Origin: Okamejei kenojei
Taxonomy: Eukaryota
Assembly (NCBI GenBank): GCA_035221665.1
Contig: CM069147.1
Location: 19,964,001-20,028,000 of the forward strand
Length of the DNA stretch: 64,000 nucleotides
Reading direction: 5' to 3'
Shown here: piece after piece, positions 1-64,000 of the stretch
How positions within the stretch are numbered: position 1 is the first letter of the stretch
Layout of the letters: every line of letters starts with the position of its first letter
Made by a program: the position numbers and the translations under genes
Notes under the pieces: generated by a model
What the model saw: the letters and a program-made list of their open reading frames with translations, nothing else
What the model was told of the DNA's origin: nothing
The model's database searches: none

Positions 1-664
1 ATCTCATTTACATTTTTAAAAACTCACTGTCCCCGATAAAAGCACGCTGCCAGACAGGAACTGGGCCCAGCTCCTCCCTCTGCTCAGACTTTCAGTTATT
101 TAAAAATGGCGAGCGTGCGAAGCCGCGGGAAGGGGAGAGGGAATGAGAGGGAGAGGCAACCAGCCACGGGAGGGGGGAGGGAGAGGCAACCAGCCATGGG
201 AGGGGGAAGGGAGAGGGATAAGCCTCCCTGCGTGCCCGGAGCAGCTGCCCCCGGACCCCGCACCGGCTCGAACCACAGCAAACGGCCCTGAGCACGGCTG
301 GACACAGGCACGGACACGGACTGGACACGGACTGGGCCCGGAGCCGCGCTGATTGGGGTAGGGAGGGGAGAGGGGTTACGGACAATGTTAACAAATACAG
401 GACTCCCAGTCCAATGAGAGATTAGTAACATTGTTGTAAGGAGAGGGAGGGAGTGGGGTAGGGAACGAGGAGAGGATTGTTGTTTAATGTTATTTAAACG
501 GATAGAGAGGGGGGTTGGAAGTGGAGAGGGGTTATGGAGGGAGGGAGAGGGAAAGGAGAGGGAGGGAGAGATGGAGGGAGTGGGGGAGGGGATGAGAGGA
601 GGGGAAAGAAGGAGGGTGAAGAGGGGGAAGGGGTGCTGGGGGATGAGGGGAAATGAGTCGCACC
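1..664 (+). mobile_element. GA-rich non-autonomous element body (probably same family as 1560-1961; Helitron-like), cut off by a CR1 fragment
   Basis: Ends in GGGGAAATGAGTCGCA, matching GGGGAAATGAGCCACGCA at ~1603 of the next copy; internal GA-rich tandem units. Confidence 0.4.
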
Positions 665-1376
665 TCATTCTGAGGAAAGACATTCTAGCCATAGAGGGGG
701 TACAGAGAGGGTTCACCAGACTGATTCCTGGGATGTCAGGATTTCCGTATGAGGAAAGACTGGATAGACTTGGCTTGTACTCGCTAGAATTTAGAAGATA
801 GAAACATAGAAAATAGGTGCAGGAGGAGGCCATTTGGCCCTTCGTGCCAGCACAGCCATTCAATATGATCATGGCTGATCGTCTACTATCAATAACCCGT
901 GCCTGCCTTTTCCCCATATCCCTTGACTCCACTAGCCCAGAGAGCTCTATCCAACTCTCTCTAAAATCCATCTTAAAGATTGAGGGGAGATCTTATAGAA
1001 ACTTACAAAATTCTTAAGGGGTTGGACAGGCTAGATGCAGGAAGATTGTTCCTGATGTTGGGGAGGTCCAGAACAAGGGGTCACAGTTTAAGGATAAGGG
1101 GGATTTCCTTTAGGACCGAGATGAGGAAAACATTTTTCACACAGAGAGTGGCGAGTCTCTGGAATTCTCTGCCACAGAAGGTAGTTGAGGCCAGTTCATT
1201 GGCTATATTTAAGAGGGCGTTAGATGTGGCCCTTGTGGCTAAAGGGATCAGGGGGTATGGAGAGAAGGCAGGTGCAGGATACTGAGTTGAATGATCAGCC
1301 ATGATCATATTGAATGGCGGTGCAGACTCAAAGGGCCGAATGGCCTACTCCTGCACCTATTTTCTATGTTTCTATG
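665..1376 (+). mobile_element. CR1 LINE 3' fragment, with an antisense CR1 3' end nested at ~798-970
   Basis: ORF pieces KDILAIEGVQRGFTRLIPG..ERLDRLGLYSLEFRR and RGDLIETYKILKG..FFTQRV..LWNSLP are the CR1 ORF2 C-terminus; (TTTCTATG)n tail at ~1360-1376. Confidence 0.9.
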
Positions 1377-1559
1377 TAATTTGGATGTTATATTTTATAA
1401 GTTATTCACATTTTTAACTTTACAAAATCCCACTTTGAGAAAAATGTATTTGATCTGCACTGGCAGTTACAGCTATGACGTCACAATGGGATTGTAGCCC
1501 TGCATGCTACAATGTTGCAATCCCAGGACACTGAGTCCTTGCAGCCCTAGCAAGTGCAA

Positions 1560-1961
1560 TCTAAAATTGTTTAAAAAGTTTAAAATGAGGGAGGGTGAAT
1601 AAGGGGAAATGAGCCACGCATGCAGTGGAGGGGCTATGGGTGAGTGGTGGAATATTGTGTTGGGGGAACGGGTTGCGTTGGGGGAACGGATGAGTGGTGG
1701 AATATTGCATTGGGAAATGGGTTGCGTTGGGGGACTAGGCCTCCTGTGGAGGCTATGGGCGAGTGGTCGAATATTGCGTTAGGGGAACGGGTTGCATTGG
1801 GGAACGGGTGACAGGTGGAATATTGCGCTGGGGAGCGGGTTGCATTGGGGAATCAAGCCTCCCATGGGGGCCATGGGTGAGTGGTGGAATATTGCGTTGG
1901 AGAAAAGGGTTGAGTTGGGGGACCGCGTGACAGGGATCCAACGTGTCCCACTTGGTTTAGT
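1560..1961 (+). mobile_element. Helitron-like non-autonomous element, 3' part
   Basis: Tandem GGTGAGTGGTGGAATATTGCGTTGGGGGAACG units; degenerate terminal hairpin (1933-1949) followed by TTAG-T, homologous to the intact end at 27711-27740. Confidence 0.5.
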
Positions 1962-2912
1962 TTATTAATAATAATAATTTGGGTGTAGAGTGCATAATGT
2001 CCACATTTGCAAATGTCACAAAGCTTAAGGCTAGTGAAAGGAAAGAGGAAGATATAAACAGGATGGCAGAGTTGGCAGAGAGGACCGATGAAATCTAACA
2101 AGATATGGGATGTGTTCCATTTTATTCAGAATAACAAGAGGAAGCAATGTAAATAGAAGGCACAATTAAAAAATGGGTACAAAAGATGTCTACAAGTATG
2201 TTTATTCTTTACATTGAAATTAGCAGACAGTTCACCTACATTTTGATTTCTCGTAAAGATGGAAAGTCCATAGGCAAGGAACTGAAATTCACAAAATACT
2301 CATTTGGGCACATCTTAAGCATGATATCCAGTTCTGTGTGCCACATTTTAGGAAATGTGTAAAGGCTTTAGAGATTGTGGTGGACAAATTTACTAAAACT
2401 CCAGGGATGACGAACTGTGGATTAAAGCTGGAGTTCTTCTACTTGAAGGAGAGGAAATTGTGAAGAGGTCTGAGAATGGTATTTCAAATCATGAAGGTTA
2501 CAACAAAAGCCGACGGAGAGAAAATGTTACCATTGGCAGAAAAGTCAAGAAATGGAATGGAGACGAAAAAACCGATGATGCTGGAATATTTATCAAAACC
2601 TCAGTCAAAAGGAGGCGCCCAACTCAAAATGCTGCCTGTTTATTCCCTCCCCAGACACTGCCTGATTGGCTGATTTCCTTCAGCACTTTGATTACAATGG
2701 AGATAACTTACAAAACAATAAAAAATGACAAAGCTAAACATATTTACAAAGCAGATGGTTATGGTCTGAAATGAATCGTCCATCGTAGAAATAGCTGCTG
2801 ATTTAACTATAGCATTCAAAGGGGAGTTTTAAAAAGTATCTCAAAGGAAAATTCTGCAGGATGTGATGACTGGATTGCTCTTAAATCCATTCCTCGCATC
2901 CTGCAGTTTTCA

Positions 2913-4625
2913 ATAGACAATAGACAATAGGTGCAGGAGTAGGCCATTTGGCCCTTCGAGCCAGCACCACCATTCAATCTGATCATGGCTGATCATCCAT
3001 AATCAGTACCCCGCTCCTGCCTTCTCCCCATATCCCCTGACTCCGCTATTTTTAAGAGCCCTATCTAGCTCTCTCTTGAAAGTATCCAGAGAACCTGCCT
3101 CCACCGCCCTCTGAGGCAGAGAATTCCACAGACTCACCACTCTCTGTGAGAAAAAGTATTTCCTCGTCTCCGTTCTAAATGGCTTACTCCTTATTCTTAA
3201 ACTGTGTCCCCTGGTTCTGGACTCCCCCAACATCGGGAACATGTTTCCTGCCTCTAGTGTGTCCAAGCCCTTAACAATCTTATGTTTCAATGAGATTTCC
3301 TCTCATCCTCTGAACTCCAGAGCGCACAAGCACAGCTGCTCCATTCTCTCAGCATATGACAGTCCAGCCATCCTGTGAATTAACCTTGTGAACATACACT
3401 GCACTCCCTCAATAGCAAGAATGTCCTTCCTCAAATTAGGGGACCAAAACTGCACACAATACTCCAGGTGTGGTCTCACTAGGGCTCTGTATAACTGCAG
3501 AAGGACCTGTTTGCTCCTATATTCGATTCCTCTTGTTATAAAGGCCAACATGCCATTCAATTTCTTCACTGGCCTGCTGTACCTGCATGCTTTCTTTCAT
3601 AGACTGATGTACAAAGACCCCCAGATCTTGTTGTACGTCCCCATTTCCCAACTTGACGCCATTGAGATAGTAATCTGCCTTCCTGTTTTTGCTACCAAAG
3701 TGGATAACCTCACGTTTATCCGCATTAAACTTAATCTGCCATGCATCTGCCCACTCACGCAACCTGTCCAAGTCACCCTGCATTCTCATTGCAAACTCCT
3801 CACAGTTCACACTGCCACCCAGCTTTGTGTCATCAGCAAATTTGCTAATGTTATTTTGAATCCCTTCATCCAAATCATTGATGTATATTGTGATATACCC
3901 AGCACCAAGCCTTGCAGTACCCCACTAGTCACTGCCTGCAATTCTGAAAGGGACCCGTTAATCCCTACTCTTTGTTTCCAGTCTGCCGACCACTTCTCTA
4001 TCCATGTCAGCACTCTACCCCCAATACCATGTGCCCTAATTTTGCCCAATAATCCCCTATGTGGGACCTTATCAAATGCTTTCTGAAAGTCCAGGTACAC
4101 TACATCCACTGGCTCTCCCTTGTCCATTTTCCTAGTTACATCTTCAAAAAATTCCAGAAGATTAGTCAAGCATGATTTCCCCTTCATAAATCCATGCCGA
4201 CTCGGACCGATCCTGTTACTGCAATTTCTTCTTTTATAATTGTGGCTATCTCATCTTTTATAATTGACTCCAGCATCTTCCCCCACCACCGATGTCAGGC
4301 TAACTGGTCTATAATTCCCCCTTTTCTCTCTCCCGCCTTTCTTAAAAAGTGGGATAACATTAGCTACCCTCCAATCCGCAGGAACTGATCCCGAGTCTAT
4401 AGAGCATTGGAAAATTCTCACCAATGCATCCACGATTTCTTGAGCCACATCCTTAAGTACCCTGGGATGCAGAGCATCAGACCCTGGGGATTTATCAGCC
4501 TTCAGTCCCATCAGTCTATCCAACACCATTTCCTGCCTAATGTGGATTTCCTTCAGTTCCTCTGTCACCCCAGATCCTTTGGCCACTACTATATCAGGAA
4601 GATTGTTTGTGTCCTCCTTAGTGAA
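2913..4625 (-). mobile_element. CR1 LINE, 5'-truncated, frameshifted RT
   Basis: YLDFQKAFDKVPH, KFADDTKLGG, RPHLEYCVQFWSP motifs across ORFs 3003-4586; (TCTATTG)n tail. Confidence 0.93.
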
Positions 4626-4699
4626 GCTTTTAGATGCTCCAGTATTGGATCTAATAGGCTAAATGGACTCCTTCCATGTTGTGTGACCATTCTGTGATT

Positions 4700-4935
4700 T
4701 CAGTTCAGAGCTAAACACACATTGGCAAGACTCAGTGGGGGAAGCCAATTTCTTTCCTTGAGGCACATTGGTAAATATGGAGGATTTTTAACAATTCAAT
4801 ATTTTCATTGTTACGAAAATTCCAAATGACTTAATTAATTGAATCTAACTGCCCAATCGCTGTGGTGGAGATGAACTTGTGATTTAGATAATTCGGCTAC
4901 GTTTTTAGATTACTGGAATGGTAGTTTATCACTAA
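4700..4935 (-). mobile_element. Ancient tRNA/Deu-type SINE remnant
   Basis: Reverse complement resembles the SINE copies at ~55000 and 58720/60410 (CCAGTAATC...TCCACCAC...TTCAATTAATTAA). Confidence 0.45.
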
Positions 4936-5989
4936 TTAAATATCTCAAACTTGTGCCCACATTCCCCAATTCATGTGCATGTTTGCTCTTCCATGGAACA
5001 TAATTCTTGACCTGATCTTAGGCTCAACTGCCTACTTCTTACTTCCTCCCATAACCATCAATACTGCCACAGTCCCAATTTCTACCTATCTATCTATCTA
5101 CCCACCTACCTCCTTCATGTTACAAGCACCGAGCTGTGAAAGAGTTGAAGATAGGAGGAAGAGCATGTGATGAACCTTTTCGTCTGTGCTTCATCCCTAA
5201 AGTTCCTGGTGGCAAAGATAATTTAATAAAACATCCAAGACTCCAAATATCCCAAGATACTGAGATAAAGCTACATTTTAGAAAGAGTGTACTGGTTATC
5301 GGGCTGTAACCAAGGATGTTAAACGTCAGTTGGCAGACTTTAGAAAAGTTAGAGATGTTCATATTGTGTAAGAAAACGAGCTGGAGATTTATAACATCCA
5401 CAGGGATTTTCTTTCGCACTCCAGAAAATCCAGCATCTCGAAAAGCTGGTGGAAATTTAGTTCAGGGGTAATTTTAAAATAAATTTGAAACAGTACTTGA
5501 AGATAAATTTACTGCAAAGCATGAGCACGCAGCCAAGAAAATTGGCTCTTTCAAAGAAGCAGTAAGATGTAGGTCAGTTCTTCTTACTTGCAATTTTTCT
5601 TGTGATTCTCAAGAATTACCCTGATTGTCATAAAAAATCATCATAGTGAGACTTTTGCTTCTGCTGAGAAGGAAACATAAATTATCAATGGTTTATAATA
5701 TTCTTTTATCATCAAAATGATCAATAATTATTAGTTTTCCAAAAAAATTAATAGTTTATTAAATGCATGTTATCAACATGATCAATAATAATTAACAGAG
5801 GCCAAAGTTTCAGAATAAAAGGATGTACCCTTAGAAAGGAAATGAAAAGGAATTTATTTAGACTTGATGGACCGAATGGCCTTATTCTGTTCTTAGAATT
5901 TATGAACTTATAATAAGCGAGTTTTGTATTCCGACTGTGCATGCGCAGGTCATAGGTCACTAGCTATAAACATCTCAGAAACGGTGGTG

Positions 5990-6844
5990 CTGCATCGTGT
6001 CCTGGTCGGAAAGAGAATCTGCGGATGGGCTCCTGCCGGCCAAGGGCAGGCCGGGTGCCCGCTGGAGCTACTGGTGCTGTTTTTGGTGCTGGCGGCAGCA
6101 GCAATCTCCTCCCCCTCCCTTTCCCAGACTCTAGCCCAGAGTCCGGGCCAGTTCCAACTCCAGGTTGGGGCGGAAGGCCGCCTGTAGCATGGCCCAGTTG
6201 AGCGCCGGGCCGGAGGAGGCGAAGCCCAGGCTGGCTCTCTGACGCAGGCGAGGCCAGGGCCCCTTGCTCTTCCTCGGGGTTGTGGATGAAGTGGTAGCGG
6301 GTACCGTAGGGACAGAAGCCAATGGTGTGCAAGGTACGTCTTGAGCTTGGGGTGGCGGCTGAGGGAGCGCAGCTCGGCCAGGCTGTGGGCGAACTGTCAC
6401 TTGCCGCCGTAGCGGTCCATCAGGGAGAGGGTTCCTCTAGAGTTGGAGCGGGGTTGCGCTGGAGTTGGCACTGGCTGTGGGTCTGCGGGTTCCCCATGCT
6501 GGCTGTGGGTTTGTGGGTTCTCCGTGCTGGCTGCGGGCCTGGGACCGCTGGTGTCTTCGGACGGGGCTGTCGTTTGGCCCGGTGGGAGAGGCGAAGGAGA
6601 GTTGGGGTTGGCACTTCTCCACGCTGGCGGTGGGCCTGGGAGCTGGTGTCCCGTCGGTCCGGACATCTCCAGCCGCCCCCCGGGCAGGGATGGAACACTC
6701 GAGTGGGGGGGGGGGGGAACTGGGGACGGTCCAGTGGGGATTCGACAGCGCTTGCGGCGCCAGCGACACGGGTTAGATCCTGGCTGCAGATGAGGCGCGG
6801 TTCTGCTGATGCGAGCCAGTCCAGTCTCCCCCCTCCTCCTCCCA
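5990..6844 (-). pseudogene. ZFP36/TIS11-family (ZFP36L1-like) tandem CCCH zinc-finger pseudogene fragment
   Basis: Minus strand reads RYGGK*QFAHSLAELRSLSRHPKLKT-(frameshift)-TLHTIGFCPYGTRYHFIHNPEE, then PRLRQRASLGF and SPSADSLSDQD in other frames. Lesions: Cys->TGA at 6397-6399, ~11-nt deletion of ELCR, Cys->Tyr. Polypyrimidine/CAG acceptor at 6845-6868. Confidence 0.85.
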
Positions 6845-7336
6845 CTGAAAAAAGAGGAAAAAAAAAATTGGACCCAGTCTCCCACAGAAAAAAGAGAAAA
6901 AAAAATCAGACCAAAACTATACTCACTGAATCTACAATGCTTTGTTCGATTTTCATTTATAGCATTCGACCTTTGACAAATTCCATGATTCCTTGCGTTT
7001 TTCAGAATGCCGAACACGCATATTAGAAGGAATTTCCCAAGCAAAAAAAGTTTATTTGTATGCGCATTTTCAGGAAGATTTAGCCAAACTTTCCTGTTGA
7101 TAGAGATTGCAAGAGACTACAGATGCTGGAATCTGGAGCAAAACACAAAGTGCTACAGTACAAGACCCAGTTTGTCAGCCAGCTTTCTGATCAATCTGAA
7201 GAAAGTCTCAGGACCTCGTCTGTCCATTCCCTCCCCAGATGCTCCCGAGTTCCCCTAGCACGTATGTGTTTTGCTCCTGTTGGGAAGGGAGCGTTTCCGT
7301 TGGAGTACTCTTTGCCGGAGCACTGCTCACACCAGT

Positions 7337-8875
7337 TAGGTATGTTACAAAACTTACCTTTAGCGGTGCTGCAGTTCTGTCACTGGCCGTGTGCACGACT
7401 TTGGCGCCTTTAAAAGGGGGGGGCGGGGTTAAAACGCGGTTTTTCCCTTCCCACCGGAGTTATATTTTCTCGGAGTGCGTGCTATTTCTGGAGATTCATT
7501 CCGACTGCCAGTAAGTTCATTTTTTTAATTAATTTTTTTAAATCGCCCGACTATTTCAACGCTGCAGTAAAATAAAAATTAGCTCCTAATGCCATGAACG
7601 CCGACAACGGGGACGGATTTTACGTAGGGGACAGGTAAGTGAAAGCTGTTTATTTTTTCAAATAAACATTTGTTTAGATGACTTTAATCAATATTTCATG
7701 TTGGGAAACGGTGATTTGTTCCCCATATGAACCGGCAGAGATTTTCCTGCCGATATTGGGTTTAAATTCACCGCAACCGCAACGTTCCAATACATCATGT
7801 TCCAGAAAATCCCACTCACAAGCTGTTTAAAATGCCCATTAATTTATGGGCATTAAACACTAAATTCCTTCAATTTGGCCTATAAATTCATAACAATTAA
7901 AAATCATGTTATATTGTGAATTCTTGTGTGAATGTTATTTGGACACTTAGGCTTTAAAAAAAATGTTAATATTTTCTTAAGAAATGGATAGATGTTTAGA
8001 TCTAGTAATTGAATTTTGTAATTAGCTACAATTGGGTAACTAACTAATTATATGCTTTAATTTCCCCTCCCATTCCGTATCCGACCTCTCAGTCCTGGGC
8101 CTCCTCCGTGGCTAGAGTGAGCAACACCGGGAGGAACAGCACCTCATATTCCGCTTGGGGAGTCTGCATCCTTTAGGCTTGAACATTGAATTTTCTCAAT
8201 TCTGTTAACCCTTGCTGTTTCCTCCCCTTCCCACCTCTCCCTCAGCCCTCGGGCCCTGGCATTCCCTCTGTCTCTCTATCTCCCTCCCCCACCCTAGTCG
8301 CACCAGCTTCTCATTTTCACACCACAAACAGCTTACAATGGCTTGTTCCCTTTATCATTGATACTTTTTTGCATATCTTTCATTCATTGTTCTTTATCTC
8401 TCCACATCACCGTTATATATCTCTCGTTTCCCTGATCCCTGACCAGTCTGAAGAAGGGTCTCGACCTGAAACGTCGCCTATCTCCTTCGCTCCTTAGATG
8501 CTGCTGCTGAGTTTCTCCAGCCTTTATACCCTAAGCCTGTATACAGCCTTACACAGCCTGTGTACCCTAAGATTGTTTCATATTAGTTTCAGAATGCTTC
8601 AATCTACAATAACTGAAAATGTCTTTCAGTTCTCTTAATTTTTAAGAAAGTTACAGGCTTTTGACTGTCCTCGATCACAACTTTTGTGTTAAGTCAATGG
8701 AAAGGCAGTGGGGAACAAGATGCTAATTTCCGAGTATGAAAATGGCCATAACATTTTTAATACTGAAGATATGAAAGTGAATTAGGTGTCAAATTAAACT
8801 TCTTTGTATGCTTTATCTGATGGGATAAATTGCAGACTTGATTTTTTCAAATCTCAAAATTGTGTAACATTGCTA
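7337..8875. mobile_element. Non-autonomous TIR DNA transposon (superfamily unresolved)
   Basis: Imperfect TIRs TAGGTATGTTACAAAA / TAGCAATGTTACACAA (13/16); flanking duplication CACCAGT at 7330-7336 and 8876-8882. Confidence 0.7.
8064..8525 (+). mobile_element. Penelope-like element 3' fragment nested in the DNA transposon
   Basis: Encodes EEQHLIFRLGSLHPLGLNIEF (end of the GIY-YIG region); closely similar to the reverse complement of ~59120-59590; hammerhead-like core at 8448-8475. Confidence 0.85.
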
Positions 8876-8954
8876 CACCAGTGATCACTGATCCAATGGA
8901 CGGAGCGGCAACCATCGGGTGGGTCGTGACTACCGAGACTGCGCGGGCACTCAC

Positions 8955-9112
8955 CACATCTTCCTGCGCATCTCCTCCACCAGGTCCTCATAGAATTTTG
9001 ACCGATCGGGATTGTGAGTCCTGATCGCAATGTTTGAGAATTTGGAAGTCTCTCTTCTCTTCGGTTTTGGAGACGCGCCGGGGGTCGGCGTTTTCTTGCT
9101 GTCGTCGCCCAT
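8955..9112 (-). CDS. Putative first coding exon of an unidentified gene divergent from GINS3 (MGDDSKKTPTPGASPKPKRRETSKFSNIAIRTHNPDRSKFYEDLVEEMRRKM, phase 2)
   Basis: Strong Kozak AAAATGG with in-frame upstream TAG; consensus donor TG/GTGAGT at 8954-8949; unique CpG-rich sequence next to promoter motifs; too short for the ORF track. Confidence 0.6.
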
Positions 9113-9949
9113 TTTCCAGTCCCTTGCTGTCCTTCGCTAACGCTCCGCACCTCCACCCTCGTCTCCTTTTCAAACTCTAACGGCCCGCCCGCCTCGAGCT
9201 GGAGGCACGTGCGCTCATTGCGGCGCCAACGACATCGGTCCTATTGCGTCACCGGGTTACACCAGCCGCATGCGTTGATGCGGATGCTGGTTCACAGCGA
9301 AGATAGACGCAAAAAGCTGGAGTAACTCAGCGGGACAGGGAGCGTGTCTGGCGAGAAGGAATGGGTGACGTTCCGGGCGGAGACCCTTCTTCAGACCAGC
9401 TGGTGTCCACTGGCGAGCAGATGACATGTAACAACAATAATCCGAGTATGAAGACTAACCTAAACGAGGTAGAATGTATCAACCCCCTGTAAAAGGTCTG
9501 TCTGATTCAGTCTGAAGAAGGGTCTCGACCCGAAACGTCACCCATTCCTCCCATCCAGAGCTGCTGCCTGTCCCGTTGAGTTACTCGTTGAATTTTGAGT
9601 TTTGAATTTACTCGTTGAACTTGTTCCGTTGAGTTACTACCGTTGTATTTTGTGTCTACATCACCTGCATGTTTCGTGAGAATGAGTGCATATAAAGGAA
9701 TGAGAACTGTCTGATAATAATAGGCTACATTTTTCAAATGACATTTTGGAAGCTAATCTTCCGAGATATTCGCAAATTTATGTAGTCAATGTGACTGCGT
9801 AAATCGATCGCTCGGCATCTTTGTTTGTTACCGTCCGTTGCGGTATCGATATTCGACTGCTTCTGCCTCGCGGCCTGGGCGCGACGTTTAAGCGGCGGCG
9901 AGTCCGCTTCTGGTGGCTCGAGTTGCGGTTCGTAATTGCTCGCAGATCA
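9113..9949. promoter_or_regulatory. CpG-rich bidirectional promoter region (GINS3 / divergent exon)
   Basis: High CpG; GC box CCCGCCC ~9184; E-box CACGTG 9206-9211; TGCGTCA and CGCATGCG motifs; lies between two divergent ATGs. Confidence 0.6.
9300..9660. mobile_element. Two inverted Penelope terminal (pLTR) remnants inside the promoter
   Basis: 9300-9397 (-) and 9508-9660 (+) are reverse-complementary copies of CTGAAGAAGGGTCTCGACCCGAAACGTCACCCATTCC...GAGTTACTC. Confidence 0.75.
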
Positions 9950-10120
9950 ATGCTGCGGTCCGAATCGTATATCGTGGTGCCTCCGGGGGGGCTTGAAGAA
10001 AATTTCCTCAGCCTGGATGACATCCTGATGACTCAGGAGAAGATCCCTTGTCGGACTGAGATCGCGCTGCCGCGCCTTGGCTTCCTGGACAAGGGAAGTG
10101 AGGCCGATCTCATCTCCGAG
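9950..10120 (+). CDS. GINS3: GINS complex subunit 3 (PSF3), coding exon 1
   Basis: MLRSESYIVVPPGGLEENFLSLDDILMTQEKIPCRTEIALPRLGFL matches vertebrate PSF3 N-terminus; donor GAG/GTAAGA; 171 nt, phase 0. Confidence 0.96.
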
Positions 10121-10522
10121 GTAAGAGAGCGGGCCTACCGCTGCAAGGCGTGCGTACACTTGCTGGTCAGGGAATCGTGCTTGGCATTCGTGCAAGAGTT
10201 GTCCCGGACACACTATGGTTGGATGGACATTTTATTTAGGAATCGTTTAATTAGAGAGATATTTTAATGAGATGCATTGGTATATCATGGGACCTATGGG
10301 TACCAAAACATAAGCATACTTACAGGGGTGTGATACATTTTACTTTGTGTTAGTCTTCATACTGTTACATCTGCTCGCCAGGGGACACCTGCCGATTTGT
10401 TTTACCCTTAACAGTTTATTCATGAACTAAAAATATCCATAAACATAGATTTTAAAATGCTGCAAATCCGAAATGAAACAGAAAATGTTAAATTGCAAGT
10501 GAAGCACCATCCCTGAGAAGAG

Positions 10523-11333
10523 ATAGAAACATAGAAAATAGGTGCAGGGGGAGGCCATTCGGCCCTTCGAGCCAGCACCGCCATTCATTGTGATCATGGC
10601 TGATCGTCCCCAATCAATAACCCGTGCCTTGCCTTCTCCCCATATCCCTAGATTCCCTAGAGCTCTATCTAACTCTCTCTTAAATCCATTCAGTGATTTG
10701 GTCTCCACTGCCCTCTGTGGCAGGGAATTCCACAAATGCACAACTCTCTGGGTGAAAACGTTTTTTCTCAACTCAGTCTTAAATGGGCTCCCCTTTATTC
10801 TAAGGCTGTGGCCCCTGGTTCTGGACTCGCCCAACATTGGGAAGATTTTTCCTGCATCTAGCTTGTCCAGTCCTTTTATCATTGTATATGTTTCTATAAG
10901 ATCTCCCCTCATCCTTCTGAACTCCAGTGAATACAAGCCTAGTCTTTTCAATCTTTCCTCATACAACAGTCCCGCCATCCCAAGGATCAATCTCGTGAAC
11001 CTACGCTGCACTGCCTCAATCACAAGGATGTCCTTCCTCAAATTAGGAGACCAAAACTGTACACAATACTCCAGATGTGGTCTTATCAGAGCCCTATACA
11101 ACTGCAGAAGAACCTCTTTACTCCTATACTGAAATCCTCTTGTTATGAAGGCCAACATTCCATTAGCTTTCTTCACTGCCTGCTGTACCTGCACGCCAAA
11201 TTTCAGTGACAGGTGTACAAGGACACCCAGGTCTCGCTGCACCTCCCCCTTACCTAACCTAACCCCATTAAGATAATAATCTGCCCCCTTGTTTTTGCCG
11301 CCAAAGTGGATAACCTCGAATTTATCTATATTA
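10523..11333 (-). mobile_element. CR1 LINE 3' fragment in GINS3 intron 1
   Basis: ORF 10427-11242 is the CR1 RT C-terminus; (TTTCTATG)n tail. Confidence 0.92.
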
Positions 11334-11459
11334 TAGATTATTTTATATTTTAATATAGATAAACTATCTCACTATTATGAATAGCGTCATGCAACTGAAA
11401 TAGACCATTCAGCCCACCATACGTGTGTAGTACCAACAATTATCGTACAATTTGTCTGA

Positions 11460-12065
11460 GGAAATGTCCCGATCAAATAATGATGAGATGGAGTACAGGA
11501 AGAAGATTGAGAACCTCGTGTCCTGGTGTCAAGACACCAACCTTTCTCTCAATGTCAGCAAGACGAAGGAGATAGTGATCGACTTCAAGAAGCGAAGGGG
11601 TACACATACCCCATTTTGCATTGACGGTGCCGAAGTAGAGATGGTTGAAAATTTCAAACGCTTAGGAGTCAATATCACCAACAACTTCTCCTGGACCACC
11701 CATATTGAAGCAATGACGAAGAAAGAACACCAACGCCTCCACTTCCTTGGAGGGCTTAGGAAGTTTGGCATGTCCCCTACAACTCTCACCAACTTCTACA
11801 GATGCACCCTAGAAAGCACTTTATCATTTTGCTTCACAGCTTGGTGTGGGAACTGCTCCATCCAATACCGCAAGAAATTGCAGCAAATTGTAGACACAGC
11901 CCACACCAGCGCACAAGCAACCTCCCTTCTATTGACTCAATTTATACCTCATGCTGTCTCGGCATAGCCAGCAACATAATCAATGATTCTCTCTGCCATC
12001 AGGCAAAAGGTATCGGTGTGAAAACATCCCCCATCAGATTCAGGGTCCGTTTCTTTCCAGCAGAC
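11460..12065 (+). mobile_element. Rex1/Babar-type LINE RT C-terminal fragment
   Basis: WCQDTNLSLNVSKTKEIVIDF...QRLHFL..LRKFG...FYRCTLES..TAW.GNC is typical of Rex1/Babar ORFs. Confidence 0.8.
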
Positions 12066-12069
12066 AAAT

Positions 12070-12405
12070 TGGGAGTATAAAGATGGAGTTAAAGTGGAAG
12101 TGAGTACAGGAAAAGTTACAAAAGATTCCCGAATTAATGGGAAGGAAAGTTTGAGAAGGGATAAGAGAATAAGGTTAGGGCCAATAGTGGTGGTATACAC
12201 TATTGTCAATATACAACACTTTACACAATATACAACACAAGTGTCAATATACAACACTTTAACTTCCATATTCACCTCCTCAGAGAAGTATAAGAAATAA
12301 AGTGGATGAGCTTGAGGCTCAGTTAGAAATTGTCAAGTATGATGTTGTGGGAATTACAGAGACATGGCTGCAAGAGGACCAGGGCTGGGAACTGAATATT
12401 CAAGT
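12070..12405 (+). mobile_element. CR1 fragment (start of APE endonuclease)
   Basis: Reads NKVDEL..YDVVGITETWLQEDQGWELNIQ. Confidence 0.7.
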
Positions 12406-12940
12406 GAGTACAGGAAATTTTTATTACTGAATATTTTTAGCAGGATTTTTTTTGCCATCCATAGCACAATGTTGTAATGAAAAAAATATTATTCCTTGAT
12501 GAAAATGTAATTTAAATCCAATGGAAACTTTGATTTCGAATTCCCATTCTCATCTCTTGTGTAGGAGGGTTCTAGACTGACATTTCAGTGCGATGCTGTC
12601 AAAGACTTTATATTTTGATTAAAATATTAAAGACCGTCCCATTGATGCATTTGAACATTCATAGCAATAGTTTAATAAGGACAAGCAAGTTCCAATGTTC
12701 TTCCATAAATCCAATACTAGTTGTGTGGATTATCAGGTAAATTATCCCCTACTTGTGGGACCAAGCAGGTGCCGTGTTTATCCATGTTCCAACATTTATA
12801 TTTCCAAAGTTTCCTCATTGGTAATGAAGAACTTTGGAATACGCTAAGGATGTAATTTCTGTTTTGCCAAGAATTACCAGCTGCACTTTATTTTGGATTG
12901 AGTTATCTTTTTTTCAGTAAATTTATTTTTGTTTTAACAG

Positions 12941-13174
12941 GGTACAAAAATGGAACTGCCTCTTTGGATGGCCAAAGGGTTGTGTGACCCCAAGCGTCGC
13001 ATTGTGTCTGCCAACACTCCAAAAGTGTATAGAGGTGGTTGGCGGACTATTTTCGGTGCTGATGCAAAGGTTGTTGACTTGCACAAAATGGGGCCATATT
13101 ACTATGGGTTTGGAACACAGCTGCTGCATTTCAACAATCCTGAGAATACAGAGATTGCACAAACTATCCTACAG
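12941..13174 (+). CDS. GINS3: GINS3 coding exon 2
   Basis: Acceptor TTTTAACAG/; GTKMELPLWMAKGL...VVDLHKMGPYYYGFGTQLLHF...ILQ; donor CAG/GTAAGT; 234 nt. Confidence 0.97.
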
Positions 13175-13404
13175 GTAAGTATTCTGTTTTGCTACATTTC
13201 TGGGTGTCTGGGCTGCATAACCAGCTGATTGTTTCCAGCATTTTAATAATGCTTGTATGGATGTAACTGATACAGAACAGGACTACCATTCTATTTATGT
13301 AACTTTCCAGGGATGCAAAATTGTGCTGCCATTCTTTTCAGTTGTGTGTTCATAGTTTCCTGAGTTTTAGAGCCAAATGCACCTGAACATGCTGTTTCAC
13401 AGGT

Positions 13405-13832
13405 TGGCACAATGGTTCCACGGTAGAGTTGCTGCCTGACAGCACCAGAGACATGGGTTCAACCCAGACTACTGGTGCTGTCTGTATGGAGTTTGTATGT
13501 TCTCCCTGTGACTGTGTGGGTTTGTTCCAGGTGCTCCGGTTTCTTCCCACACTCAAGACTTGCAGGTTTGATGGTTAACTGGCTTCGGTCCACCGAGTCC
13601 TTGCTAACCAGAGATCACCTGTACACTAGTTCTATCCTACACACTAGAGACAATTTACAGAAGCCTACAAACCTACACATCTTTGGAATGTGGGAGGAAA
13701 CTGGAGCACCAGGATAAAACCCATGCGGTCACAGGGGAAACGTAGAAACTCTGTACAGTACTCCTGGTCAGGATCAAACATGGTTCTCTGGCACTGTAAT
13801 GCAGCAACTCTACCATTGTGCCACTGTGCAGC
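13405..13832. mobile_element. Tail-to-tail pair of tRNA-derived V-SINEs (HE1-like) in GINS3 intron 2
   Basis: + copy has a tRNA-like head and V-domain GGAGTTTGTATGTTCTCCCTGTGACT..GGTGCTCCGGTTTCTTCCCACA; the inverted copy occupies ~13590-13832. Confidence 0.8.
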
Positions 13833-14231
13833 CCCAATTTTAAATCAAAGCATAACTGAGCATTGCTGCTAAAAATAACAACCTATTGCTCCTTGTAAGT
13901 TGTAGTAGGTATGAATACCACTTAGTAGGATGAGTGCAACTTGCTATATATATCATGAACAAAGATTTCTAGTTGACTAATTTTGAGTAAAGTAAATTAT
14001 AGAATATGTGATATTAATAATAGTTGGTCTATTGCTTTTCAGAATGACCTAAGTGCAGGTAATGCATGTTATATGTGCAAAAACAATACAATTATAATAG
14101 TGCAGTCTCTTGATGTGATTAATATGGAAATTAGCTTTTTTTCCACTTTGGATGGAATTTATAGTATCGCTATATGTAGCTATTGAAATGTACTGCTTTA
14201 CAAACTCTGACTCGCATTGTTCTTGGCACAG

Positions 14232-14462
14232 ACATTCGTAAATCGGTTCCGTTGGATCATGGATTCCTCACAAAATGCATACAACAAAGACATTTCAACA
14301 CTGGTGGCTCATCTGGACGAACTGGAGCGGGATTTGTTCCGTGCTGGTCAAAAGGGATTGAATGACTTCCAAAAGTGGGAGAAGGGGCAAGCTGTCCAAA
14401 TCACTACCTCCAGCTTGGTTCAGAGCTATGGCAAAAGGAAGTATTCAGATATGGAAGCCTAA
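14232..14462 (+). CDS. GINS3: GINS3 coding exon 3 (terminal)
   Basis: Acceptor GCACAG/; TFVNRFRWIMDSSQNAYNKD...GQKGLNDFQKWEKGQ...KRKYSDMEA*; total protein 211 aa. Confidence 0.97.
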   Translation, partial: TFVNRFRWIMDSSQNAYNKDISTLVAHLDELERDLFRAGQKGLNDFQKWEKGQAVQITTSSLVQSYGKRKYSDMEA

Positions 14463-14603
14463 CATTACTGTAAAGCTGGTCATAGACATGATAAAGTAAA
14501 TAATATGAAGATTCCTCTCCAATATATGTGAATTTCCTTAAATAATTGTGCATAAGTTGTGACGGTTATTCAGTGATCAAAGCAAAAGTAGACATTGCAA
14601 TGA

Positions 14604-14609
14604 AATAAA
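14604..14609 (+). promoter_or_regulatory. Candidate GINS3 polyadenylation signal
   Basis: First AATAAA seen, ~140 nt after the stop; the UTR may extend further through repeat-poor sequence to ~16.9 kb. Confidence 0.4.
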
Positions 14610-16944
14610 GCAGAATTTTATTGATGGAGTGATTCCACGGGTACGTGTTCACCACCCACCTTCCATGCACACTATGCTACTTATGAAGTCAAATATTTTT
14701 ACCACAATTTAATTACTTAACTTCGATGGAGTTTTAGATTTTTTTTGTCACGGGTCTATCTCCTTTCAATTTGATCCCTGTTGACATTCAATATGCAATC
14801 CCTGAAGCAATAGCTTGTTTAAAAACAAACTAAATTCCTAATACTTTCGATGTCGAATTTCTAAATTTGCAAGTTTGAAGCCAGAGTTGGAAGTGTTTGG
14901 TGTAGGTTAGTGCTTGATACACAGTGCAATACAGGGGTTTTCTTGTTTAGACCTTTAACGAAGGCTGCACTAATATTGAATCATTGTTTTCGCACTTCCT
15001 GAAAACTGGAATTTTCTGCCTTTTGGATTGGTTATTTGAATTTGACCAATGCTCGCCTTTTTAATTTTGTGTTTTTAATTTGGAAATTCTTCAGTTTAGA
15101 TAGGTGACTGGACTAGCTCCAGTATTTTTCTATTTTAATTTGCCTTTGTTTTGGTTTTTGGTGTAGTTTACCTACATTTGCTCCTCCACTTTCAGTGGGC
15201 AGTACCAAAACTTGCTCTGAACTAGAAAAAACTTGTACATGGCAATTGGAACATGCCTTAAGATGTTGCAGTGCCTCTCCTGCTACTGGTGGGGGCATGA
15301 GAGGTGCAGCTTGTAATGTCATTCAATAGTAACAATACATGACCATGAGATTTAAATTCTAAATCACCATTTATTCCTCTGGATATTTTTATCTTAAAGT
15401 ATAGTTGTACAAGTCCTTTGGGTTTCCGTTACCACCCAGTGGAAAGTAGATTGTCATCTAAATCACTTAATTTATATAACTTGTTTCACGTTGATGGGTG
15501 GGTACATTTTACAGTAACATTTGTGGGCTTCTGATGATTTTTTTTTTAAAAGGTAAAAGATATGCAAAAGTGTGTCAAAATATTGATTATGCAATCCTCA
15601 TCTAAATATATTTAGCTTTTAACATGTATGTACTGCCTGCTGTGCCACAGAGCTGTAAGTATACCATCTGCTAATATTTTAATAACTGAACTTTTGAATT
15701 TCAATTTTGTTTTGATTTTGTATCTTTATGCTGTTTCTGTGGTTTTTACATTACAACGTTTTGTATAAATTGTCACTGATTTTAGTGCTGTCACTATTTT
15801 TATGAATAGAGCTATGTAACTGAAAGACCATTCAGCCCCCCCCCCCCTCCCCCCCCAATACCTGTTCGATTCCTTGGAAAAAGGGACCAAGTAATCTGAC
15901 TGCTCATCTCTTCAGCATTATAATGTGTTTTTTTTAACCTTGGCAAGTGTGCATATTTCTCATTTTGAAATATGTTATTGGAACGTTCTCCAAATATTTT
16001 CAGATGAAGAAATTCTAAATTATAATAATTAATTGGTTTAAAAATATTTATCATCGTCATTCACCATTTTCTCCGCATTTGCATAAGCAATTTTGGCAGC
16101 CGCAGACCAAGGATTCCTATTGATTTCTGACTAAAGTACTTCTTGGAGATGAATTGCTGAATCACCATAAACATCAGGTTCTGTACTTGAATCTTCTTTT
16201 GATGAGCTGTAAGAATTGTGTGTTTGAATAATCTTGTCCTACTTCTTAATAGTTGTAGACCCTTGGCACAAAACTCCTCTAACATTTTAATCTTGCTAAG
16301 AGATCACTCCATAATCAATGTCTTGTGCAGGGAAATGTTGCAATAGTTTTAAATTATGCACATCTGAAACTGGATCAAAATTGAAGAACAGAGGATTTTT
16401 TTCATTACACCCAATTGTTGTATACAAATGGGTATAATTTGTGGACACAGAAGCAGGATATTCTACTTATCCAAACACCATCATTATAATGGAAGCTCTA
16501 CATGCTGCTTTGGCCTTTGCCATATTTCTGTGCATCAGAATTTCTGTGGGGTTTGAATTACTAGGATGTTGTGCCAAAGCAGAGGTTTTAAGGTAATTTT
16601 AAATGAAATGTATTTAAAAACAGCTCTGATTTTGAGGCTGCTATTAAACACCTGCTGCCCTGCCATACTCAATGCTGGATGCTAGGAAACAGCACTGTAT
16701 TTTGTCATCCAGAACTTTATGCAGAATGTAGAAAAAAAATCTAGGTCGTGTCGTGTGAAATACAACATCCTCTATGCACTAACTTTTTTTTTCAGTTTGA
16801 AAAGCAAAAATGTTTCTCGAACAATGTTGCTTCTTAATCATATTGAGAAAGGTGAAGATTTTCACTGTTTCACTGCAGCCTCCATGTTTTTCTAAAATAA
16901 GCAATTAAAGCAAACTAAATGATCGACATTCACTGGAGTAACCA

Positions 16945-17295
16945 CGGTTGTTGGAGAGAGGTTTCTGTTGAGATTAACCATGAAAGCACGTCCTTTTGCA
17001 TACCAACCATCGATCACCCGTTTATACTAGTTCAATGTTATACCACTTTCTCATCCACTCCCCACACACTCGGGGAGTGGATGAGAATTTACAGAGGTGG
17101 GGAGAATTTATAGAGCCCAATTAACGTACAAATCTGCGTGTCTTTGGGAAGTGTGAGGAAACAAAGTACCTGGAAGAATTCTACCTGGTCACAGGGAGAA
17201 TGTGCAAACTCCACATAGACAGCACCAGAGGTCAGGATTGAAGCCGGGTCACTGGCACTGTGAGGCAGCTTGTTTATCAGCAGTGCCCAGTGCCC
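16945..17295 (-). mobile_element. V-SINE copy
   Basis: GGTCACAGGGAGAATGTGCAAACTCCACATAGACAGCACC is the reverse complement of the V-domain. Confidence 0.75.
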
Positions 17296-18571
17296 TTTGC
17301 ACCATCATAAGTTGATTAAAAAGTTTTTTTGTAAACTGATGAAGAATGTGATGATACACAACAATATCTTGTGTTTTTATTCTCCTTTGCACTTGTCCTA
17401 AAAACCTTTAGTTTTCTTCAGACCTCCCCTTTTAATTTCATTCTTGGGTATTTTGAAAGTTATGATAGATCTTTGCGAAAAGGCGTTTCATTAAAAAGCC
17501 ATGGGGAAGGGGGGTATGGGGTGGGTAGGGGGGTGAGGAGGGGTGGGGAAGGGGGTTGTGCGGGCGAGGTTGTGTGGGGAATGGTGGGTGTGGGTGAGGG
17601 GGTTGTTTGGGAAGGTGGGGTATGGGGGAGGGTGTGTGTGGGGAAGGGGGTGTGGGGGAGGGTCTGTGTGGGGAAGAAGAGGTGGGGGAAGGGGGGTGGT
17701 CGCTGCAGATGCAGCTTGCACTCTGCTCACCTCGCACCTTCAGCTTTCCGCCTCATGCAGCAGATCCATGTCCCACTCCGACTTCACTCGGAGGCTTCCG
17801 GTTTAACTTAACATTTCCTGGCTCGTTGTGCTGGTTGCCGCAGAAGCTGCCCGCACGGCTTGTGGACTCAATCAGCCCGGCTCATGAACTCAGCCCTGCC
17901 TCCGGTGGCTTTTTCTCCTCGCCCCAGTGATTGGTAGCGGGTGCCTATAAAACCGTCATAACATTTGTAATTTCCACCGATCGGAACAAAACTTGGTGCG
18001 CTTGGAGCATAGGAGAACGGTGAGTAAGGTGGCGAAAAAATCCTAGCGATGTCGGGAATACCACCCATGGTAGACTTCCTCTTCACCTACCGACTTGCCA
18101 ACATTCCACCTATTCCAACCTCCACCATTGAAGAATTGTTGCTCCATTGTCTTTTTACAGTTGAGCAAGCTATTTACACTGGCATAGTGGAGATTCTTTA
18201 CTAGTGCTGAATAAATATCTGGGTAGAGAACCATTGAAACTTCTGTGAAGTAAATTAATGGGCTCTATTAGATTTGACAGGCAGAATAGATAAGTTTTTT
18301 TTCTTATCTATTCTGCCTGGTCTTCCCATTTTATAGTCCTGTGTGTATTCCATTCCTTCCTCTTTTCTGCATTGTCTGCTTTTATTTGTCATTTATCCTA
18401 TTGTGTTGCTTGTACCCTAACCCCATCTTACTTATATTCTTCTGTCTTAATTTCCCCCTCTGTTCCCATTATTGCTTCTTCCATCTTTTTTGTCTCTCCT
18501 TCCATTTGTGACATTGGTATTTTGTACAATTTTCTCTGTGGCGTTGGCCTAGAAGATGCCCGAGGCATTAG

Positions 18572-19268
18572 AACAAGAACATAGAAAATATGTTCAGGAG
18601 GAGGCCATTTGGCCCTTTGAGCATGCACCGCCATTCATTGTGATCATGGCTGATCATCCACAATCAGTAACTCGTGCCTGCCTTCCTCCATATCCCTTGA
18701 TTCCGCTAGCCCCTAGATCCCAATCGAACTCCCTTAATTTCATCCAGTGAATTGGCCTCTACTGCTTTCTGTGGCAGAGAATTCCACAAATTCACAACTC
18801 TGGGTGAAAATGTTTTTTCTCATATCAGTTTTAAATGGCCTCTCCTTTATTCTTAGACTGGTTCTGGAGTCCCCCAACATTGGGAACATTTTCCTTACAT
18901 CTATCTTGTCCAGTCCTTTTATAATATTATGTGTTTCTATAAGATACCCTCTCAGTAAACAATAGACAAATAGGTGCAGGTGTAGGCCATTTGGCCTTTC
19001 GAGCCAGCACCGCCATTCGATGCGACCATGGCTGATCATCCACAATGTGTACCCCGTTCCTGCCTTCTCCCCATATCCCCTGACTCTGCTATTTTTAAGA
19101 GCCCTATCTAGCTCTTCAAAGTATCCGGAGAACTGGCCTCCACCGCCCTCTGAGGCAAAGAATTCCACACTCACGACTCTGAAAAAGTGTGAAAAAGTAT
19201 TTCCTCATCTCCGTTCCAAATGGCTTTCCCCTTATTCTTAAACTGGCCCCTGGTTCTGGACTCCCAAA
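18572..19268 (-). mobile_element. Stacked CR1 3'-end fragments (two subfamilies)
   Basis: Two CR1 tails at ~18580 and ~18960, each followed by the CR1 3' region. Confidence 0.85.
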
Positions 19269-19269
19269 A

Positions 19270-20220
19270 CAGGCCCGTATGAAGTTTTTCAAAAAGGGGG
19301 GTGGCATGACAGGATTACAAAGGGGAGAGATAGCGAGAGAGGAGGGGGGAAGGGGGGGAGAGAGAGAGAGGGGGGAAGGGGAGAGAGGGGGGGGGGGGGG
19401 AGAGAGAGGGGGGGGGGGGAGAGAGAGGGGGGGAGGGGGAGAGAAGGAAGGAGAGAGAGGGGGGGAGGGCAGGGGAGAAAAGGGGGGAGAGAGATAGAGG
19501 GGGAAGAGAGATAGGAGAAAGGGAAAGAGAGTGAGAGAAAAGGGGGGTGGGAGGGGGATGGTGTGAGTGATGGGGGAGGGATGGGAGATGGGGTAGGGGG
19601 AAGAGTGGGGAGGGGTAGGGTCAGTCCATCTATTCCCCACTCCCTATCACCCCCACTCCTCTCCCTCTATTCCCATACTTGTGATCACGCGTTTTGACAC
19701 AGGCGGTAGATGGGGAGAGAGGTGAGGAGAGAGGGGGGAGGCAGGGGGCGAGGGAGATAGCTGGAGGGGGGAAGGGAGACAGAGGAAGATGGGGGAGGGG
19801 AGGAAAGTGGAGAGGGGGAGATGGAGAGGAGTATGAGAGAGGGATGAGGAGAGAGGGGTGAGGGGAATAAGGAATGTGGAGACGGGCGAGGAGACGGAGC
19901 GAAGAGAGGTATGAGTAGAGAGGGGTGATCACGCGCTTTGACACATGCTGCGGGGCTGGGGCTGGAGCAAAGGCATATTAAATGATTCCATTGCGATTGG
20001 CCATCTGTGAGGGATGGCCTTGTGACATCACACGATGGAACGTTAGTCAACATTCTATGGGTGAGAAGCTGTTTGATTTTTTTAACTATTTGAAATTTTT
20101 ATGTTTTTTACCGAAAAAGCAGTGAAAGGATGAACCAAATGTTATAATTTTCAAAACAAAATGTGGAGGAGGAAAAACTCAACAGGAACATGTAAAAACG
20201 TATCCGTTACGGCAAGAGAG
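19270..20220. repeat. GA-rich low-complexity tract within a probable non-autonomous element
   Basis: (G/A)n tracts; repeated GTGATCACGCG(C/T)TTTGACAC at ~19681 and ~19925. Confidence 0.6.
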
Positions 20221-20227
20221 GCAGAAA

Positions 20228-20453
20228 GAAAATGAGAAGAAGATTTTTACCAAAGATGTTTGATTTTTACGGGGATGTTTCCGTAACCGGCTTCTGTCTC
20301 CGCACTAGTATCTTTGCTCCGCTATGGCGGACAAAGATGGTGGAGAAGGAAGCTGGTTACGGAAATAGGGCCAAAATTTACCCATGAATCTGCCCGTGAC
20401 CGTACTATGTATTTTTCGTCGAGTGGACTATCTTGCTCGCTATAGGATCTTTG
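20228..20453. mobile_element. P-type MITE fragment with CAAAGAT.. termini
   Basis: Terminus ...GCTATAGGATCTTTG (20453); second terminus-like CTAGTATCTTTG (20316); internal 17-bp inverted repeat 20278-20294/20349-20365. Confidence 0.55.
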
Positions 20454-20974
20454 GCCCCGCCATCCTAGGGATTAACCTTGTGAACCTATGCTGCAATGCC
20501 TCAATAGCAAGGATGTCCTTGAGGACATTCCAGTCAATGCACTTCATTTGGATGGAATTGTTCTCATTGTAAAATGCAGGGAAATCTATTTCCATCTCGT
20601 TAATTAGCTTTGACATGTTCTTTTGGTTTAATGTAGAAAATTGACTTTGATTGCATGGTTGCTTTCTAAATACAGGTCCTTTAGTTTCAAGCACAAGGCA
20701 AATGCACAACTTTCTTGATTTTCTGACTAACGTAATTTTCAATTTCTCACTGATATCCCATCAATAATAAATGTGTTTTTCTCTTTGGGACATTAATGCA
20801 CAAAATCAAGGGTGAACTAGGTCAGATAATATCCTTTGGCAGAGTTGTCATATGGAGTACCCAAAATATATATCATACGCCCCATGTTAGTATCAACCAT
20901 AATTTCTCAGCTGCATGAGATATTAAGACAGGAATTTAGTTAGAAATCATTGTTTGAAGAGTGACTTGTTAAAG

Positions 20975-21660
20975 GGCAAAAAGTATAGGAAGGGATCTGT
21001 CCGGCTGTCATCTGCATCGATCATGGTACTCGTGCTATTCACGTCACGGCAGTCCCTGGCTAATACAATGACATAGTCAATGAGATGCCACTGTTTGGAG
21101 CGTGGGTCTCTCCAAGATGCCTTAAGTTTTTTTCTGGCGAAAGCGGGTGTTAGTGATGATGATGTCGTGCTGAGCACATTTGCTGAGAAGCAGAGCTCCA
21201 TTGGAGTTGATGTTCCCGATGCCTTCCTTTCCTATGGTACCCTTCCAGAGCTGTTGGTCCTGGCCGACCCTGGCGTTAAAGTCTCCTAGGAGAATAATCT
21301 TATTCTCCCTGGGGATTTTAGACAGTGTCCAAAAGATAGCAGGCATAGGTCTCTTTTTCTTCCTCTTCAGAGGCTAAAGTAGGGGCATAGGGACTCACAA
21401 CTGTTGCCATCTGGTTGTTGGCAAGCACCAGACAGATGGTCATGAGACGCTCACTGATTCCCACAGGAAGTTCGGAGAGGTGGCTGATGAGCTGGTTCCT
21501 GATGGCAAACCCAACATGGATCCTGGGCTCATCAGCAGCTTTTCCTTTCCAGAAGAAAGTGTAGCCACCCTTCTCTTAGTTCAGTTTTTTTTTCGTCTGC
21601 TGGCCGGGTTTTAGAAAGGGCAGCTATGTCAATACGACATCTTCTCAGTTCTCATGCGAT
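20975..21660 (-). mobile_element. RTE-clade LINE endonuclease fragment
   Basis: [37 protein letters not shown] motifs. Confidence 0.85.
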
Positions 21661-23974
21661 GGGAAAAAAAGTGTGGTGGGATCTTGTACTGTTTATTATG
21701 ACTGTATACATTTTATTGGAAACTACATTTTAGATTCAAGACAACAAAACCCTGAATCGCACAGCAAATTTTGCATGTGGTAACTCTCTACTTGATCTAC
21801 TGAAGCAAATGCTCTGGAAGTGCTTTTCCTTTGCTCTCATCTTTCATCTCAAATTAGAGGGGATCACAAGGGAAAGGTGAGAGAATATGGGCGAGTGACG
21901 AGTCCTTGCTCTCGTTCCCCTCCGCCCCCAACAGAACGAATTCCAGGTCCGCCACAACGTAGAGCTTTTCTTCCGTCGCCTCTGCCTCTGTGCCTTTTTT
22001 CATGGGAAGGAGTCCTCGCCACCCAGTGATGACCCCGTCTCCACCGGTTCCCCTCCTCTTGGACTTCCCAGAACAGCCTTCTACTCTCTCTAGACCTCTT
22101 TATTGCTAATTGCCAGCATGGCGTCAACTGTCTCAACTTTTCCATTCCCCTTATCTACTCCAACCTCACCCCTTCTGAAAGTAGAGTCCTCCTCTCACTC
22201 TGCAGCAACCTTGACATAATCAAACCCGCCGACAAGGGGGGTGCCATGGTGGTCTGGTGCGCTGACTGCTATCTGGCTGAGGCCACGTGACAACTCTCAT
22301 TCACCTCCTACTTATCCCTGGACCATGATCCCACAGATGAGCATCAGGCCTTATCTCAAGCACTATTGCTGATTTCATCACTTCTGGCTGTCTACCTTCC
22401 ACAGCCTCCTAACCTTATCATTTCCCACCTCCGCACAGCCCGTCTTTAGCTTCTCCCACAAACACAACTGCCCTGGCAGACCCATTGTTTCTGCCTGCCT
22501 CAGTCCCACGGAAATGATTTCCACATACCTTGACTCCATCCTATCCCCCCTGGCCCAATCTCTCCCGACCTATGTCCAAGATATCTCACATGCCCTTTGT
22601 CTCTGTAAAGACTTCCGCTTTCCGAGCCCCCACTCCCTCATCTTTACTATGGACGTTCAGTCACTCTGCACCTCCATCCCCCACCACGAAGACCTTAAAG
22701 CCCTCCGTTTCTTCCTCGACCGCAGAACCATCCGATTTCCATCTGCATACACTCTACCGCACCTAGGTCCTCACCCTCAGCAACTTCTCCTTTGACTCAT
22801 CCCACTTCCTCCAAGTCCAAGGTGTAGTTATCGGCACCCGCATGCCCCCCAGCTATGCCTGACTCTTTGTAGGATACGTTGAACTATCTCTGTTAAAGGC
22901 GTACACTGGCCCTCTCCCTGAACTCTATCTCCGTTACATTGATGACTGCATCGGTGCTACCTCCTGCACTCGTGCAGAACTCATGGACTTCTCCAATTTC
23001 ACCACTAATTTTCACCCTGCACTCATATTTACTTGGACCATCTCTGACACTTCCCACCCCATTCTTGATCTCACAGTCTCCATCACAAGAAATAGACTAT
23101 TGAATGACATTTTTTACAAACCACTGACTCCCACAACCATCTCAACTACATTTCTTCCCACATTGCTTACTGAAAAGACTCAATCCCCTACTCCGTCTAT
23201 GCCGCATCTGCACCCAAGATGAGGTGTTCCGTACTAGAACATCCGAGATGTCCTAATTCTTTAGGGAATGGGGGTTCCCCTCCCATCATAGATGATGCCC
23301 TCACTCATGTCTCCTCAATACCCTGCAGCTCTGCCCTTGCTCCCCCTCCCCCAAGTCGCAACAAAGGGTTCCCCCTAGTCCTTACCTTCCACCCTATCAG
23401 CCGTTGCATACAACACATAATCCAAAATTTCCACCACCTCCAATGGGATCCCACCACTAGCCACATTTTCCCAATTCCACCCCTTTATGCTTTCCGCAGA
23501 GACCACAACCCTGATTAACTCATCCCAAACCACCCCCTCCCCAGGTTCCTTCCCCTGCAACCACAGAAGTTGCAACACCTGTCCCTAAACCTCCTCCCTC
23601 AACTCTGTCCATTGACCCCGACGGTCCTTTGAGGTTAGGCAGAGGCAGGGCCGGATTTACATATAAGCTAGACAAGCTTAAGCATAGGGCCTCGAGATCT
23701 AGGGGGGCCTCTGCTCGCTCCACCAAGGTGTATAAAACATTTGAGATAGTGGCGTTGTTACAAGACCTACCATCAGTGGCGCTGTGCGATAATGGCATTG
23801 TTGCAAAACCTACCATCGGTGGCGCTGTGCTTGCGATTCCAGAGGCTTTGGTGGTGTGGGGGGGGAGGGCTTAAAATGCAGGTGAGGTATATATTCGTTG
23901 AGGTGAGGAATTTGCTCCACAGATCCTTGGATCATTGGGAGTGCAGGACAATGCAAATGGTAATGCGTGGTATC

Positions 23975-24865
23975 TGGGACCGACCCACCTCGCCGCCGCA
24001 CCAGGCCGACCCACCTCGCCGCCGCACCGGGCCGATCCACCTTGCGACCGCACCGGGCCGATCCACCTTGCTGCCGCACCGGGCCGACCCACCTTGCTGC
24101 CGCACTGGGGGCCTACCCAATTCGCTGCCACACCGGACCTATCAAACTTCGCCGCCCCACCGACCATCTGCCCACAGGGACCTTCAACGCTTTGCCCTCC
24201 GACCCTCGGCACTCCACCGCCCTCCAGCAGCCCGCAGCCGTCGCCTTACCTGCAGCCTGGACTCAGCAACGGGCCTGATGTTTCCACCAAAGATACTAGA
24301 AGAGCTCCTCTAGTATCTTTGGTTTCCACGCTGCAGATTCTCACTCCACTGGGTTAGACTGCGCTGGGTCCTAATGCTAGTCACCCCAACTCTGGTAACC
24401 TCAGTGGCTGTTCCACTGGGTCTTCCCCATTCCCCTCAAACCATGTGACCCCTGCTCTTCCCCACCCACACTACAGTCCTCATACCCCCGCTACCCCCCT
24501 GACCACCCTCCCACCAGACAACACCTCGGCCTCAGTCCACTCACCTGCCTTCCTCCGGCCACAATCCTCATCCGTGCCGTGTGTTCACCATCCCCCCCGA
24601 CCTCCCCCTCTCAGATACCGAATGGTTTGTCCGCAGCAGAGGCCTCACCTTTGTCCCCCTCCATACCCACCTCAATGAGTTCTGCACCCTCCGCGATTTG
24701 GAACTCTTCTTCCGTCGCCTCAGCCTCACACCGTTCTTCCATGGGAAGGAGTCCTCGCTCCCATTGATGATCCCTTTTCCCGTCTCCAATGGACCCCCTT
24801 CTCTTGGACCCCCCCCCCCGGACCATTTTATTTTAAACTGCCGGCGGGACATTAACCGCCTCAAC
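23975..24865 (+). mobile_element. Penelope 5' fragment nested in the hAT element
   Basis: FTIPPDLPLSDTE..SRGLTFVPL..LNEF..DLELFFRRL; homologous to 25730-26660 (-); 5' tandem CCGCACCGGGCCGA(T/C)CCACCTTG units. Confidence 0.8.
24288..24321. mobile_element. 34-bp P-element-type remnant (two fused 17-bp termini)
   Basis: CAAAGATACTAGAAGAG + CTCCTCTAGTATCTTTG (16/17 inverted); 8-bp TSD GTTTCCAC (24280-24287, 24322-24329); empty site visible in the paralogue at ~26340-26360. Confidence 0.8.
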
Positions 24866-25716
24866 AGCATATAATACCATGTAATTCTGTGTTCAGGGAA
24901 GTGGAGAGAGGACAGCCAAGTGTCTGTGTTGCTCACTTGGCTGGGTTTGTTTTCCTTGCCACTTCCATCGGCCAATAATTAGTAAAGTATTGAATTGGTC
25001 TACCAAACTGCTTTGTAAGTTGTCTGTTTATTAAGAAGTGAACCTGTTTGTTTAGTTATGTTAGCCTTTTTCAAGCAGATTTGATTCAGGTTTTGCAATA
25101 TAATTGTCAATAAGGAACAATTCTTTAAGAAATATTTCCCAACTATGGGACTTCCGAATCGGCCACGTCCTACCGGAGACCGCGGCTCCCGAAGTCCACA
25201 GGCTGAACTCGGCAGAGATTCACGCTGGCGGCCCTTGGCAAAGGGATCCCAGGGCTCCACAATGTTGAAATCAGCGCGGCCTAAGGCTGGGAGCTCCGCA
25301 AACCACAGCTCCATGATGTTGAAGCAGCAGGCACAACACTCCAGAGCTTCAAACGGCGATCCAGGTAAGGCATCGTCCGCTCCGTGATGAATCCAATATG
25401 TATTTTAAAACCAACTGTGTAATGACAACATACAGTAGGATCTAAAAGTGTCACTGTCACTGTCAGGTAGTCAGGGTCCTCCAGTCGTGGGGGTGGGGAA
25501 TTGGGAGGGGGGGGATTACAAGTGAAATAGCTTACGGCCTCCCTTCATCTAAATCCGGCCCAAGGCAGAGGTTCACTTGCACCTCCCCCAACCTCATTTA
25601 CTGTATCCATTGTTCAAGATGTGTACTCGTACATCGGTGAGATCAATAGCAAACTGGGCGAATGTTTCGCGGAACACCTTCGCTCAGCCCATGTAAACCA
25701 ACCTGATCTCCCGGTT

Positions 25717-26752
25717 ACACAAAAAGCTGGAGAGTGAGTCGATGGCAGTACGTTCAGGGCTGGAGAGATTGGAGTGAGACAGGGGGGTGGAGAAGTCGAG
25801 GCGGTTGATGTCCCGACGGCAGTTCTGGATAAATAGTTCTACAGCCGGAAGGCTACGAGGGGGGGTCCAAGTGGAGGCGGTACGTGGGAGACAGGAAAAC
25901 GGATCATCAGTGGGGGGGCGAGGGCTTCTTCCCGTGGAAGAACGCTGTGAGGCGGAGGCGACAGTAGAAGAGCTCCAAGTCGTGGTGGGCGCGGAACTCA
26001 TTGAGGTGGGGACGGAGGGGGACAAAGGTGAGACCTCTGCTGAGGACAGACCGTTCGATGTCGGAGAGGGGGAGGTCCGAGGGGATGGTGAACACGCGGC
26101 AAGGATGGGGGTTGTGGCCGGAGGAAGGCAGGTGAGTGGACTGAGGACGAAGCGTTGTGTGGTGGGGGGGTGGAGGGTGGGGGGGTATGGGGGCTGTGGT
26201 GTGGGTGGGGAAGAGCAGGGGTTACATGGTAGGGGGGGGATGGGGAAGACCTAGTGGAATAGCCACTAAGGTTACTGGGGCTGGGGAGACGGGCACTAGG
26301 ACCCAGTGCCATTAAGGACAGAGTGGTGGGAGGAGTTAGCAACGTGGAGGCTTCAGGCCCACTGCAGAGTCCAGTCTGCAGGTGAGGCGACGGCTGCGGG
26401 CTGCTGGAGGGCGGTGGAGTGTCGTGGGTCGGCGGACCCGAAGGTAGGAGTCCGCGGGCAGTAGAGTCGGGGTCGGCGGGCGATGCGTTGGAGGTCCCGG
26501 TGGGCGGGTGGTCGGTCCGACCGGTGAGGCGGCGAGATGAGTGGGGTGCGGTGCGGCGGCCGTGTTCGGGGAGCCCCGGTCCGGCGGCGATGCAAGGTGA
26601 GGCGGGTGCGGCTGTGGTCTTCGGCGGGCCCAGTACACCGGCGATGCTGGATGGGCCCGGTGCAGCGATGGCTCCCTACGGAGACAGTTTCACAACCTCC
26701 TCTCTAACCTCCCTACGGAGACAGTTTCACAACCTCCTCTCTAACTTTAAAA
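25717..26752 (-). mobile_element. Internally deleted Penelope insertion
   Basis: 14-bp TSD CTGATCTCCCGGTT (25703-25716, 26753-26766); FTIPSDLPLSDIERSVLSRGLTFVPLRPHLNEF. Confidence 0.8.
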
Positions 26753-26931
26753 CTGATCTCCCGGTTGCTGGGCACTTTAATTCTCTTTCCCATTCCTACA
26801 CAGACCTTTCTGGCCTCGGTCTCCTTCATTGTCAGCGAGAGGCTAAATGCAAATTGGAGGAACAGCATCTCATATTTCGTTTGGGCAGCTTACAGCCCAG
26901 TGGTATGAATATTGATTTATCTCATTTCAGC

Positions 26932-27739
26932 GTGAGTCAGGCACTCTGCAAGATAGCGAGGGAGAGGCCACGACTGTCATTCTGAGCTGTGAATCAACTG
27001 AACTGTGAGTTTGAAATGTACTTGCAATAAATGATTTGTTAGCCCTTAATGACAATGCCATGAGTTGTTTGGCCTGCTACCCTGCCTGTGCTTGAAAGTG
27101 CTATGCTTAATTGGAAATGAAATGAAATGATAATGCCATGAATTGTTTGGCCTGCTTCCCTACCAGTGCTTGAAACTGCAATGCTTTATTAGGTCCGACT
27201 GTTTGGAAGGAATAAATGCTTTATTAGGTCCGACTGTGTTTGGAAGAAATAAATGCTTTATTGGGTCCGACTGTTTAGTCCAAAAGTCCCGCTTATTGCG
27301 TGACTTCCTCTTAGTAGACAGGTCGCGATGATTGCGTAATTTCCGGTGAGTGCAGGGGTCGCTCTGATTGCGTAATTTCCGGTAAGTGCAGAGGTCATAC
27401 TGATTGCGGAAGTGCTGCTGACTGAGGAGGCCCCAGCCATGTGAGTGGATTCAAGAATGTTTNNNNNNNNNNNNNNNNNNNNNNNNNNNNNNNNNNNNNN
27501 NNNNNNNNNNNNNNNNNNNNNNNNNNNNNNNNNNNNNNNNNNNNNNNNNNNNNNNNNNNNNNNNNNNNNNNNNNNNNNNNNNNNNNNNNNNNNNNNNNNN
27601 NNNNNNNNNNNNNNNNNNNNNNNNNNNNNNNNNNNNNNNNNNNNNNNNNNNNNNNNNNNNNNNNNNNNNGTGGAATATTGCATTGGGGGACCAGCCCCCT
27701 CGTGTGAAGCTGGGACCCAATGGGTCCCATTTAGTCTAG
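26932..27739 (+). mobile_element. Helitron-like non-autonomous element spanning the assembly gap
   Basis: Hairpin TGGGACCCA-A-TGGGTCCCA (27711-27729) then CTAG (27736-27739) followed by T; internal tandem repeats 27180-27275. Linkage across the gap is assumed. Confidence 0.55.
27463..27669. other. Assembly gap (N run)
   Basis: 207 consecutive N. Confidence 1.
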
Positions 27740-28042
27740 TTTAAGTTAAACTCTGAAAGATGTACTGTGCTGGGATAGTGCCAAGGTAAACAACATTCAA
27801 ATAAATGAAGGGCATAGAGGTGTGGATCGTGTTCACCGGATATCCACCAAACATCAGAAAATGTTGTGTTTGTTAGTTTTTGGTTATAACCTGTTTATAA
27901 ATCTTATATTTTATCATGTTTATAGATTGTTCTTGCTGCCAAATGATTGGAAGTGTAAAATCACATTCTTTGTTTCATTATTAGAAGTGAAAACAAATTA
28001 CCTAGCCTTTTTTAAATCCCCTTTCATCTTAATCACATCTTA

Positions 28043-28399
28043 AGGGTCTGTCCCACTAGGCGATTTTTTTAGCCGACTGTCAGCGACTACTTCGATGGAA
28101 TTCACCGAAGTCAGCACCAGCGACAACCTACGTCATCCTGGCGACAACCTACACCATCCAGACGATAACCTACGACAGCACCTACGTCAGGAGAAGACAA
28201 GCTACGACAAGGCCACGGTCGCCAACTGTCGCCGAAAAGTTTTGAACATTTCAAAATCCAGCGGCGACCAGAAAAACGCTACGACTCTGGGCGACTGAGG
28301 AGACTACTCACGACTATACAGGCGACACTCCGGTGACCATGTGGTGACAGCCTAGTCGCCGGCAGTCACCTAAAAATTCGCCGAAGTGGGACAGGCCCT
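28043..28399. mobile_element. PIF/Harbinger-type MITE
   Basis: TIRs AGGGTCTGTCCCACT / AGTGGGACAGGCCCT; left flank TTA; same termini as 47194-47670. Confidence 0.75.
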
Positions 28400-28754
28400 T
28401 TCCTTTCCCCTTTCATTCCCTTTGCACATGTGCTGCAGTTTTGAATTGAATGTCCTAAATTCACAGTCTGTGATGTGCATGGCTTGAGGATAATTCTTTA
28501 GTCATCTTGTTTAAGGAGACATGTCCCAGATTCCCTGTCCTATTTCAACACTCTGATTACAGCACATTACGTGTCTGTGTGGTGAGCATTAATCTTTTGT
28601 CATTGACAGCAAAATCTGGATTGTTGAGTCGTGCTAGTAATGTTTCCCTTTCAAACCTTGGGTTCTAGGTTTGGAATCTAGCTTTAATATGTATATAATA
28701 TTGTTAAACATGTTATTATATTTAATTATTATTATCTAATAATTATCAGATTTT

Positions 28755-29250
28755 ATCTGGGGCCCGGGTCGGCACCGCGGAGGCCTCAGGAGAGGACTCG
28801 GCAGCGTTGTAGATAGGTCGGTGCATGGCCAATGATGACGCTGACTGATGGACGGCACGGACATGTGAAGTGGGGCATTGGCAGCGATGAGGCCTTGGCA
28901 GTGGTGAAGTCTCACGGCGGCAATGCCTCGCGGGTCGACGTAAGCGTGGCGGGACCGCCGTGGGGGGGGGTTAAAGAACAATGGAGGACCCAGCGTGGAG
29001 GGACTGCAGTGGGGTGGGGAGGAGGGGGAATATCAATGGACAATAAGCAGAGAGGGGGAGGACCAAAGAACAATGGGGACCCTGCGGGGGAAACCGATGT
29101 GGGGGGGGGCGAACAAAAGGAGGAGCCGGCGTGCTTTGTAACTTTGTCAGCGCTGTAGCTGGCCGCTGTTTGTACTGTATACATTGGGTGTGCAAGCAAA
29201 GAATTTCACTGTGCCAATCACATGTGACAATAATGTATTCCATTCCATCC
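28755..29250 (+). mobile_element. SINE-like element with LINE-type tail
   Basis: Ends CAAAGAATTTCACTGTG..GTGACAATAA + (CATTC)n, like the Rex-type tail at ~46215-46260. Confidence 0.5.
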
Positions 29251-29789
29251 ACGTGTACAGCATAGTGAAAATCAAAACAAAAATACTGCAGCTAGTAGAA
29301 ATCTGAGACAAAGGCTGACAAGACTGGAAACGGGCAGCATAGAAAGAGAAATGTTAATGTTATTGGACCTGTTGAAAGTTTTTATCAATTTCGGTCTTTG
29401 TGCAGCATATACTAGTTACTAAATGACTTGTAATGTAGGCATTTACCAGGCACTGAGTACATAATAGAACAATTATGCATTTTGTAACAGGATAATCGTA
29501 ATAAAGAAGGAATATGATGTATGCACTACTGTAAAAAAAAAACTGTCCTTTCACTTCTAAAGCCAAATTTATTTCAAAATGTGATGAAAGGCTCTTCTCG
29601 CAAATGTCATTTAAGAGGTATTATCAACAATAAATGTTGGGTAATCGCTGCTCTTTTAGTCATAAATGGATGGGATAATAGTGTACACATAATTTCTCTC
29701 TTAGGGAACCCTTAAAGATGGCACAAATGGACATGGGGAAAAAAACATGATTAAATCACTTATTAGTTGTGTAACGATGTTACAGTATG

Positions 29790-30145
29790 CAAGGTTGAGG
29801 GGAGACTTGACAGAAATATATGAAATTATGAGAGGAATAAATAGGGTAGACAATCAGAACAGTTTTCTCAATGGTGGAAATGTCCAATATTAGAGTGGAT
29901 AGCTATAAGATATGCGGACAAGTTTTTTTACACAGAGACAAGTAGGGACCTGGAATATATTGCCAGGGGATGTGATAAAGGCAGATGTGATAGTGGCATT
30001 TAAGAGGCTTTTAGATAAGCATATGTAGTGCAGGGAATTGAGGAATATGTACATGGAGATGAGATCAGTTTAACTGGGCATCATGTTCGGTGCAAACATT
30101 GTGGTCCAAAGGGCCTGTTCCTGTGCTGCAAAGTTCTATGTTATG
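29790..30145 (+). mobile_element. Old CR1 3' end
   Basis: AGGTTGAGGGGAGACTTGA..GGGCCTGTTCCTGTGCTG..TTCTATGTTATGTT. Confidence 0.7.
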
Positions 30146-31442
30146 TTTATATCAATTTCTGGGACAGATAATCTAGTTCCTTTCATTTATTTGGTATTTT
30201 ACCTGCAACATAACTGAATGTTCACATAAAGAGCATTAGAATACACACCATTAGGATAAAGTGTGTGATTTTTGCATTCATTCATTAAATGTGTGGTTTC
30301 TATATTAATTTGTACTTGCCTCATCTGATTGTTCTCCTGTTGCTGTGCCCAAATGATCCCATAATTCTAGCCAGCAAAACAGAAAAAGTACGCCCAAGCA
30401 TAATAAAACACATGGCATTTTAGAATGATATCATGTGCAATGATGTCTCAATGACATTGTACGCAGTGCATATATAATCACTTTGCAATGGCAGTGAGAT
30501 TGCCATTGCACATTGTCATATCCCAATAACAACATGAGCGAATGAGTTAAGATAAATATTTTCTTATCAAATATTTGCATATGTTGTTGAGTGTAAATTC
30601 CTACAACAACCATGATAATGTTTTGCCCAGCTTGCCCTTGAGATGTTTGACTTTCACAGTAATATGTGTGGTCAGTTCTGTCAAGGTTAAATAAACAAAA
30701 GGGTGGCTGTTTACTAAGACCCATGATGAGCATGTAGATGTGCAGCTAAATCAATTAGAGAAAGTACAGCTGTTATGCCGATAATCCCTTTGACATTTGT
30801 GAAATCAGTGCTGAACTGGAAGAGAGGCTGTTCTAATTGGAGGTTCCCTATATGTTGCTTGTTTATTTGGGATTTATCCAAACAGTACTGCATTTACTAA
30901 GAGCATTTGTGCAGCAGCTAGTCACTTTGAAACATTTAAATTGATTTGAATGTCACTGTATGAAAAGGAAACCTTTAACAGAATTAAAATTACAGATTCC
31001 AGTGTAATACCTCTGTGAATATGCCTAGCCAGAGTTATTTTGCCTGACAAATGGGTGGTAGCTTGCCAGCAAATTAGGTCAGGAAGGACTATGAGGTAAA
31101 AGAGAATTGGAAGTGGGGATTGGGTTGGAGTGGAGAGACATTCTTAGAGGGAAAAGACCAGGGGCTCAAAGTGTAAAAAAAAAAATGGAACTGGAGGAGA
31201 AAGAGCAGGGATCTATCAGGAAGAGCTGAAGACTGAAGCAAAGAGGGGGAGGGCAGAAGAATGGAATAAAGGAAAGCTAAACAGATCCTAAGGGATAGGA
31301 TGTGGCATCAGCATTAGCCATGTTAATGGGGGAAAGGGATTGGAAAGTGGAGCGATGAGACATTCAGAAGAATCTGTCAGAGTATATAGTTTCTAAAGTG
31401 GGTACATGAGATTAGAGTGATAGGAGAGTTAGGGGAAAAGAG

Positions 31443-34400
31443 AATCAAATACACAGGACTAGATGTTAAGAAGTCCCTTGTGCCAGTAGGTGGGGAGCAT
31501 TTCACGACATTCATTGATTGCTGAGAGTGGGCGACGCTCAACAACAGGGCGGGGGCGGGGGGGGGGGTACGTATACGTATATCTTGGCCTGGGTAACCTT
31601 CAGGACAGTTGGGCACAGAACACATCATCAGTAGTGTACCCTTGCATCACTGGGTGTTTCGGCCTTTTAACACTATACACCCTCCACAAGGGCGGCCCGC
31701 TGCAGGATGATCAGCGTGTCCCGTGTCAAACTGCCTCAAAGATTCACCATGACGTATTTGGGGCCCAGCATGGGTCTTTCCGCTTGAGCTAAATCCAACA
31801 GCTGCTTCTTTCAGCCGCGTCTGAGAGTGATCTTATGGTCTTCCGCAGAGCCTGACCGTGGATTCCAAGCTCCTTCAGCAGTCTGATGGTAGATGACGCA
31901 ACAAGTCCTCTGCATCCCACTTCAACTGGATAAACGTTGATGTTCCAGCCACGCTGTGTTCCCTCTGCTGCAAGCTCTATGTAGCGCAGCTTCTTACGCT
32001 CATAGGCCTCCACAACAGAGTTCTCCCATGGAACTGTGAGCTCTATGATGTAAGCAGTCTTCTGTGAAAGGGACCAGAACACCAAATCTGGCCTGAGGTT
32101 GGTTGAAGCAATTTCAGGTGGAAAGATTAGTTGTCGGCCGATGTCCGCCAGCATCCTCCAGTCATGGGCCCTGCATAGGTTTCCTTCTTCTGATCTAGTG
32201 GAAGGATGTTTAGGTGTTTTCTGTCCTTCTCGGACAAAGGTTGTCGCCCTTAAGTGGGAGGGGTTGCTTGCTCTCGGAGGCAAGGAGTTGGTCACACACA
32301 GCCTGTTCTCAAGGGCTGTTGCCAGGCTTTTTAATACCTGATTATGCCGCCACGTGTATCTCCCTTGCGTGAGGCTGGTCTTGCAGCCTACCATGATGTG
32401 TTTGAGGGTCGCTGGAGTTGGGCAGAGGGCACAGGTTGGATCCTGGCCGTACCACTGATTGAGGTTCTTTGGTGATGGAAGGATGTCGTATGTCGCTCTG
32501 ATGATGAAGCTGATCTTGCTTGATTCCATTTCCCATAGTTCTTTCCAGCTGATCTTCCTCCGCTCCACACCTTCCCACTGCATCCATTGCCCCTGTTTGG
32601 CAAGACAGACCGCCTTTGCACTTCTTGCGGCCTCCTCCTGTCGCCGCACCTCCTCAACCACCAATGTCCTCCGCTCTGATGTTGTGGCCTTTCGCCAAGC
32701 TGGTTTACTTGTCGTAAGGCCAAAGCCTCCTCTTCCCTGCTGCACTTGCCCCACGACGTCTTTGTGCCTCAGGGCTGATGAAGCTTGCTGTACTGCATCA
32801 GATGGTGTCCACTTCCAGCCCGTTACTAGGGGCGGCGCAACAGCACTGATGGTCTTGTCTCTAGAGTCCCTCAGTGTCATCTGGAGTCTTACTTTGGAAC
32901 ACTTGTATTCCTCTGTTAGACTAGTGAGAGGTAGTTCCAGGGCCCCTTTGCCATAGAGGCCGATGTTAGTTAGACATCGTGGGACACCGAGCCATTCCTT
33001 CGCATATGAAGTTATGGTTCGCTCCATCTTCTCCACAGTTGTTATTGGAGCTTCATAAACGGTCAGTGGCCACATTGTCCGAGGAAGGAGTCCAAACTGT
33101 AGGCACCAGAGCTTCAGTTTCCCAGGCAGTAGGGTCTGATTGATGATCTCCAGGCCGTTGACAATTTCTTGCCTTAATTATTGCACCTGCTCTTTGTCCT
33201 TGAGACTTGCATTGTACCATCTGCCCAGGCTTTTTACTGGCTGCTCAGACACTGTTGGTATTAGGTCGTCACCGATGCAGAACCTTGTGTCTCTAAGCAC
33301 CCCCTTAACTATGGAGATGCTTCGAGACTTACTTGGTTTGATTTTCATTCGGGCCCACTTGATGTTCTCCTGCAGCTTTCCAAGTAGCCGCTTGGTGCAT
33401 GCTGCAGTAGTGGTTATTGTTGTCATATCGTCCATGTATGCCCTGATGGGTGGCAGACGGAGCCCAGCACCCATTTTGTGGCCCTGATGATGACTTCCAT
33501 GGCCATTGTAAAGGCCAAGGGTGAGACTGTGCAGCCTGCCATGATGCCTACTTCCAAGCGCTGCCATGTTGTACTGAATTCAGCTGTTGTGAAGCACAGC
33601 TGCAGGTCTTGGAAATAGTTCTTGACCAGTGTGGTGATGAGCTCTGGTACATGGAAAAAGGCAAAAGATTCCCAAAGGAGTTCATGTGGAACTGAACCAA
33701 ATGCATTGGCCAGATCGAGGAAGATCACATGTAGGTCTCTCTTGTCCTTCTTAGCTGCTTGGATCTGGTGCCAGATCATGCTTGTATGCTCCAAGCAGCC
33801 CGAAAATCCTGGAATTCCTGCTTTCTGTACAGATGTATCAATGTACTTGTTTGTTACAAGATAGGTGGATAGCCTTTGTGATACAATGTTGAAAAAGATT
33901 TTTCCCTCGACGTTGAGGAGACATATTGGCCGGAATTGGCTGATGTCTGATGCATCCTTTTCTTTAGGTATTAGTACGCCGCCGGCCCTTCGCCACACCT
34001 TAGGTATTGTTTGCTTCTTCCACACCACCCTCATGAGCTTCCATAGAAAGCGTAACACATCCGGTGCATTCTTGTAGAGCTTGTATGGTACTCCGTTTGG
34101 CCCCGGAGCTGATGCTGCTCTTGCTCGCCGGACCTCTTTCCATTTCGGAGGGCTGGTGTCCAGGTTGAATTCAGGTGGTTGAATAGGCGGGATGTCATGT
34201 GGGATGACTAACTGCTCATGCCTTTTCGTGTCTTGGTGGGCCTTTTCCAGGTGTTCCTCCAATTCTTGTTTTGATGTTTTCAAAGTTCCACTTTTTTCCT
34301 TTGCGAAGAGGTCTTTGATGAACTTGAAAGGGTCTTTGTAGAACCGTGTTCTTGTGTGTTCTTTATTCTTGCGAAGTTTTCTCATGTTCTCTGCTTTTCG

Positions 34401-35356
34401 TAAGGTTGCCAATCGGCTCTTGATGTCCTCTTGGAGTAGCATGAGACCTTCTCTCTCTGCGTCAGTTGCTTTTTTCCATTGCTTTTTCAACTGTCTCCTC
34501 TCTCTGATTAGCCTCTCGATCTAATGCTGCCTCCTGGACTTGATTGGTGTTGGTAACTTCTTTCCACCTCTCCCTTTACTCACCCCAAACCGTTCTTCTC
34601 CATAACTGTAGATTATGTTGCCCATCCTTTCAAGCTTTTCCACTGCTGTGCCCACTTGTTGCTCCAAGATATGTATAAGGTCACTGTTGACCGTCTCCCA
34701 CTCTTTCTTTTCAACAGCTTTGGGCCACTTCAGGTTTGTGCCCTTTGATCTTTCCCTCTAATGGAGGTCTTTGTAGTTGTTGCGTGGGCTCAACCACCGG
34801 CATTTCTGTGCTTGGGTGCTGATGCTCTGCGAACTTTGGTTTGTGTCCCGTCGCTGTGCTTCATTCGACTGATTTGACTGGTTGCTTCGTAAGAAGTACT
34901 GGTCAATGCGAGGCCCACGTCTCTGCTCTCTCTCGAGCACTTTTTCCTCCCTAGGTGGATCTTCAAGCCCATCATTGATGTTCTTTTCTCCCAACCACAG
35001 ATGCACACCTGAAGTTTGTGTCCCGCAGCTGTTGTGGATGTCTCATGTGCCATGCTCTCCTTGTCCGTGGTCGTTTCTGTTCCTGGGTCTGTAACCGTGT
35101 TATCAATCGGTGAGCCATCTTGTGCCCCCGCTCTCGCAGGCTCTAGGTATTTCCTTTAATTTACTTTTTGTAGCATTTAGCGGGTGTCTCCAACTAGTTG
35201 AAACAGCGTTGGGGACTGCTGTCATGGGGAGCTAGCCCATGACGGCCCCATTGGCGTCTGTTCCCTCCTGTCAGCTGTCTCTCCAAGCTGTCACATGGAC
35301 TTTCCCATGTTGTCAGCTGTCCTTTCACAGCAGTCACTGGATAAGTCCAGATTTTC
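31443..35356 (-). mobile_element. Near full-length Hero-clade (R2-group, restriction-like endonuclease) non-LTR retrotransposon, ORF disrupted
   Basis: N-terminal zinc finger CICG..GLKIHLGRKKC; RT FLDLANAFGSVPH, GIMAGCTVSPLAF, YMDD; CALC..H..C knuckle; RHNQVL, RPDLV..IELTVPWE..KKLRY REL motifs; 74-bp flanking duplication. Confidence 0.9.
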
Positions 35357-35669
35357 AGAATCTGTCAGAGTATATAGTTTCTAAAGTGGGTACATGAGAT
35401 TAGAGTGAAAGGAGAGTTAGGGGAAGAGAGGACATTACTGTGAAGCTGATCAGAACAAAGGAGAAAGAGTAGGGCAATAGAATGGGGAAGAGGAAAAGGG
35501 TCTGTCAGGAAGAGCTACAGACTGAAACAAAGTATTAATTCAGCAGCTTGACGATGCTTTCAGTATCCTTGTACAATTTGCCATTTTTATCCTTAATAGG
35601 CCTTGTTACATTTCCACTGTTTTCACGCCTAGAAAACACTTTTGGATTCCCATCTATGTCCCATTTATT

Positions 35670-36570
35670 GTAGTCACATCACCTCCAACGGGATCCCACC
35701 ACTAGTCACATCTTCCCATCTCCATCCCTTTCCGCCTTCCACACAGACTGCTCCCTCCGCAACTCCCTAGTCACTTCATCCTTTCCGACCCAAACCACCC
35801 ATTCCCCAAGTACCTTTCCCTGCAGCCGCAGGAGATGCAACACCTGTTCCTATACCTCCTGCCTCGACTCTGTCCAGGGACCCCAACAGTCCTCTCAGGT
35901 TAGATAGGGGTTCACTTGCACCTCCTCCAACCTCATCTACTGTACTTGTTTTTCCAGGTGTAGACTCTTGTACATCGGCAAGACCAAACGTAGACTGGGC
36001 GATCGTTTCGCTGAACACCTTCGCTCAGTCCACCTGGGTCGTCTACATGATCTCCTGATTGCCAAACACTGTAACTCCCCATTCCCATACTGACCTCTCT
36101 GTCCTGAGCCTCCTCCATTGACAGAGTGAGCCCAAACACAAATTGGAGGAACAGCATCTCATATTTCTTACAACCCAGTGGAATGAATATGAATATTGAT
36201 TTTTCTAACTTCAAGTAACCTTTGCATCCCCATTCCCCCACCCTTGTTGTTGTACTAGTCTCACTGTCATCCTGGAGAATTTCTTTGCCTGTTTGACTAA
36301 TTTTCACCTAGTCCACAGCTAACAACGGACCGTTTCCTTTATCATCGTTATTTTTTTTGCATATCTTTCATTCATTTGTTCTATATCTCTTTATATCATC
36401 GTCGAAATCTCTCATTTCCCTTTTCTCCTCTTTCTCTTGACTTCTCAGTCTGAAAAATGGTCTCAACCTGAAACGGCACCTATTCCTATTCTCTGGAGAT
36501 GCTGTCTGACCGCTGAGTTACTCCAGCATTTTGTGTCTATATCGGTTTAAACCAGCATCTGCAGTTCCTA
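35670..36570 (+). mobile_element. Penelope 3' portion (GIY-YIG and terminus)
   Basis: LYIGKTKRRLGDRFAEHLRSV, KLEEQHL; degenerate hammerhead-like core ~36450. Confidence 0.85.
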
Positions 36571-37395
36571 TAGATTCTGTCTTTGGCTTCACTGCAACAT
36601 CCTCTCTCTCCAGCACTATAATATTCTGTTTCATTAATACTGATTCCCCCTTCTCCTTTCTTTCCTTTCCTATCCTTCCTGGACGCATAATGTAGGGATA
36701 TTTAATACTCACAACTGCCTCTTTTTGAGCCAAGTTTCTGTTATTTTCACCAAATTATTTTCCCACAGTTACCCAAGACCATAGTTCACCAATTTTATTT
36801 ACCGAACATTCTGTGCATTGACATACATGCAAATTAATTTCCATTTTCACAAACAATCTAGCGTGAACAGTCTTTCCGATTTCTTTGCACTTTTGCCTTT
36901 GACTTTCTCTTTCCTTACTCCAACCCTTTGCTTACACAAACCAATCCTTGCTTACTCTGCCCCTTCCCAATACATACAGATTATCATTATTCCTGTCATT
37001 TTCTTTATGACTGAAGGGTGAAGACACAACTGTAGGAAAACAGACAACATCAGTGGTCGGAGTGGAAAGATTAATTGAGTAGCAGAGCGTTTGATGGATC
37101 AAAGAGGGAGTTACGACAGGAAACTAGAGTGGTTGGAGAAATTTGGACTCGGTAAGAGTGGAAAGAAGACACAATCACCATGTCCAACTCATAGTGCTTA
37201 AATTATGCATCCACCACTAGTACATCCATACTATTCATCAGTTCAAAGCAATCCAGGACCATCCTGCTCTCTATTCTTTGCTATTATGGATTATTTCTAA
37301 AAGAAATCCAAATGAAGTTCAATAATGTGATGTTGCATTTGTTTTGCCTAATGTATAAATGTGGAAATGTAAAATACAGACTGTTAAAATAACCT

Positions 37396-37409
37396 GTTGC
37401 CACGGCAAC
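37396..37409. promoter_or_regulatory. RFX X-box motif
   Basis: GTTGCCACGGCAAC, one mismatch from palindromic GTTGCCATGGCAAC, in non-repetitive sequence. Confidence 0.35.
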
Positions 37410-37729
37410 TGATGACTTGTTTCTTTATCCTGCATACTCTACCATTTTCCACTGGTATATCACTGATTTCAGATTGAAATATATGGACAACCTTGAACGA
37501 TTTCTCATTCCGCATGTGTGTACATAAAGGACATTCGGCCCAAAGAGTCTATGCTGGCACTCGGAGTAATCCTATTCTTTCACCCACATCCCTGAACATT
37601 AGTTCTCTCTCAAGCTGCCTATTAACTCCCCTCATTCTCTTACCATCCACATACTAGTGACCCCTTTGATTCCAAACCAACTTTCTTAGAACCCACTTCA
37701 TAGAAAATCAAGCCATATCACCACTCAAG

Positions 37730-38570
37730 TTGAGTTTATTGTCATGTGTACAGGTACAGTGAGGTGCACATACACGTACAATAAAAAGGTAGTACCAGCA
37801 GCATCACAGATACATACACTCAGACAATACACATAACACATAAATTAGACATACATTATACAAAACAATTATAGAGATAAACAATGTGCAAAGCAAGACA
37901 TTAGTGCAACAACACAATTAGAAACAAGATCATGTTAATGCAAGAGGTGGTCTGTAGTGTTCCCTTGCTGAGATAGGATTAGGTGGTGCCGTTAGGTTCA
38001 AGAACCTGATTGTTGTAGGAAATTAGCTGTTCCTAAACCTGTTGGTGTGGGACCTCAGGCTTCCATACTTCATGCCCGAAGGTAGCAGCAAGAAGATGGC
38101 ATGAGTTGGATGGTGCAGATCCTTGATGATAAATGCTGTCTTCTTGAGTCAAAACCTCATGGCAATGTCCTGGTGGAGAGGGCTGTACCCCTGATGGACT
38201 GGGCTGTGTCCATACTCACTAAAGCCTCCTGCATTCCTGTGCATTGGAATTACCATATCAGGCCATGATGCAATAATCTGGTACTTTCTACAGTGCATAT
38301 GTAGAAGTTTTTTTTAAGTATTCAATGATATGTCAAATCCTTTAAACACCTTGGAAAGTAGATGTATTGTTATGCTTTCTTCATGATTACATTTAAGTAT
38401 TGAGCCCAGGACAAGACATCTGTGATGTAAACCTGCTAACTGTCCACTGCTGACAGACTAATATAAACTTGAGTGTGGTCTCCAGACTTTCCCTTTCTGA
38501 GATCAACGGTTAGTTCCTAGGTTTGTTGACGATGACCGAGAAGTTGCTGTCGCAGCACCACTCAATTAGA
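37730..38570 (-). mobile_element. Old Rex1-like LINE 3' fragment
   Basis: AGCTGTTCCTAAACCTGTTGGTGTGGGACCTCAGGCTT.. and TTTATTGTCA tail typical of antisense Rex-type elements. Confidence 0.6.
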
Positions 38571-38624
38571 TCTGAGCTGATCCTGAGGGATATCCATCCT
38601 ATTTTTACTATATCCTTGACACCA

Positions 38625-39290
38625 GGGGCACCGCACGATGGCTGCCTCGCCAAAGGTCTCTCTTCGTCTTTTCCTTTGTGTTTTTAGTTTGTTGTAAAAT
38701 GTATGTTTTAGTTTATCTTTAGTTTTGTATTATGGGGGGGGGGGGGGGGGGGGGGACTTTTTAAATCTCTTTGCACAACGGAAATGCGCCTTTTTCCGTG
38801 TCGTATATCCATCCGCACTGCGGCCTAACATCGTGGAGTTGGCAACCTCTTGTTTGGGACTTCTAGAGCTCCAAACCTGTGGATCCTGGGAACTTCAACA
38901 TCTTGGAGCGGGCGATCCCTTTGCCAGGGGTCTGCCTTTGGTGCTCCAACCTGCAAGATCTGCGGACTTTAACTTTGTGCTCCAAGCTGCAGGAGTTCAA
39001 CCGCTCCAATGCGGGATCTTAGACCGCCCCAATAAGGGAGCTCAATTGCCGGCTGCGGATGGTTCAGTTACCCGACCGTGGGAGGAAAGGAGGATAGAAG
39101 ATAAGACTTTATTGCCTTGCATCACAGTGGGGAATGTGGAGGAGCCGCTGTGGTGGATGTTTATCTCAGTTTTTATGTGCACGTAGTTTTTATGTGCATG
39201 TAGTGCAAACCAAATAATCATCGTATGTTGCAAACTACACCTGGCTAATAAACTACGATTATGATTATGATGATTATGATTACGATTGAT
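38625..39290 (+). mobile_element. SINE-like element with (GATTAT/GATTAC)n tail
   Basis: GGCTAATAAA followed by microsatellite tail; internal part resembles the reverse complement of ~25150-25390. Confidence 0.55.
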
Positions 39291-40524
39291 AACCTGTTCC
39301 TCATTAAAATATATTGAAATCAAGTCTTTGAAGTTTCATTTAACTCAGCAACTAAAAAGGATTTTGGTATGGTAAGGAGATGATTGAAAAGGAATATGAT
39401 GTGTCATTTACACAGACTTTCAGGCATGGATAGGTTTATTCCCCAAACAAAATACAAGAATGAGGAGAGAACATCTTCCAGATTTTTGCAATAATAAGAG
39501 ATTGATAATGTAGATATAAATGTCACTTAGATGGAATGGATTCCAAAACAATTATACTGTGAATTAGAAGACAGGTTAAATATCATCCCAATTGACATTG
39601 GTAGTGCAGTCCACGAACTGCTTTGAAATGTTCAGTGCCACTTTATGCCATACGTACTCACACAGTAATTTATGAGGAGAGCATTTTCACTGTGAGCACA
39701 TCTACATAATTCAAGCATATATATCAAGCAAGGAATTATATTGAAGAAAGTAAATTCATACGATGGTGAGTACTTTGTGTATTTGCAATGCTTGAAGAAG
39801 GGCGGTGAGTGCTGATTTTGAGCAAACAACAAGTGTAAAATAATGTATATGTGAAAATAGATCATTATTCATGAGATCGGTTCAGTTAATTTTGTAATCT
39901 ATGGTAACACTATGTAAAACATTTCCCTATATAGCATTGAAAGAGTAAAATAGATCACTCGTGCTTTATGGAGAGAGTGAACCTTTACAGGAGCAACAAT
40001 ACGCCAAGGTAAGAAAATGAACGAGGGATCTGCCACTTGCGTGAGCAATGCTCTATTATGTGAATTGACATCTTAGTTTTTGTTTCTTTTCAGTTAGTTT
40101 CTAAGATTAATCTATTACAGAAAAATAACTTGCCTGATTCGTGTGGATGCGCAAACAGAGAAAATGCTGTACTGTACTCATTTAAAAAAAAACAACCATT
40201 AGCACGAGACCAGGACAACTTTACTGCTGAAAGGAGGAGCTGCGTGGTTGATTGAAAATGCAGCCGTAAGTGTCTCAATTGACTGCTCCCGGTCGTGTAT
40301 AAAAGAAAGGCAGGCATTAGTGGAGTGGACATTTGGGAATGGTCTTTTTGGGAATGGCCATGTTCTGAGGTCCAAGAGTTATGTTTTGAGGGCAAGTGCT
40401 GGGGGTTTGGCTCAAGAGGCTTCGACGAGGAGGCTATAAAAGGTAACAGCAAGATAAGGTAAGGTCCCTCTTTTTTGTAACTCTTCTTTAGTCTTACTGC
40501 AGTTGGGATGGCAGTTAGAGCACT

Positions 40525-40661
40525 TGGGTGGGAGATTGCAACCTTCACGTGGTCCACCCTGTTTCGACTAATGCAATCAACCTGGTGTGCACAAACAGAA
40601 GATCAAACAGAACAAGTTGTCTTACTACTTTAGGCTGTGCACGCCATACGCAAGAAGAATA
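40525..40661 (+). mobile_element. 137-bp retroposed 3' end with (GAA)-type tail (RTE-like)
   Basis: 12-bp TSD AGTTAGAGCACT (40513-40524, 40662-40673); ends CGCAAGAAGAATA. Confidence 0.65.
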
Positions 40662-43417
40662 AGTTAGAGCACTAATATGCTTCTACTATAGGATGTGGGG
40701 AGTCAGGGAAACTTCCAGTCTCTGAAGACTACACCTGTGGGATGTATGTCCAGTGCAACTCCTGACTGACCACATGAGGGAACTGAAGCTGCAGCTGGAT
40801 GAGCTCAGGATCATCAGAGAGACTGAGGGCTTCATAGATGGGTTACAATGAGATGGTTACATCTCAGTGCAGGCAGGAAAAAGATGTGTGACAATCAGAA
40901 AATGGAATAGGCAGAGAGCTCAGGACTCCCCTGTGCCCATTCCTGTCACATAAATATCTTCTTTTGGATACCGTTGGGGATGACCGCTCAGAGAAGAACA
41001 GTGACAGCGGACAGGTCTGCGGCACAGATCTGGCTCTGAAACACAACAGGGAAGGGTGAAGCCATGGGAAATCAGTGATGGGAGACTCAATGGTGAGGAG
41101 GACAGACAGGAAATTGTGCGGCAGCAAGCGGGACTCTGATTATTCTGATTATGTGTTGCCTCCCTGGAGCAGGGCCTAGATTGACTAGGAGTTGCTGCAG
41201 AACGTACTCAACGTGAGGGGAAGCAGCCAGTAGTCATTGTGTACATTGGCACAAATGACACGGGTAGGAAAAGGAATGCGGTCCTGCAGCGAGAACAAAG
41301 GAAATTAGCTTGACATCAAGGAAGCCACACGCTGGTGAGGATGGGAACAGGAAGATAGGATAATTGATTGTGTGGCTGAGGAGTTGCTGCAGAGGGCAGA
41401 GATTGCAGGTGAGATCAAGGTGGAGGGGTTGATTTATTAATTAACGAGAAAATCGTGGCAATAGTCAGAGATAACAGTACCGAAAGATCATCTCGTGGGG
41501 TTATATGGGTGGACCTGAGGAATAAAAAGGAGATGATCAGCTTATTGAGATTATACTATAGCCCCCAAAACAATCAACATGAATTAGAGGAACAAATATA
41601 CGGAGAGAAATACAGACAGCTGCAAGACAAGTAGGGTTGTCATAGTAGCGGATTTAACTTTCCCAATATAGACTGGGACAGCCATAGTACCAAGAGTTTA
41701 GTCAAAAAATTCTGATGTAACTCAGCAGGACTGGCAACATCGTTGGAGAGAAGGAATGGGTGATGTTTCGGGTCGAGACCCTTCATCAGAAACCAGCATC
41801 TGCAGTTCCTCCCTACCAAGAGCTTGTAGATGGGATGGAATTGTGAAGTGTGTTAAGGAAAGATTCCTCGGGTAATATGGACTCTACAAGGGAGGGATCA
41901 CAGCTTGACTTACTTTCATGGAATTTGGCAAGGCAAATGATTGAAGTTCAGTGGACAAGCTTTTTGGGACCAGTGATCATAGTGCTATTAGCTTTAAAAT
42001 AGGTGGATGAGGAGAAGGCTGGTCTATAATTAAAATTCTAAATTGGGGCAAGGCCAACTTTGATGGTATTAGACAGGAATTTGCAAAAGTTGATTGGAGT
42101 AGGTTGTTTGTGGACAAAAGGGTGTCTGGGAAGTGGAATGCTTTCAAAAGTGTGATAGAGATCGAGATATGCATGTTCCTGTCAGAGTGAAGGGCAAGGC
42201 AGGTAAAAATATCAAACCCAGCATGATCAGAGAAAATGAGGCACTGGTCATGAAAAACAAAGAGGTGTGTGTAAGGCATAGGCAGCAGGGATCAAATATA
42301 TCCCCAGAGGAGTGTTGGGAATCAAGATGGCAAAAATGTGGCATGAGATTGCATTGGTACATAAGATTAAAGAGAATCTACAGGGATTTTATGTATATTG
42401 AGGGATAAAGGGCAACCAGAAAGAGAAAGAGCCGTATGGAACCGCAGGAGATGAGCAAGGTTTTCAATTATTATTTCTCCTGTTTTTGCCATGGAAAAAG
42501 ACATGAAATCTAGGGAACTTGGGAAAGTTAATGGCAATATTTTAAGGACAATCCATATTATAGTTGAGGAAGTGCTTAATGTGAATGTCGAAAAATCTCC
42601 AAACCTTAATCAGATACACCCAAGAACACTGAGAAGCTAGAAATGAAATTACAGGTGTCCTGCTATTATATGAATCATTCAGACATTGGAGAAGTACCTG
42701 ATGACTGGAGAGTGGCTAATGTTGTGCCTCGGTTCAAGGGGGGCTTCAAAGAAAAACCTGGGAACTATAGACCAGTAATCCTAATCCTGGTCTATGCTAC
42801 AAAATTTATCAGAGAGAATTCAGGATATAAGATATACATTCATTTGGAAAGACAAGGGGTTGATTAGGGTTTGGTCAGCATAGCTTTGTGTTTGGAAGAT
42901 CATATCACATGAGTTTGATTTTTTTTTGAAGGAGTAACCATGAAGGTTAATGAGGGCTGGGCTGTAGACTAGTCTATATGGACTTCAACAAGACATTTGA
43001 TAAGGTTCAATGTGGTAGGCTGCTCATGAAAGTTAGATTGCATAGGATCCAACGAGAGCTATCTAATTGGATACATAATTGGTTTGGAGACATGTGACTA
43101 GTGGTGCACCTCAGGGATTGATAATTTCTGGTGTTATCTCTATCAACCGGTTGGATGATAATGAGAAAGGCATGATTAATAAGTTTGCAGAAGACACTGA
43201 AATAGATAGTATCGCAGACAGTGAAGGTGGTTATCAAAAATTGCCACGGTATGTTGATCAGCTGGGCAAGTGGGCTGAAGAAATGCTAATGGCATTTAAT
43301 TCTGTTAATTGTGATGTGTTGCATTTTGGGGAAGTCTAACCAGAGCAAGAATTTCATTGTGAATAGTAGATCCCTGGTGAGTCCTGTAGAGCAGAGGAAT
43401 CTAGGAGCATAAGCATA

Positions 43418-44992
43418 TCAGAAAGTATTCAGACCTTCACTTTTTCCACATTTTGTTACGTTACAGCCTTATTTTAAAATTGATTATTTCATTTTTTTAA
43501 ATCAATCTACACACAATACCCCAGAATGAAGAAGTTAAAATAGGTGTTTAGAAATGTTTGCAAAGTGATTAAAAAGAAATAACTGAAATATCACATTTAC
43601 ATAAGTATTCAGACCCTTTGCTATGACACTCAAAATTGAGCTTAGGTTCATCCTGTTTCCATTGATTATCCTTGATGTTTCTACAACTTGATTGGAGCCC
43701 ACCAGTGGGAAATTAAATTGATTGGACATGATTTGGAAAGGCACACACCTGGCTATATAAGGTCCCACAGTTGACAGTGCATGTCAGAGCAAAAACCAAG
43801 CCATGAAGACAAATTAATTGTCCGTAGACCTCCGAGACGGGATTGTGTCGAGACACAGATCTGGGGAAGGATATAAAACAATTTCTGCACCAGAAGAGCA
43901 CAGTGGCCTCTGTCATTCTTAAATGGAAGAACTTTGGAACCACCAGGATTCTTCATAGAGCTGGCCGCTCGGCCAAACTGAGCAATTGGGTGAGAAGGGC
44001 CTTGGTCAGCGAGGTGACCAAGAACCCGATGCTCACTCTGACAGAGGTCCAGAGTTCCTCTGTGGAGATGAGAGCCTTCCAGAAGGACAACTATATCTGC
44101 AGCACTCCATCAATCAGGCCTTTATGGTAGATTGGCCACACGGAAGCCACTCCTCAGTAAAAGGCACATGACAGCATATTTGCCAAAAGGCATGAGAAAC
44201 AAGTTCTCTGGTCTGATGAAACCAAGATTAAACTCTTTGGCCTGAATGCCAAGCGTCACGTCTGGAGGAAACCAAGCACTGTTCAACACTTGGCCAAAAC
44301 TATACCTACGGTGAAGCATGGTGGTGGCATCATCATGCTGTGGGGATGTTTTTCAGCGGCAGGAACTGGGAGACTAGTCAGGATTGAGAGAATGATGAAC
44401 GGAGCAAAGTACAGAGAGATCCTTGATGAAAACCTGCTCCAGAGCGTTCTGGACCTCAGACTGGGGCGGAGGTTCACTTTCCAACAGGACAACGACCCTC
44501 AGCACACAGCCAAGATAATGCAGGAGTGGCTTTGTGACAAGTCTGTGAATGTTCTTGAGTGGCCCAGCCAGAGCCTGGACTTGACCCCGATCTGGAGGGA
44601 CCTGAAAATCTCTGTGCATCGACACTCCCCATCCAACCTGACAGAGCTTGAGAGGATCTGCAGAGAAGAATGGGAGAAATTACCCAAATACATGTGTGCC
44701 AAGCTTGAAGCATCATACTCAAGAAGACCCGAGGCTGTAATCACTGCCAAAGGTGCTTCAACAAAGTACTAAGTAAAGGGTCAGATACTTATGTAAATGT
44801 GATATTTCAATTATTTCTCTTTAATTACTTTGCTAACATTTCTAAACACCTGTTTTTGCTTTTTTTTTAATGGGGTATTGTATGTACATTGATGATTTTA
44901 AAAAAAATGAATTTAATCCATTTTAGAATAAGGCTGTAACATAACAAAATGTGGAAAAAGTGAAGGGGTCTGAATACTTTCTGAATGCACTG
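43418..44992 (+). mobile_element. Tc1-like DNA transposon, IR-DR type, inactive
   Basis: ~200-bp TIRs with inner/outer AAGTATTCAGACC repeats; right end GAATGCACTG-TA; transposase WSDE, TVKHGGG, FQQDND, WPSQSLDLTPI with catalytic E deleted. Confidence 0.95.
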
Positions 44993-45779
44993 TAGTTTCC
45001 TGAAAGTGGCATCGCTGTAGGGTGGTAAAGAACGCTTTTGGCGTACTAGCATTCATCAGTCAGGGAATTGAGCACAGAAGTTGGGATGTTATGTAACAGT
45101 TGTGTAAGACATTAGTGAAGGCATATTTTCCTAATATAGACTGGGACAGCCATAGTGACAAGAGCTTTAATGGAGTGGAATTTGTCAAGTGTGTTCAAGA
45201 AGATTTACTGGGCATTATGGAGGAGGCAAAGTTGACCTCTGCCTAGGGAAATGGATAGGTCATTGACTGAAGTAGCAGTGGGTAAGCCTTTTGGGACCAG
45301 CAACCAAAGTTCTATTAGCTTTAAAATAGTTTCAATCACGGCAGGGCCTATCCACAAGTTAAAGTTCTAAATTGAGCCTAGGCCAACTTTTAATTGTATA
45401 GACAGAAGCTTGCAAAAGTGTATTGGAGCCAGTTATTTGCAGTCAAAGGGATGTCTGGAAAGTGGAATGCTTTTGAAGTTTGATAGTGTGAGTTCAATGT
45501 CTGAATGATCCTGTTAGAGAGAAGGGCGGAACAGGTAGAAATAAGGAGCCCTGGATGTCGAGATAAATTAAAATTGTGGGTATGGTCAGGAAAAAGGAGG
45601 AGAATGGGTCAGGCTTAAGCAACTGGGATCAAGGGTATCCCTGGAGATCTATAGGGAATTGAAGAGCATACTAAAGAAGGAAGTCAGGAGGACAAAAAGG
45701 GGGCATGAGATTGCACTGGCAGATAAAATTAAGGAGAATCCGGAGATTTCATAGGTATGTTCTGGAGAAAAAGATGAGA

Positions 45780-46260
45780 GGGTATCCCCTACAACTCTCA
45801 CCAACCTCTCCAGATGCACCATAGAAAGCATTTTATCAGGATGCATCACAGCTTGGTTTGGGAACAGCTCCATCCAAGACCACAAGAAATTGCAGCAAAT
45901 TGTGGATGCAGCCCAGACCATCACACAAACCAACCTCGATTCTATTGAGTCTATTGACCAGCAGAATAAGACGGGTCGCACCCTGATCACTCCCTCTTCT
46001 CCCCTCTCCACAGTTTCTTCCCAGCTGCTATAAGTCAACGGAATCATCCTACCACAACCAGAGGGCAATGCTAAACTACTATCTACCTCTTTGACTCTCC
46101 TTGGTCGGACATTTCTGGCTTTACCTTCCACTAAACGTCATTCCCTTATCATGTATGTATAAATTGTAAATGGATCGATTGCAATCATGTATTGACTCTG
46201 CTCTCTGGTCAGCACGCAGCAAAAGCTTTTCACTGTACCTCATGACAATAAACTAAACTG
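45780..46260 (+). mobile_element. Rex1/Babar 3' fragment nested in CR1
   Basis: Same family as 11770-11910; ends GACAATAAACTAAACTG. Confidence 0.7.
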
Positions 46261-47193
46261 GAATAGGGCCGCTCAGAAATTAAAGGAGTCATCTATGTGT
46301 GGAGATGCAAGGTCCTCAATGAATATTTTTCCTCTGTTTTAACCACAGAAAAAGACATGAAGGCTAGTGAACTTGACAAAATTAATAATAATGTCTTGAG
46401 GACAGAAAAAGCTAGAGTAGCTCAGTGTGTAATGCAGTTGAGGAAGTGCTGGACTTTCCAAGATGTATGAAGATAGATATATCTCCTGAGCCTGATCAGA
46501 TATATAAAAGGACACTGGAAAACTAGAGAAGAAATTGCAGACGTTGTGGGTGGGATGTCTGAATCATTACTAGACATGGGAGAGGAGTCAGAAGGCTGAA
46601 GGGTTGCTAATGATGTGCCTCTGTTTAAGAGGGGCTGCATAGGAAAATGTGGGAACTGTAGACCTATAAGCCTAACAACTGTGGCATGAATGTTGCTGGA
46701 GTGGATTCTGAGGGATAAGATACATATACATTCATTTGTAAAGAGGGGTTGATTAGGGATAGTCAGTACAGCTTTGTACAAGCGAGAATGTGACTTACGA
46801 ATTTGATTGCATTTTTGTACATGTAACCAAGAGCGTTGATGACAGAAGAGGTGTAGACGTAGTCTATATGGACTTCTGCAAGCCCTTTGATAAGGTTCGA
46901 CATGGTAGGCTGCTCTGGAAGGTCATATCGCTTAGAACTATCTAATCAGAGACAGAATTGGCTTCATGGTAGGAAGCAGTAGGTGGTAGTGGAAAGTTGT
47001 TTTCTGGACTGGAGCCCTGTGACTAGTGGGCTTCAGGGATTGGTGCCCGGGCAATTTCTGTTTGTCATCTATATCAACAATTTGGACGAGAATGAAAAAG
47101 ACATGACTAGTAAGTTTACAGATTACACTAAAATAGGTGGTAGCAGTTGACACTGAAACAGTGCAGATGGCAGAGTCTTGATCACCTGGGTAA

Positions 47194-47670
47194 AGGGGCT
47201 GTCCCACTTGGGTGACCTAATTGGCAAGTTTAGAAGAGTTTGAAAAAAATGTAGACAATCTCCTTCGACTATGTAGAAGACCACCTTCGACCATGTTGAA
47301 GACCAGCTACGACTAACTTCGGGAAAATTGGACACCGAATAGTGGAGAGTGAAGACGACCTCCCTTCGACTATGATGAAGACTACCCTCGATTACCTACG
47401 ACTAACATGCTGACCTACAACGACCTATTACGACTAAACCTACGAGTAAAATAAGTATTTTTTTTTCCCCATGGCAACCTTTTTTTACTCGCAGGCATTA
47501 TTTTAACATTTAAGAAAAAGCCGCAGCCTAGCTGAGGCCTCGAGTACACGGAGATCACTCTCGAGCATGAAGGAGAGTTATGAAGACCTCCAACGACCTC
47601 GTGTCGACCATGCTGCGAGTAAAATCGAGGGCGAACTCGCGCATTAGGTCGCCCAAGTGGGACAGACCCT
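47194..47670. mobile_element. PIF/Harbinger (Tourist-like) MITE
   Basis: 28-bp TIRs (26/28) AGGG(G/T)CTGTCCCACTTGGG(T/C)GACCTAAT; TAA TSD 47191-47193 and 47671-47673; host CR1 rejoins. Confidence 0.88.
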
Positions 47671-48246
47671 TAAGTGAACCAAGGAATGGCTAATGGAGTT
47701 TAATTCCGATAAATGTGAGATGATGCATTTTGGGAAAGTCAAACCAGAACAGGATTGTCACATTGAGCGGTAGGTCCCTGGTGAGTGTTGTAGAGCAGAG
47801 GAATCTTGGAGAACAAGTACAAAGTTCCTTGAAAGTGGTATCACCGATAGATAAGATGGTAAAGAAGGCTTTTAGCACACTGGCCTTCATCAGTCGGGGA
47901 ATATAGAAGTTGGGACATTATGCAACAGTTGTACAGGATGTCAGTGAGGGCACTCATTGAGCATTGTGTTCAGTTTTGGTTACCCTGCTATGGAAAAAAA
48001 TAAATTAAGAAAGAATGCAGAGATTTGCAAGGATGTTGCCAGGACTTGAGGGCCTGAGCTGTAGGGAGATGTTGGGCAGGCCAGGACTTTATTCCTTAGA
48101 GTGCAGGAGGCTGAGAGTGATCTTATAGAGATGTATAAAGTCATAAGCGGAATATCCAAGATGAATGCAGAGTGGTGGATATAAAAATTACAGCAGAATC
48201 TTGATCAAGTGGGCGAAGGAATGGCTAATGAGCTGGCAGAGGAAGT

Positions 48247-50690
48247 AGACAATAAACAATAGGTGCAGGAGTAGGCCATTCGGCCCTTCGAGGCAGCACC
48301 GCCATTCAATGTGATCATGGCTGATCATCCCCAATCAGTACCCTGTTCCTGCCTTCTCCCCATATCCCCTGACACCACCAAGGAGCGTTAAGAGCCCTAT
48401 CTAGCTCTCTATTGAAAGTATCAAGAGTATCCTGGGAATTAACCTTGTAAACCTATGCTGCACTGCCTCAATAGCATGAATGTTCTTCCTCAAATTCGGG
48501 GACCAAAACTGCACACAATACTCCAGGTGTAGTCTCACTAGGGCCCTGTACAACTGCAGAAGAACCTATTTGCTCCTATACTCGACGACTCTTGTTATAA
48601 AGGCCAGCATGCCATTCGCTTTCTTCACTGCCTGCTGTATCTGCATGCATACTTTCATAGACTGATGAACAAGGACCCCCAGATCCCGTTGTATTTCCCC
48701 TTTTCCCAACTTGACACCATTTAGATAGTAATCTGCCTTCCTGTTTTTGATACCAAAGTGGATAACCTCACATTTATCCACATTAAACTTCATCTGCCAT
48801 GCATCTGCCCACTCCCCCAACCTGTCCAAGTCACCCTGCATTCTCATAGCATCCTCCTCACAGTTCACACTGCCACCCAACTTTGTGTCATCTGCAAATT
48901 TGCTAATGTTACTTTGAATCCCTTCATCCAAATCATTGATGTATATTGTAAATAGCTGCGGTCCCAGCACCAAGCCTTGCGGTATCCCACTAGTCACTGC
49001 CTGTCATTCTGAAAGAGACCCGTTAATCCCTACTCTTTGTTTCCTATCTGCCAACCAATTTTCTATCCATGTCAGTACTCTACCCCCAATACCATGTGCC
49101 CTAATTTTGCCCACTAATCTCCTATGTGGGACCTTATCAAATGCTTTCTGAAAGTCCAGGTACACTACATCCACTGGCTCTACCTTGTCCATTTTCCTAG
49201 TTACATCCTCAAAACATTCCAGAAGATTAGTCGAGCATGATTTCCCCTTAGTAAATTCATGCTGACTCAGACCGATCCTGTTACTGCTATCCAAATGTGG
49301 GGCTATTTCATTTTTATAATTGACTCCAGCATCTTCCCCACCACCGATGTCAGGCTAACTGGTCTATAATTCCCTGTTTTGTCTCTCCCACCTTTCTTGA
49401 AAAGTGGGATAACATTAGCTACCCTCCAATCCACAGGTACTGATCCTAAGTCTATAGAACATTGGAAAATCATTACCAATGCATCCACGATTTCTAGAGC
49501 CACTTCCTTAACTACCCTGGGATGCAGATCATCAGGCCCCGGGGATTGATCAGCTTTCAGTCCCATCAGTCCAACACCATTTCCTGCCTAATGTGGATTT
49601 CCTTCAGTTCCTCCTTCACCCCAGATCCTCTGGCCACTACTATATCAGGAAGATTGTTTGTGTCCTCCTTAGTGAAGACGCATCCAAAGTGATTGTTCAA
49701 CTTATCTGCCATTTCCTTGTTCCTCATAATAAATTCACCTTTTTCAGTCTTAAAGGGTCCAACTTTGGTCTTAACTAATGTTTTCCTCTTCAATTACCTA
49801 AAGAAGCTTTTACTATCCTCCTTTATATTCTTGGCTAGCTTACCTTCGTACCTCATCTTTTCCCCCCATATTGTCTTTTTAGTTACTTTCTGTTGTTCTT
49901 TAAACATTACCCAATCCTCTTGCTTCCCGTTCATCTTTGCTACGTTGTACTTCTCTTTTATTTTTATACTGTCCCTGACGTACCTTGTCAACCACAGTAG
50001 CCCCTTACTCTCCTTGGAATCTTTCTTCCTCCTAGGAACTGATCCTGCACATTCTGTATTATTCCTAGAAATACCTGTCATTGTTGTTCCACTGTCATCC
50101 CTACTAGGGTATCTTTCCAGTCAACTTTGGCCAGCTCCTCCCTCATGGCCCCTAGTCCCCTTTATTCAACTGTAATACTGACACCTCCGATCTACCCTTC
50201 TCCCTCTCCAAATGTAGATTAAACCTGACCATATTATGGTCACTACCTCCTAATGGCTCATTAACCTCAAGTTCCTTTATCAAATCCGGTTCATTACATA
50301 ACACTAAATCCAGAATTGCCTTCTCCCTGGTAGGATCCAAAACAAGCTGTTCTAAGAATCCATCACAAAGGCTCTCTACAAAGTCCCTTTCTTGGGGTTC
50401 AGTACCAACCTGATTTTCGCAGTCTACCTGCATGTTGAAATCTCCCATAACAACCACAGCATTTCCTTTGCTACATGCCCATTTTAACTCCTGATTCAAC
50501 TTGCGAATACCAGACTTGATTGGAATATGAATACAGGAGGAACGTAGAGCTGTGCCACTATGAATAATACTACCTATGTCCAGGCTACTGTTTTGGGGCC
50601 TGTAGATATCCCATTAGGGTCTTTTTACCTTTACAATTCCTTAGTTCTATCCATACTGACTCCACATCTCCTGTATTAATGTCACCCCTT
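48247..50690 (-). mobile_element. Younger CR1, endonuclease to RT, internally deleted near 3' end
   Basis: VVMGDFN, GGSDHN, YLDFQKAFDKVPH, GIPQG, KFADDTK. Confidence 0.93.
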
Positions 50691-50763
50691 GTAGTTGTAG
50701 AAGGTACAATAACAATATTTTAAATGACATTTGGACAGGTACTTGTATATGAAAGGTTTAGAG

Positions 50764-51370
50764 GTCCATAAGGACCACCGCAATCCCTGTCACCGGCAGA
50801 CAGTCCACGAGAAGCCAATGACCAGCACCATGGACAGCGCGTGGCTGCCAGAAAACACCGGCACTCTGGACAGAGCTCTGGACTGGGCTGGGGCCACAGC
50901 CAAAGCAGAAAAAGCTGCATCCAGTTAGCTGTTATTGGATCAACTCACCTGCACCTTGTCAGCCCTACTCCTAGTAAACCAATGGAATTCTAGCCAGGGG
51001 AGGGAGCAGGAGAGAGAGGAAGCAAAGACTCTGACTCAGACTCTCACTCTCTATAAGATGGGCCTCTTTTTGCAGCTCGCTAGAATACTGAGCTATCAGG
51101 ACAAGCCAGAGACCACCAGCACCATCTCTTGAGGCCAGAGTGAGCTGCTGGGACAAGCTCAAAATTGCCTCTGCCCTCTTCGAGGCCAAGTTTGAGCTGC
51201 CAGGATAAGCCCAAGATTACCAGAGTCTCCTCACAGACAGAGGGTCTGTGCACCCACGTGTACCTAGAATTTCTTGTTACTACTATCCTTCACTATAAAT
51301 AAACTATATCATGTGAGTTCACCCTCTGAGTCTGTCAGTTTGTCGACTCGGTGCCATCCCTGACATCACA
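50764..51370 (+). mobile_element. Possible solo-LTR-like insertion in a CR1 tail
   Basis: Interrupts CR1 AAAGGTTTAGAGG/GATACGG; TATA-like ~51052, AATAAA ~51298, internal ~40-bp direct repeats; termini and TSD not canonical. Confidence 0.4.
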
Positions 51371-52385
51371 AGGGATACGGATCAAATGTAGGCAAATGGG
51401 ACTAGCATAGATGGATGAGGTGGGCCAAAAGGCCTGTTTCTTTGCTTTATGATTTTATAATTGTGTGGGTACATGCTCCGAGTGATGTGGTATTGAGGAT
51501 TTCGGAACAGCATGATTCATGGTCTCTGCTGAGCTATCCGATCTGTTCAGTGGTTTCATGTAAATAACTAGAAGCAGGAGGAAGCATAAACTCACGACCC
51601 TGGTCAACTGGTGCTCGCAAATATCCTTCTAACGTTATTACAGAGATGGAAGTTAAAAAGGAATCATCACATTCAGGAGGAGGAACTGAAAGCACAGAGA
51701 AAAATATAGTTTTGACAAACTGTTGAAAATTTAGGGTACAATCTCGTTGTTAGGAGAAATAAATTATGGGGAAAAAACCTGATATTTTGTGCCAGTGCTT
51801 TTCATCTTTTTTTCTAGGTCAGAGTTTTAAGTATTCATATATTGGCACCAACAGCACCAACTGTGGTCATCGAAGGTGAATATGCCCCAGGGATGCCATT
51901 ATAATGTGATTGCTGTCAGAATACAAAGAGGCTCATAAAACATATTTCTGGTGCAATTGCATATTTGTCTGATAAAACAGATTTCCCATTGATAGGAATC
52001 TAGATCTCAGATTTATTCAGATAAACAAATTTGACTGGGTAGTATTATTCATAGTGGCACAGCTCTCTGTTCCTCCTATATTCATATTCCAGTCAAGTCT
52101 GGTATTCGCATTCTTGAGCAGGCTTTGCTGTTGACTACCGTCATTCTCAGGCCACTGCTGTGGAGCTTTCTTGCAAGTTTTGACTGACAGACTCAGTTGG
52201 TTATATCCTGGGGTAAAGTTGTTCGGTCTGGTGGTCATTAGATTGTTTTTTAAAGGTTATGTTTCTGGTACCATTATCGTTAATTACTTGCCATTGTTTC
52301 TTTCCAAACAAAGAAACCCATTTGACTTCATTTGCATTCTTAATGCATGCTGAAATTGAGTTTGCCAATATTAAAACTCATTTAT

Positions 52386-52443
52386 ATTTGTACTTGGCAC
52401 CATTTTGATTGCATTTGCATTCAAAATGGTGCCAAGTACAAAT
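52386..52443. repeat. Near-perfect palindrome
   Basis: 23-bp perfect arms ATTTGTACTTGGCACCATTTTGA, 12-nt partly paired centre. Confidence 0.9.
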
Positions 52444-53189
52444 GCCCCTATTGAAATTGTTAGTCAAGGTTACACTCAAAATAAGCGTTTTTGTCCAGTT
52501 TTTGCACCAAGATTTGAGCTTGTAAATTGATTTTGCCTCAGAAAATAAAAATAAATATATGTTTCTATTGTATCTCGTAAATCATTAAGATAACGCAATT
52601 CCTTAGATTACAAATTCAATTAACATTGCCTCAGCCTGCAGATGGAAATTGTCCTCATGACATGAAGAGGCTCTTTTAGTCGTCCCACCCCCCTATCAAC
52701 ACCACCACCGCCACCAGCACAGTGTTTAAAAGGAATATTGCCAATTAAAGTTAATTTGCTGGAAGAAGCTGGTTGTGTGCAAATAGAAAATGATTTACTC
52801 GCAAATAACTCCATGGTTGCAACCATATATGGTCAAGTACTTTTGGATTGTAAAGTTTACTGTTTATGCAGTTTATTGTTGTAATGTGAAAACTGGCAGG
52901 CAATTCATGCACTGCAACTTTCACACATCAGTGTGATTAACCTTGTAATCCTTTCTTGGTGAGGTTTGCTTGTGGCAAATATTGACCAGAACTCATTTGT
53001 TCTTCTTTGAATAAATCCTATGGGATCTGTTCTGTCCCTCATCATGTGGCACAGAGGTGCAGCATATACTAAGAAAATGTCATGTGTGCAGAGATCCTAA
53101 AAATGTTGGTGGGCTACAAGATCCAACTAAAGAGGAGATGGATCTCAATTGTTTTAATTGATAATTTGCGCACTGAGAGAACAAGTATA

Positions 53190-53610
53190 AGAAACAGGAA
53201 CAGTATCTGGCTTTTTGAGATTATTTGCCATTCAACAAGATCGTGGCTGATCTTCTTTCTCAGTTTCATTTTCTTGCACTCTCTCCATAATATTTGATTC
53301 CCATAATGTCAATAAATCTATTGATCTCTGGTTTGAATTAACTCAACAACTGAGCCTCTTGCAGCCTTTCAGGTTTGAAAATTTCAAAACTTCGCCATTC
53401 TCCGAGGGTTGACATTTATCCTAATCTCAGTCCTAAAGTTCCCGTCCCTTATTCTGAGACTGTCTCCTGGTCCTATATTCTGCAGCCAGAGGTAGCATCC
53501 TCCCTGCATTTTGCACATTGAACTCTGTCAACATTCTTGTAAGATTCAATGAGATTTCCTCATTCTTCTGAATACAGCCATTCTCTATTCAATCTCTCAT
53601 CATACGACAA
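53190..53610 (-). mobile_element. Old CR1 3' end
   Basis: Degenerate match to CR1 3' region seen at 2913-3360. Confidence 0.65.
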
Positions 53611-54999
53611 AAGCAAGTTTATTGACCTTTTTAAATTAAACTTTCTTAGTTTTGAGTAGTTGCTTCAAAGCATTTTCAACTGCAGTAAGTCTAACTTACT
53701 CCTATATTCAAATATTTTCATGCTAATCCCTTGTTGTACTTGCATTTTGTGTTTAATTAATCGATAAAGCATATTGCATACTTTTTGCAAATAAATGTTT
53801 TTTTTGTGGAAATATTTAGTTAGGTGTAATATGGATAATTGCATAGAATTCTCTGCATAATGCTTTAGGAATTGTGTCAATGATCTGGGAAGATTTATGG
53901 AGAGGGCTTACTTGATTAATACAGATGTCAAGGATTATGGGGAGAAGGCAGGAGAATGGGGTTAAAATAGGGAAATATAGATCAGCCATGATTGAATGAC
54001 GGAGTAGACTCGATGGACTGAATCACATGAATATAGTTAGATGATACAAGAAATTAGAGACTTAACCTCCTTGTAGTCTTTCCATTTAGCTAAGATAAAT
54101 ACATTTTAAGTAAAATAATAAAAGGTGCAATAAGGCAGACACCAACAGATCTTTATTTATATGTGCTTACTCTAAACAGCTTCACTTCTACTAATGAAGA
54201 AATAACTTGCATTTCTGTGACCCCTTTCATGCCATCAGGACATCCTCAGGTTTTGCAGTCGGTAAAATGACTTTTAAATTCTCAAGAGCAAATTTCTATA
54301 AATGGTAGCAAGGTCATGAGGGACTTAATCTCTCTGCATTCTATCCATTTAGCTAAGAGGAAGACATTTTAAACAAGATAATAAAATATTCTATAGGCAC
54401 ATTAATAAAATCAATTTCTAGCTTTTAATTGGGGAAACAAATATCAAAAGAACAGAGAAAATCAATCAATCAAAATGCCCCTACTCTTCCTTCTAAATAA
54501 TGTGAAGAAATTATATTATGTCCAAGTGAGAAATTTGATGGAGTTCTGGTGTAAGGAATGATCCAAACGCTTTTCCTCTCACAGATTTAAATTCCTTCAA
54601 TTGCCCCATTGGACTGTGAGCATAGAAATTGCTGAAACCTCTGGAGTGGGGCTTTAACACAGTCTTTTGAATCAGGGCAGATGGCTATTAAGTAACTTAA
54701 CGTTTTTACATCCAACATGTTTTAGTTCAGTCACATGTTGCTTGAAGTCATTGCTTTATTAATGAAAATTGTATGCTTGTCATTACTGTAACTAGCAAAT
54801 TTATTGATCTTGTGTGCTGTCATAAATCAATTTTCCTTGAGCTCTTTAGTGGCTCAGAACTGATTTATATTCCCGTGTAAAGGTTTGTAGATACTGGATG
54901 AATTCCTTCAAAATAAACAATTAACTGTTTGAAAGTTACAGTGATCCTTGCTTTGTTTTCCTTTGCTTGACTCCATCACATATTAATATATGAAAAGGT

Positions 55000-55260
55000 A
55001 TGGTGGGACAGTGGTTAAGGTGCAGGGGATCTAATGAACCAGAGACGTGTTTTTGAATCTTATTAGGAAATTAGAAAACATTTAAATATGAATCTGAAAA
55101 TAACAAAAACACCGTAACGGTAAATCATTTTGTGAATTCCGTTGGAGAACGAAATCTGTTGGCCATATCTGATCTGACCTATATGTGATCTCTAATTGCC
55201 TAAAAAGATACTCAATTCTTCAGTTACCGGAGATGAACAACAATTTTGGCCTTGCCCACA
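55000..55260 (+). mobile_element. Ancient tRNA/Deu-type SINE remnant
   Basis: TGGTGGGACAGTGGTTAAGG head; GAAATCTG..CCTATATGTGA core. Confidence 0.45.
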
Positions 55261-55679
55261 ATTTGCGTTCAATTTAATCTTCCCATTGAAATTATCTCTC
55301 TGTTTCAGCAAAGCTGGAATGAGATCTTGCAGTATGCATTATGACTCAATATGGGATACATAATGCTGGGAAATAGGCAATGTCACCTGCTCAGTTAGGT
55401 TCTGTATAGACTTGTATAGACTTAATGTTTGCTATCAACAAATTCATGGTCAGATCCACTAATATCATGCCAGTGTTCTCTTCTTGAACCATTGTCTCCT
55501 CTCTGACTTCCGCTGACAGGAAGACTGAAGGGCTAGCAGGAAGCTTGAAGGTTGAACATCTAGCTGCTGACCCCAGAAACTGTTGAGGAACTGAATAAGG
55601 ATTGCGCAAATTGGAGAACTGTTAAGTGATCCTTTGACTCTCCAGTGCAGTGATGGGCAGCAGTCAAAGAGAACATTAA

Positions 55680-57740
55680 CATAGAAATATAGCAACATAG
55701 AAAATAGGTGCAGGAGTAGGCCATTCGGCCCTTCGAATCTGCACCGCCATTCAATATGATCATGGCTGATCAACCAACTCAGTATCCTCTACTGCCTTCT
55801 CTCCAAACCCCCTGATCCCTTTAGCCACAAGGGCCACATCTAACTCCCTCTTAAATATAGCCAATGAACTGGCCTCAACTACCTTCTGTGGCAGAGAATT
55901 CCAGAGACTCACCACTCTCTGTGTGAAAAATGTTTTCCTCACCTCGGTCCTGAAGGAATTCCCCCTTATCCTTAGACAGTGACCCCTTGTTTCTGGACCT
56001 CCCCAACATCAGGAACAATCTTCCTGCATCTAGCCTATCCAACCCCTTAAGAATTTTGTAGATTTCTATAAGATCCCCCCTCAGTCTTCTAAATTCTAGC
56101 GAGTACACGCCAAGTCTATCCAATATTTCCTCATATGAAAGTCCTAACATCCCAGGAATCAGTCTGGTGAACCTTCTCTGTACCCCCTCTATGGCAAGAA
56201 TGTCTTTTCTCAGATTTGGAGACCACAATTGTATGCAATACTCCAGGTGTGGTCTCACCAAAACCCTGTACAACTGCAGTAGAACCTCCCTGCTCCTATA
56301 CTCAAATCCTTTTGCTATGAAAGCTAACATACCATTTGCTTTCTTCACTGCCTGCTGCACCTGCATGCCTACTTTCAATGATTGGTGTACCATGACACCC
56401 ATGTCTCGTTGCATCTCCCCTTTTCCTAATTTGCCACCATTCAGATAATAGCCCTCCTGTTTTTGCCACCAAAGTGGATAACCTCACATTTATCCACTAT
56501 ACTGCATCTGCCATGCATTTGCCCACTCACCCAGCCTATCCAAGTCACCTTGCAGCCTCCTAGCATCCTCCTCACACCTAACACTACCCCCCAGCTTAGA
56601 GTCATCCGCAAACATGGAGATGTTGCATTCAATTCCCTCGTCCAAATAATTAATATATATTGTAAATAGCTGGGGTCCCAGCACTGAGCCTTGTGGTACC
56701 TCACTAGTCACTGCCTGCCATTCTGTAAAGGACCCGTTTACTCCTACCCTTTGCTTCCTGTCTGCCAGCCAGTTCTCTATCTACATCAATACTGAACCCC
56801 CAATACTGTGTGCTTTAAGTTTGTATACTAATCTCTTATGTGGGATCTTGTCGAAAGCCTTCTGAAAGTCTAGATATAACACATCCACAGGTTCTCCCTT
56901 ATCCACTCTGCTAGTTATATCCTCGAAAAATTCTATAAGATTCGTCAGACATGATTTACCTTTCGTAAATCCATGCTGACTTTGTCTAATGATTTCACCA
57001 CTTTCCAAATGTACTGCTGTCCCATCTTTAATAGCTGACTCTAGCAGTTTCCCCACTACCGATGTTAGACTAACTGGTCTGTAATTCCCTGTTTTCTCTC
57101 TCCCTCCATTTTTAAAAAGTGGGGTTACATTAGCTACCCTCCAATCCTCAGGAACTTCTCCAGAATCTAAGGAGTTTTGAAATATTACCACTAATGCATC
57201 CACTATTTCTGTGGCTACTTCCTTGAGTACTCTGGGATGCATCCTATCTGGCCCTGGGGATTTATCGGCCTTTAATCCATTCAATTTACCCAACACCACT
57301 TCCCGGCTAACCTGGATTTCACTCAGTTCCTCCACCTTATTTGACCCCCGGTCCCCTGCTATTTCTGGCAGATTATTTATGTCTTAGTGAAGACAGAACC
57401 AAAGTAGTTATTCAATTGGTCTGCCATGTCCTTGTTCCCCATGATCAATTCACCTGTTTCTGACTGCAAGGGACCTACATTTGTTTTAACTAATCTCTTT
57501 CTCTTCACATATCTATAAAACCTTTTGCAGTCAGTTTTTATGTTCCCTGCCAGTTTTCTTTCATAATCTATTTTCCCTTTCCTAATTAAGCCCTTTGTCC
57601 TCCTCTGCTGGACTCTGAATTTCTCCCAGTCCTCTGGTAGGCTGCTTTCTCTGGCTAATTTGTATGCTTCATCTTTGGTTTTTATAATATCCCTGATTTC
57701 CCTTATTATCCATGGCACTACCTTCCCCAATTTATTCTTT
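55680..57740 (-). mobile_element. Young CR1, 5'-truncated
   Basis: Long ORF pieces 55875-57883 with RT motifs; (TTTCTATG)n tail. Confidence 0.94.
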
Positions 57741-57744
57741 TTTA

Positions 57745-58620
57745 AAATTTTTTTTAAGGGGTTTAAATCCTCAAAAAGTGTTCTGAGAGCAAGGCAGAGT
57801 CTTGGGGAATAGCATAATTTCCAAAAAAAACATGCGGAATCGACTGCAGCTGTACCAATGGGGGTGGACATGGTAGATTGCATTGGATTGTTCAGAAATT
57901 TAAGTAAATTCGCCAGTTAGAGATAGAAATTAGAATATCTGAATTTTAATATTATTGAATCTTTTGTTTCGTTGTGTCCTGTACTTGGTGTTTATTGCAG
58001 ATCTGGGTATATATAAGAAGTACAATAAAATAATTCTAGAAGATCCAGGTTATTTGGGAAAACTTGTTTTACCCAGCTGAAAGTATCCCATAATTCTTCC
58101 TTTGCAACATTCAATTGCTTCTTAAATAATGGCTGTTTGCCTCTATGGTTACATCTGAAAGATTTTGACACATTTATGTGAAGAAGAATCTCCAGCATTA
58201 GCTCTACATTTCGGTTAAATAGTTTGAAATCATACTCTATAGTTCCACTCCTCAAAGAATACACCCTCGACAATCATGTGTCTTCAAACTGAAAAACCAA
58301 AATCCTTTGTACTTGTCTCTCTTGTGATAGATATCTTATGATAGTTATGTAATTTCCCCACAATTTGTGTTTATATAATCTACAGCGATTTGTTTTTTTT
58401 TTTCTCTCTTCTCACTCAGAAACACTTTACCAATCTAAAGAAAAAGAATTCTGAATCTGGAGAATTTAAGATTTTTAACAAATGCAGTTTCTTGGCCTAT
58501 TTCTTTCAATTTCCCAACCATTTTCATTTGTTTTCTTAACTTCTATTATTTCTCCTTTACCATTTTGAATAAAGTATTAAATCCAATTGTTTATGATTGC
58601 CTCAAAAACTTTGCAAAATT
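57745..58620 (-). mobile_element. Degraded L1/Tx1-like ORF2 C-terminal fragment
   Basis: A-rich minus strand with RC..H..FFW-like remnants; weak. Confidence 0.4.
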
Positions 58621-58719
58621 TAAAAACATGGATACCCACAATTCTGTATTGTTTATCATTAATGCTCACAGTGAAAAGTTGACGCTCCACTGTAGTTCAC
58701 TGTGGGATATTATGCATTG

Positions 58720-60600
58720 GGGTGTGGTGGCGAAGCAGTAATTGAATTGCCGGAGGAGTAATCCAGAGGTCTGGTCTTTCATATCTCGCTATGATGTTTG
58801 TACAATTACAATTCAGTTATTAATCTGGATTTTTTGTTATCATCACTTCCCTGAAAGGGTGCAAAGAAGACTTACTAGGATGGCGTCAGGACTCAAGAGC
58901 CTGAACTATAGAGAACAATTAGATAGTCTTGTATTTTATTGCTTGGAGGCTGAGAGGTGTTCTTATAAATACATATAAAATCATGAAGGAACAGATAGAG
59001 TGGATGCACAGAATTTTTCCCAAAGTATCGGGATCAAAAAATAATTGGAGAACAAATGTTTAAGGCAAGACAGGAAAGATTTAACAGGAACCTGAGGGGA
59101 AACCTTTTCCACGGCATTACACAAAAGGCTGGAGAAACTCAGCGGGTGCAGCAGCATCTAAGGAGCGAAGGAGATAGGCGACGTTTCGGGTCGAGACCCT
59201 TCTTCAGACTGGTCAGGGATCAGGGAAACGAGAGATATAGACGGTGATGTGGAGAAATAAAGAACAATGAATGAAAGATATGCAAAAAAGTATCGATGAT
59301 AAAGGGAACAAGCCATTGTAAGCTGTTTGTGGTGTGAAAATGAGAAGCTAGTGCGAGTAGGGTGGGGGAGGGAGATAGAGATAGAGGGAATGCCAGGGGC
59401 TGAGGGAGAGGTGGGAAGGGGAGGAGACAGCAAGGGTTAACAGAATTGAAAAAATTCAATGTTCAAGCCCAAAGGATGCAGACTCCCCAAGCGGAATATG
59501 AGGTGCTGTTCCTCCAACTTGCGGTGTTGCTCACTCTGGGCGTGGAGGAGGCCCAGGACCGAGAGGTCGGATATGGAATGGGAGGGGGAGTTGAAGTGCT
59601 GAGCCACCGGGAGGTCGGGTTGGTTTTTGCGGACCGAGCGGAGGTGTTCGGCGAAATGATCGCCAAGCCTCCGCTTGGTCTCACCGATATAGATCATCTG
59701 GCATCTGGAGCAGCGGATGCAGTAGATGAGGTTGGAGGAGGTGCAGGTGAACCTCTGTCGGACCTGGAAGGACTGCTTGGGTCCCTGAAAGGAGTGGAGG
59801 GGGGAGGTGAAGGGACAAGTGTTGCATTTCTTGCGATTGCAAGGGAAAGTGCCCGGGGGAGGGGTAGAGCGGGAGGGAAGGGAAGAATTGACAAGGGAGT
59901 TGCGGAGGGAGCGGTCTTTGCGGAAGGCAGACGGGGGGAGATGGGAAGATGTGGCGGGTGGAGGGGTCACGTTGGAGGTGGCGAAACTAGCGAAGGACTA
60001 TTTGTTGTATTTGCCGGCTGGTGGGGTGAAAGGTGAGGACCAGGGGGACTCTGCCCTGTTTGCCAGTGGGTGAATGGGGAGAGAGGGCAGTGTTGCGGGG
60101 TATGGAGGAGACCCTGGTGCGAGCCTCATCAATAGTGGGGGAGGGGAATCCCCGTTCTCTGAAGAATGAGGCCATGCCTGCGCCTCCATCTCATACCCCG
60201 TGGATTCCACCTACGATCTTTTCCACGGCGTGGTGGGTTTATGGAATGAGCTGCCAGAGGAAGTAGTTGAAGCAGGTGCATGGATAGGAAAGGTTTAAAT
60301 AGATATGGGTCAAACGCGGGCACATGGACTTGGTTAGGTGGAACAGGAGCTTTGCATGAATGAGTTGGGCCAAAAGGCTCGTTTCCGCGCTGTATGATTC
60401 TATGGCTCTAAACATTACTAGTCCATTAAATGGTTAAATAGTGACCAAATTATCACTGTCCTAAAAATCCATCTGGTCACTCTTGTCCTTCAGAGGAGGA
60501 AATCTGCTATCTTTACCCATCTGTGACTCCAGATGCATCAATATATTTAACTCTTAATTGTGTCCTGTTCCAAGAGGATCGGCAGTAAATGCAGGCGTTA
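58720..60600 (+). mobile_element. Deu-type SINE (58720-58835 + 60412-60600) split by a CR1 3' fragment (58845-59115 + 60218-60410)
   Basis: GTAATCCAGAGG head and CCATCTGGTCACT..GGAAATCTGC..TGTGACTCCAGA core on either side; CR1 ERVQRRLTRM. Confidence 0.65.
59116..60217 (-). mobile_element. Young Penelope 3' portion with open GIY-YIG ORF
   Basis: ORF 59437-59970: NLIYCIRCSRCQMIYIGETKRRLGDHFAEH; 12-bp TSD CTTTTCCACGGC (59104-59115, 60218-60229); hammerhead-like core 59180-59207. Confidence 0.92.
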
Positions 60601-60949
60601 TCAGAACAATGGATAAATGGGGATAAATAGAGCTTACCCAGAACAGACCGAGCCTTTTTTTTACCGCGGTTATTGTTATATAAGACGGCCCTCGAGCTCT
60701 CTCCGGATAATCAATGGCATTAGTTTACATGGACTGTAAGCCAGGCTGATGGATCTGTATTTGTCACACGTTTCAAGCATAGCAGACGTGCCAGCAGTTT
60801 GTAGTCAAACTATTAAATATCTCCCTGTCGTCCCTTAACTATTTCAGTGCCTGATTGCTCTTGAATCGTGTGGCGGTGCGTGTATTGCTGTAAGGATGCT
60901 GGGTAACTATTGGAGACAGGCAAGGAAGCATCACCGCTAGTGATGCTGC

Positions 60950-61477
60950 AAGGCTGACTGGCCGCTTGCTTAATTGTCTGCGAGCATCCCGGGTTACTGA
61001 CGCAGGGCGATCGCTCGCTCAGTGACCAACCATCGCCGGTGCACCTCCAGCTCGCCCCCGATTTCTCGAGCGCTCCCGGGAGCGCGGAGAAGAGCCGAGG
61101 CGCCGCGCCGTTCAGGGCAGGACAGGCTTCGTCCGCTGGCGCCAGCGGTGCTCACCAGCCGCGACCCCGCGACCGGGACAAGTCGAAGCGAAGCGAAGCG
61201 AAGTGAGCAGAAGTTTCCACGGGGACGAGGTAGAGGGACGCGGGAGAGTTAAGGATTCTGTGCACGGCTTTGACGATTAACCGGTTAATTGCGACAGGTT
61301 CATTAAATCGACTTGTCGGTCTGATAAGCTGCAACGGAGGGTAAATCTCAGCATTTCGGTAACTTTGTGTAAACCTTCAGTTATGTGTTTTCATATTCTA
61401 AATCCTAATTTTGTTTTTGAATCCGTTTTTGGAAAAGTAATCGAATCAACCGCCAAGTTGAAGGCGGTGGGCATGCC

Positions 61478-61512
<35 letters not shown>

Positions 61513-61700
61513 TTAGCAGCTTTGCTAAGATCTTGTCCGAGGTGCAAGGGCGAAGTAACTGCGGTCCAAGTACCGCGTCCAATGGGAGCGGTGGATGCCT
61601 GCGGCCTGGCCCACGGTCCGGGGCTGTGGATGGGCGGCGTGGACGTGGGTGCTGGTGGTAAACAAGATTGGAGTCAACCGTGTGGTTTGACACGTTTTTA
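60950..61700 (+). promoter_or_regulatory. CpG island / probable promoter and non-coding first exon of the next gene
   Basis: Unique CpG-dense sequence; TGACGCA 60998-61004; candidate donors GAA/GTGAGC (61203) and GAG/GTAGAG (61230); strand is inferred. Confidence 0.5.
61480..61510. repeat. (GT)n microsatellite
   Basis: About 15 GT units. Confidence 0.95.
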
Positions 61701-62414
61701 TCCGTGTGAACATAGGCTTCGCTGAACATTTCTGGCATTGGTAAAGAAAAGGCGACAGCTAGTCCTCGTGTGGTCATAAATAACGAAAAATGCTAAGAGT
61801 GCTTTGGATATCAGCTGCACCCCATTGAGGAATCGCCACTATAAGGTGGGGGTGAGGGATGGGAATGATAAGGAAAACAATGTTGTGATTCATTATATTT
61901 TGAAAATGTTGATGGTAGTGGTGGGGGAGATTTTGATTAGACATTTTTTTTTAAATGCGTGCATTAACCCCTTAAAAGCAACCCCATTTGTTGTGAAGCA
62001 ATACTTTTTAGTTATGGTACATTTTCAAGAAAGACTCTGAAAGCAATATAACTAATTAGTTTTGGGAAACTCATGGATGGCTAATTGAATCCTGATTCGG
62101 AGGCAAGAGGAGCATTGATCAGGCGAGGTCTAGATGATTTTGAGAAATTTGTTTGAAAGCCACTCGTGATACAATGAGCAGAAAAGTAAAAGTTCAAGGA
62201 TAAAATGATAATTTGGCCAACGGCCAAGTTTAATAGTTGATGGGCATTTTAGAGAATAGAAAGTGGAATGTTGCATCCTCTGTGCTAGGTCTTTTGCTTT
62301 CTGTGTTATTTATTAATGATTTTGACCAATGTCGGGAGCAAAATTAAGTAACTTGCTGGTGTTTTTCTAAGTGCCGTTCTCACTCACTATCAAACATTTT
62401 TAATATTAAAGGGA

Positions 62415-62487
62415 TGCTTGACATCCCCAAATGAATTACTACACACTCCAGAAAAGTGTGTAATAATTCATTTGGGGATGTCAAGCA
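62415..62487. repeat. Near-perfect inverted repeat inside old CR1 sequence
   Basis: 33-bp arms with 1 mismatch, 7-nt loop. Confidence 0.9.
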
Positions 62488-63744
62488 AGGACCAAACATT
62501 TAAAAAAAAAACTAGTTGGATAGTGAGAAAAGTAGATTCCTGAATGCAGCAGGGTAGATAGAAGCTATGCTTAAGCATGGGATGCTTTTCTTTGTTGGCC
62601 AAAACATAAACTGTAAGAGTTGGATCATACTAGAACTGTTAAAAACATTTTTAGACCCCCAGGTAGTGTACTGTGTACAATTGTGCCCACCACGATATAG
62701 GAAGGACATGGTAGCTATAGGGAGAATCACAAAAAAAAAACATTTGTCAGAGCTGGTTATGAGGAAAGATTGACTATTTTCTTTGGAGCCGAGGGGAAAG
62801 TTTAGTTGCAGCATATAAAATTATGATATAACTTTTTCCTTATCAAATAGGTCAATGACCAAGGCCATACATTCATGGTTATGGGTGCATAGAAAGAGAA
62901 ATGGCTTATTTACCCCACCATGCTTGTCCTTTCATTCAGAAAGATCACAGCTACACTGGTTTCCTGTAGAAACCAGTTTCCCTTGAACTATCGATTTCTA
63001 TTGTGAATGTATTCAGCAATTTCAGTCTCTACAGACCTTTTGGGAAGAGAAAAGATTTTCTACCCACTAGGCGAAGAGGTTACTTTTTGTCTCTAAACTG
63101 CCGATTCTTTTACTTTGATAATGGGCTCATGATTCCATATGCTCATAGTAAAAGAAACAATTGCTCTGCACCTGCACTGTTAGGCCCTATGAGCATTTTG
63201 GTTATTTTAAAAGATATTCATTTTGTTCTTCTAAACTGAAGTAACAAAAAAAAAGAAGTGCATTGAGAAAGATCTTTGCATGCAAAGAATGCAAAATGTC
63301 TAGATTTGGCTGCATGAATGGGATGGATTGAGATTGAAGCCCCCAATATTTTTTTTTAAAGTACCTAGACAGTCACATGATGTGCTGTAACTCGTAAGAC
63401 CACAGGCTGAGACGATAGAAAGTTGGTTCAGCCGCCATTGTTCTATTGTGGCAACCATGAACAAAATAGGTCAGTAGCTTCCTCGGTGCTGTATATGTCA
63501 GTAATATTACAGCATCAAATGGAAGTGATTTGCAGCTTGAAAATATGGAATTAAGAAGCGTACACTCTGCAAAAGCATGACTGTTCCTTTTCTTATGCAT
63601 ACATACAGAGGTTGACAGTAAGATGTATGTAGGCTGCAGAAGTGGTTGAAATGTTAAATATGAGACTAAATTCATGATTCCATTTTTAATTCTTAACGGA
63701 AGGAAAGGAAGATTATTGACAATGAGTGATAATGGAGTTGATGT

Positions 63745-63856
63745 TTAAGAAAGAACTGCAGATGCTGGAAAAATCAGTGGAGAAACTCAGTGGGTGAGGC
63801 AGTATCCATGTAGCGAAGGCATAGGTGACGTTTCGGGTCAGGACCCTTCTTCAGAT
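63745..63856 (-). mobile_element. Penelope terminal remnant with hammerhead-like core
   Basis: Minus strand CTGAAGAAGGGTCCTGACCCGAAACGTC (63827-63854). Confidence 0.75.
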
Positions 63857-64000
63857 AATGGAGTTGAAATCTGTGGTTTGGCAAATGACCACTATTGGAA
63901 ATAGATGGGGATCTCTGGTATAATTTTGTTACTTTCCCTCTGATTTTGCTTATAAGGCACAATTCCTGTTTAAATTCATTTTATAAACTGTGCTCAGTGA

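Follow-up and report, generated by a model that had tools for sequence, protein, structure and literature searches.

The closest described system is the P element of Drosophila melanogaster, whose transposase, according to the structural account in PMC7776569, makes a 17-nt staggered cut. There, a loop forms in the transferred strand, in which bases -14 to -18 are disordered, and this strand re-anneals with the 5' portion of its nontransferred partner, a pairing that is needed for transposition. Fly P elements insert at the target motif ATRGTCCGGACWAT (PMC2577343, in the part considered).

Repair of the cut fly donor is documented in Table 1 of PMC2895639 by 68 junctions from Rad51-less flies with 17-nt tails. 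No arm in this table is over 17 nt, and an A is sometimes added, also after a complete tail. Flush 17|17 joins are absent (0/68), and the part of Table 3 examined holds a single one; joins at AT number 14 and joins at TA 5, and the commonest short-microhomology join trims 1 nt off each 17-nt tail (14/68). On this pattern, 17+17 junctions are not what the fly would be expected to produce, and a join can fall 1 nt short of the end of a tail.

A 34-bp remnant in a retroelement of Okamejei kenojei

We analyzed a stretch of 64,000 nucleotides of the Okamejei kenojei genome (C17:19964001-20028000; the window) and ran searches across the 2.76-Gb genome. The features of the locus, in window coordinates, are as follows.

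23900..24870 (limits approximate), plus strand: host, the 5' part of a decayed Penelope-like retroelement open reading frame (ORF) carrying the scar
24280..24287, plus strand: left copy of the target-site duplication, 8 bp; a single 8-mer in 45 empty host copies
24288..24305, plus strand: left transposon end, bases 1 to 18 of the terminal inverted repeat and putative 3' donor tail; the ends of L057, L058, and the C17 element match
24304..24321, minus strand: right transposon end, bases 1 to 18 of the terminal inverted repeat, by sequence match to parent ends; the GC at 24304-24305 is common to the left arm
24322..24329, plus strand: right copy of the target-site duplication, 8 bp, identical to the left copy
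26344..26351, minus strand: unoccupied equivalent site in a more distant host paralogue

A sequence-only reading of the window had noted an 8-bp duplication around 34 bp of inverted 17-mers, and this description was confirmed: GTTTCCAC at 24280-24287 is followed by 34 bp at 24288-24321 and by GTTTCCAC again at 24322-24329. The 34 bp form a palindrome with a single mismatch, an A at 24301 where the family has G, which is a later change in the left arm. Cutting the palindrome at its center gives halves of 17+17. Since base 18 of the parent end is C, the same letters can equally be read as 18+18 with the GC at 24304-24305 belonging to both arms, and the 17+17 split is therefore not unique. The overlap of the two arms at this GC would represent a 2-nt microhomology. 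The 34-mer is one of hundreds of leftovers of a P-type transposon, and these leftovers are likely excision scars.

The same reading had pointed to a paralogue at about 26340-26360 as the empty site. The insertion is indeed missing from this paralogue, which shows only ~80% similarity and has two mismatches in its 8-mer; a genuine empty site, a single GTTTC(C/T)AC in the same flanks, occurs at 45 other places in the genome.

Parent elements of the P superfamily

Judged by its sequence relatives, the parent of the scar is a transposon of the P superfamily and of the mobile P lineage. The ends fall into subfamilies that differ by a 0- to 2-base indel before a common GAGC, so that GAGC ends at base 18, 19, or 20, and AAGAT follows it directly in 46 of the 48 long ends examined. 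Long ends opening with the same 25 bases number 150 in the genome. Facing pairs of focal-type ends with perfect 8-bp duplications delimit L057 (6,249 bp) and L058 (2,741 bp), each with terminal inverted repeats identical at 31/31 positions, and a third facing pair, on C17, spans 27 kb and also has a perfect 8-bp duplication.

L057 contains a THAP exon (PF05485, E 1.1e-5, above the cut-off) that is 81% identical over 450 bp to the THAP exon of a 10,235-bp element on C28. The latter is flanked by a perfect 8-bp duplication and holds one of the 20 genome matches to the P GTP-binding domain. Its 446-aa frame matches PF21787 (E 7.9e-34), PF21788 (E 2.6e-17), and PF21789 (E 1e-6), and its sole match in the PDB is the fly P transposase 6p5a (E 3.5e-27). 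Read by eye from the alignment with fly P, the catalytic residues D230, D303, and E531 are matched in C28, and the eight GTP-contact residues given in the part of PMC7776569 considered are kept; P transposases require GTP for cutting and joining. An origin from hAT, Merlin, or another non-P transposon, which the earlier reading had named as the alternative, was rejected, the frame between the sister ends matching P families only in both Pfam and the PDB.

The autonomous element sought by that reading was recovered in part: the C28 sister element carries the P transposase domains, but its gene is broken by a frameshift and its ends differ from those of the scar at bases 8 to 10 (3 of the first 18). 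In the three elements examined whose ends match the focal scar exactly, the interior yielded no catalytic domain, so the link to the transposase runs through a close sister subfamily. Scars with the C28 subfamily's own ends are also present in the genome. Around the transposase genes at C1, C3, C20, and C22, no matching end pair was seen in the ~30 to 50 kb read for each. Together, these data show that insertion of elements with focal-type ends duplicates 8 bp of target and that these elements are part of a lineage coding for a P transposase. The assignment of the ends to a P-type transposon accordingly stands, with THAP, RNase H-like, and GTP-binding insertion domains and 8-bp duplications with a GT....AC core.

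The label THAP9-like is loose, the transposase being one of a mobile P lineage. A protein search over 2,845 candidates retained 135 relatives at E ≤1e-20, of which the best is unnamed and 73% identical; among the 120 homologues listed, none is named THAP9 and most are nameless. A domesticated THAP9, which PMC7776569 in the part considered describes as a single gene lacking both inverted repeats and deleted copies, was rejected as the source, given the 20 domain matches, terminal inverted repeats, and deleted copies found here.

Several other arrangements of the family were observed. In the window, 20317-20453 on the minus strand is an end of the same P family that belongs to the 19-nt variant and has a short inverted repeat inside it; its partner end was not seen within 1.4 kb. 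Nested P elements lie at C28:7021085-7040666 (L104-L106), where a long-end element encloses the short-end one with the broken transposase; both complete elements have perfect duplications, and the short-end element holds a further long-type end at 7033772. A long-type end is likewise found inside the short-end elements L031, L033, L034, L038, L041, L048, and L052, ~0.8 to 1.3 kb from the short end. The inner long-type ends of this set and of C28:7033772 have a constant outer flank and face the outer end of the short-end element around them, so these elements carry a spare inner end. L057 is interrupted at about 900-4500 by a decayed Gypsy-like long terminal repeat retrotransposon (DUF7041, reverse transcriptase, and RNase H) inserted in the P derivative. 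On C22, a P transposase cluster at 44.7 to 44.9 Mb and 50.0 to 50.2 Mb (L078, L082, L084, L085, L088, L089, and L092) accounts for 9 of the 20 genome matches.

Genome-wide census of scars and target-site duplications

Both 12-nt arms within 30 bases were found at 401 genome sites, against 0 for the reversed control, and both 15-nt arms at 83; the pattern is thus not due to chance. Raw counts mislead, as single scars have been multiplied by other repeats: 12 of the first 15 loci of the 12-nt pattern have one flank in common, and one 32-bp scar, in a carrier repeat of ~2 kb, is present in 243 copies. The raw 32-bp length peak was rejected as evidence for these reasons.

Flanks were fetched and clustered to de-replicate the scars. 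The first 50 of the 83 15-nt-arm places and the window gave 34 flank clusters, and the first 50 places of a second pattern list (243 strand matches) gave 40. Added to these were 46 places with A after GAGC (50/71 of that list being used in all), 40 places hand-picked from 100 rows of a GAGC-selected list, and 13 from the 12-nt-pattern list. The pooled sample comprises 198 sites in 142 flank clusters. With loci of the 12-nt list left out, the 8-bp duplication is perfect in 80/140 clusters and has at most 2 mismatches in 128/140, and the 12 clusters with more than 2 mismatches were excluded from the arm counts. Duplication lengths of 6, 7, 9, and 10 bp fit 1, 1, 0, and 0 clusters, respectively. 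The target core is GT....AC (G 59% and T 76%, both strands pooled), with weak preference outside the 8 bp. Scars are present at well over 100 independent sites.

Some scars depart from this picture. L149, L153, L133, and L227 are four different scars at one target inside an abundant repeat, likely a hot spot of insertion or a case of repeated excision from copies of one insertion. L119, L182, L186, L195, L217, and L219 are scars without a duplication in one carrier, and L195 and L217 have flanks that are mutual reverse complements, as though two left ends had been joined. The 243-copy scar (L314-L343, around position 1517) has a folded-back junction.

Retained arms and the length of the donor tails

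We then looked at how much of each end is kept. Arm counts come from the two samples unselected for the base after GAGC, in which the search patterns set a floor, not a ceiling, on arm length, and each flank cluster had one vote. The longest arm is 18 nt at 27/33 short-end sites and 20 nt at 21/35 long-end sites; arms of at least 20 nt occur at 1/33 short-end versus 22/35 long-end sites (p 7e-8). Among long-end products, 33 bp (15/35) and 38 bp (8/35) are the main lengths. A 33-mer would derive from two 20-nt tails, each tip having paired with the inner GC of the other. For 37-bp scars, we dropped a supposed 15-nt end variant, as 20+19-2 with CpG decay accounts for them.

The sequence-only reading had explained the window 34-mer by a stagger of 17 nt as in the fly, with the two tails joined flush. 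The number fits, 34 being 2 × 17, and 26 of the 33 independent short-end sites are 34 bp long, the main short-end product. Such tails are nevertheless very improbable: more than 17 nt is kept at 28/35 long-end sites, which largely refutes them for the long end; 36-bp 18|18 joins recur at unrelated sites; and the fly junctions described above, as far as Table 1 and the examined part of Table 3 in PMC2895639 go, make a flush 17|17 join a rarity in the fly itself. The retained arms stop at base 18 in the focal subfamily but at base 20 in its sister, which speaks against the claim of the same stagger. The ceiling of 34 bp expected by that reading does not hold either, since scars of 36, 38, and 40 bp occur, within an overall range of 26 to 56 bp.

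Flush joins at unrelated sites with duplications and unique flanks, picked from the list selected for GAGC, are of type 18|18 in L231, L234, L240, and L255, 18|20 in L230, and 20|20 in L226 and L238; L246, also with unique flanks, consists of 18 nt, 10 inserted bases, and 18 nt. Across 909 strand matches in the genome (not de-replicated), GAGC is followed by T in 670, by C or G in 168, and by A, the element's own next base, in 71. Of the 71 matches with A, 7 go on with AAG, all for at least 5 bases, and these are the only arm matches of the 909 to reach at least 3 bases past GAGC; none ends at +3 or +4.

The recurrence of an extra A after GAGC, as in the 19|18 joins L200 and L278, in GAGC-A-ATCTTTG, and in about ten 18+10 joins that could use an A, means that the tails could be 1 to 2 nt longer. 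One may then imagine that every subfamily has the same fixed tail of ~20 to 22 nt and that this tail is cut back as far as the last GC prior to joining, which would leave the A or AA seen in the 71 matches and for which fly joins, often trimmed by 1 nt to reach a microhomology, offer a precedent in the junctions tabulated in PMC2895639. We consider this improbable, though less so than 17-nt tails. Joins without microhomology also stop at GAGC; at the A-after-GAGC sites examined, arms ending at +1 or +2 are not in excess at the short end (12 versus 16 at the long end); the complete list of 71 A-after-GAGC matches contains no short-end 19|19 or 20|20 flush join; the lack of arms ending at +3 or +4 also counts against it; and Table 1 of PMC2895639 shows that the fly adds A after a complete tail, too.

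Another possibility is that the 34-mers are minimal elements that move as such, or the end points of internal deletion during gap repair. The same 34 letters do occur at many sites with fresh duplications, the 7 remnants that keep at least 5 bases beyond GAGC are what aborted gap repair would give, and no site was found in both full and scar form (0 matches between 64 long ends and 198 scar sites; 0/30 copies with a long element in the second carrier, that of the 243-copy scar). Contigs of four runs were compared with L058: those of three runs enter the element from its unique flank, and contig joins across L058 have 20 to 26 letters on one side and may derive from scars elsewhere. Against small mobile units stand the diversity of the junctions, which run through microhomologies, flush joins, and inserted bases yet have one sharp edge in common, and the 138 and 216 bp of end that fly elements require according to the part of PMC1562414 considered. 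This explanation, too, we hold to be highly doubtful.

The view that the remnants are excision footprints is supported by their sharp length edge. As in fly footprints, both copies of the duplication surround short end remnants with a sharp upper edge and varied joins. We assign a probability of roughly three in four to the reading that the window 34-mer is the excision footprint of a P-superfamily transposon whose tails, probably of 18 rather than 17 nt, were rejoined at a common GC. The scar lengths suggest that the enzyme leaves tails of 18 to 20 bases and not the 17 of the fly. Read from these old repair products, the inner cut would lie at GAGC^AAGAT, giving 18 to 20 nt depending on the subfamily.

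Spread of the scar with its host

The window copy is a passenger in a Penelope-like retroelement and not a local excision at this locus. Its flanks are common to 10/50 other 15-nt-arm sites, and the complete list of host copies spanning the site comprises 65. Of these, 45 are empty and have one 8-mer each, 20 are filled, and none, whether filled or empty, contains a long element. In a tree of 31 host copies, the filled state is clustered (4 changes versus a shuffled mean of 10.5, with 0/500 shuffles as low); a single origin was not recovered in this tree, which is compatible with one. The scar would have arisen once or a few times and then been copied with its host.

Penelope-like elements combine a reverse transcriptase with a GIY-YIG nuclease. 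We take the host to be Penelope-like on its motifs, among them a GIY-YIG-like motif that was spotted by eye across a frameshift. A sister host copy, L302, has an RVT_1 match below the cut-off (E 8e-5), and a Pfam search with five host fragments from the window gave zero matches.

Scar and duplication add 42 bases, which make 14 stop-free codons in the host frame and are stop-free in that frame only. Three empty copies, two with the RGLTF motif and one with a variant of this motif, are likewise stop-free in this frame between the site and the conserved region of the host ORF, and so are filled copies, L295 and L305 among them. Frame neutrality is not general, a multiple of 3 being added by 9/15 multicopy scars and 53/113 single ones. 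We infer that the P insertion broke a host copy, that excision left a frame-neutral scar, and that the host then spread this scar. The filled host copies L289, L290, and L310 run downstream into a common unrelated repeat with a transposase-like frame, so the spread may partly be that of a cargo of a second element.

A model for excision and repair

By analogy with the fly enzyme, the transposase would cut one strand at the element tip and the other inside the end, leaving a 3' element tail on each flank. The inner cut is proposed to fall at GAGC^AAGAT in all subfamilies, so that tails of 18, 19, or 20 nt would result from the 0- to 2-base indel nearer the tip. Because the freed AAGAT repeats element bases 3 to 7, it would find a perfect partner in the transferred-strand tip for re-pairing of the kind described for the fly transpososome, and the indel, from its position in the sequence, would fall in the looped-out part of that strand. 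Host end joining may then pair the GC tips to yield 34, 36, or 38 bp or pair a tip with an inner GC to yield 33 bp, the alternatives being a flush join or inserted bases. The window scar would have been copied along with its Penelope-like host, whose frame the 42 added bases leave open.

Taken as a whole, we lean slightly toward the following view. The P stagger would not be fixed at 17 nt but would be dictated by an internal repeat of the tip sequence (GAGC^AAGAT versus bases 3 to 7), with the looped-out strand absorbing indels, so that one vertebrate lineage could cut 18-, 19-, and 20-nt tails; hundreds of germ line scars would record both these cuts and the choices of host end joining, and one frame-neutral scar would have let a P-hit retroelement spread again.

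Comparison with known P systems

Our searches of open-access literature yielded no account of P elements, or of footprints like these, in cartilaginous fish; the P family itself may be catalogued in Repbase or Dfam. The scars offer evidence from nature that a long stagger functioned in a vertebrate germ line as well, its length following the end sequence, and a large natural sample of how this germ line joins long noncomplementary 3' tails. For one enzyme acting on ends that differ by 2 bases, the cut is predicted at the same motif. The scars also carry a practical warning, raw scar counts being inflated by repeats up to 243 copies of one site.

Among vertebrates, the P-like element Pdre2/zfTHAP9 of zebrafish, as presented in the part of PMC10983969 considered, likewise makes 8-bp duplications and has copies with internal deletions. 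It differs in having 13-bp ends of another sequence, and its excision in cell assays gives larger flanking deletions, for which that part of the report states no tail length. Anopheles P elements and P-MITEs resemble the family described here in their 27- to 31-bp ends, 8-bp duplications, and several subfamilies, and some elements have ends from two subfamilies, as here (PMC1562414, in part). In contrast, the MITEs keep up to ~100 bp of each end, and the word footprint is absent from that paper.

Drosophila melanogaster P shares with the present elements the 8-bp duplication and 31-bp inverted repeats (PMC7776569 and PMC2895639, in part) and a THAP domain together with an RNase H-like domain bearing a GTP-binding insertion (PMC7776569). 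The core of the fly target, with G and T at the start and A and C at the end of ATRGTCCGGACWAT, resembles the core found here (PMC2577343), and fly donor repair also proceeds by joins at 2-nt microhomologies, flush, or with inserted bases, in the tables of PMC2895639 considered. Here, unlike in the fly, arm length varies with the subfamily (18, 19, or 20 nt rather than 17), joins are made at GC, the evidence is of a fossil kind and comes from a vertebrate germ line, and target preference beyond the 8-bp core is weak. The kind of element is thus a known one, a P-superfamily transposon with fly-like donor-repair scars; its scars exceed the 17-nt limit of the fly.
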